64,000 nucleotides of DNA. Origin: an uncultured bacterium. Its GTDB lineage: Bacteria; Krumholzibacteriota; Krumholzibacteriia; JACNKJ01. The position numbers and the translations under genes were made by a program. Below the pieces are notes generated by a model that worked only from the letters and a program-made list of their open reading frames with translations, had not been told where the DNA came from and ran no database searches. Position 1 is the stretch's first letter. Each line of letters starts with the position of its first letter. The stretch covers positions 1,600,001 to 1,664,000 of the forward strand of contig CAVOFT010000001.1 of NCBI GenBank assembly GCA_963695095.1, given 5' to 3'. This document shows, piece by piece, positions 1 through 64,000 of this stretch.

Positions 1-988
1 AGGACGCCGCCTCGCCGCCGCGGCTGCTGCTCTGGATGCGCGGTCCGACCGGCCTCATCGCCGACAGCCTCGCGGCCGCGGCGGACGCCTTCATCTGGCG
101 CGCCCAGCCAGGCAGCAACTACGGCGACCGCAATCCGCTCTACGCGGGCTGGGCCCAGCTCCAGGCCGGCATCGAGATGCAGGCCCTGCTGCGCTTCGAC
201 CTGCCGGTCTTCCCGACCACGGCCACCCTGGGCGACCGCGTCTGGCTCGACGCCGATGCCGACGGCCTCCAGGATCCCGAGGAAGCCGGGCTCGGCGGCA
301 TCACCGTCGAGTTGCAGGATCCCCTGCGCCGCCTGCTCCTGAGCGCGGTCAGCGACAGCAGCGGCGCCTATGCCTTCGCGGACCTGGAGCCCGGCGATTA
401 CCTGCTGCGCGTCGCAGCTCCCGGCGGGCTACGCTGGCGACGCTCGCCCAGCAGGGCGATGACCCTGCCCTCGACAGCGATCTCGATCCGGGCAGCGGCT
501 TCACGCCGGTCTTCAGCTCGCTCGCCGGCCAGTCCGATCTCGATCGGGACATCGGCCTGCGCCCCGCGCCCGTCGCGCACTGGACGCCGCGCAGCGTGGG
601 CTTCTGGATTCGCCACGCCGGACAGGGCCACGGCCACGGGGAGGATCTGGTGACCCCGCTCCTGCCGCTCTGGCTGGGCAGCCCCGCCGGCGCCAAGAGC
701 CTGGAGGTGGCCGATGCCGGCCTGGCCGTGGCCGTGCTGCGCCAGCAGCTCCGGGATCGCTGCGAGGAGGGCGCGAATCCCATCACCGCGCTGCGGGCGC
801 AGCTGCTGGCGGTCAAGCTCAACCTCGCCATGGGCGCCGAGGGCGAGCTGGCGGAGCTGCTGGCCGCCAGCGACGGCTTCCTGGCCGAACATGACCCGTC
901 CGCCTGGTCCGGTCTGAGCCGCGCCGAGAAGCGGCAGGTCACTCAGTGGACGCGCCAGCTCAAGCGCTTCAACCAGGGCCGCGACTAG
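1..988 (+). CDS. Secreted/surface protein C-terminus with an SdrD B-like domain (5' partial; frameshifted at ~420-432)
   Basis: LGDRVWLDADADGLQDPEEAGLGGITVEL...GAYAFADLEPGDY continues in another frame as LATLAQQGDDPALDSDLDPGSGFT...DIGL, completing an SdrD B repeat, then runs to the stop at 988. Confidence 0.65.
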   Translation, partial: GRRLAAAAAALDARSDRPHRRQPRGRGGRLHLARPARQQLRRPQSALRGLGPAPGRHRDAGPAALRPAGLPDHGHPGRPRLARRRCRRPPGSRGSRARRHHRRVAGSPAPPAPERGQRQQRRLCLRGPGARRLPAARRSSRRATLATLAQQGDDPALDSDLDPGSGFTPVFSSLAGQSDLDRDIGLRPAPVAHWTPRSVGFWIRHAGQGHGHGEDLVTPLLPLWLGSPAGAKSLEVADAGLAVAVLRQQLRDRCEEGANPITALRAQLLAVKLNLAMGAEGELAELLAASDGFLAEHDPSAWSGLSRAEKRQVTQWTRQLKRFNQGRD

Positions 989-1016
989 GCTCGAGTAGGC
1001 CAGGCTTCGCGCGAGG

Positions 1017-1565
1017 CTATGCCTCGCGCGAGCGGCCCCGCCACCACTGGGCGATCAGGTAGAGCCCGTAGAGCACCAGCGCGACGGGCCACCAGTCCTG
1101 GAGCCAGTCCAGCGAGTAGTCGTAGCGCGTGTGGGCGACGAGCAGGGCACCGATGGCGATGAGCAGCAGCCCGCCCAGCAGCGAGCCGCCCACGGGCAGC
1201 TTCATGTCCTTGGGCATCTCGAGGGCGGTGACCCCTTCAACGGCCTGATTGAAGAGCGCCGCCCGCCGGCCGGCGTCGATGACGCTGAAGAGCCAGAAGA
1301 AGGCCAGGAAGAGCCCCACCAGCGGCGCCACCTTGCCGAGGTCCATGTTCAGCATCGTCATGCACAGGGCCACGACGATGGCGTGCGCGAAGCCGCGCTG
1401 GTAGTAGCCGATGTAGACCTGCCCCAGACCCGGGAAGAGCGAGAGCACGCTGGCCAGGGTGGGGGATTTGTACAAGCTGCTGCGGCGCAGGGGCCGGGGC
1501 GCAGCGGCCGCCGGCCGCGCGCCCTCCAGGGCGCCCTCGCCGCGCGTCTCGGGATGCTCGAACAT
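1017..1565 (-). CDS. Multi-pass membrane protein (TM2/LiaF-like), last gene of the ECF operon
   Basis: KSPTLASVLSLFPGLGQVY motif, several hydrophobic helices and a WWPVALVLYG end; ATG at 1565 after GGAGG. Confidence 0.7.
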   Translation of the reverse strand: MFEHPETRGEGALEGARPAAAAPRPLRRSSLYKSPTLASVLSLFPGLGQVYIGYYQRGFAHAIVVALCMTMLNMDLGKVAPLVGLFLAFFWLFSVIDAGRRAALFNQAVEGVTALEMPKDMKLPVGGSLLGGLLLIAIGALLVAHTRYDYSLDWLQDWWPVALVLYGLYLIAQWWRGRSREA

Positions 1566-1587
1566 GTCTGCCTCCTCGGTCAGGGAA

Positions 1588-2418
1588 TCAGGGCTGGCCG
1601 CTCGAGGCGGCATCGTTTGCTGTCGTCGTCGGGGCCGGGGCAGCCTGCCAGCCGCGGCCAATGCGCTTGAGGTCGCCCAGGATCTCGCTCAGGCGACTCG
1701 AGGCCGCCGCCAGGTCGCGCCGGCGCAGGCTGTCCAGCAGCTCGCGCAGATCCCGCCACAGCTCGCCCGCCAGCGGCGCCATGCGCGAACGCCAGGCTGT
1801 CACGCGCGCGGACAGGCCGCTGCGCGCGGCGCCGATGCTGCGGGCGCCGCTGTCCAGGGCGGCGTCACCCACGGTGGCCAGCGTGTCCGTCACCCGGGAG
1901 AAGTCCAGGGGCAGGGCCGAGGCCAGGGTGCGCGGATCCTGGCGCAAGAGGTCCAGGGCGCGCTCGGGCGCCTGGCGCAGCGGGGAGACGGGCGTGGCCG
2001 TCAAGGCCACGACGATCAAGGTGCCGGCGTAGGCGGCCTCGAAGGCGAAGCGCGGCCGCCGCCAGCAGCGGCGCCACCAGGCAGTGATGCGCTCGTCGAG
2101 ACGGGGCAGGGCGCTCCGCTCGTCTTCCCGGGCCATCGCCGCCAGCAACTCTGCCGCGAAGTCGGCATCGGGCTCGAGCGAGGCCAGGGCGGGCAGCGCG
2201 CGGGCCAGCCAGGCGAGGCCCTCCGCCAGTGCCCGGCAGGGCGCGCAGTGCGCCAGGTGGGCGGCGAGCAGGGCCGTCTCCTCGGCGCTGAGCTCGCCGT
2301 CCGTCACGGAGGGCAGCAGGGCCTCCGCCCGCGCGCAGGGGCTGCCGCTGGTGGCGGCGAGGATGGCCGCCGTCAGGGCTTCCTGGTCCAAGCGGGGACC
2401 ATCGTCGAGCGGGCGCAT
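1588..2418 (-). CDS. Zinc-finger (zf-HC2/ZAS) anti-sigma factor
   Basis: HLAHCAPC (HxxxCxxC) motif, one TM segment, immediately downstream of an ECF sigma gene. Confidence 0.8.
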   Translation of the reverse strand: MRPLDDGPRLDQEALTAAILAATSGSPCARAEALLPSVTDGELSAEETALLAAHLAHCAPCRALAEGLAWLARALPALASLEPDADFAAELLAAMAREDERSALPRLDERITAWWRRCWRRPRFAFEAAYAGTLIVVALTATPVSPLRQAPERALDLLRQDPRTLASALPLDFSRVTDTLATVGDAALDSGARSIGAARSGLSARVTAWRSRMAPLAGELWRDLRELLDSLRRRDLAAASSRLSEILGDLKRIGRGWQAAPAPTTTANDAASSGQP

Positions 2419-2421
2419 CGC

Positions 2422-3003
2422 TCAGCCTCCCGGGGTTTCGCCGAGGGGGGCGGGCGGACCACCCAGCGCGCGCAGCGCGCGGGCCAGTTCCAGGCGGGCG
2501 CGGCTGGCGCGGGACTTCACGGTCCCCAGGGGCACGTCGAGCAGCGCCGCGATTTCCTCGAGCGGCAGCGCCTGCATCTCCTTGAGGACGATCAGCTCGC
2601 GATTGAGGGGGCTCAGCTCGTCCATGGCGCGCAAGAGCAGACGCCGGCGCTCGTCCGCCTCCCAGTGCTCGGCGGCGCTGGGCGAGGGGTCCGCCAGCGC
2701 GTGCGCGCTCTCCACGGGCAGATCCTGGCGGGGCGGCCGCGCCTGGCGGCGGCGCAGCGCGTCCAGGCTTGCGTTGCGGGCTATGGCCAGCAGCCAGGCC
2801 TCGAAGCGCTCGCTCTCGCGACAGTGCTCCAGATTCCGCCAGACGCGCAGGAAGATCTCCTGGGCCAGGTCGCGGGCCTCCTCGCGATCGCCCACGTAGG
2901 CGCTGGCGATGCCGAAGATGCGTGACTGGTACCTGCGCACGAGAAGCTCCCAGGCCAGGGGATCGCCTTGCCGGCAGCGAGCGATGAGGGTGGCCAGATC
3001 CAT
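2422..3003 (-). CDS. ECF RNA polymerase sigma factor
   Basis: Region 2 (ARDLAQEIFLRVW, FEAWLLAIARN) and region 4 (LEEIAALLDVPLGTVKSRASRAR); ATG at 3003. Confidence 0.9.
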   Translation of the reverse strand: MDLATLIARCRQGDPLAWELLVRRYQSRIFGIASAYVGDREEARDLAQEIFLRVWRNLEHCRESERFEAWLLAIARNASLDALRRRQARPPRQDLPVESAHALADPSPSAAEHWEADERRRLLLRAMDELSPLNRELIVLKEMQALPLEEIAALLDVPLGTVKSRASRARLELARALRALGGPPAPLGETPGG

Positions 3004-3129
3004 CGGGTCCACTCGGTTCGGGGCTGATGGCGCGGGGGTGCTTCCCCCTGCCTGGACAAGACGCAAGCGCAGAGGGGCAGGTTCGGTCAAGCCCGCGAAA
3101 ATCTTCGCCCCCAACCGCACGTTCTCCAC

Positions 3130-3163
3130 TTGAAACGCTTGGGCATTTGGCTATATTGCCAAA
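3130..3163 (+). promoter_or_regulatory. Sigma70-like promoter with candidate ArsR operator
   Basis: TTGAAA-N16-TATATT; the -10 lies at the centre of the inverted repeat TTTGGC-TATATT-GCCAAA (3146-3163) upstream of arsR. Confidence 0.65.
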
Positions 3164-3193
3164 CATCCCAGTTGAACCCCGGAGGTGCCCGAC

Positions 3194-3514
3194 ATGGCGG
3201 TTTCGGTTCAAGCTCGCTTCGGCGCTCGTGCCGAGGTGCTCAAGGCGCTCGCGCACCCGACGCGCCTGCTCGTCGTCGACGAGCTCTCGCGCGGCGAGCG
3301 CTGCGTGGCCGAGCTGACCGAGCTGGCCGGCGCGGACATGTCCACCGTCTCGCGGCACCTCGCCCAGCTGCGCAACGCCGGCATCCTTCAGGACGAGCGC
3401 CGCGGCGCCTGCATCTACTACTCCCTCAAGTGCCCCTGCGTGCTGAACTTCTTCACCTGCATCGAGTCCGTGCTCCAGGCCAACGCCGACGCGAACTCGA
3501 GCGCGGCGCGCTAG
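3194..3514 (+). CDS. arsR: ArsR/SmtB family metalloregulator
   Basis: LKALAHPTRL, ERCVAEL, STVSRHLAQL HTH, C-terminal CPC..FFTC; RBS GGAGG at 3181. Confidence 0.9.
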   Translation: MAVSVQARFGARAEVLKALAHPTRLLVVDELSRGERCVAELTELAGADMSTVSRHLAQLRNAGILQDERRGACIYYSLKCPCVLNFFTCIESVLQANADANSSAAR

Positions 3515-3524
3515 GGGGATCGGC

Positions 3525-4836
3525 GTGGCTGTCTTCTCCTGGCGGCGCGAGGGACGAGCGCTTGCGGTCATTGCGGGCGGCTTCCTCGCCGCCTACTTCC
3601 TGCCGGTGGGGCGGGCCCGCGTGGACGGCGCCATTCTGGAGTCCCTGCAGCTGCTGCGCTGGTACGCCCGCGAGCACGTGCTGCTCTGCCTGGTGCCGGC
3701 CTTCTTCATCGCCGGAGCCATCGGCGTTTTCCTGCGCAAGGACACGGTGTTGCGCTACCTGGGGCCCGGCGCGCCCAAGCCGCTGGCCTACGGCGTCGCC
3801 TCGGTGTCGGGTGGCGTGCTGGCCGTCTGCTCCTGCACGGTGCTGCCGCTGTTCGCCGGCATCTACCGCATGGGCGCCGGGCTCGGCCCCGCAGCGGCCT
3901 TCCTGTACGCCGGGCCGGCGATCAACGCGCTGGCCATCATTCTCACGGCGCGCATCCTCGGATTCGAGCTGGGCATCGCGCGCGCGGTAGGGGCGGTCGT
4001 CTTCAGCATCGTCATCGGCCTGGCGATGGCCCTCCTCTTCCGTGGTGGCGAAGCGGTGCGGGCGCAGGCGGCGATGCCCGCGGAGACGGCGGCCTCCAGG
4101 CCGTTGAGGCAGATCGGCGCTCAGCCTGGCCGCGATGCTGGCGGTCCTGATCTTCGCCAACTGGGGCGCGCCGGCCGCTGGCCTCGGCTTCTGGACGGCT
4201 GTCCACGCGATCAAGTGGCCCCTGACCGGGCTGGCCGCGCTGGCGCTCGGTCTCATGCTGGTCCGCTGGTTTGGGTTGGCCTGGCGGGAGCTGGCCTTGA
4301 TCAGCCTGCCCGTGGCCCTGCTCGCGCTCGTCGGCCCCGGGCGCCCGCTCCTGCCCTTCGGGGTAGCGATCCTGCTGCTGGCCTGGCGCCTGGGGCGGCG
4401 TGGGGCGGAGGACGAACTGGGCGAATGGCTGGCAGCCAGCTGGGGCTTCGCACGGCAGATCCTGCCCCTGCTGCTCGGCGGCATCCTGGTCGCCGGCCTG
4501 CTGCTCGGCCGCCCCGGCGGTGAGGGGCTTATTCCCTCCGCCTGGGTGGCGCGCGCGGTGGGGGGCAATTCGATCGGCGCCAATCTCTTCGCGGCCGTGG
4601 CGGGGGCCTTCATGTACTTCGCCACCCTGACGGAGATCCCCATTCTCCAGGGACTGCTGGGCTCCGGGATGGGCAAGGGCCCGGCGCTCGCGCTGCTGCT
4701 GGCCGGGCCCGCGCTCTCGCTGCCCAGCATGCTCGTCATCGGCGGCATTCTCGGCCTGCGCAAGACCTTCGTCTTCATCGTGCTCGTGGTCGCCATGGCG
4801 ACGCTGACCGGGCTTCTCTACGGAGCCCTCTTCTAG
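3525..4836 (+). CDS. ArsP/DUF318 family permease (one-base frameshift at ~4116, probably an assembly error)
   Basis: LAVCSCTVLPLF and FLYAGPAIN in the first frame; FMYFATLTEIP and GPALSLPS in the second; removing one G at 4116 joins them. Confidence 0.8.
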
Positions 4837-4846
4837 GGAGGATGCG

Positions 4847-5080
4847 ATGCACAAGCTGCAGATCCTGGGCACGGGTTGCCCCAAGTGCCGGCAGCTCGAA
4901 GCCAATGCGCGGGAGGCGGCAGCTGCCGCCGGCGGCGACTGGGCGGTGGAGAAGATCAGCGACCTGAACGCGATCATCGCCTTCGGGGTGATGATGACGC
5001 CCGCCCTCGCCATCGACGGCGAGGTGAAGTCCACGGGCAAGGTGCTCTCGCCCGAGGCCATCCGGGCGCTGCTGCCATGA
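4847..5080 (+). CDS. Small redox-active disulfide protein (thioredoxin family)
   Basis: ILGTGCPKC and GVMMTPALAIDG motifs, 77 aa. Confidence 0.9.
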   Translation: MHKLQILGTGCPKCRQLEANAREAAAAAGGDWAVEKISDLNAIIAFGVMMTPALAIDGEVKSTGKVLSPEAIRALLP

Positions 5081-5556
5081 GGCGCGCTCGCCTGCTCGTC
5101 GCAGCGCTGCTGATGGCCTTGCTGGCGCCCGCCGCCGTCGGAGAGCCGGTGGGGGAGCCCGTGCCGGCGCCTGGGGACTCGCTGGCGACGCCTGCCGGCG
5201 GCGTCGAGTTGATCTACTTCCACGCCACCCTGCGCTGCGAGACCTGCCTCGCCTTGGAGGCCAGCATCGAGCGCTGCCTGCGCGCGGAGTTCGCGGCCGA
5301 GCTCGCGCAAGGCAGGCTGGCCTGGCGCAGCCTGGACTACGAGCTCGGCGAAGGGCGCGCCTTGCACGCGAACCTGGAGCTGAGCGGCAGCGAACTCGTG
5401 ATCCGGCGGCGCGCGGCCGGCGAGAGTCGTGACGCGCAGCCGATCCGCAGCGTCTGGAATGCGCCGGAGGCCGTTGCGCTCTGCGACTCCCTCCAGCCCA
5501 TCGTCACGCAGTACCTCCGCGCCCAGCCGGACGCCGAGGCAACCAGCGGCCGCTGA
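5077..5556 (+). CDS. Exported thioredoxin-fold protein, ArsF-like
   Basis: Signal peptide; VELIYFHATLRCETC motif; ATGA overlap with the upstream gene. Confidence 0.7.
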   Translation: MRRARLLVAALLMALLAPAAVGEPVGEPVPAPGDSLATPAGGVELIYFHATLRCETCLALEASIERCLRAEFAAELAQGRLAWRSLDYELGEGRALHANLELSGSELVIRRRAAGESRDAQPIRSVWNAPEAVALCDSLQPIVTQYLRAQPDAEATSGR

Positions 5557-5580
5557 GCGAGCCGCATCCGAGGAGCAGCG

Positions 5581-6063
5581 ATGAACCGGAGATTGCGCGT
5601 CGCGATCCTGCTGGTGGTGGCCCTGGCCGTGGCGGCCGTGCTGCTCTGGGGACGAGGCGCCGAGGCGCCCGGCCGTGCGGAGGCGCCGGGAGCGGCGCCG
5701 GTGGCGGCGGTCGCCGTGGCGCCTGCTGCCGGGGAAGCCGGCAAGCCGGCCGCGCTGCCGCGCCTGGTGGACCTGGGCTCGACCACCTGCATTCCCTGCA
5801 AGAAGATGGCGCCCATCCTCGCCGAGCTGGCCGCCGAGCAGGCCGGCCACCTCGAGGTGCTCGTCATCGACATCCGCGAGGATCCGGATGCGGCTGCCAC
5901 CTACGGCATCCGCCTGATCCCGACGCAGATCTTCTTCGATGCGGGGGGCAAGGAACTCTGGCGGCACGAGGGCTTCATCGACAAGGCCGCCATCCTCGCG
6001 CGCTGGGCCGAACTGGGCGTGGCGCTGCCCGGCGTCGCGCCCGCCGCGGAGCCAGCGGGATGA
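5581..6063 (+). CDS. Membrane-anchored thioredoxin family protein
   Basis: N-terminal TM; LVDLGSTTCIPCKKM and GIRLIPTQIFFD...RHEG. Confidence 0.85.
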   Translation: MNRRLRVAILLVVALAVAAVLLWGRGAEAPGRAEAPGAAPVAAVAVAPAAGEAGKPAALPRLVDLGSTTCIPCKKMAPILAELAAEQAGHLEVLVIDIREDPDAAATYGIRLIPTQIFFDAGGKELWRHEGFIDKAAILARWAELGVALPGVAPAAEPAG

Positions 6064-6755
6064 GCGAGGTCTTCAGCAGCCTGACCGGAGCAGTGCAGGG
6101 CGCCTGGCCCCTGGCCCTCGGCGCGGCTTTCCTGTGGGGCGTGCTCAGCATCGTGCTCAGCCCCTGCCACCTGGCCAGCATTCCGCTCATCGTGGCCTTC
6201 ATCGGGGGCCAGGGTCCGAGCAGCACGCGGCGCGCCGCGGCGCTGGCGAGCCTCTTCAGCCTTGGCATCCTGGTCACCATCGCGGCGATCGGCCTGGCGA
6301 CGGCCGCCCTCGGCCGCATGCTGGGCGATGTCGGCCGCGCCGGCAACTGGATCGTCGCGATCGTCTTCCTCGCGGTGGGCCTGCACCTGGTCGGCGTGAT
6401 TCCAATGCCCGGCGGGCCCGCGCGGGTGGGCCTCGCGCGGCGCGGGGCGCTCGGTGCCCTGCTGCTCGGCCTCGTCTTCGGCATCGCGCTCGGGCCCTGC
6501 ACCTTCGCCTACCTGGCGCCCATGCTGGCAGTCACGCTCTCCGCCGGCTCGGTGAGCCTCCTCTTCGGCAGTCTGCTGCTCCTGACCTACGGCATCGGCC
6601 ACACGGCGGTGATCGCTGTCGCCGGCACCTTCACCCAGCTCGTCCAGCGCACGCTCGACTGGAACGAGCGATCACGGACTTTGGGCGTGATCCGGAGGAT
6701 CTGTGGCGTACTCATCATCCTGGCGGGGCTCTATTTGCTCGCACTGGCGCGCTAG
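6060..6755 (+). CDS. ccdA: CcdA/DsbD-beta family disulfide interchange membrane protein
   Basis: LSPCHLASIP and GPCT conserved Cys motifs; about six TM helices. Confidence 0.85.
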   Translation: MSEVFSSLTGAVQGAWPLALGAAFLWGVLSIVLSPCHLASIPLIVAFIGGQGPSSTRRAAALASLFSLGILVTIAAIGLATAALGRMLGDVGRAGNWIVAIVFLAVGLHLVGVIPMPGGPARVGLARRGALGALLLGLVFGIALGPCTFAYLAPMLAVTLSAGSVSLLFGSLLLLTYGIGHTAVIAVAGTFTQLVQRTLDWNERSRTLGVIRRICGVLIILAGLYLLALAR

Positions 6756-7269
6756 GCGATACGCCGGTTCGGCGCTGCTGATCGCCGGCGGCCTCCTGGC
6801 CAGCGGCATGCCCGCGGCCGCGGCGACGCAGCGCCTGCCCGCGCTCTGGCTCAGCGACCTCCATGGCGGCCGCGCGCCCCTGGACAGCCTGCTCGGCGCG
6901 CGGCCGGCCCTGCTCCTCTTCTGGAGCACGCCCTGCCAGTCCTGTCTGGACAAGCTGCGCGCCGTCGAGGCCTTCGCCCAGGCGCGCGCCGAACAGGATC
7001 TCGCCCTGCTCATGGTCAACATCGACGCGCCGCGCAACAAGAACCAGATCGCACCCTTCTTGCATCGCTTCGAGTTCACGGCGCCTTGCTTCGTCGATCC
7101 CGAGCGCGCCGCCTTCCGCAAGCTCGGCGGCCGGGAGGCGCCCTACCTGGTGCTCCTTTCCGCGGAACGCGAGGTCCTCTATCGCAGCGGCAGCCTTGAT
7201 CGCCGCGATCTGACGGCCATTGCCGCCTTGCTCGAGGCTCAGGACTCGGCAGGCTCGGCGCATGACTAG
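6703..7269 (+). CDS. TlpA/ResA-like thiol-disulfide reductase (start uncertain)
   Basis: LLLFWSTPCQSC active site after a signal-like hydrophobic stretch. Confidence 0.75.
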   Translation: MAYSSSWRGSICSHWRARRYAGSALLIAGGLLASGMPAAAATQRLPALWLSDLHGGRAPLDSLLGARPALLLFWSTPCQSCLDKLRAVEAFAQARAEQDLALLMVNIDAPRNKNQIAPFLHRFEFTAPCFVDPERAAFRKLGGREAPYLVLLSAEREVLYRSGSLDRRDLTAIAALLEAQDSAGSAHD

Positions 7270-7714
7270 AGCCGCGGTGCTGTTTCTCTGCACGGGCAAC
7301 GCCTGCCGCAGCCAGATGGCCGAGGGCTGGGCGCGTCACCTGCACGGCAAGCGGGTCGATGCGGTATCGGCCGGCATGGCGCCCGCGGGCCTGGATCCCC
7401 GGGCCGTGCGTGTGATGGCGGAGGTCGGAGTCGACATCGGCGGCCAGCAGAGCAAGGGACTTGCCGAGCTGGGCAAGCGACGCTTCGAGCTCGTCGTCAC
7501 CGTCTGCGACCGGGCGCGGGAGGCCTGTCCCGTGCTGCCCGGCGCACGGCACCTGCACGCGGGCTTTCCCGATCCGCCGGCCCTCGCTCGCGGCGCGGCG
7601 AGCGAGGAGGAGGCTCTGGATCACTACCGGCGGGTGCGCGATGCCATCCGCGAGCTCGTCGCCGGCCTGCCGGCGCTGCTGGCCGCCGCGCGGGGCCCCG
7701 GAGGCCAGCGCTGA
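7262..7714 (+). CDS. arsC: Thioredoxin-dependent arsenate reductase (LMW-PTP fold)
   Basis: [18 protein letters not shown]-loop and [12 protein letters not shown]. Confidence 0.92.
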
Positions 7715-8907
7715 TGCCCGCGGAAGCCTGTGTCAGCAAGCGCCCCGGAGGGCTGGGCGGCTTCGAGCGCTGGCTCACGCTCTGGGTGCTGCTGTCGATC
7801 GGGGCGGGCATCCTGCTCGGCAAGCTGGCGCCGGGCCTGGCGCGCTGGCTGGACGGCCTCGCGCTCCGCGTCGACGGCGCGCCGGTGATCAGCCTGCCCA
7901 TCGCCCTCTGCCTCTTCTTCATGATGTACCCGATCATGGTCAAGATCGACTTCGCCGAGCTGCTGCGCGCCGGCCGCGGCGCGAAGCCGGTGGCGCTCAC
8001 CCTCGTCGTCAACTGGGCGATCAAGCCCTTCACGATGCTCGCCATCGCGAGCTTCTTCCTCGGCGGCGTCTTCTTGCGCTTCATCGGTCCGGAGGCCGTG
8101 GACCTGGTCAAGCTGCCCCTCGGACTCGACCTGCCGGTGGGGGCGAGCTACGGCGCAGGCACCGTGGTGCTCGCCGATGGCGTCAAGCTGCTGGCCGTGC
8201 CGCTCTGGCGCAGCTACCTGGCCGGCTGCATCCTGCTGGGCGTGGCGCCCTGTACGGCGATGGTGCTGGTCTGGGGCTACCTCGCCCGCGGCAACGACGG
8301 CCACACCCTGGTGATGGTGGCGATCAACTCGCTCGCGATGCTCCTTCTCTACGGACCGCTGGGCGGCCTGCTGCTCGGCGTGGGCCGCCTGCCCGTGCCC
8401 TGGCAGGCCCTGCTGCTCTCGATCGCCGTCTATGTCGCCCTGCCCCTGGTCGCGGGCTACCTCACGCGGCGCTGGCTGGTGGCCGCCCGCGGCGAGGCCT
8501 GGTTCGCCGAGCACTTCCTGCATCGGCTGACTCCGGTCACCATCGTCGCGCTGCTGACCACGCTCGTCCTGCTCTTCTCCTTCAAGGGCGAGACGATCCT
8601 CGCCGCCCCGCTCACGATTCTCTGGATCGCGGTGCCGCTCTTCCTGCAGACCCTCCTCATCTTCGGACTCACCTATCTCCTGGCCCACCGCCTGCGCCTG
8701 GACTACCGCGATGCGGCTCCCAGCGCGCTGATCGGCGCCTCCAATCACTTCGAGGTCGCCATCGCCACGGCCACGCTGCTCTTCGGCCTCGGCTCCGGCG
8801 CCGCGCTGGCCACGGTGGTGGGCGTTCTCATCGAGGTGCCGGTGATGCTGCTCCTCGTGCGGCTTTGCCTGCGCAGTCGTGGCCGCTTCGCCGCCTTCGC
8901 GCGTTGA
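7714..8907 (+). CDS. acr3: ACR3 family arsenite efflux transporter
   Basis: [52 protein letters not shown]. Confidence 0.93.
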
Positions 8908-8975
8908 CAGCAGCCCCCGGCGCGAGGCACCCTGGCCCGGCCGGCGCTCGGGCCGGCCTTCCCGGAGGGTATCGG

Positions 8976-10364
8976 ATGCCGCGACGCCTGCCTGCGCGCC
9001 TGACGCGCCGTCTCGCCCTGCTCTTCGCCCTGCTCGCGGCCGGCGCCGCCCACGCCGGGGCTGCGCCGCCGCGGCATGTCATCCTGTGCATCGGCGACGG
9101 CATGGGCTTCAACCACGTCGCCCTGGCCAGCCTCTGGGCCGCGGGCCGGCCGGACGCGGCGCCCTTCGCCGACTGGCCGGTGCGTCTCGCCTTGAGCACC
9201 GAGCCCGCCGGCGCGCCGCCCTACTCGCCCGCCGGCTTCTGGAGCCAGTCCGGCCAGCGACGGCGCGGCATCACCGATTCCGCGGCGGCGGCCACGGCCC
9301 TCGCCACGGGGGTCAAGACGGCGAACGGAGTGCTGGGGCTCACCCCCGACGGCCGTCCCCTGCACAATCTCACCGAGTGGCTGGGTGAGCGCGGTCTCGC
9401 GACGGGGTTGGTCACGAGCGTGCCCTTCGTCCATGCCACGCCGGCCGGCTTCGTCGTGCACGTCGAGGACCGCGACGACTACCGCGCCATCGCCCGGCAG
9501 CTCCTGCTGGAGAGCCGCCTGCGCGTGCTGATGGGCTGCGGCGATCCTGCCTACGCCGCCGACGGCCGGCCGCTCGAGCAGCCCCGGGGCTTCGGCAAGG
9601 TCGGCGGCCGCGAGCTGTGGGCGGGGCTGCTCGCCGGGGCGACGACCTTCGACCTGGACGGCGACGGCGCCATCGACGCGGAGCTGATGGATCTGGACGG
9701 CGACGGCCGGCGCGATCCCTGGCAGCTCGTCACGGAGCGCGCCGCGGTGCAGGCCCTCGCCGCCGGCCCGACGCCGCTGCGCCTGCTCGTCGTGCCGCGC
9801 GGCGGACTCACGCTGCAGGCCGAGCGCCCCGGCCCCCGCCATCGCGCGCCCTTCGCGGTGCCCTTCGATGAATCGCTGCCCACGCTCGCCGAGATGAGCC
9901 TGGCCGCGCTCAACGTGCTCGACACGGATCCGGACGGCTTCTTCCTCATGATCGAGGGCGGCGCCATCGACTGGGCGGCCCACGACAACGATGCGGGCCG
10001 CCTGGTCGAGGAGCAGCTTGCCTTCCATGCCGCCGTCGCTGCGGTGATGGACTGGGTCGCGCGGGAGAGCAGCTGGGAGGAGACCTTGCTCATCGTCACC
10101 GCCGACCACGAGACGGGCGGCCTCAGCGCGCCGGGCTGGGGGCGCCGACGCTGGCAGCCGCTGCGCTCGCGCGGCATCCATCGCCTGGCGCGGCATCAGT
10201 GGGGCAGCAGCGATCACAGCGGCGCCCTCGTGCCGCTCTATGCGATCGGTTGCGGCAGCGAGACGCTGGCCGCGCTGGCCGAGGGCAGCGATCCGCGCCG
10301 CGGCCCCTACCTCGACAACACGGCGATCGCCCCGGCCATCCGGGCGCTCTGGCGGCATCGCTGA
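8976..10364 (+). CDS. phoA: Alkaline phosphatase (PhoA family)
   Basis: Signal peptide, ILCIGDGMG, TDSAAAATA, HATPA, IEGGAIDWAAH, TADHETGG. Confidence 0.88.
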   Translation: MPRRLPARLTRRLALLFALLAAGAAHAGAAPPRHVILCIGDGMGFNHVALASLWAAGRPDAAPFADWPVRLALSTEPAGAPPYSPAGFWSQSGQRRRGITDSAAAATALATGVKTANGVLGLTPDGRPLHNLTEWLGERGLATGLVTSVPFVHATPAGFVVHVEDRDDYRAIARQLLLESRLRVLMGCGDPAYAADGRPLEQPRGFGKVGGRELWAGLLAGATTFDLDGDGAIDAELMDLDGDGRRDPWQLVTERAAVQALAAGPTPLRLLVVPRGGLTLQAERPGPRHRAPFAVPFDESLPTLAEMSLAALNVLDTDPDGFFLMIEGGAIDWAAHDNDAGRLVEEQLAFHAAVAAVMDWVARESSWEETLLIVTADHETGGLSAPGWGRRRWQPLRSRGIHRLARHQWGSSDHSGALVPLYAIGCGSETLAALAEGSDPRRGPYLDNTAIAPAIRALWRHR

Positions 10365-10417
10365 ACGGGAAAGGCCGCCGGCGCGCGGGCCGCGAACCCG
10401 CGCGCCGGAGCCAGGGC

Positions 10418-11596
10418 TTAGCCGCGCGGCGTGGCGGCGAGCTGTTCGAAGCGGGCGAGCTGCAGCTTGAGGTAGTCGCTGTCCGGGTTCAGCTGCAGGG
10501 CTTCGCGGATCAGGGTCAGCGCCTCCCCGCAGTCGCCGCGCGCATTGCAGAGCTCGGCCAGCGTGTCCAGGATGTTCGCCTTCTCGCCGCCCTCCGCCAG
10601 GGCCACGCCGCGGCGAGCGAAGGCTTCGCCCTCGGCCAGGGCGACCTCGTTCTCGAAGCACCACCAGGCGATCTCGTTGAGGGCGGCGGCCTCCTGCTCC
10701 CAGCCCGGGGCCATGCTCTTGCGCTTCCAGGCGAAGGCCTCGTCCTGGCGGCCGTCGATGAGCAGCGCGTGGTCGGCCATCAGGCGGGCATGCAGGCGCT
10801 GCTCCTCGGCGTCCGTTGCGCCGGCGAGCCGCGCCGCGCCCAGCTTGAGCCCTTCCAGGTAGGGGCTGCGGTCCTCCTTGCCCGCCGTGGCCTGCCCCAG
10901 CAAGGCCACGGTCTCCATCACCTGCTGGCCGCTGCTGCGCGGATCGCCGATGACCGCGCGGGCCGGCTCCAGGAGGGCCGCCTCGCCGAAGAGCCCCGCC
11001 CGCTGGCCGCGGGCGATGAGCTCGACCATGGCCGGCGCCAGGTGATCCGAGCTGCCCAGCTCCTGGGCGCGGCGATACCAGGCGAGGGCTTCGCCGAAGG
11101 CGCCGCCGACCTGCTCGAGCTCGGCGATCTTCACTGCCGCCGCCGCCGTCGGTGTCTTCCGGAAGTCCCGGCGGCGCTCGATGAGCGGTAGGGGCGCTGC
11201 CGTCGCGGCGCGCAGGGCCGTCAGGAAGGGCTCGGCGGCGCCATAGCCGAGCCAGCCATCGAGCAGGATACCGTCGGCATCGACGAGCAGGAAGGTCGGA
11301 TAGGCGTGGACGCCGTAGCGGCGAGCGAGGCCGATGCCCTCGCCCTTCTCGGCGTCGACAGGGAGCAGGATGGCCTGGGCGGCGATGTCCTGCCGGAAGG
11401 TCTCGCTGGCCTTCACCTCACGGGCGAAGGTCTGGCAGGAGCCTCACCAGGAGGTGCCGATCTCGAGCAGGATGGGCCGTCCGCTGGCGGCGGCCTGGGC
11501 GCCGGCGGCCGCCATGCTGTCGACGGTGTCGGCCACCGCGGCGCCGGCGGCGAAGGTGAAGGCGACGAGGAGGCTGGCGGCGAGCAGGGTTTTCAT
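10418..11596 (-). CDS. Exported thioredoxin-fold plus TPR protein; probable selenoprotein (UGA at 11444-11446, W-U-G-S-C)
   Basis: ORF 11444-11596 (signal peptide, GRPILLEIGTSW) and ORF 10418-11416 (YGVHAYPTFLLVD, TPR helices) are in the same frame and separated only by one TGA at the first Cys position of WCxxC; a SECIS-like hairpin follows. Confidence 0.85.
11410..11430 (-). promoter_or_regulatory. Bacterial SECIS-like hairpin
   Basis: mRNA: UGA-13 nt-CCUUCGCC-CGUGA-GGUGAAGG; 8-bp stem, loop starting 21 nt after UGA with G at loop position 2. Confidence 0.7.
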
Positions 11597-11742
11597 GCGC
11601 GGTCGTCTCCGATGAAGGTGGCCGCAAGGGGCGCCGACGGCAGCCTGCCACATCGGCGATCGCCCTGCGGGAGGGCCCTCACAGTGGCAGAGCTGGCAGG
11701 GGGGCGCAAGCGGATCGAGACGGGTCGAGCTGGGGCGGCGGG

Positions 11743-12087
11743 CTAGAGCGAGCTGGGCATGCTGTCGGCGACGGACTCCTCCTCGCCCAGTTCCTTCTCG
11801 AGCACGGTCAGCAGCACCTGGGCGCCGTTGCGCGACTTGTTGGGGTCCAGGTAGTCGCGGATGGCCGCCTCCAGGGCATTGATGCGGGAGTTGAGATCAT
11901 CGATGATGCTCTCCTGCAGGGAGAGGGCGCCCTGCAGGGAGGCGCACTCGCTGCGGAGCCGGCCGATGAGGCGCTCCTGCTGGTCGAGCCCGGTGAGCAG
12001 GGCGTCGATTTCTTCGCGGTGCGCGGCCAGGCTGAGCCGGCTCGCGGCGAGAAGCTGCTGCTTGGCCACGTCGAGCCGGTGGTTCAT
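11743..12087 (-). CDS. Hypothetical coiled-coil protein
   Basis: 114 aa with heptad pattern and GC-typical codon use; RBS AGGAG upstream. Confidence 0.65.
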   Translation of the reverse strand: MNHRLDVAKQQLLAASRLSLAAHREEIDALLTGLDQQERLIGRLRSECASLQGALSLQESIIDDLNSRINALEAAIRDYLDPNKSRNGAQVLLTVLEKELGEEESVADSMPSSL

Positions 12088-12635
12088 CTGGCGCTCCTGG
12101 CGGTTTCATCGCTCAGGCGGCCTGCACGGCCTTGCAGTCCGCATCCGCTGTCTCGGGCGATTTTCATGATGCCGTGCCCGACAGCCCTCCCCGAACTGCC
12201 CCGTCACTTCCCATGCCATCCCCGGCGAGCTTGCGAGGGCGCGCGCCTCCTGCGCGCAACGCGGACCTTGCAAGGCCCGCGCCCCCGCCGGAGAATGCCG
12301 CGACCCTCGTATTGGATCTTTCGCCATCCGAAAACCCTTTGACGCTCTCTTCGCCGTGATCGACACTCGCGAACAGCGCCTGCCCGGCGCCCCCCGGTCG
12401 CCCCGGCCTTCCCCTGCGGGCCGCACGGCTCATCATCGCGGCAGCGGCGACCCTGCGCTATCCGATGCGGTGGGGCGTCGTTCTTGCTAATCTGGGTTCC
12501 TGGTCCGGGAATTCTCGGGTCCTTGCCGCCACCGCCGGCCCGACTCGGTGGCTGGCCAACACGAAGGGGTTTCCCACGAGCGCTTCCGCCGGTCATGGCG
12601 CCGAACGCCTTTCCGAGCGCCGCTTCCGCCGGAGC

Positions 12636-13478
12636 ATGCGCCTCCTCGGCGCGGCTTCGACCGCCGCGCTGCTCTGGCTCTGCTGGCGCGGCGCCGGGTT
12701 CTACCTGACCGCGGATGCCGAGCGTCCCCTGCACGCGGACTACGAGCGCTGGCGGCCGGCTGGAGACATCGGCCACGGCCTGGGCATCCTCGGCTCCCTG
12801 ATGATGGTGATCCTGCTCGGCTACAGCCTGCGCAAGCGCTGGCGCCCCCTGCGCGCGGCGGGGCCCATCTCGCGCTGGCTCAGCGTGCACATCTACCTGG
12901 GCATTTTCGGCCCACTGCTCGTCGTGCTGCACAGCGCCTTCAAGGTGAACGGCCTCGTCTCGCTGAGCTTCTGGTCGATGGTGGCGGTGGCGGCCAGCGG
13001 CGTCCTGGGCCGCTATCTCTATCTCCAGATTCCGCGCAACCTGCAGGGCGACGCGCTGGACCTGGCGGCCCTCGAGACCGAGGACGCCGCGCTGAACGCG
13101 GCGCTGGCCGCCGACTTCGGCCTCGATGCGCAGACCCTGGCTGGACTGCAGCGTCTGGGGGGAACCGGGGAAGCTCGATCCCTGGGCGCGGCCTTGCTCG
13201 CCTCGCTCGCCAGCGACCTCACGCTGTCCCTGCGCCTGCGTCGCTTCCTCGCCCAGCGGACGGCCGGCTTTCGCCTACCCGCGGGCGAGCGGCGCCGGCT
13301 CCTGGCCCTGGCTCGCCGGCGGGCGCTCCTCGCGCGACGGCGCTTGCTGCTCGAGCGCCTGGAGCGGATCTTCCACTACTGGCATGTGATCCACAAACCT
13401 TTCGCCGTCGTGATGCTCGCCATCATGGTCGTGCACGTGGGAGTGACCGTCCTGTTGGGCTACCGATGGATCTTCTAA
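12636..13478 (+). CDS. Inner-membrane protein with conserved His, putative heme b quinol-interacting subunit (start uncertain)
   Basis: TM helices with GDIGHGLGILG, WLSVHIYLG, VVLHSAF, YWHVIHKPF, VVHVGV; TAATG overlap with the cytochrome gene. Confidence 0.75.
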   Translation: MRLLGAASTAALLWLCWRGAGFYLTADAERPLHADYERWRPAGDIGHGLGILGSLMMVILLGYSLRKRWRPLRAAGPISRWLSVHIYLGIFGPLLVVLHSAFKVNGLVSLSFWSMVAVAASGVLGRYLYLQIPRNLQGDALDLAALETEDAALNAALAADFGLDAQTLAGLQRLGGTGEARSLGAALLASLASDLTLSLRLRRFLAQRTAGFRLPAGERRRLLALARRRALLARRRLLLERLERIFHYWHVIHKPFAVVMLAIMVVHVGVTVLLGYRWIF

Positions 13479-15157
13479 TGCGGGGCGCGCTGCGCTGCGC
13501 TCTGCTCTGCCTCGCCTGCGCCTGGGCGACGCCGGCCCCTGCCCAGCTCTCGCCGGGGCCGCTGTCCACGCCCCACGCCGAGCTCGAGGGCCTCAAGCGC
13601 TGCACGAGCTGCCACGAGATCGGCGAGGGCGTGCGCGCGGACAAGTGCTTCGCCTGTCATCGCCAGCTCGGCGCGCGGATCGCCGCGGGCCAGGGCCTGC
13701 ACGCCGGTGCCGACTACGCGAACTGCATCGGCTGTCACTCCGAGCACCACGGGCGCGACTATCCCCTCATCCGCTGGCCCGGCGGCGAAGCCAACTTCGA
13801 CCACGGGGCCGCCGGCTACACGCTCGTCGGCGCCCATGCCCGCCTCGGCTGCCGCGACTGCCACCGCGAGGCGTTCGTCGCCGGCGCTGCCGCGCTGAGG
13901 GCCGAAGGCAGCGATCCCGCGCGCAGCTTTCTCGGACTCGGCAAGACCTGCCTGGACTGCCACCAGGATCCGCATCGCGGCGAGCTGGGCGCGCGCTGCC
14001 TCGCCTGCCACGGCGAGGAGGCCTGGCGGCCCGCCGCCGGCTTCGACCACGCGAGCACGCGCTATCCCCTGCGCGGCAAGCACGCAGATGTGGCTTGCGA
14101 GAAGTGCCATCCGCGCAGCGGCGGCGCCGCGACGGGGGACCTGCACATCGCCTTCAAGGGCGTCGCCTTTGCCGATTGCCGGGACTGCCACCAGGATCCG
14201 CACGCCGGCCGCTTCAAGGAAGCCTGCGCGAGCTGTCACAGCGAGAGCGGCTGGCGGCAGGGCGCGAGCGCGCGCTTCGATCACGAGCGCACGCGCTATC
14301 CTCTGCGCGGCCGGCACGCCGCGCTGGACTGCGGGGCCTGCCACAAGCCGGGCGTCCCGCACGCGCCCCTGGCCCACGCGCGCTGTCTGGACTGTCACGC
14401 GGACAAGCATGAAGGGCAGTTCAAGCTGGCCGGCGCGCTCAGGGATTGCAGCGATTGTCACGACGCCGGCATCAAGGGCTTCGCGCCTGCGAAGTTCGGT
14501 CCGGCGCAGCACGCCGCGAGTCGCTACCCCCTGGCCGGAGCGCACCTGGCCGTGGCCTGCCGCGACTGCCATGCACCCACGGCCGCCTTCGCCGCCGGGC
14601 GCTTCCGCTACGCCGACACCAGCTGCAGCAGCTGCCACGCGGATCCGCACGGCAAGGCGCTCGCGCTCGCGGGTGAGGCCCGCCGCTGCGAGGCCTGCCA
14701 CCAGGTGGCGAGCTGGCGCGCTGTGGCCTGGGATCATGCGCAGACGGCCTTCCCCCTGGCCGAGCGCCACGCCGAGATCGCCTGCCGCGCTTGTCACGAG
14801 CCGATCGCCGGCCAGCCCGCCGGGACGCTGCGTTTCGCCGGCCTGGGCAAGGACTGCGCGACCTGCCATGCCGACGTCCACCGGGGGCAGTTCGTGCTGG
14901 CCGGCGAGCAGGCGACGCGCTGCGAGCGCTGCCACGACAGCCGCGATTGGTTCGCCGCTCGCTTCGAGCACAACCGCGATGCGCGCTTTGCCCTGGACGG
15001 CGCCCACGCGCCCCTGGCTTGCACCGCCTGCCACCAACCCCTCGCAGCTGCAGCGGGCCAGCCGGTCACGCTGCGCTACAAGCCGCTGCCGACGGACTGC
15101 AAGTCCTGTCATCCGGACCTCGTCCCGGCAGCGTCCACGCAAGGAGATCGGCCATGA
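13478..15157 (+). CDS. Multiheme cytochrome c, 20 CxxCH motifs
   Basis: Signal peptide ending APA-QLSPGPLS; 20 CxxCH counted by eye. Confidence 0.92.
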   Translation: MRGALRCALLCLACAWATPAPAQLSPGPLSTPHAELEGLKRCTSCHEIGEGVRADKCFACHRQLGARIAAGQGLHAGADYANCIGCHSEHHGRDYPLIRWPGGEANFDHGAAGYTLVGAHARLGCRDCHREAFVAGAAALRAEGSDPARSFLGLGKTCLDCHQDPHRGELGARCLACHGEEAWRPAAGFDHASTRYPLRGKHADVACEKCHPRSGGAATGDLHIAFKGVAFADCRDCHQDPHAGRFKEACASCHSESGWRQGASARFDHERTRYPLRGRHAALDCGACHKPGVPHAPLAHARCLDCHADKHEGQFKLAGALRDCSDCHDAGIKGFAPAKFGPAQHAASRYPLAGAHLAVACRDCHAPTAAFAAGRFRYADTSCSSCHADPHGKALALAGEARRCEACHQVASWRAVAWDHAQTAFPLAERHAEIACRACHEPIAGQPAGTLRFAGLGKDCATCHADVHRGQFVLAGEQATRCERCHDSRDWFAARFEHNRDARFALDGAHAPLACTACHQPLAAAAGQPVTLRYKPLPTDCKSCHPDLVPAASTQGDRP

Positions 15158-16440
15158 TCGCCGGGACCGCTCGACTTCGCCGCGCTCTGCCCTGGCTGCT
15201 GCTGCCGCTGCCCTTCCTGATCCTGCTCGGGGCCGGCGATGATCAAGCTGGACAGAGCCCGCAGAGCCCGCAGAGCCCGCACGGACCGCTTGCCATCGAC
15301 TGCGCGCACTGCCATGCCACGGATAGCTGGCGCTTCGCCGCCGGCCGGGGCTTCGCGCACGACAGCACGGGCTATGTCCTCGAGGGCGCGCACGCCCAGG
15401 CCGATTGCGTCGGCTGTCACGGCGACCTGCGCTTCGGCCGCGTCGCCTCGGCCTGCGCGGATTGCCACCTCGACGTGCACGCCGGCGAGCTGGGCTTCGA
15501 CTGCGCCGGCTGTCACTCTCCGCACGATTGGCAGCCGACGGGCGGGACCCTGGCCCTGCACGCCGCGCGCGGCTTTCCCCTGCTCGGTGTCCACGCGCGG
15601 GTGGATTGCGAATCCTGCCACGTCGGCGCCAAGGGCGAGGAGTTCGCGGGCACGCCGAGCGACTGCTTCGCCTGCCACGCCGACGACTACGCGGCGACCT
15701 CGGCGCCCGACCACGGGGCGGCGGGCATGTCCACGGACTGCCTGAGCTGCCACTCCTCGGTGGCGCCTGGCTGGGGCGACAGCAACTTCGATCACGATGC
15801 CTACTTCCCGCTGAGCGGCGCCCACGCTCGCCTGGACTGCCTGGCCTGTCACCAGGGCGGCTTCGGCGGCCAGCCGACCAGCTGCATCGGCTGCCACCAG
15901 GCCGACTACGACGGCGCGGACGATCCCGATCACCGGGCCGCCAACTTCGACACGGCCTGCCTCGTCTGTCACAGCACGCAGGCCTGGTCGCCGGCCACCT
16001 TCAATCACGCGGCGACGGCCTTTCCGCTCACGGGCGCGCACACGAGCGCGAGCTGCCTGAGCTGCCATGCCTCCGGCTACGCCGGCACGCCGACGGACTG
16101 CTACGCCTGCCACCAGGGGGACTTCGAAAGCGCCGACGATCCGGATCACGCGGCCGCCGGCTTCAACACGCAGTGCGCAGTCTGCCACTCCACGGCGAAC
16201 TGGTCGCCCTCCACCTGGGACCACGATCAGCTCTTCCCGATCTACTCGGGCCGCCATCGGGGCGAGTGGAACAGCTGCGCGGACTGCCACGTGCAGTCCA
16301 CGAACTACGCCGAGTTCGAGTGCATCCTCTGCCACGAGCACAGCCAGAACGAAACCGACGGCCATCACGACAACGTGGACGACTACGTCTACGAGAGCGC
16401 GGCCTGCTTCGACTGCCACCCGCGCGGCGAGGCCGATTGA
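15154..16440 (+). CDS. Multiheme cytochrome c, 16 CxxCH motifs
   Basis: N-terminal hydrophobic signal; 16 CxxCH counted by eye; acidic C-terminal half. Confidence 0.92.
   Translation: MIAGTARLRRALPWLLLPLPFLILLGAGDDQAGQSPQSPQSPHGPLAIDCAHCHATDSWRFAAGRGFAHDSTGYVLEGAHAQADCVGCHGDLRFGRVASACADCHLDVHAGELGFDCAGCHSPHDWQPTGGTLALHAARGFPLLGVHARVDCESCHVGAKGEEFAGTPSDCFACHADDYAATSAPDHGAAGMSTDCLSCHSSVAPGWGDSNFDHDAYFPLSGAHARLDCLACHQGGFGGQPTSCIGCHQADYDGADDPDHRAANFDTACLVCHSTQAWSPATFNHAATAFPLTGAHTSASCLSCHASGYAGTPTDCYACHQGDFESADDPDHAAAGFNTQCAVCHSTANWSPSTWDHDQLFPIYSGRHRGEWNSCADCHVQSTNYAEFECILCHEHSQNETDGHHDNVDDYVYESAACFDCHPRGEAD
15253..15279 (+). repeat. In-frame 9-bp tandem repeat (CAGAGCCCG x3, encodes QSP)
   Basis: Direct reading of the sequence. 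Confidence 0.85.
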
Positions 16441-17993
16441 TGCACAGGTTCATTCCGGCCCTCGCATTCCTGCTCGCCGCGAGCGCCGCCGCGGCCTCGC
16501 CGGAGGCGCGCATCCGCTACCTCTCGGCCGAGCAGGTCTATCTGGATGCGGGCCTCGCCGCCGGCTTCGCCGAGGGGGATACCCTGGGCGTGCTGCGCGA
16601 AGGCAGGACCGTGGCCAGCTTGCTCGTCCTCCATGCCGCCGAGCACTCGGCAGCCTGCCGCATCCTGGCCAGCCGGGTGGCGCTCGCCGCCGGCGACCGC
16701 GTGCGCGGAGTGCAGCGCAGCGCGCCGCCGGCCGTCGCCGTGCCTCCGGCAGCGCCGCGGCGGAGCCGGGACCCCGCGGCGCCCGCGCCCGGTAGCCCGG
16801 CGTCCCGCGCCTCCAGCGGCCGCTTCAGCGGCAGCCTGCGCTTCGCCTGGGACGCCTACCGGGACGACGCCGCCGCCGCGCGCGACTACGACCGGCTCAG
16901 CGCGACACTCGGCCTGCGCGGTGAGCAGCTGGCCGGCCGCGACCTGCGTCTCGATCTGCGCCTGCGCCAGCGCACGGTGAAGCGCACAGGCGCAGCCGAC
17001 GAGCAGCGCCTGCGCCTCTACGCCGCGGCGATCGAGTACGGCGCAAGCAGGGGCCGCTGGCACCTGGCCGCGGGCCGCCTCGGTGGGGGCCGGCAATCGG
17101 GAGCCGGCGCTCTGGACGGCCTCCTCGTCGGCCGCCGTCTGGGCGATGCCGAACTCGGCGGCTACTTCGGCGCCATGCCCGACTGGAATGAGGAGGGCCT
17201 GCGCGATCGGGGCACGCGCGGGGGTCTCTACCTGCGCCAGCGCCTGGCATCCGCGCAGTGGTCCCTCGAAGCGGTGGGCGAGCGCCTCGCCGGCGAGAGC
17301 AGCCGCGACTACCTCCTGGCGGGCAGTTCCTGGCAGCGCGGCGCCCTCAGCCTGCGCGAACGCCTCGAACTGGATTGGAACCGCGGTTGGCGGGGGGACC
17401 GGGCGGCGGACGCCCTTCAGGTCAGCGCGCTGAATGTCGGCGCCGACTGGCGGCCGCACGCGGACTTCGGCCTCGGCCTGCGTGTGGACAGCCGCGCCAC
17501 GCCCCTGGACGGCGAGCAGCGCACGCTCCCCGATAGCCTCTTCCAGGAAGCGCGCTCGCAGGGCAGCAGCCTGAGCCTCTCCTGGCGTCCCCTGCCCGGC
17601 GCGCGCCTGGGCGCGCGCGCCGGTTGGCGCAGCCGCGCCGGGTCTGCGCGCGGGACGGCCTCATGGGGTCTGGACCTGGGCATCGACGCGCCGGCCCTGC
17701 CTCACCTGCACCTGGATCTCCGCCTGAGCGGCTTCGACGGCGAAGCGGCCCGAGGCCTCTCCCCGAGCGCGGACCTGCGCCGGCGCTTCCGCGCGGGCCA
17801 CGAGCTGGGACTGGCCGCGGGCGCCTACCTCTACACGCCGCGCGACCTCGAGGCTCGCCACAATCGCTGGCTGCGCGCCGAGGGTCGCCTGGCGCTAGCC
17901 GGCCGCGCCTGGCTGGGGCTCTCCATCGAAACGGATGGCGGCGACGATCTCAGCGGCCGGCGCTTCGGCGCCGAACTGGGACGGCGCTTCTAG
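16440..17993 (+). CDS. Outer-membrane beta-barrel protein (putative porin of a porin-cytochrome complex)
   Basis: Signal peptide, small N-terminal beta domain, Pro-rich linker, many amphipathic strands, terminal FGAELGRRF. Confidence 0.75.
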   Translation: MHRFIPALAFLLAASAAAASPEARIRYLSAEQVYLDAGLAAGFAEGDTLGVLREGRTVASLLVLHAAEHSAACRILASRVALAAGDRVRGVQRSAPPAVAVPPAAPRRSRDPAAPAPGSPASRASSGRFSGSLRFAWDAYRDDAAAARDYDRLSATLGLRGEQLAGRDLRLDLRLRQRTVKRTGAADEQRLRLYAAAIEYGASRGRWHLAAGRLGGGRQSGAGALDGLLVGRRLGDAELGGYFGAMPDWNEEGLRDRGTRGGLYLRQRLASAQWSLEAVGERLAGESSRDYLLAGSSWQRGALSLRERLELDWNRGWRGDRAADALQVSALNVGADWRPHADFGLGLRVDSRATPLDGEQRTLPDSLFQEARSQGSSLSLSWRPLPGARLGARAGWRSRAGSARGTASWGLDLGIDAPALPHLHLDLRLSGFDGEAARGLSPSADLRRRFRAGHELGLAAGAYLYTPRDLEARHNRWLRAEGRLALAGRAWLGLSIETDGGDDLSGRRFGAELGRRF

Positions 17994-17994
17994 C

Positions 17995-19285
17995 ATGGAG
18001 ACCCTTGCCATCTGGGGCGGCGCCCTCTTGCTCGTGCTGGCCGTCGTGCTGCCCTACGCGCGCAGCTTCCGCCGCCGCGAGCGCGAGACGGCCGCCCGGC
18101 GCGCGGAAGCGGTAGCGCTGGGGGCCGATCGCGCCATCGCCCAGCACCCCCAGGTCGACGCGCTGCGCTGCATCGGCTGCGGCGCCTGTGTCGCCGCCTG
18201 TCCCGAGGGGGAGGTGCTGGGTCTGGTGGCGGGCAAGGCCGTCATCATCAACGGGCTCAAGTGCGTGGGCCACGGCCTCTGCGCGGTGGCCTGTCCGGTC
18301 GAGGGTATCAGCGTCGGGCTGGGCGACCTCGGCGCGCGCGACGACATCCCCCAGCACGATGCGCATCTGGAGACGAACCTGCCGGGGGTCTACGTGGCCG
18401 GCGAGTTGAGCGGCTATGCGCTGATCCGCAACGCGGTGGCCCAGGGCGTCCAGGCCGTCGAGCACATGGCGAGCCAGCCGCGGGCGGCGGCGGATCGCCT
18501 CGACCTGCTCATCGTGGGCGCCGGGCCGGCGGGCCTGGCCGCGGCCCTCGCCGCCAAGGAGGCGGGCCTGCGCAGCCTGGTGCTGGAGCGCGAGGCCGCG
18601 GGCGGGACAATCTTGCAGTACCCGCGCAAGAAGCTCGTGCTGACCCAGCCGGTGGCGATCCCCCTCTACGGCGTTCTCGACCGCGAGGAGTACACCAAGG
18701 AGGAGCTGCTGGAGATCTGGCGCGGCATCGTCGAGCGCTTCGCGCTTGCCCATCGAGATCGGCGCCAGCGTGGACGGCATGCAGGCGCTCGCCGGGGGCG
18801 GTTATCGCCTCACGGCCGCCGGGCGGCACTGGGATGCTCAGCGCGTGCTGCTCGCCCTGGGCCGCCGCGGCACGCCGCGCAAGCTGGGCGTGCCCGGCGA
18901 GGACAGCGAGAAGGTCTTCTACAAGCTGCTCGATGCCGCCTCCTTCGCCGGCGAGCGCGTGCTCGTCGTGGGCGGTGGCGACAGCGCCGTCGAGGCGGCA
19001 ATGGGCCTGGCCCTGCAGGAGCACACGGCCGTCACCCTCGCCTACCGCAAGGAGAAGCTGTTCCGCATCAAGCGGCGCAACGAAGAGCGCTTCGCGCCGC
19101 TCCTGCGGGAGGGCCGCCTGCGCGCGGCCTTCAATGCGGATGTGCTCGCCATCGAGCCTGAGGCCGTACGCTTGCGCGTCGCGGGCAGGGAGGAGACGCT
19201 CGCCAACGATCGCGTCTTCGTTCTCGCGGGCGGCGAGCCGCCCTTCCCCCTGCTCAAGGCGATGGGCTTGCGCTTCGGCCGCTAG
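17995..19285 (+). CDS. Membrane-anchored 4Fe-4S dicluster plus FAD/NAD(P)H oxidoreductase, TrxR-like fold (frameshift at ~18745, probably an assembly error)
   Basis: N-terminal TM, CIGCGACVAACP, CVGHGLCAVACP, IVGAGPAG; continues in the +1 frame with ALGRRGTPRKLGVPGE and VVGGGDSA. Confidence 0.8.
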
Positions 19286-19311
19286 CGCCGGCGGCGCCAG
19301 CCGTGGCGGCC

Positions 19312-20148
19312 TCAGTCCCGCGCGCGCGGCGTGCCGGGCGCGCGCACCCAGTCCACCCAGGAGCCATCGTAGAGCGCGACGTCGTCCTGGCCCAGGCGCG
19401 CGAAGGCGAAGGCCAGCACGCAGGCCGTGACGCCCGAGCCGCAGCTCACGGCCAGGGAGCGCTGCAGATTGAGACCCGCGGCGGCGACGCGCGCGCGCAG
19501 GCCCTCGTCGGCGAGCAAGCGGCCGTCTGCGTCGAGCAGCTCCGCATAAGGGAGGTTCCGGCTGTCCGGGATGCGCCCCGGCTCGCCCCAGGGCTCGGGG
19601 CCGAGGCCGGCGAAGCGCTCGCGGCTGCGGGCGTCCACGAGCAGGCGCTCGCGGCGCTCGAGGTTGGCGAGCACCGCCTCGCGATCCCAGACGGCGAAGC
19701 GCCCTGCCCGCGCTGCGCGCACTTGCGGTGCGGGGCGCTCTTCGCCGGTCGCCAGGGGCAGGCCCGCCCTCTGCCAGGCGGGCAGGCCGCCGTCCAGGAC
19801 GGCGACGCGGGCCTGGCCGAAGTGGCGGAAGGTCCACCAGGCGCGGCAGGCGGCCGAAGCCACCCCCGTCTGATCATAGACGACGACGCGATCGGCCTCG
19901 GCGATGCCGAGGGCGCCGGCCGCGGCGGCGAAGGTGGCCGCATCGGGCAGCATGTGGGGCAGCGCAGCCGGCGGGCCGGCCACGCTGTCGATGTCGAAGA
20001 AGACGGCGCCGGGCAGGCGCGCCTCGCGGTAGCGGGCGCGGGCATCCAGGCCGGAGGCCGGAGCGTGCCAGCTGGCGTCGACGAGGCGCAGACCCGGCGC
20101 GCCGAGCAGAGCGGCCAGATCGGTGGGAGCGATGAGTTCGGCGTCCAT
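19312..20148 (-). CDS. sseA: Two-domain sulfurtransferase (3-mercaptopyruvate sulfurtransferase/rhodanese)
   Basis: LPGAVFFDID, LPHMLP, CGSGVTAC active site, LYDGSW. Confidence 0.9.
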   Translation of the reverse strand: MDAELIAPTDLAALLGAPGLRLVDASWHAPASGLDARARYREARLPGAVFFDIDSVAGPPAALPHMLPDAATFAAAAGALGIAEADRVVVYDQTGVASAACRAWWTFRHFGQARVAVLDGGLPAWQRAGLPLATGEERPAPQVRAARAGRFAVWDREAVLANLERRERLLVDARSRERFAGLGPEPWGEPGRIPDSRNLPYAELLDADGRLLADEGLRARVAAAGLNLQRSLAVSCGSGVTACVLAFAFARLGQDDVALYDGSWVDWVRAPGTPRARD

Positions 20149-20230
20149 GGCAGCGAGAGATGGCAGAGCGACAGTTCGCGGTCAAGCCGAGAGGCAGCTG
20201 TTAAGCGTCTATTAAGAGGGGAAATTCCGC

Positions 20231-20259
20231 TTGCCGGATCGGAGCGCTCTGCCTAGTTT
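20231..20259 (+). promoter_or_regulatory. Sigma70-like promoter of the porin gene
   Basis: TTGCCG-N17-TAGTTT. Confidence 0.45.
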
Positions 20260-20369
20260 CTGCGGGACCTCGGAGCGCCGCGTCCGGCGAAGGGACCGCT
20301 GCGGCATCATTTTCCAAGGCCGGACCCCGCTGGGGTCGATGACCGTGCAATCCTGAGGGAGGATCAGCG

Positions 20370-21479
20370 ATGAAGAGAGCCACGTTCCTCGCGGCGGCGC
20401 TGCTGCTGCTCGCGCTGGCCGGGGCGGCCCGGGCGGAGGGTTCCTTGGTGGGTCTGCTGCAGACCTGGTGGTCTTACACCGCCTACACGGATCCGGATAG
20501 CTCCAAGTTCGATGCCAGCCAGACCGGCTTCGGCGTGCGCCGCGCTCGCATCGGCTACGACTACAAGGGCGGCGACATGTCGGGCGGCCTGCTGGGGGAC
20601 GTCAGCGGCCTCAACGTCGTCATCCTGGATGCCTATGCCGACTGGAAGTTCACCGAGAAGGCGAGCCTGCGGGCGGGGCGCTTCATCGGCGTACAGAGCC
20701 AGGCGGCGGGGCTGACTTCTTCGGCCAAGATCGACCTCGTGGAGCGCAGCATCGTGGGCCGCCGCGTGGGCAGCGGCACCGTGGGCGGCGATTATCGAAC
20801 CTTCGGGGCCCAGCTCACGCTGGAGCCCAGCGACATGTTCAAGGCGCAGCTGCTCGCGCACAACGGCAGCGGCAGCTGGGGCGCCGACTTCACGCCCTCC
20901 ACCAACAGCCACGGCGATCCCACGGCCTTGGATGACGAGGACGAGCCAGCGCCCACGATGGCCGACACCGGCGCGCTGCCCCAGCTCGACTTCGGCATCA
21001 GCGCGACGCCGACGCCGGAACTCAGCGTGGGCTTCACCTACGGCCTGCCCAACGAGTTCCGCAGCCCGACCGGCTCGCTGACGGCCTTCGTCTACTACGC
21101 GGCCCCCGCCTACTACTTCAAGTTCGACTACGCCACCTTGATGTGGAATCCGGTCTGGGACGACGACGCTGCCGACTACAGCAGCCTCGGCTACTCGCTG
21201 ACCGCCGGCTATAGCCTGAACAAGAAGGCCGAGCTGGTGGGACGCTACGAGATCTGGGACACCAACACGGACGTCGACTACGCGAGCGAGGATGCCGTGG
21301 GGGATCCGGAGCTGGTCAAGAACCTGGGCCTGGGCGTGAACTACTACGTCAACCCGGACGCCAAGTACGATCAGGTCTTCAAGGTCGCCTTCACGCTGCG
21401 CCTGGACGACATGCCCGACGGCGTGGACATCGCCGATCCCTACCTCTTCCAGCTCATGTGGCAGATCTACGTGCACTAG
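20370..21479 (+). CDS. Outer-membrane porin (OprO/OprP-like)
   Basis: Signal peptide, GFGVRRARIG, ILDAYAD, LRAGRF, ELVGRYE, GVNYY; aromatic C-terminal strand. Confidence 0.8.
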   Translation: MKRATFLAAALLLLALAGAARAEGSLVGLLQTWWSYTAYTDPDSSKFDASQTGFGVRRARIGYDYKGGDMSGGLLGDVSGLNVVILDAYADWKFTEKASLRAGRFIGVQSQAAGLTSSAKIDLVERSIVGRRVGSGTVGGDYRTFGAQLTLEPSDMFKAQLLAHNGSGSWGADFTPSTNSHGDPTALDDEDEPAPTMADTGALPQLDFGISATPTPELSVGFTYGLPNEFRSPTGSLTAFVYYAAPAYYFKFDYATLMWNPVWDDDAADYSSLGYSLTAGYSLNKKAELVGRYEIWDTNTDVDYASEDAVGDPELVKNLGLGVNYYVNPDAKYDQVFKVAFTLRLDDMPDGVDIADPYLFQLMWQIYVH

Positions 21480-21502
21480 CCGCTGCCGCGCTGGGCCCGG
21501 GG

Positions 21503-21531
21503 CGAAGGGGGAAGGCAGCCTTCCCCCTTCG
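21503..21531. terminator. Hairpin between convergent genes (probable bidirectional terminator)
   Basis: CGAAGGGGGAAGG-CAG-CCTTCCCCCTTCG, a perfect 13-bp stem. Confidence 0.7.
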
Positions 21532-22146
21532 TCATTGGCGGCCTGCCGCCGGCGCCGCGAAGTGCAGGGGCGCGCTGGCGTCCAGCTCGCGCCCCGCCGC
21601 GTCAACCGGCACCACGCGCCAGAAGCCCCTGGCTGGCGGCAGCGAGTCCATGCTCGCGGGCCAGAGGAGCAGGGTGTCGGCTGCCAGCGCGCTGAAGCGC
21701 AGGCGCGCCTCGGCATCGTAGAGTTCGAAGCGATAGAGCCGGGCTCGAGCGTCGGCCGTCCAGCGGAAACGCCGGGCCGGGGCGTCCAGGCTCCCGGCGG
21801 GCTCGAGTCCTTTCACCTGACCGGCTTCGCCGCGCAGGCGGGGGACCGCGGGCGAGCCGGCGCGCTCACGCCAGCCGGGACCCAGCCAGAGCAGGGCGAT
21901 GGCCGCTGCCAGCGGCAGGGCCGCGATCAGGCTCCGGCGGCGCCAGTGCAGCCCACGGCGGCGCCGCCCCTCGTCCGCGATGGCCCCCTGGAGATTCACC
22001 TGGGCGTAGAGCGCCTCGCTGGCCTGGGCGTCCCCGAGCAGCTCCGCTTCGAGGGCCGCCCGGTCGGCGGCCGCCAGGCGGCCGGCCAGGTAGTCCGCCA
22101 GTCGCGTCTCGCGATCGCCGGCATCTCCGCCCACATCGAGCTTCAT
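21532..22146 (-). CDS. Single-pass anti-sigma-like membrane protein
   Basis: N-terminal LADYLAGRLAAADRAALEAEL anti-sigma-like helices without Zn ligands, TM, then an extracytoplasmic beta-rich domain after PRLRG; overlaps the sigma gene. Confidence 0.7.
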   Translation of the reverse strand: MKLDVGGDAGDRETRLADYLAGRLAAADRAALEAELLGDAQASEALYAQVNLQGAIADEGRRRRGLHWRRRSLIAALPLAAAIALLWLGPGWRERAGSPAVPRLRGEAGQVKGLEPAGSLDAPARRFRWTADARARLYRFELYDAEARLRFSALAADTLLLWPASMDSLPPARGFWRVVPVDAAGRELDASAPLHFAAPAAGRQ

Positions 22147-22685
22147 GGCAACACTCCTCGCTGGATCAGGATCTCCCGCAGGCGGGCGCGGCAGCGGTAC
22201 AGCCGGCGGTAGAGCAGCTCGGCAGCCAGGCCCTCCGAGGCTGCCAGTGTCGCCGGCGAGGCGCCGGCCAGCAGGCGGCGCAGGTAGCGGCTGCAATCGG
22301 GCGCGCTCGGCGCCAGCGCGTCCAGCGCAGCCGCCAGGGCATGGGAGCGCTCCGCGCGTTCGAGCGCTTCGAGCGGACTGGGCTCCGCGCTGCCGGCGAC
22401 CTGCGCAGCGCTCAGCGACTCGTGGCGACGGTGCCGCTGGCGCTGGTAGTGGTTGCCGATCGTGTTGCGGAGCACCTGAAAGCACCAGGCCAGGGGGGGC
22501 AGGCCCTCGGGCATTCGCGCTTCGCCGGCAGCTCCCGCCACGATGCCCCGCTCGTAGACCACGCGCAACGCCTCCTGTACCGTATCCTCGACCGCTTCGG
22601 CGGCCACGCGGCGGCTGGCGATCTCCATGAAGCGCGCCCGCAGGGCCGTCAACCAGCGCTCACGCTCGGCAGACGGCCCGCTCAT
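22143..22685 (-). CDS. Divergent ECF-type sigma factor
   Basis: AVEDTVQEAL, AWCFQVLRNTIGNHY, C-terminal LYRRLYRCRARLREIL. Confidence 0.8.
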   Translation of the reverse strand: MSGPSAERERWLTALRARFMEIASRRVAAEAVEDTVQEALRVVYERGIVAGAAGEARMPEGLPPLAWCFQVLRNTIGNHYQRQRHRRHESLSAAQVAGSAEPSPLEALERAERSHALAAALDALAPSAPDCSRYLRRLLAGASPATLAASEGLAAELLYRRLYRCRARLREILIQRGVLP

Positions 22686-25126
22686 TTGCCGAGGCCCCGC
22701 GATCTCCCCCGCCGTCGGCGCCGCGCGAGGAAAGCGCCCGGCAGGAGCAGGGCCGCCGAGGCGGCCAGGATCCAGGCCGCACGCGGCGAGCGCTGGGCGG
22801 GGGCGGCGCCGGCGAGCGCCGCCACGGGATGCGCGCCAAGGCCGGTGAGGATGAAGGCTGCCCGATCCCGCAGGGGATAGCCCTCCCTCGCCATGGCGAG
22901 GCGAGCGAGGCCCAGCGCATGGTCGCGCTCCTCGCCGCGGCGCAGGGCCGCGTAGAAATGCACCATGAAGCGGCGCGCCGCCCGATCCTCGACATCCCAG
23001 AGGCTGGAGACCACGCTGCGGGCACCGGCGAGGAGGAAGGAGCGCGGCAGGCCGAAGCTGCCCTCGCCGGGCAGGACGAGACCCAGGCTGCTGCGGCAGG
23101 CACTGAGGGTGACCAGATCGGCACTGAGGCGCAGGCTCTCCACCTCGGCGGCTCGGAGGAATTCGCTGCCGCCGTCGATGCCCGCGAGCAGCAGGGCGGC
23201 GTCGGCTCCGTTGAGCGGATTGATCAGCGCGTGGGTGGCGAAGTGAAGCACGGCACAGCCGGCGGCAGCGGCGCTCAGGTCCGCCTTGCGGGCGGCACGG
23301 CCTTCCAGTCGCCGACTGCCGGCCACGGCGATCTCGCGAATCTCCGCTCGCGCTTCGGGCAGGGGAACGCCCGCCAGGCCGCGACTCGGGTCCGCCCGCT
23401 CGCCGGCGAGCGCAGCGGGGGCCGGCGGGGGATCGGCCAGGGCCAGCATGCCCGCCCCGGCAGCGGGTCGCTCGGCGACCAGGACCAGGGCGCTGGCGCT
23501 GGGCAGGTAGCTCAGGTCGAAGCGCTCGCCGAGACTGCCTCCGGAGATGGGCAGGGCCTCGAAGGGGAAGCCCGCCAGGGCATCCGGCGGGATCAGGCAG
23601 AGCCGCGTCGCATCGGGCGGCAGCAGTGGCAGCAGGGGGGCGAGGAGTTGCTCGGCCAGGCGTGCCAGGGGCGGCGCGCAGCGCGAATCGGAGTTCCCAT
23701 CCGCCATCAGGCTGAGGGCGGCGCGCACATCGTCGTCGAGGCTGGGCTCCAGCGCCAGGTCGAGCATCTGGAGGCCGCGGCCATCGACGAGGAATACGAG
23801 AAGGTGGTCATCGATGTAGCTATCGTATTGAATAAGACATGCATTGGATCTATCAAGTTCTGCCTGAACAGCGCGTAGCGCTGCCGGCTGCCCGCTGCCC
23901 AGGCGCTCGCGAAAGAGCGGCGCCCGCCCGCGCTCCGAGGTGGCCCAGCCGGCGGCGAGATCGCCGGTCCGAAGCTGGCAGCGCGCGAGCGCGGAGTAGT
24001 AGGCCGCGCCTTCGCGCTGAAGGCCGGCCCGGCTGTCGGGGGCCTCCTGCCTGTAGCGCTGGCTCTCGAAGGCGGTCACGGTCTCGCCGAGTACGGCCTC
24101 GGCCTCGCCGAGCCGGCCGAGAGCGAAGAGGGCCTCGCCCTCCAGCGCCCGCACCGAATTGAGCAGGGGGCCGTGCTCGAGCGCGGCGATCTCGGGCTTC
24201 AGGTCGCGCGCAGCGGCCAGGCAATCCGCGGCGCGGCCGGCGTCCAGCAGGAGACCGAGGCGGGCCTCGCGGCAGCGCGCCGCATAGTAGCGTTCGCCGG
24301 CGGCGTCCAGGGTGGCGATGCCGGTCTCGAGCCGAGGCAGCGCTTCGTCGCCGCGCCCCAGGGCGTCGAGGAGAGCGGCGCGACGCACGATGGCGAGGCC
24401 CAGGGCGTCCGTCCGTCCGGCCACTCTGGCCAGGGCGAGCGCCGAGTCCGCCCAGGCCAGCGCCTCCACCTGCCGTCCGAGCTGGGCCATCAGCAGGGTG
24501 CGGCGCATCAGCGTCGACAGCTGACCGCCCACGTTGCCCGCCAGGCGATCCCAGCGCTCGGCCTGCAGTGTTGCGTCCAGGGCCTCGCCCACGCGGCCCA
24601 GTTCCTGGTAGCTGTTGGCGATGTTGCCCCAGGTCACGCCCAGGCCGAAGCTGTCACCCAGGGCCTCGCGCAAGGGTATCATCTCGATCCAGCTGGCCAC
24701 GGCCTCTTCGCTGCGGCCGGCGGCCGCCCGCCCCACGGCGATCGCATTGAGCAGGCTGACTTCCGTCCTGGGCTCTCCGTGCCGGCGCAGCATGGCCAGG
24801 CCCCGCTGCCAGGTCGTCTCGGCCTCCTTCAGATGTCCGAAGCGGAAGGCGTGAATGCCCGCCCATTCGTAGCCGCGGCCCGCCGGCCCCAGGAGGCCGG
24901 CGGCTTCCAGGCTGTCCGCCAGGGCGAGCAGGGCGCCGCAATGGGCGAGCCGCTCGCTCTCGCTGCTGGGTTTGCTCGGATAGAGGGCGGCGGCCCGCGC
25001 CATCAGCCACGTGGAGTCGGCGGCCGCCGGCGCCGCCTGAGGCCGCTCGGGAACAGCCGTGCTCAGCACTGCGCCCAGGAGCAGGGGAAGCAGGGCCAAG
25101 CGTGGCTGTGGTCCTTGGCGTCGCAT
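22682..25126 (-). CDS. TPR-CHAT (caspase-fold) protein with signal peptide and C-terminal TM anchor
   Basis: TPR repeats; CHAT motifs FPFEAL, SYLPSAS, LHFATHA, VTLSAC, AGARSVVSSLWDVED. Confidence 0.9.
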   Translation of the reverse strand: MRRQGPQPRLALLPLLLGAVLSTAVPERPQAAPAAADSTWLMARAAALYPSKPSSESERLAHCGALLALADSLEAAGLLGPAGRGYEWAGIHAFRFGHLKEAETTWQRGLAMLRRHGEPRTEVSLLNAIAVGRAAAGRSEEAVASWIEMIPLREALGDSFGLGVTWGNIANSYQELGRVGEALDATLQAERWDRLAGNVGGQLSTLMRRTLLMAQLGRQVEALAWADSALALARVAGRTDALGLAIVRRAALLDALGRGDEALPRLETGIATLDAAGERYYAARCREARLGLLLDAGRAADCLAAARDLKPEIAALEHGPLLNSVRALEGEALFALGRLGEAEAVLGETVTAFESQRYRQEAPDSRAGLQREGAAYYSALARCQLRTGDLAAGWATSERGRAPLFRERLGSGQPAALRAVQAELDRSNACLIQYDSYIDDHLLVFLVDGRGLQMLDLALEPSLDDDVRAALSLMADGNSDSRCAPPLARLAEQLLAPLLPLLPPDATRLCLIPPDALAGFPFEALPISGGSLGERFDLSYLPSASALVLVAERPAAGAGMLALADPPPAPAALAGERADPSRGLAGVPLPEARAEIREIAVAGSRRLEGRAARKADLSAAAAGCAVLHFATHALINPLNGADAALLLAGIDGGSEFLRAAEVESLRLSADLVTLSACRSSLGLVLPGEGSFGLPRSFLLAGARSVVSSLWDVEDRAARRFMVHFYAALRRGEERDHALGLARLAMAREGYPLRDRAAFILTGLGAHPVAALAGAAPAQRSPRAAWILAASAALLLPGAFLARRRRRGRSRGLGK

Positions 25127-25263
25127 GTGGGCCGATTCCAGTATATTGCCTATCGACAATGGTTTGTAGCCATCGATCCTAGTCGATCTGTCGCCATGGC
25201 GCCAGCTATTTTGGATCGCGGTCGGTCCCTCGCCGCCAGCGCTACCTTTTTCTCGCCTCGCGC

Positions 25264-25292
25264 TTGACATGTATACGGACGTATAGTAGTTT
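25264..25292 (+). promoter_or_regulatory. Sigma70 promoter of dinB containing the palindrome TATAC-N4-GTATA (candidate LexA box)
   Basis: TTGACA-N17-TAGTTT, with the dyad at 25272-25285 in the spacer. Confidence 0.65.
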
Positions 25293-25344
25293 CTCCGTCG
25301 ATGCAGGGCGCTGCGGCCTGGCCTGCGTCGGAGGTTGCTCGCCC

Positions 25345-26532
25345 GTGTTCAGGTCCTCCCCCGCCCTGGCTCACGTCGACATGGACGCTTTCTACGCCTC
25401 CGTGGAACAGCGGGATTTTCCCGAGTTGCGGGGGCGGCCCGTCGTGGTGGGCGGCAGCGATCCCACGCGGCGGGGCGTGGTCTCGGCAGCCAGCTACGAG
25501 GCGCGGCGCTTCGGCATCCACAGCGCGATGCCCCTGCGCACGGCCTTCCGGCTCTGCCCCCAGGCCTGCTTCGTGGCCGGTCGCATGGAGGTCTACGTGG
25601 CCGAGAGCAAGCGCATCATGGCCATCCTGCGCGAGCATTCCCCGCGCGTGCAGCCGCTCAGCCTGGACGAGGCCTTCCTGGACCTCAGCGGCACCGAGCT
25701 GCTCTTCGGACCGCCGGAGGGCACCCTGCGCCGGATCAAGGCGCGGATCCGGGAGGAGACGGGCCTGGTCTGCTCGGCCGGCCTGGCGCCGGTGAAGTTC
25801 GTGGCGAAGATCGCCTCGGATCTGGAGAAGCCCGACGGCTTCACCGTGGTGCCGCCGGACGGCGTGCTGGACTTCCTGCGCCCCCTGCCCGTGGGCCGGC
25901 TCTGGGGCGTGGGGCCCAGGACCCTGGCCCGGCTCCAGGAGCTGGGCATCGCCAGCATCGGCGATCTGGACCGCCTGGGCGAGGCCGAACTGGAGCGCCT
26001 CTTCGGCCGCTGGGGCACGCGGCTGGCCCGCCTGGCGCGGGGCGAGGATCCCCGCGGGGTGGAGGCCGAGCGGCCTGACGAGAAGTCCGTCGGCCACGAG
26101 CACACCTTCGCCGAGGATCAGGACGAGGCGCGGGTGCTGGAGCGCACCCTGCTGGAGCTGGCCGAGAAGGTGGCCCGTCGCCTGCGCCGGCAGGGCGTGG
26201 CCGGCCGCACGCTGACGCTCAAGCTGCGCACGGCCTCCTTCCGCACGCTGAGCCGATCCGTCACCGGCAGCGAGTACCTGGACCAGGGCCTGCTCATCTT
26301 CCAGACCGCCCGGCGCCTGATGAACGCGGTGGACCGCCGGGGAGAGAAGGTGCGGCTGCTGGGCATCTCGCTGCGCAATCTGATCCCCCGGGACGCCGTG
26401 CCCGGCAGCCTCTTCGCCGGCGAAGCGCCGGAGCGCGAGGCGAAGCTGGACGGCGCCATCGACGAACTGGGGGAGCGTTTTGGGCGCGGGGCCGTTCAGC
26501 GGGCCCGCCTGCTGGGAAGGAGTCGCTCATGA
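25345..26532 (+). CDS. dinB: DNA polymerase IV (Y family)
   Basis: HVDMDAFYASVE, AASYEARRFGIHSAMP, SLDEAFLD, AKIASDLEKPDG; GTG after GGAGG. Confidence 0.95.
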   Translation: MFRSSPALAHVDMDAFYASVEQRDFPELRGRPVVVGGSDPTRRGVVSAASYEARRFGIHSAMPLRTAFRLCPQACFVAGRMEVYVAESKRIMAILREHSPRVQPLSLDEAFLDLSGTELLFGPPEGTLRRIKARIREETGLVCSAGLAPVKFVAKIASDLEKPDGFTVVPPDGVLDFLRPLPVGRLWGVGPRTLARLQELGIASIGDLDRLGEAELERLFGRWGTRLARLARGEDPRGVEAERPDEKSVGHEHTFAEDQDEARVLERTLLELAEKVARRLRRQGVAGRTLTLKLRTASFRTLSRSVTGSEYLDQGLLIFQTARRLMNAVDRRGEKVRLLGISLRNLIPRDAVPGSLFAGEAPEREAKLDGAIDELGERFGRGAVQRARLLGRSRS

Positions 26533-26853
26533 TCATGCGCGAGGGCGGGCAAATCGACCTCTTTGTCGCGGGGGCCGCGGCGCCGCCGCGTCGCCCCCGA
26601 GCCGACCTGGACCTGGAGGCGGCCCTGGCCAATGCCCGCCGCTTCCTGGCCACAGGCAGTCACCCCGGGGACTCCCGGGCCAATCAGGCCCATCTTCCCG
26701 GTCTCCCGGGAGGCCCCGAGATCTTCGCCCTCTGCCCGGGCTGTTCGGTGCATCCGGACGGCGGCATCTTCCCGGCGGCCGAACTGGCCCGGGTGGAGGG
26801 CTGCCCCGCCGGCCCGCGCCTCGCGGCGCAGCTGGCGGCGGCCAGCGCCTTGA
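26529..26853 (+). CDS. Small hypothetical protein with QIDLF motif and Cys/His cluster (3' end uncertain; the ORF as given runs to 27170)
   Basis: ATGA overlap with the dinB stop; protein-like to ~26850, after which the sequence looks like structured non-coding RNA. Confidence 0.5.
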
Positions 26854-26990
26854 CCGGGGGGGAGGGGCGCCAGTGGGCCGAAAGGGAGGGTTCGGCTCGC
26901 AGGGTTCCGGCAGAGCGAAACTCGCTCTCCCGCTCCTTCTCCCCGGGCATCATCGGCACCCGCCCCTGGGGGCGGGTGCCTGTCGACTTC
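26854..26990 (+). ncRNA. Unassigned structured RNA candidate upstream of lexA
   Basis: 16-bp closing stem with three G-U pairs enclosing two hairpins, followed by a perfect 11-bp hairpin. Confidence 0.35.
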
Positions 26991-27118
26991 TCCTTGACGG
27001 CCTTGGGGGGCCTGTGTTCGGGTGCCCTCGAGGCCTTGGCCGCCCCCGGCCGGCACATCCTCGCAGCGGGGAGCCGTCAACTCCGGCGCCGCTGGTACTT
27101 TCACAGGAGGCGGGCGAT

Positions 27119-27751
27119 ATGTCGCCAACGGCTCTCACGGATCGCCAGCGATCCGTCCTGGATTTCCTGAGGGATTTTCTCAAGGATAACGGCTATCCAC
27201 CTACAATCAGGGAGATTGCCGCACACTTCGATCTGCGATCGCCGCGGGGGGTCCAGGATCACCTCAAGGCGCTGGAGCGCAAGGGCTACATCCGCCGGGC
27301 TCCGGAGCGCTCCCGCGGCATCGAGCTGCTCGAATTGGGGGGGCGACGCTCTCCGGCAGCGAGCAATGTCCTGCGCCTGCCCCTGATCGGTCAGGTGGCG
27401 GCCGGCGTGCCCGTGCTCTCCGAGGAGAACATCGAGGAGTGGATCGAGGTCGATGCCTCCTTCGCTGCCCGGGAAGGCAACTTCCTGCTCAAGGTGGTGG
27501 GGGACTCGATGGTCGAGGCGCACATCCTCGACGGCGACACCATCGTGGTCAGCCCCCAGGAGACGGCGCGCGATGGGGAGATCGTCGTTGCGCTGGTGGA
27601 TGACGAGGCCACGGTGAAGACCTTCTACAAGGAGCCCGGGGGAATCCGGCTGCAGCCGGAGAACGCGAATCTGAAACCGATCTGGGTGCCGGCCGGCAGC
27701 GCCGAGGTGCGCATCATCGGCAAGGTCGTGGCCGTGATGCGCGTGCTCTGA
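27119..27751 (+). CDS. lexA: SOS repressor LexA
   Basis: LTDRQ...GYPPTIREIA, HLKALERKGYI, VAAG cleavage site, GDSM Ser and TVK Lys; RBS AGGAGG. Confidence 0.96.
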   Translation: MSPTALTDRQRSVLDFLRDFLKDNGYPPTIREIAAHFDLRSPRGVQDHLKALERKGYIRRAPERSRGIELLELGGRRSPAASNVLRLPLIGQVAAGVPVLSEENIEEWIEVDASFAAREGNFLLKVVGDSMVEAHILDGDTIVVSPQETARDGEIVVALVDDEATVKTFYKEPGGIRLQPENANLKPIWVPAGSAEVRIIGKVVAVMRVL

Positions 27752-27806
27752 ACGGGACCGCTAGCAGCGCCCGCCCCGCCCCCGGGGGCGAGGCCTCGCC
27801 TGGGTG

Positions 27807-28394
27807 CTAGCCGGTGAGGGCCTTTTCCACGGCGGCGACCAGTTCCTCGTCCAGGGGCCCGGTCCGCGAGCCGAAGCGGGCGATCAAGCGGCCTTCACGG
27901 TCCACGAGGAACTTGTTGAAGTTCCAGCTCACCTCGCCCGCCAGGGCCGGATCGCCGCCGCCGGCGGTGAGGTAATGATACAGGGGATGCTGCGCGTCGC
28001 CCTTCACATGGATCTTGGCGAAGAGCGGAAAGCCCACGCCGTAGTTCACGTTGCAGAACTCGAGGATGTCGGCGTTGCTGCCGGGCTCCTGCCCCATGAA
28101 GTCGTTGGCGGGAAAGCCGAGCACTTCGAGCCCCTGGGCGCTGAAGCGCTCGTAGAGGGCCTGCAGGCCCGCGTACTGGGGTGTGAAGCCGCACTTGCTG
28201 GCCACGTTGACGAGCAGAAGCACCTGGCCGCGATAGGCCTCGAGGCTGGTGGGCTGGCCCTCGATCGTTTGCAGCGGGATGGCGAAGATCGAAGTGGGCA
28301 TGTCGGGCTCCGGCTCGGGGCTGCGCTTGCCGGCGCCGCCGATGAGCGGGAAGAGGGCAAGCAAGGCGATGAGAGCGCGGCGGCGTGGGATCAA
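27807..28394 (-). CDS. Glutathione peroxidase family protein (Cys type, N-terminal signal; start uncertain)
   Basis: LLVNVASKCGFTPQY, LGFPANDF..QEPG, WNFNKFLVDREG. Confidence 0.9.
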   Translation of the reverse strand: MIPRRRALIALLALFPLIGGAGKRSPEPEPDMPTSIFAIPLQTIEGQPTSLEAYRGQVLLLVNVASKCGFTPQYAGLQALYERFSAQGLEVLGFPANDFMGQEPGSNADILEFCNVNYGVGFPLFAKIHVKGDAQHPLYHYLTAGGGDPALAGEVSWNFNKFLVDREGRLIARFGSRTGPLDEELVAAVEKALTG

Positions 28395-28509
28395 GCTCGA
28401 GCTCCCGTCTGAGGGGAAGCGCCGCCGGAGTGCAGCGCGGCTGTCTAGCATAGGGTAGAATATTTCCTATCTTGAGCCCAAGGTCAAGGCGAGGAGGTCA
28501 AGCTCCAGC

Positions 28510-29820
28510 GTGGACGCGGACTCCAGGAAAGCCCAGCGCATCGTCATCGTCGGGGCCGGCTTCGCCGGCGCTTACTGTGCCCAGGGCCTGGAGCGGCGTC
28601 TGGGGCGGCGGCGCGACGTGGAGATCGTCCTCCTGGATCGGCAGAACTTCTTCGCCTTCACGCCCCTGCTCGTCGAGGCCGGCACGGGCAGCCTGCAGCC
28701 CCGGCATGCCGTGGTCTCCATTCGCGCCTTCATCAAGCGCAGCCGCTTCTTGATGGCCGAGGCCACGCGCGTCGATGCCGACGCCCGGCGGCTCTACTAC
28801 CGCCTCGAGCCGGCTGCCCCGGAGTCCTACCTGGACTACGACGAGCTGGTCCTGGCCCTGGGCAGCGTGACCCGCCACCCGCCTGTCCCCGGCCTCACCG
28901 AGTACGGCTTCGGGATGAAGAGCCTGGGCGATGCGGTGGCCCTGAGGGACCGGGCCATCACCATGCTCGAGCTGGCCGAGGCCAGCGAGGATCCCGGCGC
29001 GCGCCGGCAGCTGCTGCACTTCGTGGTGGTGGGGGCCAACTTCACCGGCGTCGAGGTGGCGGGCGAATTCCTCCACTTTCTGAGGGCGGCCAGCCGGGGC
29101 TATCCCCGCCTCTCGCCCGCGGACTGCCGGGTCACCCTCATCGAGATCGGCGAGCGCATCCTGGGCGCGCTCGGGGAGGAACTGTCTCGCCAGGCCTCCC
29201 GCCAGCTCGCGCGCGAGGGGGTGGAGATCCTCACGCGGCGGTCGGTGCAGGCGATCGGCCCGGCTTCCCTGCTCCTGGACGACGGCCAGCGCCTCGACAG
29301 CCGCACGGTGATCTGGTGCGCCGGCATTGCCGCCCCGCCGCCGCTCTGGGACGGCAGCTTGCCCTGCGACGCTCAGGGCTGGCTGCTCTGCGCCGCCGAC
29401 ATGCGCGTCGCGGGGCAGGAGCGCATCTGGGCCATCGGCGACTGCGCCGTCAACGTGGATGCCGCCGGCCGCAGCCTGCCGGCCACGGCGCAGGGCGCCG
29501 TGCAGGAGGGCCAGCAACTGGCCGCCAATCTCGCCGCCGTCATCGCAGGGCGGCCGGTCAGGCCCCTGCGCTACCGCCACCACGGCGCGCTGGCCGCGCT
29601 CGGCTGCCGCAGGGGCGTGGCGGAGCTCTTCGGCATCAAGATCTCCGGCTTCTGGGCCTGGTTCCTCTGGCGAACGGTCTACCTCCTCAAGATGCCCGGA
29701 GCCACCCGGCGCCTGCGCGTCGCCGTGGACTGGAGCCTGGATCTCCTCTTTCCGCGCGAACACGTGGCGCTCGGCCTGCACCGCAGCGAGCCCCCGGCGC
29801 CGCCGCGCTCGGCGCCCTGA
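28510..29820 (+). CDS. ndh: Type II NADH dehydrogenase family flavoprotein
   Basis: IVIVGAGFAG, FTPLL, VVVGANFTGVEVAGE, WAIGDCA, PATAQGA. Confidence 0.85.
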   Translation: MDADSRKAQRIVIVGAGFAGAYCAQGLERRLGRRRDVEIVLLDRQNFFAFTPLLVEAGTGSLQPRHAVVSIRAFIKRSRFLMAEATRVDADARRLYYRLEPAAPESYLDYDELVLALGSVTRHPPVPGLTEYGFGMKSLGDAVALRDRAITMLELAEASEDPGARRQLLHFVVVGANFTGVEVAGEFLHFLRAASRGYPRLSPADCRVTLIEIGERILGALGEELSRQASRQLAREGVEILTRRSVQAIGPASLLLDDGQRLDSRTVIWCAGIAAPPPLWDGSLPCDAQGWLLCAADMRVAGQERIWAIGDCAVNVDAAGRSLPATAQGAVQEGQQLAANLAAVIAGRPVRPLRYRHHGALAALGCRRGVAELFGIKISGFWAWFLWRTVYLLKMPGATRRLRVAVDWSLDLLFPREHVALGLHRSEPPAPPRSAP

Positions 29821-29916
29821 TCGCCGCGCTGAAAGTGTGGCAGCCGCGGCCCGCTCCCGCTATTCTGCGCGGCATGCCCGGCCCCACCCCGGCCCAGTGT
29901 GGAGGATGATCGCCCG

Positions 29917-32871
29917 ATGCCGCTTGCCCTGCGGAGCTTGCTGTTCAGAGTCCTCGTCTATCTGGCCTTCTTCGCCTCCGGCGCTGCCTGCCTGATCGCG
30001 GAGGTCACCTGGAATCGCATGCTCATCGTCGTCGTGGGCAACTCGCTCAGCGCCACGGCGATGATCATCGTCGTCTTCATGGGCGGCCTGGGCCTGGGCA
30101 GCTACGTCGGCGGCCGCCTGCTCGCCCGGCGCCGGGTCTCGCTCCTGCCCTACCTCCTGCTGGAAGCCCTGATCGGCCTTCTGGTGCTGCTCTCCCCCGC
30201 CGTCTTCGCCGGTCTGGCCCGGCTCTTCGCGGCGCTGGCCGAGCACAGCGACGCCGGCGCCGGCCTCATGCTGGCGCGCCTCGTCGTCAGTGCGCTGGCC
30301 TTGCTGCTGCCCGCCTTCTTCATGGGCGCCACCTTCCCGGCGATCGTCAGCGGCGCGGCCCCCGCGCCTGGCGGCCGCGTCCTCCGCAGCAGCTACCTCT
30401 ACAGCGTGAACACGCTTGGCGCCGCGCTGGGCACCTTTGCTGCCGGCTATCACCTGCTCTTCGAATTCGGCGTCCGCTTCACGCTCGCCGTCGCCTGCGG
30501 TCTCTATGCCGGCGCCGCGCTGGCCGCGCTGGCTGCCTTTTTCCTGGCCGGAGGGCGCAGCGCCGAGACCCCCAGTCCCGCTGCAGCGGTCGCCGGCCCG
30601 GTGGACGCAGCCGCGCGACCGCGCTTCCTGGCCGCCGCCACCTTCGCCATCGGCTTCGTGGCGCTGGCCTACGAGGTGCTGCTGACGCGTCTGGGCATCC
30701 TCTTTCTCGGCAACAGCGTCTCGGTCTTTCCCCTCGTGCTCGCCGGATTCCTGCTGGGCACGGGCATGAGCGCCTGGCTGGGCAGCTGGGTCTATGGCCG
30801 GCTTCGCCGCCGTCTCGCTCTCTTCGGCGCCGTGGCGCTCGCGGCGGGGACGGCGATCCTGATCACGCCCTACCTTCTCCTCAGCGACTGGATCGTCAGC
30901 GCCGCCCACTTCGCCCGCTTCGCGGACGCGGAGCTGCGCAATCCGTTGCCGATCCTCGGCGCGATCGTGGCGCCGACGATCCTGCTCGGGGCCCTGCTAC
31001 CGATCGCCATGCGCATGCTGCAGGATCGCGAGGGCGGCGAGGCGACGCGGAGCGCGGCCACACTCTACGCGCTCAACACGGCCGGTGGACTGCTCGGCGC
31101 GGGCCTGATCAATCAGTTCGTCGTGCCCAGCATCGGCATCCAGCGCGCGCTGCTCGGCCTGACCCTGATCTGCGTCGCGATCGGCCTGCTCGCGCTGCTC
31201 GCGCCGGTGCGGCCGGCGCGGCGCTGGCTGGGCGCCGGCCTCGCCACGCTGCTGCTGGCCCCGGCGCTCGGGGCCGCCTTGCCCTCGATGATGGGCCGCT
31301 ACGCGGCGAAGGTGGCGAGCGCCACCGGCGCCGCCGCGACGGAGATCAAGCTGATCAGGGAGGGCCGGGCGGCCACGGTGACAGTGGTCGACCAGATGGA
31401 TCCCCGCCTCGGCAGCTACCGGGATATCTACCTCAACGGCGTCGAAGAGGCCTCGACCCGCTACTGGCATACCCAGCTCTTCAAGCTGCTGGGGATGCTG
31501 CCCACGCTCGTGCACGAGAGCGATGCCGGCAAGAGCGCGCTGGTGATCGCCTTCGGCGCCGGCATCACCGCAGGCTCGACGCTGGCCTCGCCGGAGGTGA
31601 TCAGCCTGGATGTGGTCGATCTCAATCCGGACATCGCCGAGATCAACGATCTCTTCACCGCGGTCAACGGCGACGTCTTCCACGCGGAGCGCTTCCGCTT
31701 CCACAGCGACGACGGCCGCAACTTCCTGGCGACCAGCCGGGATCGCTACGATCTGATCATCAGCGACTCCACGCATCCCCGCGCCTATGACAGCTGGATT
31801 CTCTACACGGAAGAGTTCTACCGGTCGGTGGCGCGGCGCCTCGCGCCGGAGGGCGTCTTCGCCCAGTGGGTGCCCGTGCTGGGCTCGATGCGGGGGGAGC
31901 TCTTTCGCATCCACCTGAACACCTTCCGCAGCGTGTTTCCCACGGCCACACTCTGGTACGTCTACGGCTCGGATCAGGCCTTCCTGCTGGCGACCCCGCG
32001 TCCCTTCGAGTTCAACGTCGAGCGCCTGGCCGCCAAGCTGGAGCAGCTGCCGGACTGGTTCCGCGCCGACGAGTACCAGATCGCCTCCGTCGAGGAGCTG
32101 GCCGGGTTCTTCTGGCTGGATGCGGCGGGCATGGCGCGCATGATCGGCGCCGAGCAGCGCATCAACCGGGATGACCTGCACTTCTTCGACAAGCAATCCG
32201 CCGTGCGGCCGGCGCCACCGGCGCTGCAGCTGCCGCGCTTCCAGTGCAGCGCCCTGCCGCATCTGCGCGGGGCCAGCGAGGCCCAGCTGCCGGCCATCCG
32301 CCTGCGCCAGCGCCTGGCGGGACATCTCGCGAACTTCGCCTTCTTCGGCAGCAAGCCGGACCTCTACAGCGCCTACTGCCTGCTGCCCACGGAGGGCAAC
32401 GCGCAGTTCTGGATGAACCGCGAGTTCGCGGAGAATCCGCCTGCGCCGGAGGCCTTCTGCCGGGAGCGGGAGATCGCGGACTATCGGGCCCTGCTGAAGA
32501 GCCACCCGGAGAACTTCCTCGCGCTCAACGCGCTCGCCGATCTGCTCGGACAGGCCGGCCGCCTGGCGGAGGCCCTGCCGCTGGCCGACGAGGCGGCTCG
32601 CCTGGCGCCGGACAACGGGATGGTGCTGGACACCAAGGGCTGGCTGCACTTCCAAAGCGGCGACCTGGCCCAGGCCCTCGCGGTGCTCGCGCGCGCCGAT
32701 GCGCAGCTGCCGGATCATCCCATCGTGCTCTATCACCTGGGGGCGGCGCGGCTGGCGGCAGGCGAGCGGGCGGCGGGCCGCCGGCTCCTCGAGCGTGCGC
32801 TGGCGCTTGGCGCCGACTTCGAAGGCGCCGCCGACGCCCGGCGCCTGCTGGCCGGCGCCACCGAGCGCTGA
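29917..32871 (+). CDS. Fused multi-TM/spermidine synthase-like protein with C-terminal TPR
   Basis: SGAACLIAEVTW, LYSVNTLGA repeats, SAM-binding ALVIAFGAGIT, DDGRNFL, YDLIISD, TPR with LDTKGW. Confidence 0.85.
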   Translation: MPLALRSLLFRVLVYLAFFASGAACLIAEVTWNRMLIVVVGNSLSATAMIIVVFMGGLGLGSYVGGRLLARRRVSLLPYLLLEALIGLLVLLSPAVFAGLARLFAALAEHSDAGAGLMLARLVVSALALLLPAFFMGATFPAIVSGAAPAPGGRVLRSSYLYSVNTLGAALGTFAAGYHLLFEFGVRFTLAVACGLYAGAALAALAAFFLAGGRSAETPSPAAAVAGPVDAAARPRFLAAATFAIGFVALAYEVLLTRLGILFLGNSVSVFPLVLAGFLLGTGMSAWLGSWVYGRLRRRLALFGAVALAAGTAILITPYLLLSDWIVSAAHFARFADAELRNPLPILGAIVAPTILLGALLPIAMRMLQDREGGEATRSAATLYALNTAGGLLGAGLINQFVVPSIGIQRALLGLTLICVAIGLLALLAPVRPARRWLGAGLATLLLAPALGAALPSMMGRYAAKVASATGAAATEIKLIREGRAATVTVVDQMDPRLGSYRDIYLNGVEEASTRYWHTQLFKLLGMLPTLVHESDAGKSALVIAFGAGITAGSTLASPEVISLDVVDLNPDIAEINDLFTAVNGDVFHAERFRFHSDDGRNFLATSRDRYDLIISDSTHPRAYDSWILYTEEFYRSVARRLAPEGVFAQWVPVLGSMRGELFRIHLNTFRSVFPTATLWYVYGSDQAFLLATPRPFEFNVERLAAKLEQLPDWFRADEYQIASVEELAGFFWLDAAGMARMIGAEQRINRDDLHFFDKQSAVRPAPPALQLPRFQCSALPHLRGASEAQLPAIRLRQRLAGHLANFAFFGSKPDLYSAYCLLPTEGNAQFWMNREFAENPPAPEAFCREREIADYRALLKSHPENFLALNALADLLGQAGRLAEALPLADEAARLAPDNGMVLDTKGWLHFQSGDLAQALAVLARADAQLPDHPIVLYHLGAARLAAGERAAGRRLLERALALGADFEGAADARRLLAGATER

Positions 32872-32902
32872 GCGCCGGCGAGGCCGGCAAGAAAGGAAGG
32901 CC

Positions 32903-33331
32903 ATGCGCGCGCTGACCTCTGGGAAGCCCCTGCACGCCGACTTCGGGCTGCTCCTGCTCCGCCTGGGGCTGGGCGGCAGCCTGCTCATCTTTCATGGCTG
33001 GGACAAGCTGGTGGGCGGGCCCACGCTCTGGGCAAGGCTCGGAGCCAGCATGGCGAATCTGGGCGTTCACTTCTGGCCCACGGCCTGGGGCTTCGCGGCC
33101 GCTTCCGCGGAGAGCCTGGGCTCTCTGCTGCTCATCCTGGGCCTGTGGACCCGGCCCGCGGCAGCGCTGATCGCCTGCACGCTCTTCGTCGCCGTGCTCA
33201 GGCATCTCAACCTGCCGCCCGAGATCGCAGGCGCTGGCTGGAAGGGCGCCTCGCATGCGCTTGAATTGCTCGCGGCCGCCCTTTGCGTCTTCTTCGCGGG
33301 GCCGGGGAAGCTCTCGCTGTCGCCGCGCTGA
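32903..33331 (+). CDS. DoxX family membrane protein
   Basis: GLLLLRLGLG, FHGWDKL, LILGLWTRPAA, GPGKLSL. Confidence 0.88.
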   Translation: MRALTSGKPLHADFGLLLLRLGLGGSLLIFHGWDKLVGGPTLWARLGASMANLGVHFWPTAWGFAAASAESLGSLLLILGLWTRPAAALIACTLFVAVLRHLNLPPEIAGAGWKGASHALELLAAALCVFFAGPGKLSLSPR

Positions 33332-33358
33332 GCGCGGGGGCGAAGTGCGGCGCCGAGG

Positions 33359-33433
33359 CGTCCCCAACGGGATTCGAACCCGTGTCGCCAGATTGAAAAT
33401 CTGGTGTCCTGGACCTGGCTAGACGATGGGGAC
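33359..33433 (-). tRNA. tRNA-Glu (TTC), CCA not fully encoded
   Basis: GTCCCCA acceptor stem, CCAGA-TTTTCAA-TCTGG anticodon arm, ACGGG-TTCGAAT-CCCGT T arm. Confidence 0.96.
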
Positions 33434-33464
33434 GGGCCAGCGCCTTACGGCGCGAGGCGCGGGC

Positions 33465-33493
33465 ACTCTAGCAATCGGCTCCCGACTTGTCAA
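33465..33493 (-). promoter_or_regulatory. Sigma70 promoter of tRNA-Glu
   Basis: TTGACA-N17-TAGAGT on the minus strand, about 30 nt upstream of the tRNA. Confidence 0.65.
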
Positions 33494-33678
33494 CGCGACC
33501 CGATCGCGGGCTGACAGCGACTTCAGGCCCCTGAATTCCGTCGGGCCAGATCCGCTGGCCAAGCGCGTGCGAGATGTCGGCGGAGTTCGTATATTGTCCG
33601 CAGCCGGCCTGGAGCAGCGCTGCCGGGCAGACGCTCCTCGCGGACACCCATCGTCGCCGGCACCCCATTCCATACTGC

Positions 33679-34284
33679 ATGCGAAAGCGAGGTACGAAGA
33701 TCCGCAAACACTACGCTCTCCTGACCCTCCTGGTGCTGATCGGCGCTGGCGCCACCGAGGCGGCGACTTACAGCATCGATGCCGCCCACTCCAGCGTCGG
33801 CTTCGTCGCCCGCCACATGGTGGTCAGCAAGGTCCGCGGTCACTTCGACAGCTTCGAGGGCAGCTTCGACTTCGTCGAGGGGCAGCCCGCCGCCTGGAAG
33901 GCCCAGGCCACGATCCAGGCCGCTTCGGTGAACACCGGCAACGAGAAGCGCGACACCCACCTGCGCAGCCCGGATTTCTTTGCCGCCGAGGAGTTCCCCA
34001 CCCTCAACTTCACCGCGACGGGCGTGGAGATGAAGGGCGAGAGCTATCTGCTCAAGGGCCAGCTCACCCTGCGTGGCGTGACCAAGCCCATCGTCCTCAC
34101 GCTCGAGTACTTCGGCAGCATCCAGGATCCCTGGGGCAACGAGCGCGCCGGCTTCAGCGCCAAGGGCACGCTCAATCGCAGGGACTTCGGTCTGAGCTGG
34201 AGCAACCTCCTCGAGACGGGCGGCGCCGTCGTCGGCGACGAAATCGCCATCGAGATCGAGGTGGAAGGCGTCCACAAGCCCTAG
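33679..34284 (+). CDS. yceI: YceI family polyisoprenoid-binding periplasmic protein
   Basis: YSIDAAHSSVGF, RDTHLRSPDFF, LTLRGVTK, DPWG; signal peptide. Confidence 0.92.
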   Translation: MRKRGTKIRKHYALLTLLVLIGAGATEAATYSIDAAHSSVGFVARHMVVSKVRGHFDSFEGSFDFVEGQPAAWKAQATIQAASVNTGNEKRDTHLRSPDFFAAEEFPTLNFTATGVEMKGESYLLKGQLTLRGVTKPIVLTLEYFGSIQDPWGNERAGFSAKGTLNRRDFGLSWSNLLETGGAVVGDEIAIEIEVEGVHKP

Positions 34285-34312
34285 CCTGTCTACACCTGTG
34301 CGCTGCATCAGT

Positions 34313-34340
34313 GAAGCCCGGGCCCTACGGCTCGGGCTTC
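34313..34340. terminator. Hairpin between convergent genes
   Basis: GAAGCCCGGGCC-CTAC-GGCTCGGGCTTC. Confidence 0.6.
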
Positions 34341-34365
34341 CGTGTTGCCGCCGGCAGGCGCCGCG

Positions 34366-35310
34366 CTAGTCGTCCCGGCTCAGGCGGGCGAGGCGCTCCA
34401 GGCGCGCCTCTTCATTGGCCTGCAACCAGGGATCGGCGGCCAGCAGGGCCTGCGCGCGCGCGAAGTAGGGCTTGGCCTCGCCGCTCCGCTCTAGCGCCAG
34501 GAGCAGCTCGGCCAGCTCCTCGTAGACGTAGCCATCGCCCTCGCTCCCCGCAGCTGCCCACTGCTGCTCGAGATCGCGCTGCATGGCGAGTGCCTCCTCG
34601 AGCCGGCCCAGGGAGCGCAGGCAACGGCCGACGCACCACGCAGCGATGCGCAGCTCCGGCTGCTTGCCCTGCTGGCGACGGTAATCCAGGGCCTGCTGAA
34701 AGAGCTCGAGCGCGCGCGCAGGGTCGCCGGCATCGTGATAGCTCCAGCCCGTGTTGTTGAGCAGGGAACCGAGCCAGCCGCGCGCTCGCTCGTCCTTGCT
34801 CGCCCGCGCCATCTCGATGGCCTCGAGGTTCCAGGCGAGGCCCGCCTCGGCGCCGGCCGCGATGCCCAGCATGTGGGCGGCATCCACCGCATAGAAGTCC
34901 AGCTTGCGGGCACGGGCCGCGTCGAGGGCGGCCTGGAAATGGGGGAGCGAGGCTGCCTGATTTCCCTCGGAGTTGAGCACGCGGCCGCGCTCGAGCTGCA
35001 AGCGCACGGCCGCGGTGCCCGCGCGGCCGGCCAGCAGGTGCTCGGCCTCGCCGAGGGTGCGGCGGGCGTCATCGAAGCGGCGCTGGAGGCCCTGACAGCG
35101 CGCGATCTGCGTGAGCAACTGGGCGTGCAGGTCCGGGTCGCCGGCGGCGCTGGCTGCCGGCAGCAGTTCGCGAAAGCGCGCCTCGGTACCCGCGGGGTCG
35201 CCGTAGTTCCACAGCTGGTCGAAATCGGCCACTGCCATTGCTGCCTCCTCGGCCCGGCCCGCACCGGCGAGTGCCAGGGTGAAGGTGATCAGAAGCAGGC
35301 GGCGCCTCAT
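34366..35310 (-). CDS. Exported TPR protein
   Basis: Signal peptide, DQLWNYGDP, LLTQIAR, AVDAAHML, LLNNTGW helical repeats. Confidence 0.8.
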   Translation of the reverse strand: MRRRLLLITFTLALAGAGRAEEAAMAVADFDQLWNYGDPAGTEARFRELLPAASAAGDPDLHAQLLTQIARCQGLQRRFDDARRTLGEAEHLLAGRAGTAAVRLQLERGRVLNSEGNQAASLPHFQAALDAARARKLDFYAVDAAHMLGIAAGAEAGLAWNLEAIEMARASKDERARGWLGSLLNNTGWSYHDAGDPARALELFQQALDYRRQQGKQPELRIAAWCVGRCLRSLGRLEEALAMQRDLEQQWAAAGSEGDGYVYEELAELLLALERSGEAKPYFARAQALLAADPWLQANEEARLERLARLSRDD

Positions 35311-37373
35311 CCACGTCCCCTCGGCGAGCGATCCAGCCAGCGCTCGAGCCAGGCGGCGATTTCGCCGTACCAGTGGCAACTCGCGCGCGGCTTGAGGATC
35401 CAGTGGTTCTCGTCCGGGTAGAGCACCAGGCGGGCGGGCAGCTTCATCGCCTTGTAGACGTTGTAGATCTCCACGCCCTGGCTGTAGGGGACGCGGTAGT
35501 CCCGCTCGCCGTGCAGCACGAGCATGGGGCTGGCGAAGCCGGCGGCATGGCGCATCGGGTTGTAGCGGTCCAGGCCGGCGAGGTCGTCCCAGGGTTCGCC
35601 GCCCATCGACCGCCGCCGGCCCTGCGTGATGTCGGAGGCGTACTGGGACTGCAGATCGCTGACACCGGCGTGATTGACCAGGCAGGCGAAGCGCTGCGTG
35701 CGCGCGGCGATCCAGGCGATCAGGTAGCCGCCGTAGGAGCCGCCGGCCGCCGCCAAGCGCGCGGGATCGGCCAGGCCCTCGGCGATGAGCAGATCGGTGG
35801 CCGCCATCACGTCGTCGTAGGGCTGGTCGCCCCAGCGGCCGAGGATGGAGGCGGCGAAGGCCTGGCCCCAGCCGGTCGAGCCGTGGAAGTTCACGCAGGC
35901 GCAGAGGCGGCCGCCGGCGGCAAAGAGCTGGGCGTTCCAGCGCCAGTGCCACTGGTCGCCGAAGTTGCCGTGCGGCCCGCCATGCACGAGCTGGAGCAAG
36001 GGGCGCTGGCGCCGCCGCGGTCCCGGTGGGTGGATGAGGAACATCTGCACGCGCCGCCCGCCGGCGCCGGCAAAGCGGCGCTCCTCGACCTTGCCCAGGT
36101 TGCGTGTCGAGAGCAAGGGCTCGGTGAAGCCGCTGGCGCGGCGTCCCCGCCGCCCTTCGCCGTCGCAGACGAAGAGCTCGGGCGGCTCGCTCAGGCTCGA
36201 GTGGTTGAGGAAGAGCCGCCCGCCCGCGGCCGCTAGACCGGCGAAGCTGCCGCCGCGACGCAGGCGCCGGGGCGTCACCTGACCGCGGCGCCTGGCCGCG
36301 GCCATTCCGATGGCGTAGAGCGCGCTGCGCCCCGCTTCTTCTGCAAGCAGCAGGATGCGCCGGCCCGCCGGGTCGAAGAGCCAGCCCTCGGCCGAGCGGT
36401 CCCAGGCCTCGGTGAGCACCTGCTCGCTGCCCCGCGCGCGATCGCGCAGCACGAGGCGAATGCGGTCGGCGTAGAAATCGACCTCGCGGCGGCCGCCATA
36501 GAGGAGGCTGCGGCCATCGGGCGAGTAGCGGGGCCGCCGCGCGCCCCCGCGCCAGCTTCGGCCCAGCTCGCGTGGGCGGCTCGCGAGCAGGCGGCCGCGG
36601 CTGGCCGGACGCAACTTCACGGTGAAGACGCCCCAGCGCAGGGGGTCATGGGGCTCCTCGCTGGCGCAGGCCGAGAAGGCCAGTTCGCGGCCGTCAGGGG
36701 CGATGTCGTACTCGCCGACGGGGTCCATGGGATCGAACCAGCGCCGCGAGTCGGGCGTGAGATCGCTGATCGCGCCGCTGGCGAGATCGAGGCAGAGCAC
36801 ATGATGATGGCGCCGGGTCTCCAGCCAGTGATCCCAGTAGCGGTAGACCCGGCTCTCGCTCACGCGCACCGGGGCCGGGCTCTCGTCCTCCACCTTGCGC
36901 AGGGCGGCCGCACCGGCGACACCGGGGGCGGCCGCCGACATCTCGCTCAGGAAGGCCACCCGCCGGCCATCGGGGAACCAGCGCGGATCGACGACGCCGA
37001 AGGGCAGGTCCGTGAGGCGCTCGGCCTCGCCGCCGTCCAGGCGCAGCTGGTAGAGCTGCGGTCGGTCGCCGAAGCTGCCCACGCCGGCCCCGGGGCTGCG
37101 CAGGAAGAGCAGGCTCCTGCCGTCGGGACTCCAGACGGGCTGGCGGCAGTCCGTGTCCGCGGCGCTGAGGGGCCGGGCCGGATCGCGCGGACCGCCGGCG
37201 CCCGCCGCCCGCGCCCCCGCAGGGAGCAGCCAGAGGCGACTGCGGCCGCTGTTGTCCACCAGCGAATAGCGGGTGACCGGCAGCACCACCCACTCGCCGT
37301 CGGGGGAGGGGGCGGGCAGGCCCACCCGGGGCAGTTGCCAGAGATCTTCACAGCTCAATGCGGGCAGGGCCAT
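35307..37373 (-). CDS. S9 family (prolyl oligopeptidase/acylaminoacyl) peptidase
   Basis: Propeller repeats (WSPDG), HGGPH, GGSYGG nucleophile, DYRV, DENH. Confidence 0.92.
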   Translation of the reverse strand: MALPALSCEDLWQLPRVGLPAPSPDGEWVVLPVTRYSLVDNSGRSRLWLLPAGARAAGAGGPRDPARPLSAADTDCRQPVWSPDGRSLLFLRSPGAGVGSFGDRPQLYQLRLDGGEAERLTDLPFGVVDPRWFPDGRRVAFLSEMSAAAPGVAGAAALRKVEDESPAPVRVSESRVYRYWDHWLETRRHHHVLCLDLASGAISDLTPDSRRWFDPMDPVGEYDIAPDGRELAFSACASEEPHDPLRWGVFTVKLRPASRGRLLASRPRELGRSWRGGARRPRYSPDGRSLLYGGRREVDFYADRIRLVLRDRARGSEQVLTEAWDRSAEGWLFDPAGRRILLLAEEAGRSALYAIGMAAARRRGQVTPRRLRRGGSFAGLAAAGGRLFLNHSSLSEPPELFVCDGEGRRGRRASGFTEPLLSTRNLGKVEERRFAGAGGRRVQMFLIHPPGPRRRQRPLLQLVHGGPHGNFGDQWHWRWNAQLFAAGGRLCACVNFHGSTGWGQAFAASILGRWGDQPYDDVMAATDLLIAEGLADPARLAAAGGSYGGYLIAWIAARTQRFACLVNHAGVSDLQSQYASDITQGRRRSMGGEPWDDLAGLDRYNPMRHAAGFASPMLVLHGERDYRVPYSQGVEIYNVYKAMKLPARLVLYPDENHWILKPRASCHWYGEIAAWLERWLDRSPRGRG

Positions 37374-37537
37374 GCGGACTCCTTCGCCGTGACGGGCGGC
37401 CCAGCAATCGAGCCGCTTGGCGTGAGGGGAGCCGCGACTATAGACCAGGAACCGGCGGGGCGCCAGGGGGGCTTCTCGCCGGCCGGCGTCTGCGCTAGAC
37501 TGCAGAGCCGCGACAGCGCTCTTCCTCGGGAGGACTC

Positions 37538-38143
37538 ATGACCGCCAGTTCCACTGCCCCGGGCCGCCACGAGGCCTGGGCCCTGCTCTGCGCCCATACG
37601 CCCACCGATGCCCTGCGCAAGCATGCCCTCGCGGTCGAGGCCGTGATGCGCCACTTCGCCCCGCGCTACGGCGGCGATCCGGACACCTGGGGCGCGGTCG
37701 GCCTGGTCCATGACCTGGACTACGATCTGCATCCGGACGAGCACTGCCGGCATACGCCGCGCCTGCTCGCGGAAGCCGGCTGGCCGGAGCCGCTCATCCG
37801 GGCCGTGCTCAGTCACGGCTGGGGCACCTGCACGGATGTGGAACCGCTGAGCGACATGGAGCGCGTGCTCTTCGCGGTCGACGAGTTGACCGGACTCATC
37901 GCGGCCACGGCGCTGGTGCGGCCCAGCCGCAGCCTGCTGGACACGACGGCGTCCTCCGTGCGCAAGAAGTGGAAGAACGCGCGCTTCGCCGCCGGCGTGG
38001 ACCGGGCGCTGATCGAGCGCGGGGCCGCAGGCCTGGGCCTGTCCCTGGACACCTTGATCGCCGAGACCCTGGCCGGCATGCAGCCGGCCGCCGAGGCCCT
38101 GGGTCTGGCGGGCGCGGCGGGCGCGACGGGGGCCGAAGCATGA
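37538..38143 (+). CDS. HD domain hydrolase
   Basis: KHALAVEAVM, GLVHDLDY, LFAVDELTGLI, FAAGVDR. Confidence 0.88.
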   Translation: MTASSTAPGRHEAWALLCAHTPTDALRKHALAVEAVMRHFAPRYGGDPDTWGAVGLVHDLDYDLHPDEHCRHTPRLLAEAGWPEPLIRAVLSHGWGTCTDVEPLSDMERVLFAVDELTGLIAATALVRPSRSLLDTTASSVRKKWKNARFAAGVDRALIERGAAGLGLSLDTLIAETLAGMQPAAEALGLAGAAGATGAEA

Positions 38144-38403
38144 GCGCGGAGCCCGGCGGCGGCGACTGCCCCAATTGCCTGAGCGCGCTGGAGCCCGACC
38201 CCGCCGAGGCGGCCATCTGGCGCTGTCCGGTCTGCCAGTTCGCGCAGCGCTCCTGTCCCACCTGCGGCGGCGAGATGTGGAAGCAGGTGGAGGCCCCCCC
38301 CGACCTGGCCATCGAGGCGGCCGGCCTGCCGCTGGGCGCCTGCGAGGTGCTCTGGATCTGCCGCGCGCCGGACTGCGGCGCCCGCCTCGAGGCCGAGCTC
38401 TAG
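38140..38403 (+). CDS. Small Cys-rich zinc-ribbon protein
   Basis: CPNC, CPVC, CPTC, CRAPDC in 87 aa; ATGA overlap with the HD gene. Confidence 0.7.
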   Translation: MSAEPGGGDCPNCLSALEPDPAEAAIWRCPVCQFAQRSCPTCGGEMWKQVEAPPDLAIEAAGLPLGACEVLWICRAPDCGARLEAEL

Positions 38404-38548
38404 GCCCCGCCGACCCTGCTCCGGAGCCGGGCGCCCGCCGGGGCGCGCTCCGCTCGAGTGGGCGGGACCAGGGCGGCCGGTCTGTGCTAGACTTGTGGCG
38501 CGACGCCCCGCGAGGGCGACATCCTCGAGCCCGCACCCCGGAGCCGCC

Positions 38549-41095
38549 GTGCGCCGCCTGCTCCTCAGCTTGCTCGTGCTCGGCCTGGCCGCTACCGCCG
38601 CGGCCGCGCCCCGCGACTACGCGGAGCTGCATCCACGCATCCTGGTCGATGCGGCCCTGCTCGCCGCGCTCCCGGATTCGATCGCCGCCGATCCCGTCAA
38701 GGCCCTGGTCTGGTCCGACATGCTGAACACGGCCGAGATCTACCAGCATGTGCCGGTGGAGATCGTCTTCGGCAGCAGCTTTGGCTTCACGACCGCCCCC
38801 TTGCTCGCGCTGTCGGCTCTGCTCGCCGACGAACCGGTGGCCGGCGCGGTCACCCAGAAGCTGCTCGACGCCACGCGTCTGCTGATCGAGAGCCAGAGCG
38901 TCTGGGGCAGCGGCGACGAGCTGTCGGCGGCAGTCCGCCTGCGCACGCTCCTGACCATGTACGACCTGGCCTTCGCCACGGCCGACAGCCAGCTCACCGC
39001 GGATCTGCTCGGCGAAGTGCGCGATTACATCCGGACGATGAGCACGGACTTCGTCTTCACGCGCGGCCTCTACAATCCCTACTGCAGCAACCACAGCATC
39101 GCCATCGGCGCCACCTTGATCCACGCGGAGCTCTGCCTGCGCGACGACTGGCCGGGGGACACGGATCTCGCCCTCGCTCGCAGCGTGGGCGAGGCGCTGG
39201 TCGCCAAGGGCCTCGCGGATCTGCTGGGAGCGGACGGCAGCTTCGCGGAGGGCGGGCTGTACCTGGCCTACTGCTTTCGCCTGCTGGTGCCGGTCTGGGA
39301 GGCCGCGCGCCGCCTCGATGGCGTCGAACTCTGGAACGAGGCCAAGGTGAGGGCCGCGCTCGAGTGGGCGGCCTACATGCTGGTGCCGGAGGGGGGCACC
39401 TGCCTGAATCGCAACGATTGCTCGGAGAGCAGCCGCCCCTTCGCCCTGCACACCACCCTCTGGGAGTGGGCGCAGTCGGCCCTGCCCGATCCCCGTTTCG
39501 CGCGGTGGATGCAGGACACGATCAGTGGACCGCATGGCTTCTACTTCGGCAGCGTGAGCGACCTGCCCGCGACCCTGCTCTGGCATCGCGCCGGTCCGCA
39601 GCGGGCGCCCGGGGAGTTCCTGCCTCCCGAACGCACTTTCCCCGATCAGGGGCTCTACGTCTACCGGCGCGGCTGGCCGCGCGATCCCCTGGCCGAGAGC
39701 CTGCAGTTCACCCTGCAGGCCGGCAAGTTCTGGGGGGGGCACTGGCAGGAGGACGTCGGCCACTTCACCCTGCGCGCCTTCGGTGAGGCCTTCGGCATGG
39801 ACCACGGCCCGGGGGCTGCCGCAGTGGAGACGGAAGCCCACAGCTTGCCGCTGGTCGATGGCCGGGGGCAGCACAATGCCGGCGCCAGCATCGGCACGGA
39901 CGGCACGCTCGAAGTGCGCGTGGACCGCGGCTTCTGCCGCGTGCTGCGGGCGGACATGGCGCCGGCCTACAGCGGGCACTCCCCCTTCAACGATCCCGAC
40001 TATCCGCTGCCCGGCACGGACTGGTCCTGGGGCTACGATGGCGGCAACCCGCTGGCGCGCGCCGACCGCTGGGTGATCCTGCTGCCCGGCAACGAGCCCG
40101 CAATGCCCGTCTTCTACCTGCTCGACGACCTGCGCAAGGACGGCGCCGCGCACACCTTCGCGTGGCGCTTGCAGCATGCCCTGAACCTGAGCCTGGGCGT
40201 GGCCGGCGAGCGCTACACCCTGACGGGCGCGCAGGGCCGTCTGGAAGCCGATCTGCTCTGGCCGGCGCCGGCGGCCGTGACCTGGAGCGAGGCGGTCTAC
40301 GACAACGGGACCAACGAGCCCGACAGCCGGACCCTGAGCGTCGTGCAGAGCGCCATCGACGGCCGCTTCCTCTGGCAGCTCGAGCCGCTGGCGCCCGGTG
40401 TGCCCAGTCGACCGCTCGCCGTCCAGCGCTTTGCGGACGGCCTGCGCGCGAGCAGCGGCGAGAGCACTGGAATTCGCCGGGATTTCGTCGCCGGCTGGGA
40501 TGCGATCCTCAGCGAGCCGGGCCTGGTGCTGGCCGGCCGCTTCGGGCTCCGTGAGCAGAGACCGGGCGGCGTGGCGCGCTCGCTGCTCGTCGACGGCTAC
40601 GAGCTGCGCCTGGACGAACAGCTCTACATCGGCATGTATCCGGCGGGCTGGGCGGTAGCGGACAGCGACACGGTCTGGCTCTCCGGCCCGGAGCACGATT
40701 TCCTGATCTATGCGCCGGCCGCCACCGCCGTCATGGCCGGTGAGCTCGCGCTGCCCTTCGCGCGCGAGGGCGACTACGTCCGTCGCGGCGACTGGACCGC
40801 CCTGCCGGGGCCGCCGCCTGCCGCCGCGGCCTCCTGGCGCCTGGCCGCCACCGGCGGCGCGCAGCCGCAGCTGGCCCTGGCCGGGCCCGGCGCCGCCCAG
40901 GTCAGCCTGGAGCTCTTCGACCTGCAGGGGCGCCGCGTGCGCCGCCTCCTCGACGGCGCGCTGCCTGCGGGCGAGCGCCGCCTCGTCTGGGACGGCGCCG
41001 ACGAGCGCGGCCGTCGCTGCGCCGCTGGCCTCTACTTCGCCCGACTGACGGCGGCGGGAACCCGCCGCGAGGCGCGCGTGCTCCTTCTGCGCTAG
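38549..41095 (+). CDS. Secreted heparinase II/III-like protein with C-terminal FlgD-Ig sorting domain
   Basis: Signal peptide, SNH, DGSFAEGGLY, GHWQEDVGHF, EAHSL; ends LFDLQGRRVRRL...WDGADERG...GLYFARL. Confidence 0.75.
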   Translation: MRRLLLSLLVLGLAATAAAAPRDYAELHPRILVDAALLAALPDSIAADPVKALVWSDMLNTAEIYQHVPVEIVFGSSFGFTTAPLLALSALLADEPVAGAVTQKLLDATRLLIESQSVWGSGDELSAAVRLRTLLTMYDLAFATADSQLTADLLGEVRDYIRTMSTDFVFTRGLYNPYCSNHSIAIGATLIHAELCLRDDWPGDTDLALARSVGEALVAKGLADLLGADGSFAEGGLYLAYCFRLLVPVWEAARRLDGVELWNEAKVRAALEWAAYMLVPEGGTCLNRNDCSESSRPFALHTTLWEWAQSALPDPRFARWMQDTISGPHGFYFGSVSDLPATLLWHRAGPQRAPGEFLPPERTFPDQGLYVYRRGWPRDPLAESLQFTLQAGKFWGGHWQEDVGHFTLRAFGEAFGMDHGPGAAAVETEAHSLPLVDGRGQHNAGASIGTDGTLEVRVDRGFCRVLRADMAPAYSGHSPFNDPDYPLPGTDWSWGYDGGNPLARADRWVILLPGNEPAMPVFYLLDDLRKDGAAHTFAWRLQHALNLSLGVAGERYTLTGAQGRLEADLLWPAPAAVTWSEAVYDNGTNEPDSRTLSVVQSAIDGRFLWQLEPLAPGVPSRPLAVQRFADGLRASSGESTGIRRDFVAGWDAILSEPGLVLAGRFGLREQRPGGVARSLLVDGYELRLDEQLYIGMYPAGWAVADSDTVWLSGPEHDFLIYAPAATAVMAGELALPFAREGDYVRRGDWTALPGPPPAAAASWRLAATGGAQPQLALAGPGAAQVSLELFDLQGRRVRRLLDGALPAGERRLVWDGADERGRRCAAGLYFARLTAAGTRREARVLLLR

Positions 41096-41110
41096 GCGAT
41101 CGGGTCGGGC

Positions 41111-41139
41111 TTGCCAGCGACCGGGCGCCTCGGTACATT
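41111..41139 (+). promoter_or_regulatory. Sigma70-like promoter
   Basis: TTGCCA-N17-TACATT upstream of the dehydrogenase gene. Confidence 0.55.
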
Positions 41140-41201
41140 GCACGGCGTCTGACTACCCTTCCGCTCCCGCAATCACCCCGCCCCTATTCAGGAGGAACAG
41201 A

Positions 41202-42320
41202 GTGGCCGCCTACAAGATCGCCTGGCTCCCCGGTGACGGAGTTGGCAAGGATGTGATGGATGCCGCCCGGCTGGTGCTGAACGCGCTCAAGATCGATGCC
41301 GAGTACACCCACGGGGACATCGGCTGGGAGTTCTGGTGCCAGGAGGGCAATGCCCTGCCCGATCGCACCCTGGACTTGCTGCGCGCAAGTGAGGCGGCAC
41401 TCTTCGGCGCCATCACGAGCAAGCCGGTCGGCGAGGCTGAGAAAGAGCTGGTGCCCGAGCTGAGGGGCAAGGGCCTCGTCTACTTCAGTCCCATCGTGCG
41501 CCTGCGCCAGGAATTCAACCTCCACACCAACCTGCGGCCCTGCAAGGCCTACCCGGGCAATCCCCTGAATCACAAGGAGGGGATCGACATCGTCGTGTTC
41601 CGCGAGAACACCGAGGGACTCTACGTCGGCATGGAGGCGCACCCGATCCCGGACGGGCTCTTCGACGCCATGGTCGCCCACATGCCCAAGACCAAGCGCT
41701 TCTCCAGCGTTCCGCGCGACGAGATGGCGATGAGCGTGCGCCTGGTCACCAAGGCGGGCTGCGCGAACATCGTGCGCCAGGCCTTCGAGTTCGCCAAGCG
41801 CGAGCAGCGCCGCAGCGTGACCCTGGTGGAGAAGCCCAATGTCCTGCGCCAGACCGGCGGGCTCTTCACCCGTGTCGCCCGCGAGGTCGCCAAGGACTAC
41901 CCCGGCATCCCGCTCTGGGAGACCAACATCGACGCCATGTGCATGTGGCTGGTGAAGAACCCCCAGGACTACGACGTGCTCGTGGCCGAGAACATGTTCG
42001 GCGACATCATCAGCGACCTCGCCGCGCAGCTGGTGGGGGGGCTGGGCTTCGCCGCCAGCGGCAACATCGGCGACAAGTTCGCGGTCTTCGAGCCGACGCA
42101 CGGCAGCGCGCCCAAGTACGCGGGCCAGAACAAGGTGAACCCGATGGCCATGCTGCTCTCGGCCAAGTTGATGCTCGATTTCCTGGACGAGAAGCCGGCT
42201 GGGGAGCGCTTGGAGAAGGCCATCGCCGCCGTCGTGGCCGAGGGCAAGGTGCGCACCTACGACATGGGCGGTAGCGCGACCACGCTCGAGATGGCCGAGG
42301 CGGTGGCGCGCAAGCTCTAG
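41202..42320 (+). CDS. Isocitrate/isopropylmalate dehydrogenase family enzyme
   Basis: LPGDGVG, FRENTEGLY, ENMFGDIISD, FEPTHGSAP, TYDMGG. Confidence 0.92.
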   Translation: MAAYKIAWLPGDGVGKDVMDAARLVLNALKIDAEYTHGDIGWEFWCQEGNALPDRTLDLLRASEAALFGAITSKPVGEAEKELVPELRGKGLVYFSPIVRLRQEFNLHTNLRPCKAYPGNPLNHKEGIDIVVFRENTEGLYVGMEAHPIPDGLFDAMVAHMPKTKRFSSVPRDEMAMSVRLVTKAGCANIVRQAFEFAKREQRRSVTLVEKPNVLRQTGGLFTRVAREVAKDYPGIPLWETNIDAMCMWLVKNPQDYDVLVAENMFGDIISDLAAQLVGGLGFAASGNIGDKFAVFEPTHGSAPKYAGQNKVNPMAMLLSAKLMLDFLDEKPAGERLEKAIAAVVAEGKVRTYDMGGSATTLEMAEAVARKL

Positions 42321-42325
42321 CGGCC

Positions 42326-43414
42326 ATGGCCGCGCGGCCGCTCGCCTGGCTCCTCATCGAGCCCTTCTACGGGGGCAGCCACCGGTCCCTCGTCGACGGC
42401 TTGGCCGAGCGGCTGGACCGGCCGGTCCTCCTCTGGACCCTGCCTGCCCGCCACTGGAAGTGGCGGATGCGCGGCGCGGCCCTGCACTTCGCCGAGCGCT
42501 GGCGGCGCGAGCGCCCCCAGGTGGCGGGCATCTTCGCCACCTCGCTCCTGGACGCCGCCGCCTTGCGCGGGCTCCTGCCCCCCGAGGCGGCGGCGCTGCC
42601 CTTCCTGCTCTACTTCCACGAGCAGCAGCTGGCCTATCCCGTGCGCCTCGCGGAGCCCCGTGATGCGCACTTCGCCTGGACGAATGTGCAGAGCGCAGCG
42701 GCGGCCGATCGCCTGCTCTGGAACTCAGCCTACAACCGCGACAGCTTCTTCGCCGCTCTACCGCTGCTCTTGGCGAGGCTGCCGGCGCCGCGCCTGACCC
42801 ACATGCCGGCCGCCCTGGCGGCGCGTTCGCAGGTGCTGCCCGTGCCGGCGGCACTGGCGGCCCTGGCCGCGGCGCCCCGGCCGCCGCGCGGCCCGCTCCC
42901 GCGCCTGCTGTGGAATCACCGCTGGGAGCACGACAAGGGTCCCGAGGAGTTCTTCGCGGCGCTGGCCGCCTTGGCGGCCGAGGGCTGGGCCTTCGAGGTC
43001 TCGGTGCTCGGCCAGCAGTTCCGCGGGGCGCCGGCCGTCTTCGCCGAGGCGAAGGCGGCCCTCGGCGAGCGCCTCCGCCACTGGGGCTACCTGGAGTCCC
43101 GCGCTGACTACAGCCGGGCCTTGCTCGAGGCGGACCTGGTGATCTCGACGGCCCGGCAGGAGTTCCAGGGCCTGGCGGTACTCGAGGCCGCCGCAGCCGG
43201 TTGCCTGCCGCTCGTGCCGGACGCGCTCGCCTATCCCGAAATCTGGCCGCCCGGTCGCCGCTACCCGCCGGGTGGACTGCTGCCGGCCCTGCGGGCCCAG
43301 CTCGCTCAGCCCGAGCGCTGGGCCGACGAAGCGGCGGCCTGCCGCCGCCTGGCGCTGGCCTGGGACTGGGAAGCGCTCTTGCCGCGCTGGCAGGCCCTGT
43401 TCCGCGCGCCCTGA
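42326..43414 (+). CDS. DUF3524/GTDC1-like GT-B glycosyltransferase
   Basis: EPFYGGSH, LPARHWKWRMRG, YFHEQQLAYP, WNHRWEHDKGPE. Confidence 0.85.
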   Translation: MAARPLAWLLIEPFYGGSHRSLVDGLAERLDRPVLLWTLPARHWKWRMRGAALHFAERWRRERPQVAGIFATSLLDAAALRGLLPPEAAALPFLLYFHEQQLAYPVRLAEPRDAHFAWTNVQSAAAADRLLWNSAYNRDSFFAALPLLLARLPAPRLTHMPAALAARSQVLPVPAALAALAAAPRPPRGPLPRLLWNHRWEHDKGPEEFFAALAALAAEGWAFEVSVLGQQFRGAPAVFAEAKAALGERLRHWGYLESRADYSRALLEADLVISTARQEFQGLAVLEAAAAGCLPLVPDALAYPEIWPPGRRYPPGGLLPALRAQLAQPERWADEAAACRRLALAWDWEALLPRWQALFRAP

Positions 43415-43547
43415 AACCGCCCGCTGGTCCCCGGAGGCGCCGGCCGAATCAGATCAAGGCCGCTCCGTTCGTTGCCGATGACTTCCCCGAGAGCGGTTCC
43501 CGGCGAATCCACTCCAGACCCGGGGCGCCAAGGCCCCATGCAGGACC

Positions 43548-46500
43548 ATGCACCGCAATGCTCCCTTGCTGGCCCTTGCGCTGCTGACCGCCATGCCGGC
43601 TGCATTGAAGGCAGCCGCAGGCGGGCTGGGCGGCTATGCCGAGCTGGGCCTGGTCCACATCAGCAACTTCAAGACGCACGAGCTGGGCTTCAATCCGCAG
43701 AACTGGTCCGGCGCCCAGGATAGCCTGGGCGTGGTCTACGTGGGCAACACCGAGGGCCTGCTCGAGTACGACGGCCGCGAATGGCGGCGCGTGCCGGCCC
43801 TGGGGCAGGACGTCGTGCGCGCCGTCCACGCCGACCGCCGGGGGCGCATCTGCGTCGGCGGCCGTCGCGACTTCGGCGTGCTGGTCCCGGATTCCACCGG
43901 CCAGGCGTCGCTCGCCTCGCTGCGCCGCCTGCTCCCGGCCGCGGAGGCAGCGCGTGGCGAGGACGAGATTCTCAACATCGTGGAGACCAGTCAGGGGCTC
44001 TTCTTCCAAGGCCGCCAGGGCATCTACCTCTGGACCGGCGGCGAGGACAGCCTGCAGGTCTGGCGTCCCGGCGAGCGCTTCCACGGTCTCTTCGCCGCTC
44101 ACGATGAGGTGTACACCCGGCAGGTGGGCCTTGGCTTGCAGCGGCTCCTGCCGGACGGCGAGCTGGCCCTGCTCCCCGGCGGCGAGCGCTTTGCCGAGAG
44201 CAGTCTCAACGTGCTGCTCCCTCTGGCCGCTGGCGGTCTCCTGCTGGGCGGCGGCGACGACCATGGCCTCTACCGCTACGCAGGAGGCCGCTTCACGCCC
44301 CTGCCTCCGGAGCTGAACTATCGCCTGCAGGCGGCGCAGAGCTATCGGGCACTGGCGCTTGCCGACGGCAGCCTCCTGCTGGCCACCCTGCGCCAGGGGG
44401 TCCTGGTGCTGGACCTGGAGGCGGGCACGCTGCTCAGCGTCCAGGACAAGTCGGTAGGGCTCATCGACAACATGGTCCTGGGCCTGTTCCGCGATCAGCA
44501 GGGCGGGCTCTGGGCGACCTGCGACAATGGCATCTCGCGCCTGGAATTGCCTGCCCGTCTGAGCAGCTTCGACGAGCGCCTGGGCCTGGAGGGCTCCGTG
44601 GAGGCCATTGCGCGCGATGGCCAGCAGCTCTACGTGGCCACTTCCTGGGGTATCTATGCCTCGCAGCGCAGCGGGGGTCGCCTGCGCTTCGCCCGCGTGC
44701 CGGGTATCGCTACCCAGTGCTGGACCCTGCTCGCCACGGAGGCGGGCGTGCTCGCCGGCTGCAACGACGGTGTCTTCCGGGTCAGGCCGCAGGCCGCCGA
44801 GCGGGTGCTCGCCGATCCCACCGTCTTCGAGCTCAGCCGCTCGCTGGCGGATCCCGGACTCATCCTCGCCGGCGGGGAGGGAGGCCTGCGGCTGCTGCGG
44901 CTCAGCGCGGGGCAATGGCGCGCGGCGGGCCGCCTGGCCGGCATCGCCGGCGTCGTGCGCAGCGTCCGCCAGGATCGCGAGGGCGCCATCTACATCGCCT
45001 GGGACGAGGGCGGCGGCCTCGTGCTCAGCTATGGCGCCGGCCTCGATGCGGCGCCCACGGGCCGCTTCAAGCTGGGACCCGAGCCGGGGACGACGGCCAA
45101 TGCCGCGCTCTCGCTGCTTACCGTCGACGGGCAGGTGGCCATCGGCACCGAATTCGGGCTCTACCGGGCGCGCCTGGATGCTCGCGTGGGCGACGATCTC
45201 CTGCCGCTCGCGCCGGACAGCACCTTCGGCCGCGCCTTCGCCGACAGCAGCCGCGAGGTCTATCGCCTGGTTCAGGATGGTCGTGGCGCCGCCTGGATAG
45301 CCGGGGACGAGACGATCGGCTTCGTGCCGCGTGGCGGGCAGGCCGCTGAAGACTGGCAATCGCGAGACCTGATGCGCATTCCGCACCTGGCCAGCATGGC
45401 CCTGCTGCTCGAGCCCGATGGTGTGCTCTGGGTGGGCCACTACTACGGCCTCACCCGTCTCGATCAGCGGGCCCCCGCCCGCCACCTGGCCAGTTATCGC
45501 CCCTTGCTGCGCGTCAGCGCCGTGGATCCGGACTCGCTCCTGCGCGGCGTGCGCCCCGGTGGCCCCGCCGTCGAGGCGCTGCCGGCAGGCCTCGGCGCCC
45601 TGCGCTTCGAGTTCGCGGCGCCCAGCCTCGACGCTCCGGCCCGCACGCTCTTCCGCCACCGCCTGGACGGCTTCGATGACAAGTGGTCCGAGTGGTCTGT
45701 CGACACGCGCAAGGATTACACGAACCTGGCCGGCGGCAGCTACCGCTTCCGCGTCCAGGCCCGCGATCTCTACGGGACCGAGAGCGCCGAGGCCAGCTAT
45801 GCCTTTCGCATCCCCCTGCCCTGGACGCGGACCTGGTGGGCCTATGGCGGCCTCGGTCTGCTGCTGCTCGGCCTGGTGGCGCTGCTGGGGGGCGGCCTGA
45901 ACCGCTACCGGATGCGACTGCTCGAGGCGCGCATCCGTGAGCGCACCTCGCAGCTGGTGAAGATGGTGGGCGAACTGCAGACTTCGCAGCAGGAGGCCGA
46001 GCAGGCGCGCAGCGAGGCGGAGGCCGCCACGCGCGCCAAGAGCGAGTTCCTGGCCACGATGAGCCATGAGATCCGCACGCCGATGAACGGCGTCATCGGC
46101 ATGGCCCAGCTCATCCTGGACAGCGGACCCAACGATGAGCACCGCGACTACCTGGAGATCATCCGCAGCTCGGGCGATGCCCTGCTCGTGATCATCAACG
46201 ACATCCTCGATTTCTCGAAGATCGAGGCGGGCCTGCTCGAGCTGAGCGACGAGCCCTTCGCCCTGCACGAGTGCGTGGAAGAAGCGCTCGACCTCGTCTC
46301 CCTGCGCGTGGCCGAGAAGCGGCTGGAGCTTTCCTGCCTGCTGGCGCCGGAGTTGCCGCAGCTGATTCTCGGCGACGGTCCGCGCTTGCGCCAGATCTTG
46401 ATCAACCTGCTCTCGAACGCGGTGAAGTTCACCGAGCGCGGGGAAGTCGGCCTCCAGGTCGATGCGCGTGCGCTCACGGGCGATCGCGTCGAGCTGCACT

Positions 46501-47600
46501 TCAGCGTGCGCGACACCGGCATCGGCATCTCGCCGGAGGGGCAGGCGCGGCTGTTCAAGTCCTTCAGCCAGGTGGACGGTTCCACCTCGCGCAAGTACGG
46601 CGGCACCGGCCTCGGTCTCGCCATTTGCAAGCAGCTCTGCGAGCTGATGGGCGGCCGCATCTGGGTGGAGAGCGAGGCTGGGCGCGGCGCCGTCTTCCAC
46701 TTCACGATGCGCGCGCCGGTGCTGGAGCTGGGGGGGCAGACGCCCCCGTCGCCCGCCCTGGCGGGGCGACGGGCCCTGCTGGTGGAGGACAACGCCGCGA
46801 GCCGCGCCGCGCTGTTGCTGGCGCTGCGCGGCCAGGGGCTCGCGGTCCGCGCCGCGGCGAGCGGCGAGGAAGCGCTCTCCAGCCTGGCTGCGAGCGAGGC
46901 CGAGGGCGAAGGCCTCGACCTGCTGCTCGTGGACGAGGATCTCGGCGGACTCGACCGCGGCGATTGCGCACAGCGTCTGGCGACCTTGCTCGCGCCGCGC
47001 GGCGTGCCGGTGATCCTCCTCCAAGGGCCGGGGCTGGGCGGAGGGCGCCTGGAGGATCCCGGCTTCGTCGGCGCCCTGACCAAGCCGGTCAAGGCGAGTC
47101 AGCTTGCGCAGCTGCTGTCGATGATCTTCGCCGAGGGGCGGACTGGCGAGCGGCCGCCGGCGGGCGCCAGGCCACTGGCCGTGCTGGCGGGCGGACGGGA
47201 TGGCGTCGGCTCCAGCGAGTCTCCCCTGCGCATCTTGCTTGCCGAGGACAACCAGGTCAACCAGAAGGTCGCCCTCAGCATGCTGAGACGCCTGGGCCTG
47301 CGTGCGGATCTGGCCGAGAACGGCCTCGTCGCCCTGCAGCGCCTGGCGGAACAGGACTACGATCTCGTGCTGATGGATATGCAGATGCCCCAGCTGGATG
47401 GGCTGGCCGCCACGCGCCGCATCCGCGCCGAGCTACCGCTGGAGCGGCAGCCGCGCATCGTCGCCGTCACCGCCAATGCCATGAAGGGCGACCGCGAGCG
47501 CTGCCTGGAGGCCGGCATGGACGACTACGTGAGCAAGCCGCTGCGCAAGGAAGACCTCGAAGGCGCCCTGGCGCGCGCCGGCCTGCTGGCGCGGCCCTAG
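43548..47600 (+). CDS. Hybrid sensor histidine kinase (beta-propeller, YYY, TM, HisKA, HATPase, two REC domains)
   Basis: [47 protein letters not shown]. Confidence 0.93.
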
Positions 47601-47612
47601 GCCGGTCGCCGC

Positions 47613-49181
47613 CTAGGGGCTCGCGGTCTCGGGCACCGCGTAGACCACGTCGAGCAGGGTCCCGTCCACCCACTTCACCGCGCCCACGATCCTGTCGCTC
47701 ACGCGCGGCGGGGCGGGCTTGCCGCCGCAGATCGCCTCCACCTCGGCCTGCAACTCGGCGATGGGCCGCAGCGGCAGACCCGCGGCCCGCGCCGCCGTCG
47801 CCAGGTCCTCGCGGCGCGGGTTCACCGCCAGTCCGCGCTCCGTGACGACGACGTCGATGAGCTCGCCTGGGCCGCAAAGCGTGGTGACTTCATCCACGAG
47901 CACCGGGATGCGATCGCGGTAGGAAGGGATGGGCAGGATGGTCACCTTGGCGGTGAGGCAGTTCTGCCAGCCGCCGATGCCGTGCAGCATGAGGCCGTCG
48001 GAGTGGGTGACCACGTTGGCGTTGAAGTGGCGGTCCACCTCGGTGGCGCCGAGAATGGCGAAGTCGACCAGGGAGGCGAAATTGCCCTTGCCGTGCCAGT
48101 TGTAGCTGGTGAAGGGGCTGGTTGCCACGTGACGCGGGTTCTCGCGCATCGAGCGCACGCCCTCGAGGTCGAAGGTCTGACCGTCGAGGATGTAGTCGGC
48201 CAGGCCCTCCTCGAGCATCTCGACGAGGTACTTGGTCGAGCCGCCGCGCAGGAAGCGCGCGCGCACGCCATCGGCCAGCATCATCTCCTTGAGGAAGAGC
48301 GCCGAGGCCAGCGCCGTGCCGCCGGCGCCGGCCTGCATCGAGAAGCCGTCGCGATAGTAGGGCGTAGCGCGCATGAAGCGCGCGGTGAGCTCGGAAATCA
48401 ACAGGCGGTCGGGACTCTTCGTGAGCACCGTGGTGCCGCTGACGATCTGGGCCGGGTCACCGATCGAGTCCAGCTCGACCACGTAGTCCACGTTGTTGCC
48501 CTGGATCTGCCAGGGCACGCAGGGGAAGGGCACCAGGTTGTCGGTGACGACGATGACGCGGTCGGCGTACATCGAATCGACGAGGCCGAAGTTGAGGCTG
48601 CCGCAGGCGCTGGGCCCGCGGTCACCGGTGGCGTTGCCGAAGGCGTCCGCCGTGGGGGCGGGCAGGATGGCGATGTCGATGTGCACCTCGCCGTCCTGGA
48701 CGGCCTGCCAGCGGCCGCCGTGGCTGCGCAGCACGGCGACGCCGTTCATGTGGCCGCGGCTGGCGAAGTGGCCGAGGGGGCCGTTGAGCGAGCCCTCGAC
48801 GCGGCGGACGACGCCCGCCTTCATCAGCTCGATGATCGGCGCGTGACAGGGGAAGGCGGCGCTGGGGAACCAGACGAGGTCCTTGACGCCGAGTTCCGCC
48901 GCGGCCTGGAAGACGAGGTTCATCACCCGGTCGCCGTTGCGGAAGTGGTGGTGGTTGCTGATCGTCATGCCATCGCGCAGGCCGCAATGGCGCAGCGCTT
49001 CCTTGATGCTCGCCACGCGCTTGTCGCCGTCGGCGGGGTAGTCCGCGCAGTGGCGGATCGGCGGTGCTGCCTTGCGGCCGGTCGGGGCGAACTGCCCGAG
49101 GCCCTGGTAGGGCACCTGGGGGACGCCGTTGATTGCCGTGGGCACCTTGCGCCCCGCGGCGTTGACGGTGAACTCGCTCAC
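47613..49181 (-). CDS. citF: Citrate lyase alpha subunit (citrate-ACP transferase)
   Basis: GLRDGMTISNHHHFRNGD, RSHGGR, QAGAGG, DVVVTERG. Confidence 0.93.
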   Translation of the reverse strand: MSEFTVNAAGRKVPTAINGVPQVPYQGLGQFAPTGRKAAPPIRHCADYPADGDKRVASIKEALRHCGLRDGMTISNHHHFRNGDRVMNLVFQAAAELGVKDLVWFPSAAFPCHAPIIELMKAGVVRRVEGSLNGPLGHFASRGHMNGVAVLRSHGGRWQAVQDGEVHIDIAILPAPTADAFGNATGDRGPSACGSLNFGLVDSMYADRVIVVTDNLVPFPCVPWQIQGNNVDYVVELDSIGDPAQIVSGTTVLTKSPDRLLISELTARFMRATPYYRDGFSMQAGAGGTALASALFLKEMMLADGVRARFLRGGSTKYLVEMLEEGLADYILDGQTFDLEGVRSMRENPRHVATSPFTSYNWHGKGNFASLVDFAILGATEVDRHFNANVVTHSDGLMLHGIGGWQNCLTAKVTILPIPSYRDRIPVLVDEVTTLCGPGELIDVVVTERGLAVNPRREDLATAARAAGLPLRPIAELQAEVEAICGGKPAPPRVSDRIVGAVKWVDGTLLDVVYAVPETASP

Positions 49182-50407
49182 GACGCCACCTCCTCTGCCT
49201 CGCGCCAGTCCGCGGCCAGGCGACCGGTGGCGACGGCGAGCTGAACCGTGTGCTGGGCGCGCTTCACCACGGGCGGATCGATCATCTTGCTGCCCAGGCT
49301 CACCACCCCGAGCCCCCTGGCCACGGCCGCCTCGAAGGCGAGCACGATCCGGCGCGCCTTGTCGACCTCGGCCGGCTCCGGCGCGAAGGCCTCGTGGACG
49401 ACGCGGATCTGCCGCGGGTGGATGCAGCCCTTGCCGTCGAAGCCCAGCGCGCGGGCTTCGAGCACGCTGGCGCGCAGGCCCGCCATGTCGTCGACATCGC
49501 TGAAGACGGTGTCGATGGGCTGGACGCCGGCCGCCCGGGCGGCATTGACGATCACCGAGCGCAGCCAGAAGCTCTCGCGGCCCTCGGCCGTGCGCGCCAC
49601 GCCGAGGTCGGCGGTGTAGTCCTCCAGGCCGAGGGCGAGGGCGACGACGCTGGGGTCGGCGCCCGCGATCTCCAGGGCGCGCAGGGCGCCCAGGGCGCTC
49701 TCGACGATGGGCATCAGCCAGATGGGCTCGCTGCGGCCGCAGGCGGCGGCCAGTTCACGCGCACGGGCGGCGACGGCGGCCACCTGGTCGGCGCTCTCCA
49801 CCTTCGGGATCAGGATGAGCTGAACGGCGTGCGGGATCAGCCAGTCGAGATCCACGAGACCGTGTGGGCCTTGATTGATGCGCACCATCAGCTCGGCGGC
49901 GCCGAAGTCGACGCTGCGCAGAGCGTTGCGCACGAGGCAGCGGGCGGCATCCTTCTCGGCCGGCGCCACCGAGTCTTCGAGGTCGAGGATGACGGCGTCG
50001 GGGCCGTGGAGGCCGGCGTTGAGCATCAGCTTGGGCTGGGTGCCGGGCAGGTAGAGCCGGCTGCGCCGGAAGCGGTCCCGGGGCGAGGGAGGCGGGGCCG
50101 GCCGCGTGACGGGCGGCAGCAGTTCCGGGCACTCGCCGCCGCGGGCGCGGCGGGCGGCCGTCTCCAGGCGGGCGGCGATCACGAAGGGCAGCGCGCCGCT
50201 GTCTTCCATCTCCAGGCGGGCATGGGCGATGCCGAGCGCCGCCAGTCCCGCGGCAAGCTGGGCCCGGATGGCCTCACCGTACATCGACTCCACCTTCGAG
50301 CGCAGAGCGATCTCGATGCCGCCCGCCTCGCGCAGTTCCAGGGCAATCCAGCAATCCGAGCGGACGTCCGCCCCACGGGCGCCCGCCTCGGCCATGGCAG
50401 CGCTCAT
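49178..50407 (-). CDS. citE: Fused citrate lyase ACP (CitD) and beta subunit (CitE)
   Basis: N-terminal AEAG...RSDC...SKVESMYG...DSGALPFVIAAR (CitD-like), then RRSRLYLPG, ILDLEDSV, GKGCIHPRQI, KMIDPPVV (CitE). Confidence 0.88.
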   Translation of the reverse strand: MSAAMAEAGARGADVRSDCWIALELREAGGIEIALRSKVESMYGEAIRAQLAAGLAALGIAHARLEMEDSGALPFVIAARLETAARRARGGECPELLPPVTRPAPPPSPRDRFRRSRLYLPGTQPKLMLNAGLHGPDAVILDLEDSVAPAEKDAARCLVRNALRSVDFGAAELMVRINQGPHGLVDLDWLIPHAVQLILIPKVESADQVAAVAARARELAAACGRSEPIWLMPIVESALGALRALEIAGADPSVVALALGLEDYTADLGVARTAEGRESFWLRSVIVNAARAAGVQPIDTVFSDVDDMAGLRASVLEARALGFDGKGCIHPRQIRVVHEAFAPEPAEVDKARRIVLAFEAAVARGLGVVSLGSKMIDPPVVKRAQHTVQLAVATGRLAADWREAEEVAS

Positions 50408-50490
50408 TCCCCGCCTCGTTTCGTTGAATGGATCGAGCAGCGGCAACAAATAGCACGGCCCGGCGGCGCTGCGCAATGGCCGCCCGCGGG

Positions 50491-50910
50491 CTACTCCGCC
50501 AGCGTGGAGGCCCGGGTCAGCCGCGAGAAGCGCACGCCCTTGAGGCCGCCGATACGGATGGCCAGCTTTTCGATCTCGGCCGGGCGGCCGCGCAGGAGGA
50601 TCACCTCCAGGCAGTGGTGGTGGTCCACGTGGACGTGCGTGCTGCAGAGCACGTTGATGTAGCGGTTGTGCTGGGCCTCGGCGAGCCGGTCGGCGAGGCC
50701 CCGCTGGTGGTGATCATAGCTGATCGTCAGCGTGCCGTAGACGGTGCCGCGGCCCCGCTCCCACTTCTCGGTCACCAGGCGCTCGCGGATGAGGTCGCGC
50801 ACGAGTTCGGAGCGGGAGGGATAGCCCTGGCGCGTGACGCGCCGGTCGAGCTCCGCCAGGAGCCCGGCGGGCAGGGATACGCTGAAGCGCTGCAGGTCCG
50901 CTTTGGCCAT
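50491..50910 (-). CDS. nikR: Nickel-responsive regulator NikR
   Basis: RFSVSL ribbon, [26 protein letters not shown]. Confidence 0.95.
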
Positions 50911-50914
50911 GGTC

Positions 50915-51691
50915 TCAATCCCAGTCGTGGAGGTGGTAGTGCCGGTGCTCGAGCTCGCCGTGGCGGTGGCCGTGCCGGTGCAGGAGGCCGGCGGCCAGCA
51001 GCCGTTCAGGGTCGGCGAGCAGGGGCGCCAGGGGGCCATCGTGGAGCAGGCCGCCGGCCGGGGACAGCAGGAGGGCACGTTCGCCCAGCTCGGCGGCCAG
51101 GCTGAGCCGATGGGTACTGACCAGCACCGCGGCCGCCGAGGCTGCCAGGGCGTCCACGAGCCAGCCCGTCGCCGGCGGGTCGAGATGGGCGGTGGGCTCG
51201 TCCAGGAGCAGGAGCTTGGGCTCGAGGGCGAAGAGGCAGGCCAGGCCCAGGCGCTGCTGCTGGCCGCCGCTGAGGCGGAAAGGCGGTCGCTCGAGCTCGG
51301 CCGCCAGGCCCACGGCCGCAGCCCAGTGCGCAGCCCGCGCTTCGGCGTCGGGGAGGCCGAGCTGGCGGGGGCCGAAGGCGATCTCATCCCGCACGGTGGG
51401 GTTGAAGAACATCAGCTCCGGCCGCTGGAAGAGCAGGCCCACCTCGGCGCGGAACTGCCGCCTGAAGGCGCGCTCGCCGAAGGCCGCGCGGCCGAGCGGC
51501 CGGCCCCCGTAGCGCAGCTCGCCCGACCGGGTGAAGAGGAGGCCGTCCAGAAGCTTGAGCAGCGTCGACTTGCCGGCGCCGTTCGCGCCCAGGAGGATCA
51601 CCTTTTCGCCGGGGGCGATCCGGAAGTCCAGCGCAGCGAGCACGGGCGCGCCGCCGGGATAGGCGAAGCCGAGCCCCCTGGCCTCAATCAT
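50915..51691 (-). CDS. cbiO: ECF transporter ATPase (CbiO/NikO) with His-rich tail
   Basis: [27 protein letters not shown]...[10 protein letters not shown] tail. Confidence 0.9.
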
Positions 51692-52235
51692 GATCCCAGC
51701 CCCGGGAGCGCAGGGCCTGGGCCAGCTCGACGCTGGCCGCCTCGCTGCGCAGGATGAAGTGGCGGCCCATGACGCCGGCGTGGCGGTAGAGCAGGCCCAA
51801 GCCGGGCCGCTCGAGGCTGCGGCTGGCCAGGGCGAGGCGAAAGTCGGCCAGCAGCCGGCGACCCGTCGCGATCTGACCGGCGGCGAGCACCAGCACCGCG
51901 CTCAGCCGGCGCCAGGGCGCGAGGGCCCGAAAGCAGTTCACCCTCTGCACGAGGAGCAGGCTGAGGCTCGCGATGAGCAGGAGGCGCAGGTCCGTGCGCA
52001 GCAGGTAGGCCGCGCGCGAGCCGCCTCCGGCCAGCGGCAGCGCCAGCAACGAGAGGTTGAGCACGAGCAGGAAGGGCAGCGTGGCGAGCAGGGCTCGCCG
52101 GGCCAGGCGCGGCGCCCCGCGTCCGGCGGCCAGCAGCGCCAGCGCGAGGCCGGCCGCCAGCAGGGCCGGCGCGTGGACCATCGTGGCGGCCAGCACGGCG
52201 ACGAGATAGGCAGCCAGGCCCAGGCGGTCCCTCAT
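51684..52235 (-). CDS. cbiQ: ECF transporter T component (CbiQ/NikQ-like)
   Basis: TM helices with ALASR and ALRSRG motifs, between cbiM and cbiO. Confidence 0.75.
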   Translation of the reverse strand: MRDRLGLAAYLVAVLAATMVHAPALLAAGLALALLAAGRGAPRLARRALLATLPFLLVLNLSLLALPLAGGGSRAAYLLRTDLRLLLIASLSLLLVQRVNCFRALAPWRRLSAVLVLAAGQIATGRRLLADFRLALASRSLERPGLGLLYRHAGVMGRHFILRSEAASVELAQALRSRGWDHD

Positions 52236-52882
52236 GGGCGGGACTCCGGCGGCGCCCAGCGGGCGAGGCCGCGGCAGACGGCCAGGGTGAGCGCGCCCTC
52301 GGCGATCCCGAGCAGCAGGTGCGGGATGAGCAAGGCCGGCACGGCCACGCTGAAGCCGAAGGGAAAGTAGAGCGGCGAGCCGTCGGCGCCTCGGCCGAGG
52401 GCCGGCTGCAGGCCGAGGGCGAGGCCGGTGAGCAGAGCGGGGAGCGCCGTCGCCAGCCAGCCTGCGGCGACGAGCGCGGCGGGCTCGCTCCAGCGGCGCA
52501 GCAGCCGCCAGATGGCCCAGGCGGCGCTGCCGCCGGCCAGGCCCATGGCGAGGGCGTTGAGGGGCAGGGTAGTGATGCCGCCCATGCCGAAGACCAGGGC
52601 CTGGAGCAGGAGCACCAGGGAAATGGCGAGGAAGCAGAGCCCCGGCCCCACGCTCACGGCGAGGATGCCGATGCCCGAGGCGTGCGCGCTCGTGCCCCCC
52701 GGCAGCGGCAGGGGCAGGCTCATCAGCAGGAAGGCCAGCGCGCTGAGGGTGGCCAGGCGGGGCAGGCGATCAAGATCCCAGCGCCGGCCGCAGAGGCGCA
52801 GCGTCAGGGCCCAGGCCCCGCCCGCCACCGCCCAGGCGGGTAGGTAGAAGCGGGGGCTGAGCATCCCGTCGGGAATGTGCAC
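52232..52882 (-). CDS. cbiM: Ni/Co ECF S component (CbiM/NikM)
   Basis: N-terminal MHIPDG, GTSAH, LQALVFGMGGIT. Confidence 0.92.
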   Translation of the reverse strand: MHIPDGMLSPRFYLPAWAVAGGAWALTLRLCGRRWDLDRLPRLATLSALAFLLMSLPLPLPGGTSAHASGIGILAVSVGPGLCFLAISLVLLLQALVFGMGGITTLPLNALAMGLAGGSAAWAIWRLLRRWSEPAALVAAGWLATALPALLTGLALGLQPALGRGADGSPLYFPFGFSVAVPALLIPHLLLGIAEGALTLAVCRGLARWAPPESRP

Positions 52883-52890
52883 GGCGCTCC

Positions 52891-53889
52891 CTAGTTCAGG
52901 GCGGAGAAGCTGACCACGAGGCGGTAGTCTTCCTTGCCCTCGGCGCCCTGCTGGTCGGCCTCCTCGTTGAGAGCCGTCCAGGCGGGGAGCTTCAGGCCGA
53001 GGCCCAGGCTCAGGTTGTTGCAGTAGGCGCGCAGGCCCGGGATCAAGTAGATCATGCGGCCGCCGGTGGCCGCTTCGCCCACGCCCGCTGCCTCGTCTCG
53101 CCCCAGGGCGAGGAAGGCACCCTCGAGATTGCCGTCCAGCCGGAAGCGGTGGGGGCCGCTTTCGAGCAGGCGCAGGCTGTAGGCCAGGTTCGCGCGCTGC
53201 TCGTCACCGAAGCGGACGGCGTCGCCGTCGCCGTAGACGTGCTCGGTGAAGTGGATCCAGGACAGCTCGCCGGTGAGCGTGTGTCGGTCGCCCAGCACCT
53301 TGGTGCCGGTCAGGCCGCCCAGTCCCGAGGGCTCACCGAAGCCCGTGGCCAGGCCGGGGTCGAGGGTGCCCTCGCTGTCGGCGAGATCGGGGTTGCCCAG
53401 GGGCAGGGTGAGGCCGGCGTAGACCGTGAAGTGCCAGTCCTCGAGATCGTCCAGGCTCTCGCTGGCGGGCACGAGGCGCAGGCCACCGTCCCATTTGAGG
53501 CCCAGCACGCCGAGCAGGCTGGGGTCGGCGAAGCCGGCCGTGTTGTAGGCGTTGTTCTCCATCAGCTTCACGTTGTAGGGGAAGACGGCGTAGGCCGAGA
53601 GCCAGGGGCGCAGGCCCAGGCCCGCGCCGTAGAGCCAGAAGCGGCTCAGCGTGCCCTCGTCGTCGCGCGCAACGGTGTAGGTGGCGAAGGCCGCCTGGTC
53701 GAGCTTGAGGAAGAGGAGCAGCGAGCCCTGCGGCAGGGTGGCCGAGGCCGAGGTCTCCACGGGCGCGCCCGGGCTATGCAGCCCCACGGCGCCGAGGGAG
53801 GCGACGCCGTGGTGGGCGAGGGCCGGATCCGCGGCGGCGAGCGCGAGAGCGGCGAAGGCGATCGAGAGGGCAGGCCGTGTGGACATCAT
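52891..53889 (-). CDS. Outer-membrane transporter-like beta-barrel protein
   Basis: Signal peptide, then HHG; amphipathic strands; TAGFADPSL and GLTLPLG motifs; within the Ni/Co operon. Confidence 0.7.
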   Translation of the reverse strand: MMSTRPALSIAFAALALAAADPALAHHGVASLGAVGLHSPGAPVETSASATLPQGSLLLFLKLDQAAFATYTVARDDEGTLSRFWLYGAGLGLRPWLSAYAVFPYNVKLMENNAYNTAGFADPSLLGVLGLKWDGGLRLVPASESLDDLEDWHFTVYAGLTLPLGNPDLADSEGTLDPGLATGFGEPSGLGGLTGTKVLGDRHTLTGELSWIHFTEHVYGDGDAVRFGDEQRANLAYSLRLLESGPHRFRLDGNLEGAFLALGRDEAAGVGEAATGGRMIYLIPGLRAYCNNLSLGLGLKLPAWTALNEEADQQGAEGKEDYRLVVSFSALN

Positions 53890-54320
53890 CGCCTCCGGGC
53901 GAAAAGGGTGACGACACCGAAGAGTCCGAACAGGATGGCGACACCGGCGACGAGCCGGCCGGCGCGCTCCCAGAGGGAGCGCGGCGAGGCCGCCGCGGCG
54001 CCCGCCGTATCGACGGCGATGCTCAGCTCCGCGCCGTGGCCGTCCTCGCTGCTCGTCTTGACGCGCCACTCGCCCGGCCGGTCGGGCAGGAAGGCCACGC
54101 GGCCCAGGGCGTCCGCGCGGCCGGTTTGGAAGGGCAGCGTCTCGCCAGGCGGCAGCACCTCATACAGCTCGTAGGCGAAGGGGCTGCCGTCGGCGTACTG
54201 CAGCGTGACGACCACCGCCTCCTGCCGCGCGACTCGCTGCAGCACCTCGTGGGCGCCGGCGGGAGCGGCGACGCTGCCCAGGGCGAACGCGGCGGCGAGC
54301 GCGCGCAGGGCCCGGCTCAC
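53886..54320 (-). CDS. CbiL/NikL-like accessory protein
   Basis: Signal then AHEV, YADGSP, GRADALGRVAF, DGH, C-terminal TM. Confidence 0.75.
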   Translation of the reverse strand: MSRALRALAAAFALGSVAAPAGAHEVLQRVARQEAVVVTLQYADGSPFAYELYEVLPPGETLPFQTGRADALGRVAFLPDRPGEWRVKTSSEDGHGAELSIAVDTAGAAAASPRSLWERAGRLVAGVAILFGLFGVVTLFARRR

Positions 54321-55045
54321 TGCCCCGCCTCCGGCAGCACGAAGTTCAGCACCGTCGTTTCGATGCGCTTGGCGGCGCCGTCCGGGTCGGCGGTGAGCGG
54401 CGCCTCCAGACTGGCTTGGATGTGCTGGAGCCCGCCCCGCCGCAGGCGGATGTTGACCTTGCCCTCGGCGTCGGTGAGGCCGCGCGGCTCGCCGGCGTAG
54501 GCCACGGTCACCCCGGCCAGGGGGCGGCCCTCGCGAAAGGCGAGGACAGTGAGCTTCTCGCCGACGGCAACGCGCAGCGGATCCTGGGCGGGGACCAGTT
54601 CCAGCTCGCGCGTGAGCGGCCCGGCGAGCGCGGGCAGCCAGGCCGCGATGGCCTTGACGCTCTCCACCGATCGCCAGCTCGCCAGCGCGTGCGCCACCTG
54701 CGTGGGCGGCAGGTTGCGTGTGCCCTCGGTGCTCCTCGTCCAGACGCCGGAGCTGGTGAGGACGAAGAGGGCGGGCGCCGTGGCCGGCCAGCGCCCCGCG
54801 CGGGCGTCGGCGATCGGCAGGCTCAGGGTGTCGCCGGCGGCCGTGAGCGCGGTGGCCGCCAGGATCTGCTCCGGCGGCAGGGGCAGGGCCGTCGCACCGC
54901 CATGGCCGCCGGGCAGGTGTCCGTAGCGGAGCTGCCAGCCGCTGGCCCCCGCTTCGAGCCAGAGATCGTGCGCGCCGGCGATGCGGGCGGCCGGCAGGGC
55001 CAGGAGCCCGATGGCCAGGCTGAGTATTACGACTTGCTGTTTCAT
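54317..55045 (-). CDS. DUF4198 family periplasmic Ni/Co uptake-associated protein
   Basis: Signal then AHDLWL, YGH, LELVPAQDP, GRPLAG, TDAEGKV. Confidence 0.8.
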   Translation of the reverse strand: MKQQVVILSLAIGLLALPAARIAGAHDLWLEAGASGWQLRYGHLPGGHGGATALPLPPEQILAATALTAAGDTLSLPIADARAGRWPATAPALFVLTSSGVWTRSTEGTRNLPPTQVAHALASWRSVESVKAIAAWLPALAGPLTRELELVPAQDPLRVAVGEKLTVLAFREGRPLAGVTVAYAGEPRGLTDAEGKVNIRLRRGGLQHIQASLEAPLTADPDGAAKRIETTVLNFVLPEAGQ

Positions 55046-55082
55046 GTTACGCAGAGTAGCGGGGGGGTGGCCGCCCGCGCAA
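55024..55082 (-). promoter_or_regulatory. Promoter and candidate NikR operator overlapping the first start codon
   Basis: Minus strand TTGCGC-N18-TACTCT-N7-ATG; GTATTAC-N13-ATGTTAC at 55024-55050 (+ strand). Confidence 0.5.
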
Positions 55083-55115
55083 GGGCTTTCCGGCGCTGTG
55101 GGCGCGGGGCGGGGC

Positions 55116-55153
55116 AATGAAAACGGCGCCCTCCCCGCAGGGGAAAGGCGCCG
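55116..55153 (-). terminator. Intrinsic terminator after prpD
   Basis: GC-rich hairpin (55124-55153) followed by TTTTCATT on the minus strand. Confidence 0.6.
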
Positions 55154-55176
55154 GTAGGGGCAGGCCGTTCGCCGCG

Positions 55177-56619
55177 CTACTTGGTGCGCAGGGCAGCCAG
55201 CAGCGGCGTCACGCGCTCCAGTTTTTCGAGTCCGGCGACCAGCTCGACCAGGCGCGTCTGCTTCTTCTTGGGCAGGGCGAGGCCGGCCAGGGCGCGGAAC
55301 TTCGTCTCCAGCTCGGCGTCGCTCATCGGATTGCGCGGATCGCCCTTGGGGTAGTCCACGCTGGCGCGGCGCGGCTCGGCGCCCTTGAGCTTGAGGATCA
55401 CCTCCGCGCGCTTGAACTTGGGGAAGGCGGCATCGATCGCGGGGTCGGCCTCCACGCGCACCTTGGCCATCACGCCGGGCAGCAGGGGATCCTTCAGGCG
55501 CTTGGGCGTGAAGGAGTCGGTCGTCACCGCCCCGTCGAGCAGGGCGACGGCGATCACGAAGGGCAGGCTGTGGTCCGCCGTCTCCTTGGAGCTGGGAATG
55601 TACTTGGACGGGTCCGAGAGGATGTCCTTGGCGCGCGCCGTCGTGCGCACTTCCACCCACTCGATGTCATCGGGCGCATAGCCCTTGCCCGCGCTCAGGT
55701 CCAGCGCGCAGGAGATCGGCGAGTGGGTGAGCGCCTCGGTGGGGAAGGCCTTCATGCCGCAGCGCACGATGCGGAACTCGGGGCCCGCCGTCTCGCCGCC
55801 GCGCTTCTTGCGCTTGGCGAGCAGATCAGCGAAGCCCTCGGTGAGGATCTCCGACGACCAGGCCACGCCGGTCTGCTTGCCCAGGCAATGGAAGAGCCCC
55901 TCCTTGCCCTCGAAGACGGCCTCGGGGCCGGTGTAGCCCTCGGCCGCGAGCAGGGCGCTGAGCACGCCCTCGGCGCCGGCCATGGGATCGACGGTGTTCT
56001 TCATCATCGAGAGCTTGCCGGCGACGACGCCGCCGAAGGTGCCCTGGCGACAGCCGGCGATGCCGACCGCGTGCATCGTCTGCTCGGGGCTGAGGCCGTA
56101 GAGCTTGCCGGCGAGGAGCGGCGAGACGAACTGCGTCAGGGTGGCGTGGTGCCAGCCGATCTCGCGGATGCCGGGGTGGGCGGCCTCGCACAGGCGCATC
56201 TCGATCTCGTAGGCGAGCACCGTGGCGACGATGAGGTCCTTGCCGCTCAGCTTGTTCTGCTCGACGAGCGAGAGCACGGTGCCGAGCATGTCCGAGGGGT
56301 GGCTCGGGTCCTGCTCCCAGTAGATGTCGTTGAAGTCCATGATGCGGATCATCAGGTTGTTGAGGAAAGCCGCATCGCGGGCGTTCGTCTTCCAGTCCGT
56401 GCTGATCACCGTGGCCTCGGGCCGTCCCCGCAAGCGGCGGAAGACCTTGAGGGCGATGCGCGCGTCGTGGGCCTTGCTGCCGCCGAGGGCGCAGCCGAGG
56501 CTGTCGAGCCAGAAGCGACGCGCTTCCCGGACGGCGGCGGGGGACAGATGCTCCCACTTGAGGGCGTGGGCAAAGTCGGCGAGTTGACGGGACAGGGTCG
56601 GGGCGGGCGCAGTACTCAT
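55177..56619 (-). CDS. prpD: MmgE/PrpD family (2-methylcitrate dehydratase-like)
   Basis: DSLGCALGG, DFND, SHPSD, GWHH, ETADHSLP, PKGDPRNPMS. Confidence 0.88.
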   Translation of the reverse strand: MSTAPAPTLSRQLADFAHALKWEHLSPAAVREARRFWLDSLGCALGGSKAHDARIALKVFRRLRGRPEATVISTDWKTNARDAAFLNNLMIRIMDFNDIYWEQDPSHPSDMLGTVLSLVEQNKLSGKDLIVATVLAYEIEMRLCEAAHPGIREIGWHHATLTQFVSPLLAGKLYGLSPEQTMHAVGIAGCRQGTFGGVVAGKLSMMKNTVDPMAGAEGVLSALLAAEGYTGPEAVFEGKEGLFHCLGKQTGVAWSSEILTEGFADLLAKRKKRGGETAGPEFRIVRCGMKAFPTEALTHSPISCALDLSAGKGYAPDDIEWVEVRTTARAKDILSDPSKYIPSSKETADHSLPFVIAVALLDGAVTTDSFTPKRLKDPLLPGVMAKVRVEADPAIDAAFPKFKRAEVILKLKGAEPRRASVDYPKGDPRNPMSDAELETKFRALAGLALPKKKQTRLVELVAGLEKLERVTPLLAALRTK

Positions 56620-56810
56620 GGTCGACGAGGCCTCCTCGGTCCTCAGCGCAGAACGCGGGCGGATGAAGGGTGATCGGTGCGCCGCGGGCGTGGCCGCAGC
56701 CACCCCCCATACTGGGCCCCGGGAGCGTCGGGAGCAAGCCCTTCCCGCGCAAAGCCAGGGGGCTCCGGGCGCGGCCCGAAGCCCCCTCGCTTCCAGTCAG
56801 GTGGGACGAA

Positions 56811-58736
56811 CTACTTGGCCAGGAGCAGCTTGTGGCTGTCCTGGCGGCCGGCGCTCTGGAGCCGGACCAGGTAGACGCCCGAGGGCAGTGCGCGGCCGGC
56901 GGCGTCGGTGCCGTCCCAGACCGCCGTGTGGCGGCCGACGCTCTGGACACCGTCGACCAGGGTGGTGACCAGGCGCCCGGCGCTGTCATAGATGCGCAGG
57001 CTGACGGGGCCGGCGGCATCCACCGCAAAGTCGATCGTCGTCTGGGGGTTGAAGGGATTGGGGTGGTTCGCCTGGACGCCGAAGGCGGCGGCCAGGGGCG
57101 TCTCGACGCCCGTGAGGGACTCGATGTTGGTCAGGAAGTCCGTCGCCGCCTGGACGATGGTGCCCGTGCTCATGTCGCGCACGTAGACGGTGGCGCGCAG
57201 GTTGGCGTAGACCCACGTGCCGGCCAGGGGCATGGTCACGGTGATGGGATGGCTGCCCACGGTGCCGGAAACCGGCAGACCTGCAGCGGTGCCCGGCCAC
57301 ATGCGGCGGAAGGCCTGCTGGTGGATCGGCTCGCCGTTGCCGCCGTTGTGATTGATGTTGTCCTCGGTGATGCTGCAGAAGAGCTGGTAGTCGCCGCCCG
57401 GGCGCATCGCGCCGGTGACGTAGACCGTCGCCGTCAGCTCATCGACGTCGTCATTCCACTGCAGACCGACGTGCATGGGGCTCTTCCAGGTCTTGGCCTG
57501 ATTGAGGGCGGCGATGATCGACGAGCCCAGATTGCTGGTGTTCCAGAAGGCGTCCAGCCAGAAGTCCGGCACGCCGCTCACCCCGAACTCGTTCACCAGG
57601 GCCTGCGCCTGCGCCGTGTTCGCGAGGTACATGATGTCGCCCGGGTTGGGCCACCAGGTGTGCACGCGCATCAGCGCCACCTGGTTGCCCTGCGTGGGCA
57701 TGTAGCCGTCCAGGGCCACGTTGGCCTGCACGCAGGGCGCGCAGCCGCTGTTCGTGAAGAGCATGCCCAGGGGCACGTGGGTATCGTAATAGGTCGTGAA
57801 CTCCGCGACGCCCGTGTCGTTGCTGGGATCCGTATCGATGGCCAGCTGGGTTGTCGCGCTGAGGTCGTAGTACTGGCCCGCGGCGGGGGTGAAGTCGGGG
57901 AAGTCGATCTGGCTCTGGGCGCCGAAGGCCAGGTTGCTCACGCTCAGGGTCTCCGAGTAGATCGGCGAGCCGGACTCGCTGATCAGGAGCTCGACGTCGA
58001 AGGTCTCGCCGGCCTGGCCGAAGTTCTCCACGGTCACCTGCGGCGCGATGGGGCTGCCATAGCCCTGGTTGCCGCCGTCGGGGGCGATGCTGACCACGCC
58101 CACGTCGTGCAGGCTGGGGGCGAAGATGCGCACGTCGTCGATCAACCAGGTGTCGCCGACCGTCGCGGTGTCGTAGTAGCGGAAAGCCAGGTAGACGACG
58201 GGCTCTCCGGATAGACTGGACAGATTGACCAGCACGGGCGGCCCGTTCCAGTCCAGGGGGATCGAGTGATTGCCGGGCAGCATCTCGCTGATGATGGAGA
58301 AGGCGGCCGGATCGGTCTGGCTGGTGGTGCTCGCCATGATGTAGTGATGGCCGGTGCTCCCTGCCCAGCTGACGGCCCGCTCGTACCACTCGAGCTTCTG
58401 GTTGACGGCGCCGCTGAAGTCAAGCGCCGGGGTGACCAGGTACTCGTCCTGGAGGGTGTTGGCGGCGACGACACCGGCGACGTAGCTGCCGGAGTGCGCC
58501 CCGTAGTTGTTCCGCTGGAACCAGGTCTGAGCGATATGGGTCTGGATCCTCGCCCAGCCCGCCGGCAGCCAGGTGCCTTCGAAAGTCTCGCCGAGGATGA
58601 GGTCGTCTCGGTCGCCGGCGGGGGCTGCTGAATGCGCAGGCGCCGCCTGCACAGCGGGCGCGGCGAGCAGGCCCGCGGCGAGCAGGCAGAGGGCGGCCCG
58701 CAGAGCGAAGCCGCGGGAGCGATAGCGCAAAGTCAT
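56811..58736 (-). CDS. Secreted modular protein: adhesin-like beta-sandwich, Omp28-like CxxC domain, FlgD-Ig tail
   Basis: ETFEGTWLPAGW...QDEYLVTP...WLIDDV; FTNSGCAPC...GVSGVP; NHPNPFNPQTTI...WDGTD...SGVYLVRL. Confidence 0.8.
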   Translation of the reverse strand: MTLRYRSRGFALRAALCLLAAGLLAAPAVQAAPAHSAAPAGDRDDLILGETFEGTWLPAGWARIQTHIAQTWFQRNNYGAHSGSYVAGVVAANTLQDEYLVTPALDFSGAVNQKLEWYERAVSWAGSTGHHYIMASTTSQTDPAAFSIISEMLPGNHSIPLDWNGPPVLVNLSSLSGEPVVYLAFRYYDTATVGDTWLIDDVRIFAPSLHDVGVVSIAPDGGNQGYGSPIAPQVTVENFGQAGETFDVELLISESGSPIYSETLSVSNLAFGAQSQIDFPDFTPAAGQYYDLSATTQLAIDTDPSNDTGVAEFTTYYDTHVPLGMLFTNSGCAPCVQANVALDGYMPTQGNQVALMRVHTWWPNPGDIMYLANTAQAQALVNEFGVSGVPDFWLDAFWNTSNLGSSIIAALNQAKTWKSPMHVGLQWNDDVDELTATVYVTGAMRPGGDYQLFCSITEDNINHNGGNGEPIHQQAFRRMWPGTAAGLPVSGTVGSHPITVTMPLAGTWVYANLRATVYVRDMSTGTIVQAATDFLTNIESLTGVETPLAAAFGVQANHPNPFNPQTTIDFAVDAAGPVSLRIYDSAGRLVTTLVDGVQSVGRHTAVWDGTDAAGRALPSGVYLVRLQSAGRQDSHKLLLAK

Positions 58737-58858
58737 GGATTACCTCCAGAACATGGAAGTGACGCGAGGGCCGGAGCAGGCTCGTTTGTCGTTATTCTAA
58801 CAGAAAAGCGACGGCGGTGGGAGTGACGATTGCGGTCGGGGATGTCCCAGCAGTTCCG

Positions 58859-59269
58859 CTATTCCTCATCCGCGGCGACAACGTTCACGCGGCGAGGCGG
58901 GCCCGACCAGAGCCCATCGCGCGTGCAATAGGCCAGGGCCGTCAGTTCGAGCGTACCTGCTGCGGGCACCAGATTGAAAGTGACCATTGGATTGCCCTGC
59001 GCACCCTGCCCGCCCAGGAGGCCCTGGACGAGGCGGGCCTCGGCGAGGAGCCGCTCGCCGCTCCAGAGCTGAAGCCAGGCGACGTAATGCTCGGGCTCGT
59101 CCGGATGCTCGGACTCGTGCCCCACGCGCACGGCCACCGGGAAGGGCTCGCCCTCCCGGGTCTGCTCGACGCAGTGGATGAAGGGGACATGCTCGTCGCC
59201 GGGCGCCGGCTCTGCGCCGCGCGCGGCAGCGGCGGCGCTGACCGGCCCCTCGTGGATGCGAATCGGCAT
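58859..59269 (-). CDS. Superoxide reductase-like (desulfoferrodoxin/neelaredoxin domain) protein
   Basis: EHVPFI, HPDEPEHY, YCTRDGLW. Confidence 0.78.
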   Translation of the reverse strand: MPIRIHEGPVSAAAAARGAEPAPGDEHVPFIHCVEQTREGEPFPVAVRVGHESEHPDEPEHYVAWLQLWSGERLLAEARLVQGLLGGQGAQGNPMVTFNLVPAAGTLELTALAYCTRDGLWSGPPRRVNVVAADEE

Positions 59270-59300
59270 CTCGAACCTCCTGGCCGCGCGGCGAGCCCGC

Positions 59301-60104
59301 TCAGCCGACGATATCCTCGCCGCCGTCCACACCGATGACATTGCCCGTGAGCCAGTCCGTGCCCGGTCCGGCCAGGGCTACCAGTGCGGCGGCGACGTCC
59401 TCGGGCTGCGTCAGGCGGCCCGAGGGGTTGCGCTCCCTGGCCATCGCCAGGATGCGCTCGTTGCCGGGGATCATGCGCAGGGCCGGGGTGTCCGTGACGC
59501 CGGCCCGCAGGGCGTTCACCGTGATGCCGCGAGGAGCCAGCTCCATGGCCATCTGCCGCGTGTGGCTCTCCAGGGCCGCCTTGGCCGCGCTGACCGCTCC
59601 GTAGCTCGGCATCACGCGGCCGGCGCCCGAGGAGGTCATCGAGTAGATGCGGCTGCCGGTCCCCAGCAGGCCGGCGGCCAGCAGATCCTGCGTCCAGTAG
59701 ACGAGGCTATGCGCCATGACGTCCAGGGTCATCTCCATGCGGTCGCGGCCCATGGGCTTGTTCTCCTCGGTTCCGGCCGCGGGGAAGTAGGGCAGCAGGG
59801 AGCCGAAGGCCAGGCTGTGCAGGAGCACCTTGAAGCGAACGACGCCGGCCGCCTTGAGCTGCGCGATGACCTCATCGCGCTTGTCCTGGCTGGAGGCGTT
59901 GACGTTGAAGAAGAGCGGTCCCGCGCCGGCGGCCTCCAGCTCCGCGATCAGCTCCTGCACCTTGGGCAGCGTGGCCCGCCGGTCGAGATGGACGCCGGCG
60001 ATCCGGCAGCCCTGGCGGGCCAGCGCCAGGGCGGAGGCGGCGCCGAATCCGCTGGAGGCACCGAGAATGAGGGCCCAGTGGCCCGCGAACGCTTGGCTGG
60101 GCAT
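59301..60104 (-). CDS. SDR oxidoreductase, FabL/enoyl-ACP reductase-like
   Basis: LILGASSGFG, YGAVSAAKAALES, RLTQPEDVA, VDGG. Confidence 0.88.
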   Translation of the reverse strand: MPSQAFAGHWALILGASSGFGAASALALARQGCRIAGVHLDRRATLPKVQELIAELEAAGAGPLFFNVNASSQDKRDEVIAQLKAAGVVRFKVLLHSLAFGSLLPYFPAAGTEENKPMGRDRMEMTLDVMAHSLVYWTQDLLAAGLLGTGSRIYSMTSSGAGRVMPSYGAVSAAKAALESHTRQMAMELAPRGITVNALRAGVTDTPALRMIPGNERILAMARERNPSGRLTQPEDVAAALVALAGPGTDWLTGNVIGVDGGEDIVG

Positions 60105-60247
60105 CGCAGCCTCCGGTGAGGGGGTGCGGCAGGATTAGCACGCAGAGCCGGGGGGCGTCAACGCGCCGCGCCTGGGCTGGCGTCTCGACAGGGGACGTGG
60201 CATACTGTCACGCCGCGCCGCCGGCCGGCGGCGCGAGCTAGCCCGAA

Positions 60248-61207
60248 ATGCTCGAGGTCGACAGCGTGCGCGCTCCAGTGGCCATCTACACCGATGCCAG
60301 CGGCTTGGCTCACGACACGGGCCACGGCCATCCCGAGCGGCCGGCCCGCATCGAGGCCCTGGAGCGGCTTTTCGCCCAGCTCGATCCCGCCCGCTTCCAC
60401 TGGATCCGCAGTGCCGAGCCCGCCGGCGAGGAGGCCATCACCGCCGTGCACACGGTGGGGCACTTCGCGCGGGTTCGCGCCGGCTGCGCCGAGGGCCCCG
60501 GCTACCTCGATCCCGATACGCCAGTGGTGCCTGCGAGCTGGCCGGCTGCCCTCGGGGCGGCCGGCGCGACGCTGGCCGCTTGTCGCAGCGTGGCCGCCGG
60601 CGAGGCGCGCCGGGCCTTCTGCGCTCTGCGCCCCCCGGGCCACCACGCCGAGTCCAGCCGGGCGATGGGCTTCTGTCTCTTCAACAACGCGGCCGTCGCC
60701 GCCCGGGCGCTGCAGGACGAGGGCCTCGCGGGCAAGGTGGCCATCGTCGACTTCGATGTCCACCACGGCAACGGTACCCAGGAGATCTTCTGGACGGATC
60801 CCTCCGTGCTCTACGCGAGCTGCCACCAGTCGCCGCTCTACCCGGGCACCGGCCGCCGCAATGAAGTGGGCGCGGGACCCGGTCTGGAGTTCACGCTCAA
60901 CCGGCCGCTGGGGCCCGGGAGCGGCGACGAGCAGTTCCTGCACTGGGCCGAGGGCGAGCTCGCCCGCACCCTGCGCAACTACAAGCCGAACTTCCTGCTC
61001 GTCTCGGCCGGCTACGATGCCCACGCCGCCGACCCGATGGCCCAGCTCGAGGTCAGCACGGAGGGCTTCGGCCGCTTCACCGCCCTGCTGGCCGCCCTCG
61101 CCGACGAGCTCTGCGGCGGCCGCCTCGTGGCCGTGCTCGAAGGCGGTTACGATCTTGGCGCCCTCGTCGAGTCGGTGGCTGCCAGCCTCGAGGCCCTGGC
61201 CGGCTGA
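60248..61207 (+). CDS. Histone deacetylase family amidohydrolase
   Basis: HPERPAR, RPPGHHA, MGFCLFNN, DFDVHHGNGTQ, SAGYDAH, LEGGY. Confidence 0.93.
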   Translation: MLEVDSVRAPVAIYTDASGLAHDTGHGHPERPARIEALERLFAQLDPARFHWIRSAEPAGEEAITAVHTVGHFARVRAGCAEGPGYLDPDTPVVPASWPAALGAAGATLAACRSVAAGEARRAFCALRPPGHHAESSRAMGFCLFNNAAVAARALQDEGLAGKVAIVDFDVHHGNGTQEIFWTDPSVLYASCHQSPLYPGTGRRNEVGAGPGLEFTLNRPLGPGSGDEQFLHWAEGELARTLRNYKPNFLLVSAGYDAHAADPMAQLEVSTEGFGRFTALLAALADELCGGRLVAVLEGGYDLGALVESVAASLEALAG

Positions 61208-61210
61208 CCC

Positions 61211-61239
61211 TTGCCGGGCTCTCTCCCCTCTGCTATCTT
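61211..61239 (+). promoter_or_regulatory. Sigma70-like promoter of efp
   Basis: TTGCCG-N17-TATCTT. Confidence 0.5.
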
Positions 61240-61286
61240 GCGCTCCTGCCAGGGCCTAGGCTGCCCGTCACCGCGTGAGGATGCGC

Positions 61287-61847
61287 ATGAAGATCGTTGC
61301 CACCCAGATTCGTGCCGGCCAGATCCACCAGATCGATGGCGAGCTCTACCGGGTCACCGAGATGAACCACGTCACGCCGGGCAAGGGGCCGGCCCACGTG
61401 CAGGTCAAGATGAAGAACCTGCAGAGCGGCACGAACAAAGAGGTTCGCTATGGTTCCCCGGACAAGGTGGAGCGGGTGGACGTCCTCAGCAGCAAGATGA
61501 CCTTCAGCTACCAGGACGGCAGCGACTACGTCTTCATGGACGATGCGAGCTTCGAGCAGACCCACATTCCCGGGGACCTGCTCAGCGAGGCCCTGCCCTA
61601 CCTGGTCGAAAACACCACCGTCGACGTGCAGACCTTCGAGGGCCGCGTGGTGGGGGTCGAACTGCCGAAGGTGGTGGAGATGACCGTCCAGGAGACGCCG
61701 CCCGAGGTGAAGGGGGCCACCGCCACGGCCCAGACCAAGCCGGCGACCTGCGAGACCGGTCTGGTGGTCACCGTACCCGGATTCGTGCAGATCGGCACCC
61801 GCATCCGCGTGGACACGGCGACCGGAAAGTACCTCGAGCGGGCCTGA
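61287..61847 (+). CDS. efp: Elongation factor P (Lys-type TPGKG loop)
   Basis: [36 protein letters not shown]. Confidence 0.95.
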
Positions 61848-62001
61848 AATCCCCCTGCGCCTGCGCCTGCCGCTCGCCATTGACAAGGCTCGGCGGCCAC
61901 GCTTTCTTGTGCTCAGGACAGGAGTTGCGGGTCCTGAACTGCGGCCCTCTGCGCCGGCGCAGCTCCCGTCGAGATCCCCCGAGGATGATGGAGGAGACAG
62001 G

Positions 62002-64000
<1,999 letters not shown>

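Follow-up and report, generated by a model that had tools for sequence, protein, structure and literature searches.

An in-frame TGA raises the question of whether the minus strand at 11596–10418 of the window (the whole 64,000-nucleotide stretch of DNA analysed here) carries two unrelated short reading frames or one gene in which the codon specifies an amino acid. With TGA translated as selenocysteine (Sec, U), the region forms a single frame of 392 codons followed by a TAA stop (10418–11596, minus strand), and the TGA at 11446–11444 is the only one in frame. The minus-strand letters around it read ...ATC GGC ACC TCC TGG TGA GGC TCC TGC CAG ACC TTC..., and the translated segment is L-E-I-G-T-S-W-U-G-S-C-Q-T-F-A-R-E. 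The full-length coding sequence is delimited by this translation, by full-length alignment to Cys-containing homologs, and by a match in its own genome over residues 1–392 with one internal TGA. A possible Shine–Dalgarno sequence, GGAG, can be read off at 11607–11610 (minus strand), 10 nt upstream of the ATG at 11596–11594. Gene calling with translation table 11 breaks the frame into two pieces, 11444–11653 (69 aa, from an upstream ATG) and 10418–11416 (332 aa, from a GTG start at 11416), and the latter product is present at 100% identity in the public protein collection (P0002). A reading made from the sequence alone (hereafter, the sequence-only reading) had found IGTSW-U-GSC on the minus strand and had proposed that the TGA joins a signal-peptide ORF to the remainder of a 392-aa protein that standard gene callers split in two; the sequence bears out both the motif and the 392 residues with one recoded codon, U51, and the split is evident in the two table-11 ORFs and in the deposited 332-aa product.

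Several searches concerned the immediate setting of the gene. A promoter and terminator scan returned no promoter-like site; its one terminator-like site is located within the upstream ORF. No paralog was found in the gene's own genome: of two candidates that were rejected, L089 is the C-terminal domain of DsbD, whose TGA is a true stop, and L087 is a small Cys-type Thioredoxin_7 protein. Among sequencing runs, none matched more than 13% of the sampled words of the stretch, and no RNA run was among the matches. Assemblies from four sequencing runs gave only short contigs, from relatives. An independent contig of a ∼92% identical relative covers 11244–11470, with no difference listed at the TGA (eight differences are not displayed), and lends the codon weak support.

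Homologs indicate which residue the TGA replaces. A word-indexed search retrieved 47 relatives, which fall into a short class (26 of 312–338 aa) and a long one (21 of 376–417 aa). In their source names, the short relatives are a 'hypothetical protein' or 'TPR repeat protein' and the long ones a 'thiol-disulfide isomerase/thioredoxin'. Twenty of the long homologs align across the whole read-through protein, with Trp50 invariant and Cys nearly invariant at positions 51 and 54. The proposal that the TGA occupies the position of the attacking Cys in a thioredoxin WCxxC motif is thus consistent with the Cys found there in full-length homologs; in the redox motif W50-U51-G52-S53-C54 (11435–11449, minus strand), the W, U/C, and C columns are all conserved.

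We then gathered 80 homologous loci from species-representative genomes, mostly MAGs, using the family signature W311-W-C-F-E-N316 as a search pattern. The MAG labels include Eisenbacteria, Krumholzibacteriota, Zixibacteria, Fibrobacteraceae, Acidobacteriota, Ignavibacteria, Calditrichia, Latescibacterota, and Gemmatimonadota. The codon aligned to position 51 (11444–11446, minus strand) is TGA in 55 of the 80 loci and a Cys codon in 21 (TGC in 15, TGT in 6); two loci have a Ser codon, and two truncated loci are unalignable. Once TGA is read as a residue, 54 of the 55 TGA loci encode proteins of 350–427 aa, the exception being the frameshifted locus L057. The 20 full-length homologs and the 80 loci therefore agree with the expectation that relatives would carry either Cys or TGA in this column and would align across it. 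The residues between the two redox positions differ between the forms: a C-G-P-C arrangement is seen in 10 of 21 Cys forms, whereas the GP spacer is found in just 1 of 54 Sec forms, so that the two forms could differ in redox direction. A GS spacer is present in 14 of the 54 Sec forms, and the UGSC motif of the present protein is accordingly incidental. Some assemblies hold both Sec and Cys copies, such as L012 and L034 on one chromosome.

Searching 1.84 billion cluster representatives (50% identity) with a profile gave 654 at E ≤ 1e-30. Among the best 150 of these 654, 75 are 345 aa or shorter, none of them with a CxxC in the first 60 residues, and the other 75 are 360 aa or longer, 70 of them with a CxxC (mostly CGPC) within residues 21–110. 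Half of the best 150 representatives are thus without the catalytic N-terminus, which, as judged from the sequences, is a systematic truncation in public annotation. Some of the short representatives are perhaps cut at contig ends.

Downstream of the UGA lies an 8-bp hairpin of the SECIS type (11410–11430, minus strand; stems 11430–11423 and 11417–11410, loop CGUGA at 11422–11418), in a segment that also encodes T56-F-A-R-E-V-K62. The loop is separated from the UGA by 21 nt and its second base is G, which confirms the hairpin described in the sequence-only reading, where a G had been placed near the start of the loop. Folding of the single sequence is not significant when compared to shuffles (z of −2.1 for 70 nt and −0.9 for 66 nt) in this genome of 70% G+C; the significance of the hairpin derives from comparison across loci and not from the stability of the lone sequence. 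The 48 nt starting at the TGA align without gaps in 56 sequences (the window and 55 loci), and the resulting consensus consists of UGA-N13–15, the stem UUCGCC, the loop C-G-U-G-M, and the stem GGYGRA, with G26 and G28 invariant. Standard pairs occupy 90.7% of the cells of the 8-bp helix, compared to 34.7–50.7% when the 3′ partner is slid by 1–3 columns. Changes on both sides are observed at five of the eight pairs, examples being G-C/A-U at 22:32, C-G/U-A/G-C at 24:30, and C-G/U-A at 21:33; 33 cells are changed on both sides as against 12.2 in shuffles, and none of 500 shuffles reaches 33.

The hairpin also tracks the identity of the redox codon. Of the 55 TGA loci, 54 have a sequence-agnostic motif (TT, six pairs, and an NGNGN loop) exactly at +18 from the redox codon; so does 1 of the 23 aligned Cys/Ser loci, and elsewhere the motif occurs 21 times in 892,386 scanned bases. 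This distribution, together with the covariation, sustains the earlier suggestion that the element fits the bacterial SECIS model. L065, the one Cys locus that has the hairpin, forms a sister pair with L072, a Sec locus (support 100), and looks like a recent Sec-to-Cys change that retains a fossil SECIS. Residue 58 is Ala in 50 of 54 Sec forms and residue 59 is Arg in 52 of 54, whereas the 21 Cys forms have Asp, Thr, Gln, or Glu at the first of these positions and Ala, Lys, Arg, or Glu at the second; because these residues are fixed as A-R in Sec forms and are variable in Cys forms, the hairpin appears to constrain the protein. In the SECIS of the Escherichia coli fdhF type, the helix begins 11 nt after the UGA, and the stem-loop lies within the ORF and has a G(U) apical loop. 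The element described here resembles it in being an in-ORF stem-loop soon after the UGA with a comparable apical loop (C-G-U-G-M), but differs in that the helix begins 13–15 nt after the UGA, no bulged U is evident, and there is no Rfam match: an Rfam search of 11250–11600 at E ≤ 10 returned two chance miRNA matches and no family. The downstream fold of the selD gene in the same genome has a centroid hairpin 11 nt after its own UGA (z −0.85), which we do not count as evidence.

An unrooted tree was calculated from 77 rows (the window and 76 loci, with L037, L050, L057, and L081 excluded), the redox and SECIS-encoded columns being included in the alignment. Sec forms are found in both deep clades, and parsimony requires eight changes of the Sec label, at least three of which are forced by well-supported branches. 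L006 (support 100) and L012 join the window in one group, and the adjoining clade consists of nine Cys and two Ser forms. Since the same hairpin is present in both deep clades, the simplest reading of these sequences, and our inference from the unrooted tree, is that Sec arose once and was later replaced by Cys on several occasions.

The genome encodes the machinery that such a gene would require. The sequence-only reading had called for a search for selA, selB, selC, and selD, and all were located in the 3.64 Mb genome: SelA (357.6 bits), the winged-helix (wing) domain of SelB (40.2 bits), a tRNA-SeC with anticodon TCA, and SelD (342.4 bits), the last with one in-frame TGA at ...GG-U-SAK. The UxxK motif given for SelD in Table 1 of PMC13188914 matches this GG-U-SAK. 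SelA was detected in 5 of 5 tested genomes with the TGA form and also in 5 of 5 genomes whose listed copy is the Cys form; SelA, which a Sec form needs, therefore does not tell the two groups apart. No Sec-type formate dehydrogenase was found in the genome. Other genes use TGA as a stop, the DsbD homolog among them; neither the SelA nor the SelB match is interrupted by an internal stop, and conserved genes contain no internal TGA.

With these data, other readings of the codon can be weighed. If the TGA were a true stop, created by nonsense mutation or assembly error or belonging to a pseudogene, the locus would yield no more than a peptide of 50 residues or the 332-aa TPR protein initiated at the GTG at 11416. 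Table-11 calling gives precisely these pieces, public pipelines call the 332-aa form, and the frameshift in L057 attests that the family does decay. We nonetheless regard a true stop as extremely improbable. Of the 80 loci, 55 carry the TGA at this alignment position; they come from several phyla and are conserved in frame before and after it. Translation of the 332-aa product would begin inside the thioredoxin fold, beyond β1 and α1, and a conserved and covarying hairpin would be left without a role. The contig of the ∼92% identical relative also crosses the codon, and none of its listed differences falls there. Alternatively, UGA51 could be decoded, but as another residue, with near-cognate or variant tRNAs inserting Cys or Trp, for example, or under a reassigned code. 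Nothing specific recommends this formal possibility, and it is very hard to reconcile with a complete Sec pathway that includes tRNA-SeC and a Sec-type SelD, with the use of TGA to end other genes and its absence from the interior of conserved ones, and with a hairpin at the distance expected for SelB-dependent recoding. The evidence thus supports one intact, mis-annotated gene for a genuine selenoprotein, in which we infer Sec incorporation from the sequences. In this recoding event, UGA51 would be read as Sec by SelB and tRNA-Sec, recruited by the hairpin, which lies within the coding sequence and starts 13 nt past the UGA.

The predicted protein is composed of two domains preceded by a putative export signal. 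An AlphaFold2 model computed from a 49-sequence alignment has a pLDDT of 94.4 and a pTM of 0.86. Residues 1–22 (11531–11596, minus strand) resemble a signal peptide by eye, with an initial MK, a hydrophobic core, and A-V-A before Asp23, and residues 1–20 have a pLDDT of 51–53; hydrophobic N-terminal segments are likewise found at the homologous loci, 3 of 77 with a lipobox-like LAGC. From this N-terminus, judged by eye, and from its low pLDDT, export and a periplasmic location can be proposed. The thioredoxin-fold domain spans residues ∼23–135 (11192–11530, minus strand) and is of the Thioredoxin_7, DsbD-γ-like type (PF13899, 52.6 bits against a cut-off of 27; PF13098 is also above its cut-off, at 34.2 against 27). 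A PDB profile search matched it to 2kuc, a putative disulphide isomerase from Bacteroides thetaiotaomicron (E 2.4e-24), and to DsbD-γ (2fwe, E 9.6e-16), and VIA structural matches comprise thioredoxins, DsbH, and DsbD-like domains with Z of 13.7–14.5 and rmsd of 2.5–2.9 Å, as well as TPR proteins (Z ∼14). In the model, U51 is situated at the start of helix 52–63, after strand 42–47. The YGVHAYPTF segment that had been pointed out as the cis-Pro loop is contained in residues 93–102, and its proline, Pro100 of YPTF (11297–11299, minus strand), is present in every one of the 54 Sec and 21 Cys forms.

The remainder of the protein, residues ∼138–388 (10433–11185, minus strand), is all-helical and TPR-like, with DSSP helices over 138–388. 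A Foldseek comparison with a consensus TPR gave E 2.9e-6 and a TM-score of 0.57 on the target. Among Pfam TPR models, TPR_14 is the only one to pass (27.0 bits against a cut-off of 23.5), the others scoring below their cut-offs. The last repeats hold the most conserved residues of the family, namely W299, the near-invariant family signatures W311-W-C-F-E-N316 (10649–10666, minus strand) and L343-D-T-L-A-E-L-C-N351 followed by G-D-C356 (10544–10570, minus strand), the latter conserved as L343-D-T-x-A-E-x-C-N351, and Q379 and F383. Cys313, Cys350, and Cys356 are common in the aligned sequences and not invariant, which makes a catalytic role for them unlikely. The model thus supports a prediction of two domains, a thioredoxin fold and a rigidly attached TPR-like superhelix of ∼250 residues, and the fusion of a thioredoxin to a TPR region suggested at the outset is recovered both in the Pfam matches (Thioredoxin_7 and TPR) and in the predicted structure.

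Among bacterial selenoproteins, thioredoxin-fold proteins with a UxxC motif are the most frequent kind, and the principle at work here is therefore not new. As in other members of this group, Sec replaces the attacking Cys of CxxC, Cys homologs align in the same column, and an in-ORF SECIS follows the UGA; by contrast, the present protein has a C-terminal TPR-like domain of ∼250 residues with the WWCFEN and LDTLAE-C-N signatures, and its best Pfam match is Thioredoxin_7. Table 1 of a 2026 review (PMC13188914) contains 119 prokaryotic selenoprotein families, among them UxxC thioredoxin-fold proteins of the PF00085, PF13098, DsbA-like, and DsbG-like types; no row of that table mentions TPR, and the word is absent from the text of the article. 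The 'thiol:disulfide interchange protein' family of the same table is defined by PF13098, and since both a PF13098 match (34.2 against 27) and U-G-S-C are present here, a broad grouping might file the protein under that family. In NCBIfam no model exceeds its cut-off; among the selenoprotein models TsoB comes highest, at 19.4 bits against 805. Two named candidates were rejected: the UGSC-containing protein (NF041046) gave no row at E ≤ 0.01, and the Trx7/PDZ domain selenoprotein (NF041199) has a CxxU motif as opposed to the UxxC found here, and likewise gave no row. Full-text searches covering the main text of papers found no description of a thioredoxin-TPR selenoprotein. On these sequence comparisons, the protein is a new family of a well-known kind, absent from NCBIfam, Rfam, and the 119-family table.

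Characterized Cys proteins offer a further comparison. The closest relatives of the N-terminal domain are DsbD-γ and stand-alone Thioredoxin_7 proteins (2fwe, 2kuc, and 3f9u; E 2.4e-24 and 9.6e-16, Z 13.7–14.1), which are periplasmic and of the reductase type; these use Cys and are devoid of a TPR domain, and DsbD-γ is tethered to a membrane domain. CnoX/YbbN shares the order of a thioredoxin domain followed by a TPR domain, but is shorter (∼285 residues compared to 392) and has no listed Sec form. CnoX acts in the cytoplasm together with GroEL, whereas a signal-peptide-like N-terminus is visible by eye here and across the homologous loci. The YbbN structures 3qou and 3qdn do match (E 1.4e-4 and 3.9e-5), but with TM-scores of 0.23–0.32 and rmsd of ∼21–22 Å (Z 12.5, rmsd 21.9 Å), and they fall outside the best 60 PDB profile matches. 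E. coli YbbN has an SQHC motif and no oxidoreductase activity, according to 10.1101/2020.04.09.034579.

The genomic surroundings contain redox genes of several kinds. A cluster encoding a thioredoxin, CcdA, an AhpC-TSA-type redoxin, an LMW-phosphatase (ArsC-like), and an Acr3-type transporter occupies 5581–8907 on the opposite strand; its thioredoxin-CcdA-redoxin portion lies at 5.6–7.3 kb, and the DsbD_TM/CcdA gene (6060–6755, other strand) is 3.7 kb away and may be unrelated. Multihaem cytochrome genes are located at ∼13.5–16.4 kb in the window, and a DsbD homolog (C-terminal domain) is encoded elsewhere in the genome. When the flank ORFs of 78 loci were clustered, no neighbour recurred at more than 9 of them, so that context provides no functional support.

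Taken together, the best explanation, and one in which we place high confidence, is an intact, putatively exported thioredoxin-TPR selenoprotein that is likely an envelope thiol-disulfide reductase or isomerase. It is built on what was observed, namely the reading frame, the pairing of Sec with Cys forms, the covariation of the hairpin, the genes for Sec incorporation, and the two folds. By analogy to characterized thioredoxins, thiol-disulfide reduction or isomerization of envelope proteins is the most likely function, and a plausible mechanism can be outlined. The N-terminal signal peptide would direct export across the inner membrane, and the mature protein would present a DsbD-γ-like W-U-G-S-C domain with its attached TPR-like superhelix. 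The Sec51 selenolate could attack a disulfide or sulfenic acid in a client held by the TPR domain, which is likely the client-binding surface, and Cys54 would resolve the mixed selenenylsulfide. The oxidised Se-S form would then be re-reduced by a membrane electron transporter of the DsbD or CcdA type, possible donors in this genome being the DsbD homolog and the CcdA gene at 6060–6755. The reductase direction, the electron donor, and the binding of clients by the TPR domain are drawn from thioredoxin and DsbD biochemistry.

More specific assignments carry less weight. The protein could be an apocytochrome c disulfide reductase-chaperone (combining CcmG/ResA- and CcmI-like functions), a CnoX-like stress-activated holdase with a secondary redox role, or a disulfide-forming oxidase. 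The multihaem cytochrome genes and the thioredoxin-CcdA-redoxin cluster in the window would suit a role in cytochrome maturation, as would the similarity to a Bacteroides fragilis domain annotated as 'exported cytochrome c biogenesis-related' (3f9u, Z 13.7), yet cytochrome maturation genes, like any other neighbour, are shared by at most 9 of 78 loci. Among solved structures, a thioredoxin followed by TPRs is the CnoX/YbbN architecture (PMC10998233); against this stand the poor superposition on YbbN (TM 0.23–0.32, rmsd ∼21 Å) and the signal-peptide-like N-terminus, which is at odds with the cytoplasmic location of CnoX. We consider such a dedicated job unlikely. A broader possibility, which we advance only tentatively, is that these proteins constitute an envelope 'chaperedoxin' family that would parallel CnoX outside the cytoplasm, with a Sec-thioredoxin and a TPR holdase jointly protecting or repairing exported proteins, and that would be ancestrally selenium-dependent with repeated replacement by Cys. 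Such a family would be widespread in Eisenbacteria, Krumholzibacteriota, Zixibacteria, Fibrobacterota, Acidobacteriota, and related phyla.

A putatively exported thioredoxin-TPR selenoprotein bears on both annotation and selenium biology. The family is large, mostly Sec-using (55 of 78 aligned loci), and largely confined to little-studied phyla, and listing it would correct many annotations. It also offers a clean case in which a SECIS appears to constrain protein sequence, in the form of the F-A-R signature. For this organism, in which no Sec-type formate dehydrogenase was found, the thioredoxin-TPR gene and selD may be part of why the Sec pathway is kept. The protein is a candidate for a selenium-dependent protein-repair enzyme of the cell envelope, and its interest for selenium biology and for annotation would rise if the envelope 'chaperedoxin' reading were true.

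A search of the whole source genome for a selenocysteine-type formate dehydrogenase alpha subunit gave no match above the cut-off, the best scoring 57 bits against 814; the selenocysteine pathway is therefore retained in this organism for other selenoproteins. The selenophosphate synthetase SelD of the same genome (contig C1:69142-70107, minus strand) is also a selenoprotein, with an in-frame TGA (A-S-A-G-G-U-S-A-K) at about 2437-2439 of the corresponding locus, L003.

In the window, a 114-aa coiled-coil-like ORF with no family assigned (11743-12087, minus strand) lies 146 nt upstream of the selenoprotein gene on the same strand. A plus-strand cluster of thiol-redox and arsenic-type genes spans 5581-8907 and encodes a thioredoxin (5581-6063), a CcdA/DsbD_TM protein (6060-6755), an AhpC/TSA-redoxin-like protein (6703-7269), an LMW phosphatase/ArsC-like protein (7220-7714) and an SBF/Acr3-type transporter (7714-8907). 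The transporter gene is followed by one for an alkaline phosphatase, which ends at 10364 and converges on the selenoprotein gene. At about 13500-16440 and at 17935-19161, the plus strand carries ORFs for multihaem c7/c3-type cytochromes and one 4Fe-4S/pyridine-nucleotide-disulphide-oxidoreductase (HdrA-like) ORF.

Within the selenoprotein family, one TGA-form copy (L057:2468-3682) is frameshifted and loses its frame past about residue 105; the sequence was misassembled there, or else the copy is a pseudogene. Ser occupies the attacking position in two members, L008 (W-S-Y-S-C, at 2657) and L013 (W-S-E-G-A, at 2579); because the latter also lacks the resolving Cys, its product is probably redox-inactive.

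The Cys (TGC) form at L065:2633-2680 keeps a full SECIS-type hairpin, and its sister L072 carries TGA, an apparent recent conversion from Sec to Cys. Sec and Cys paralogs also occur together in several assemblies, on one chromosome for L012 and L034 and, in further assemblies, as L026 with L030 and L083, L010 with L069, L007 with L048, and L011 with L035. This co-residence suggests that one form does not simply substitute for the other.
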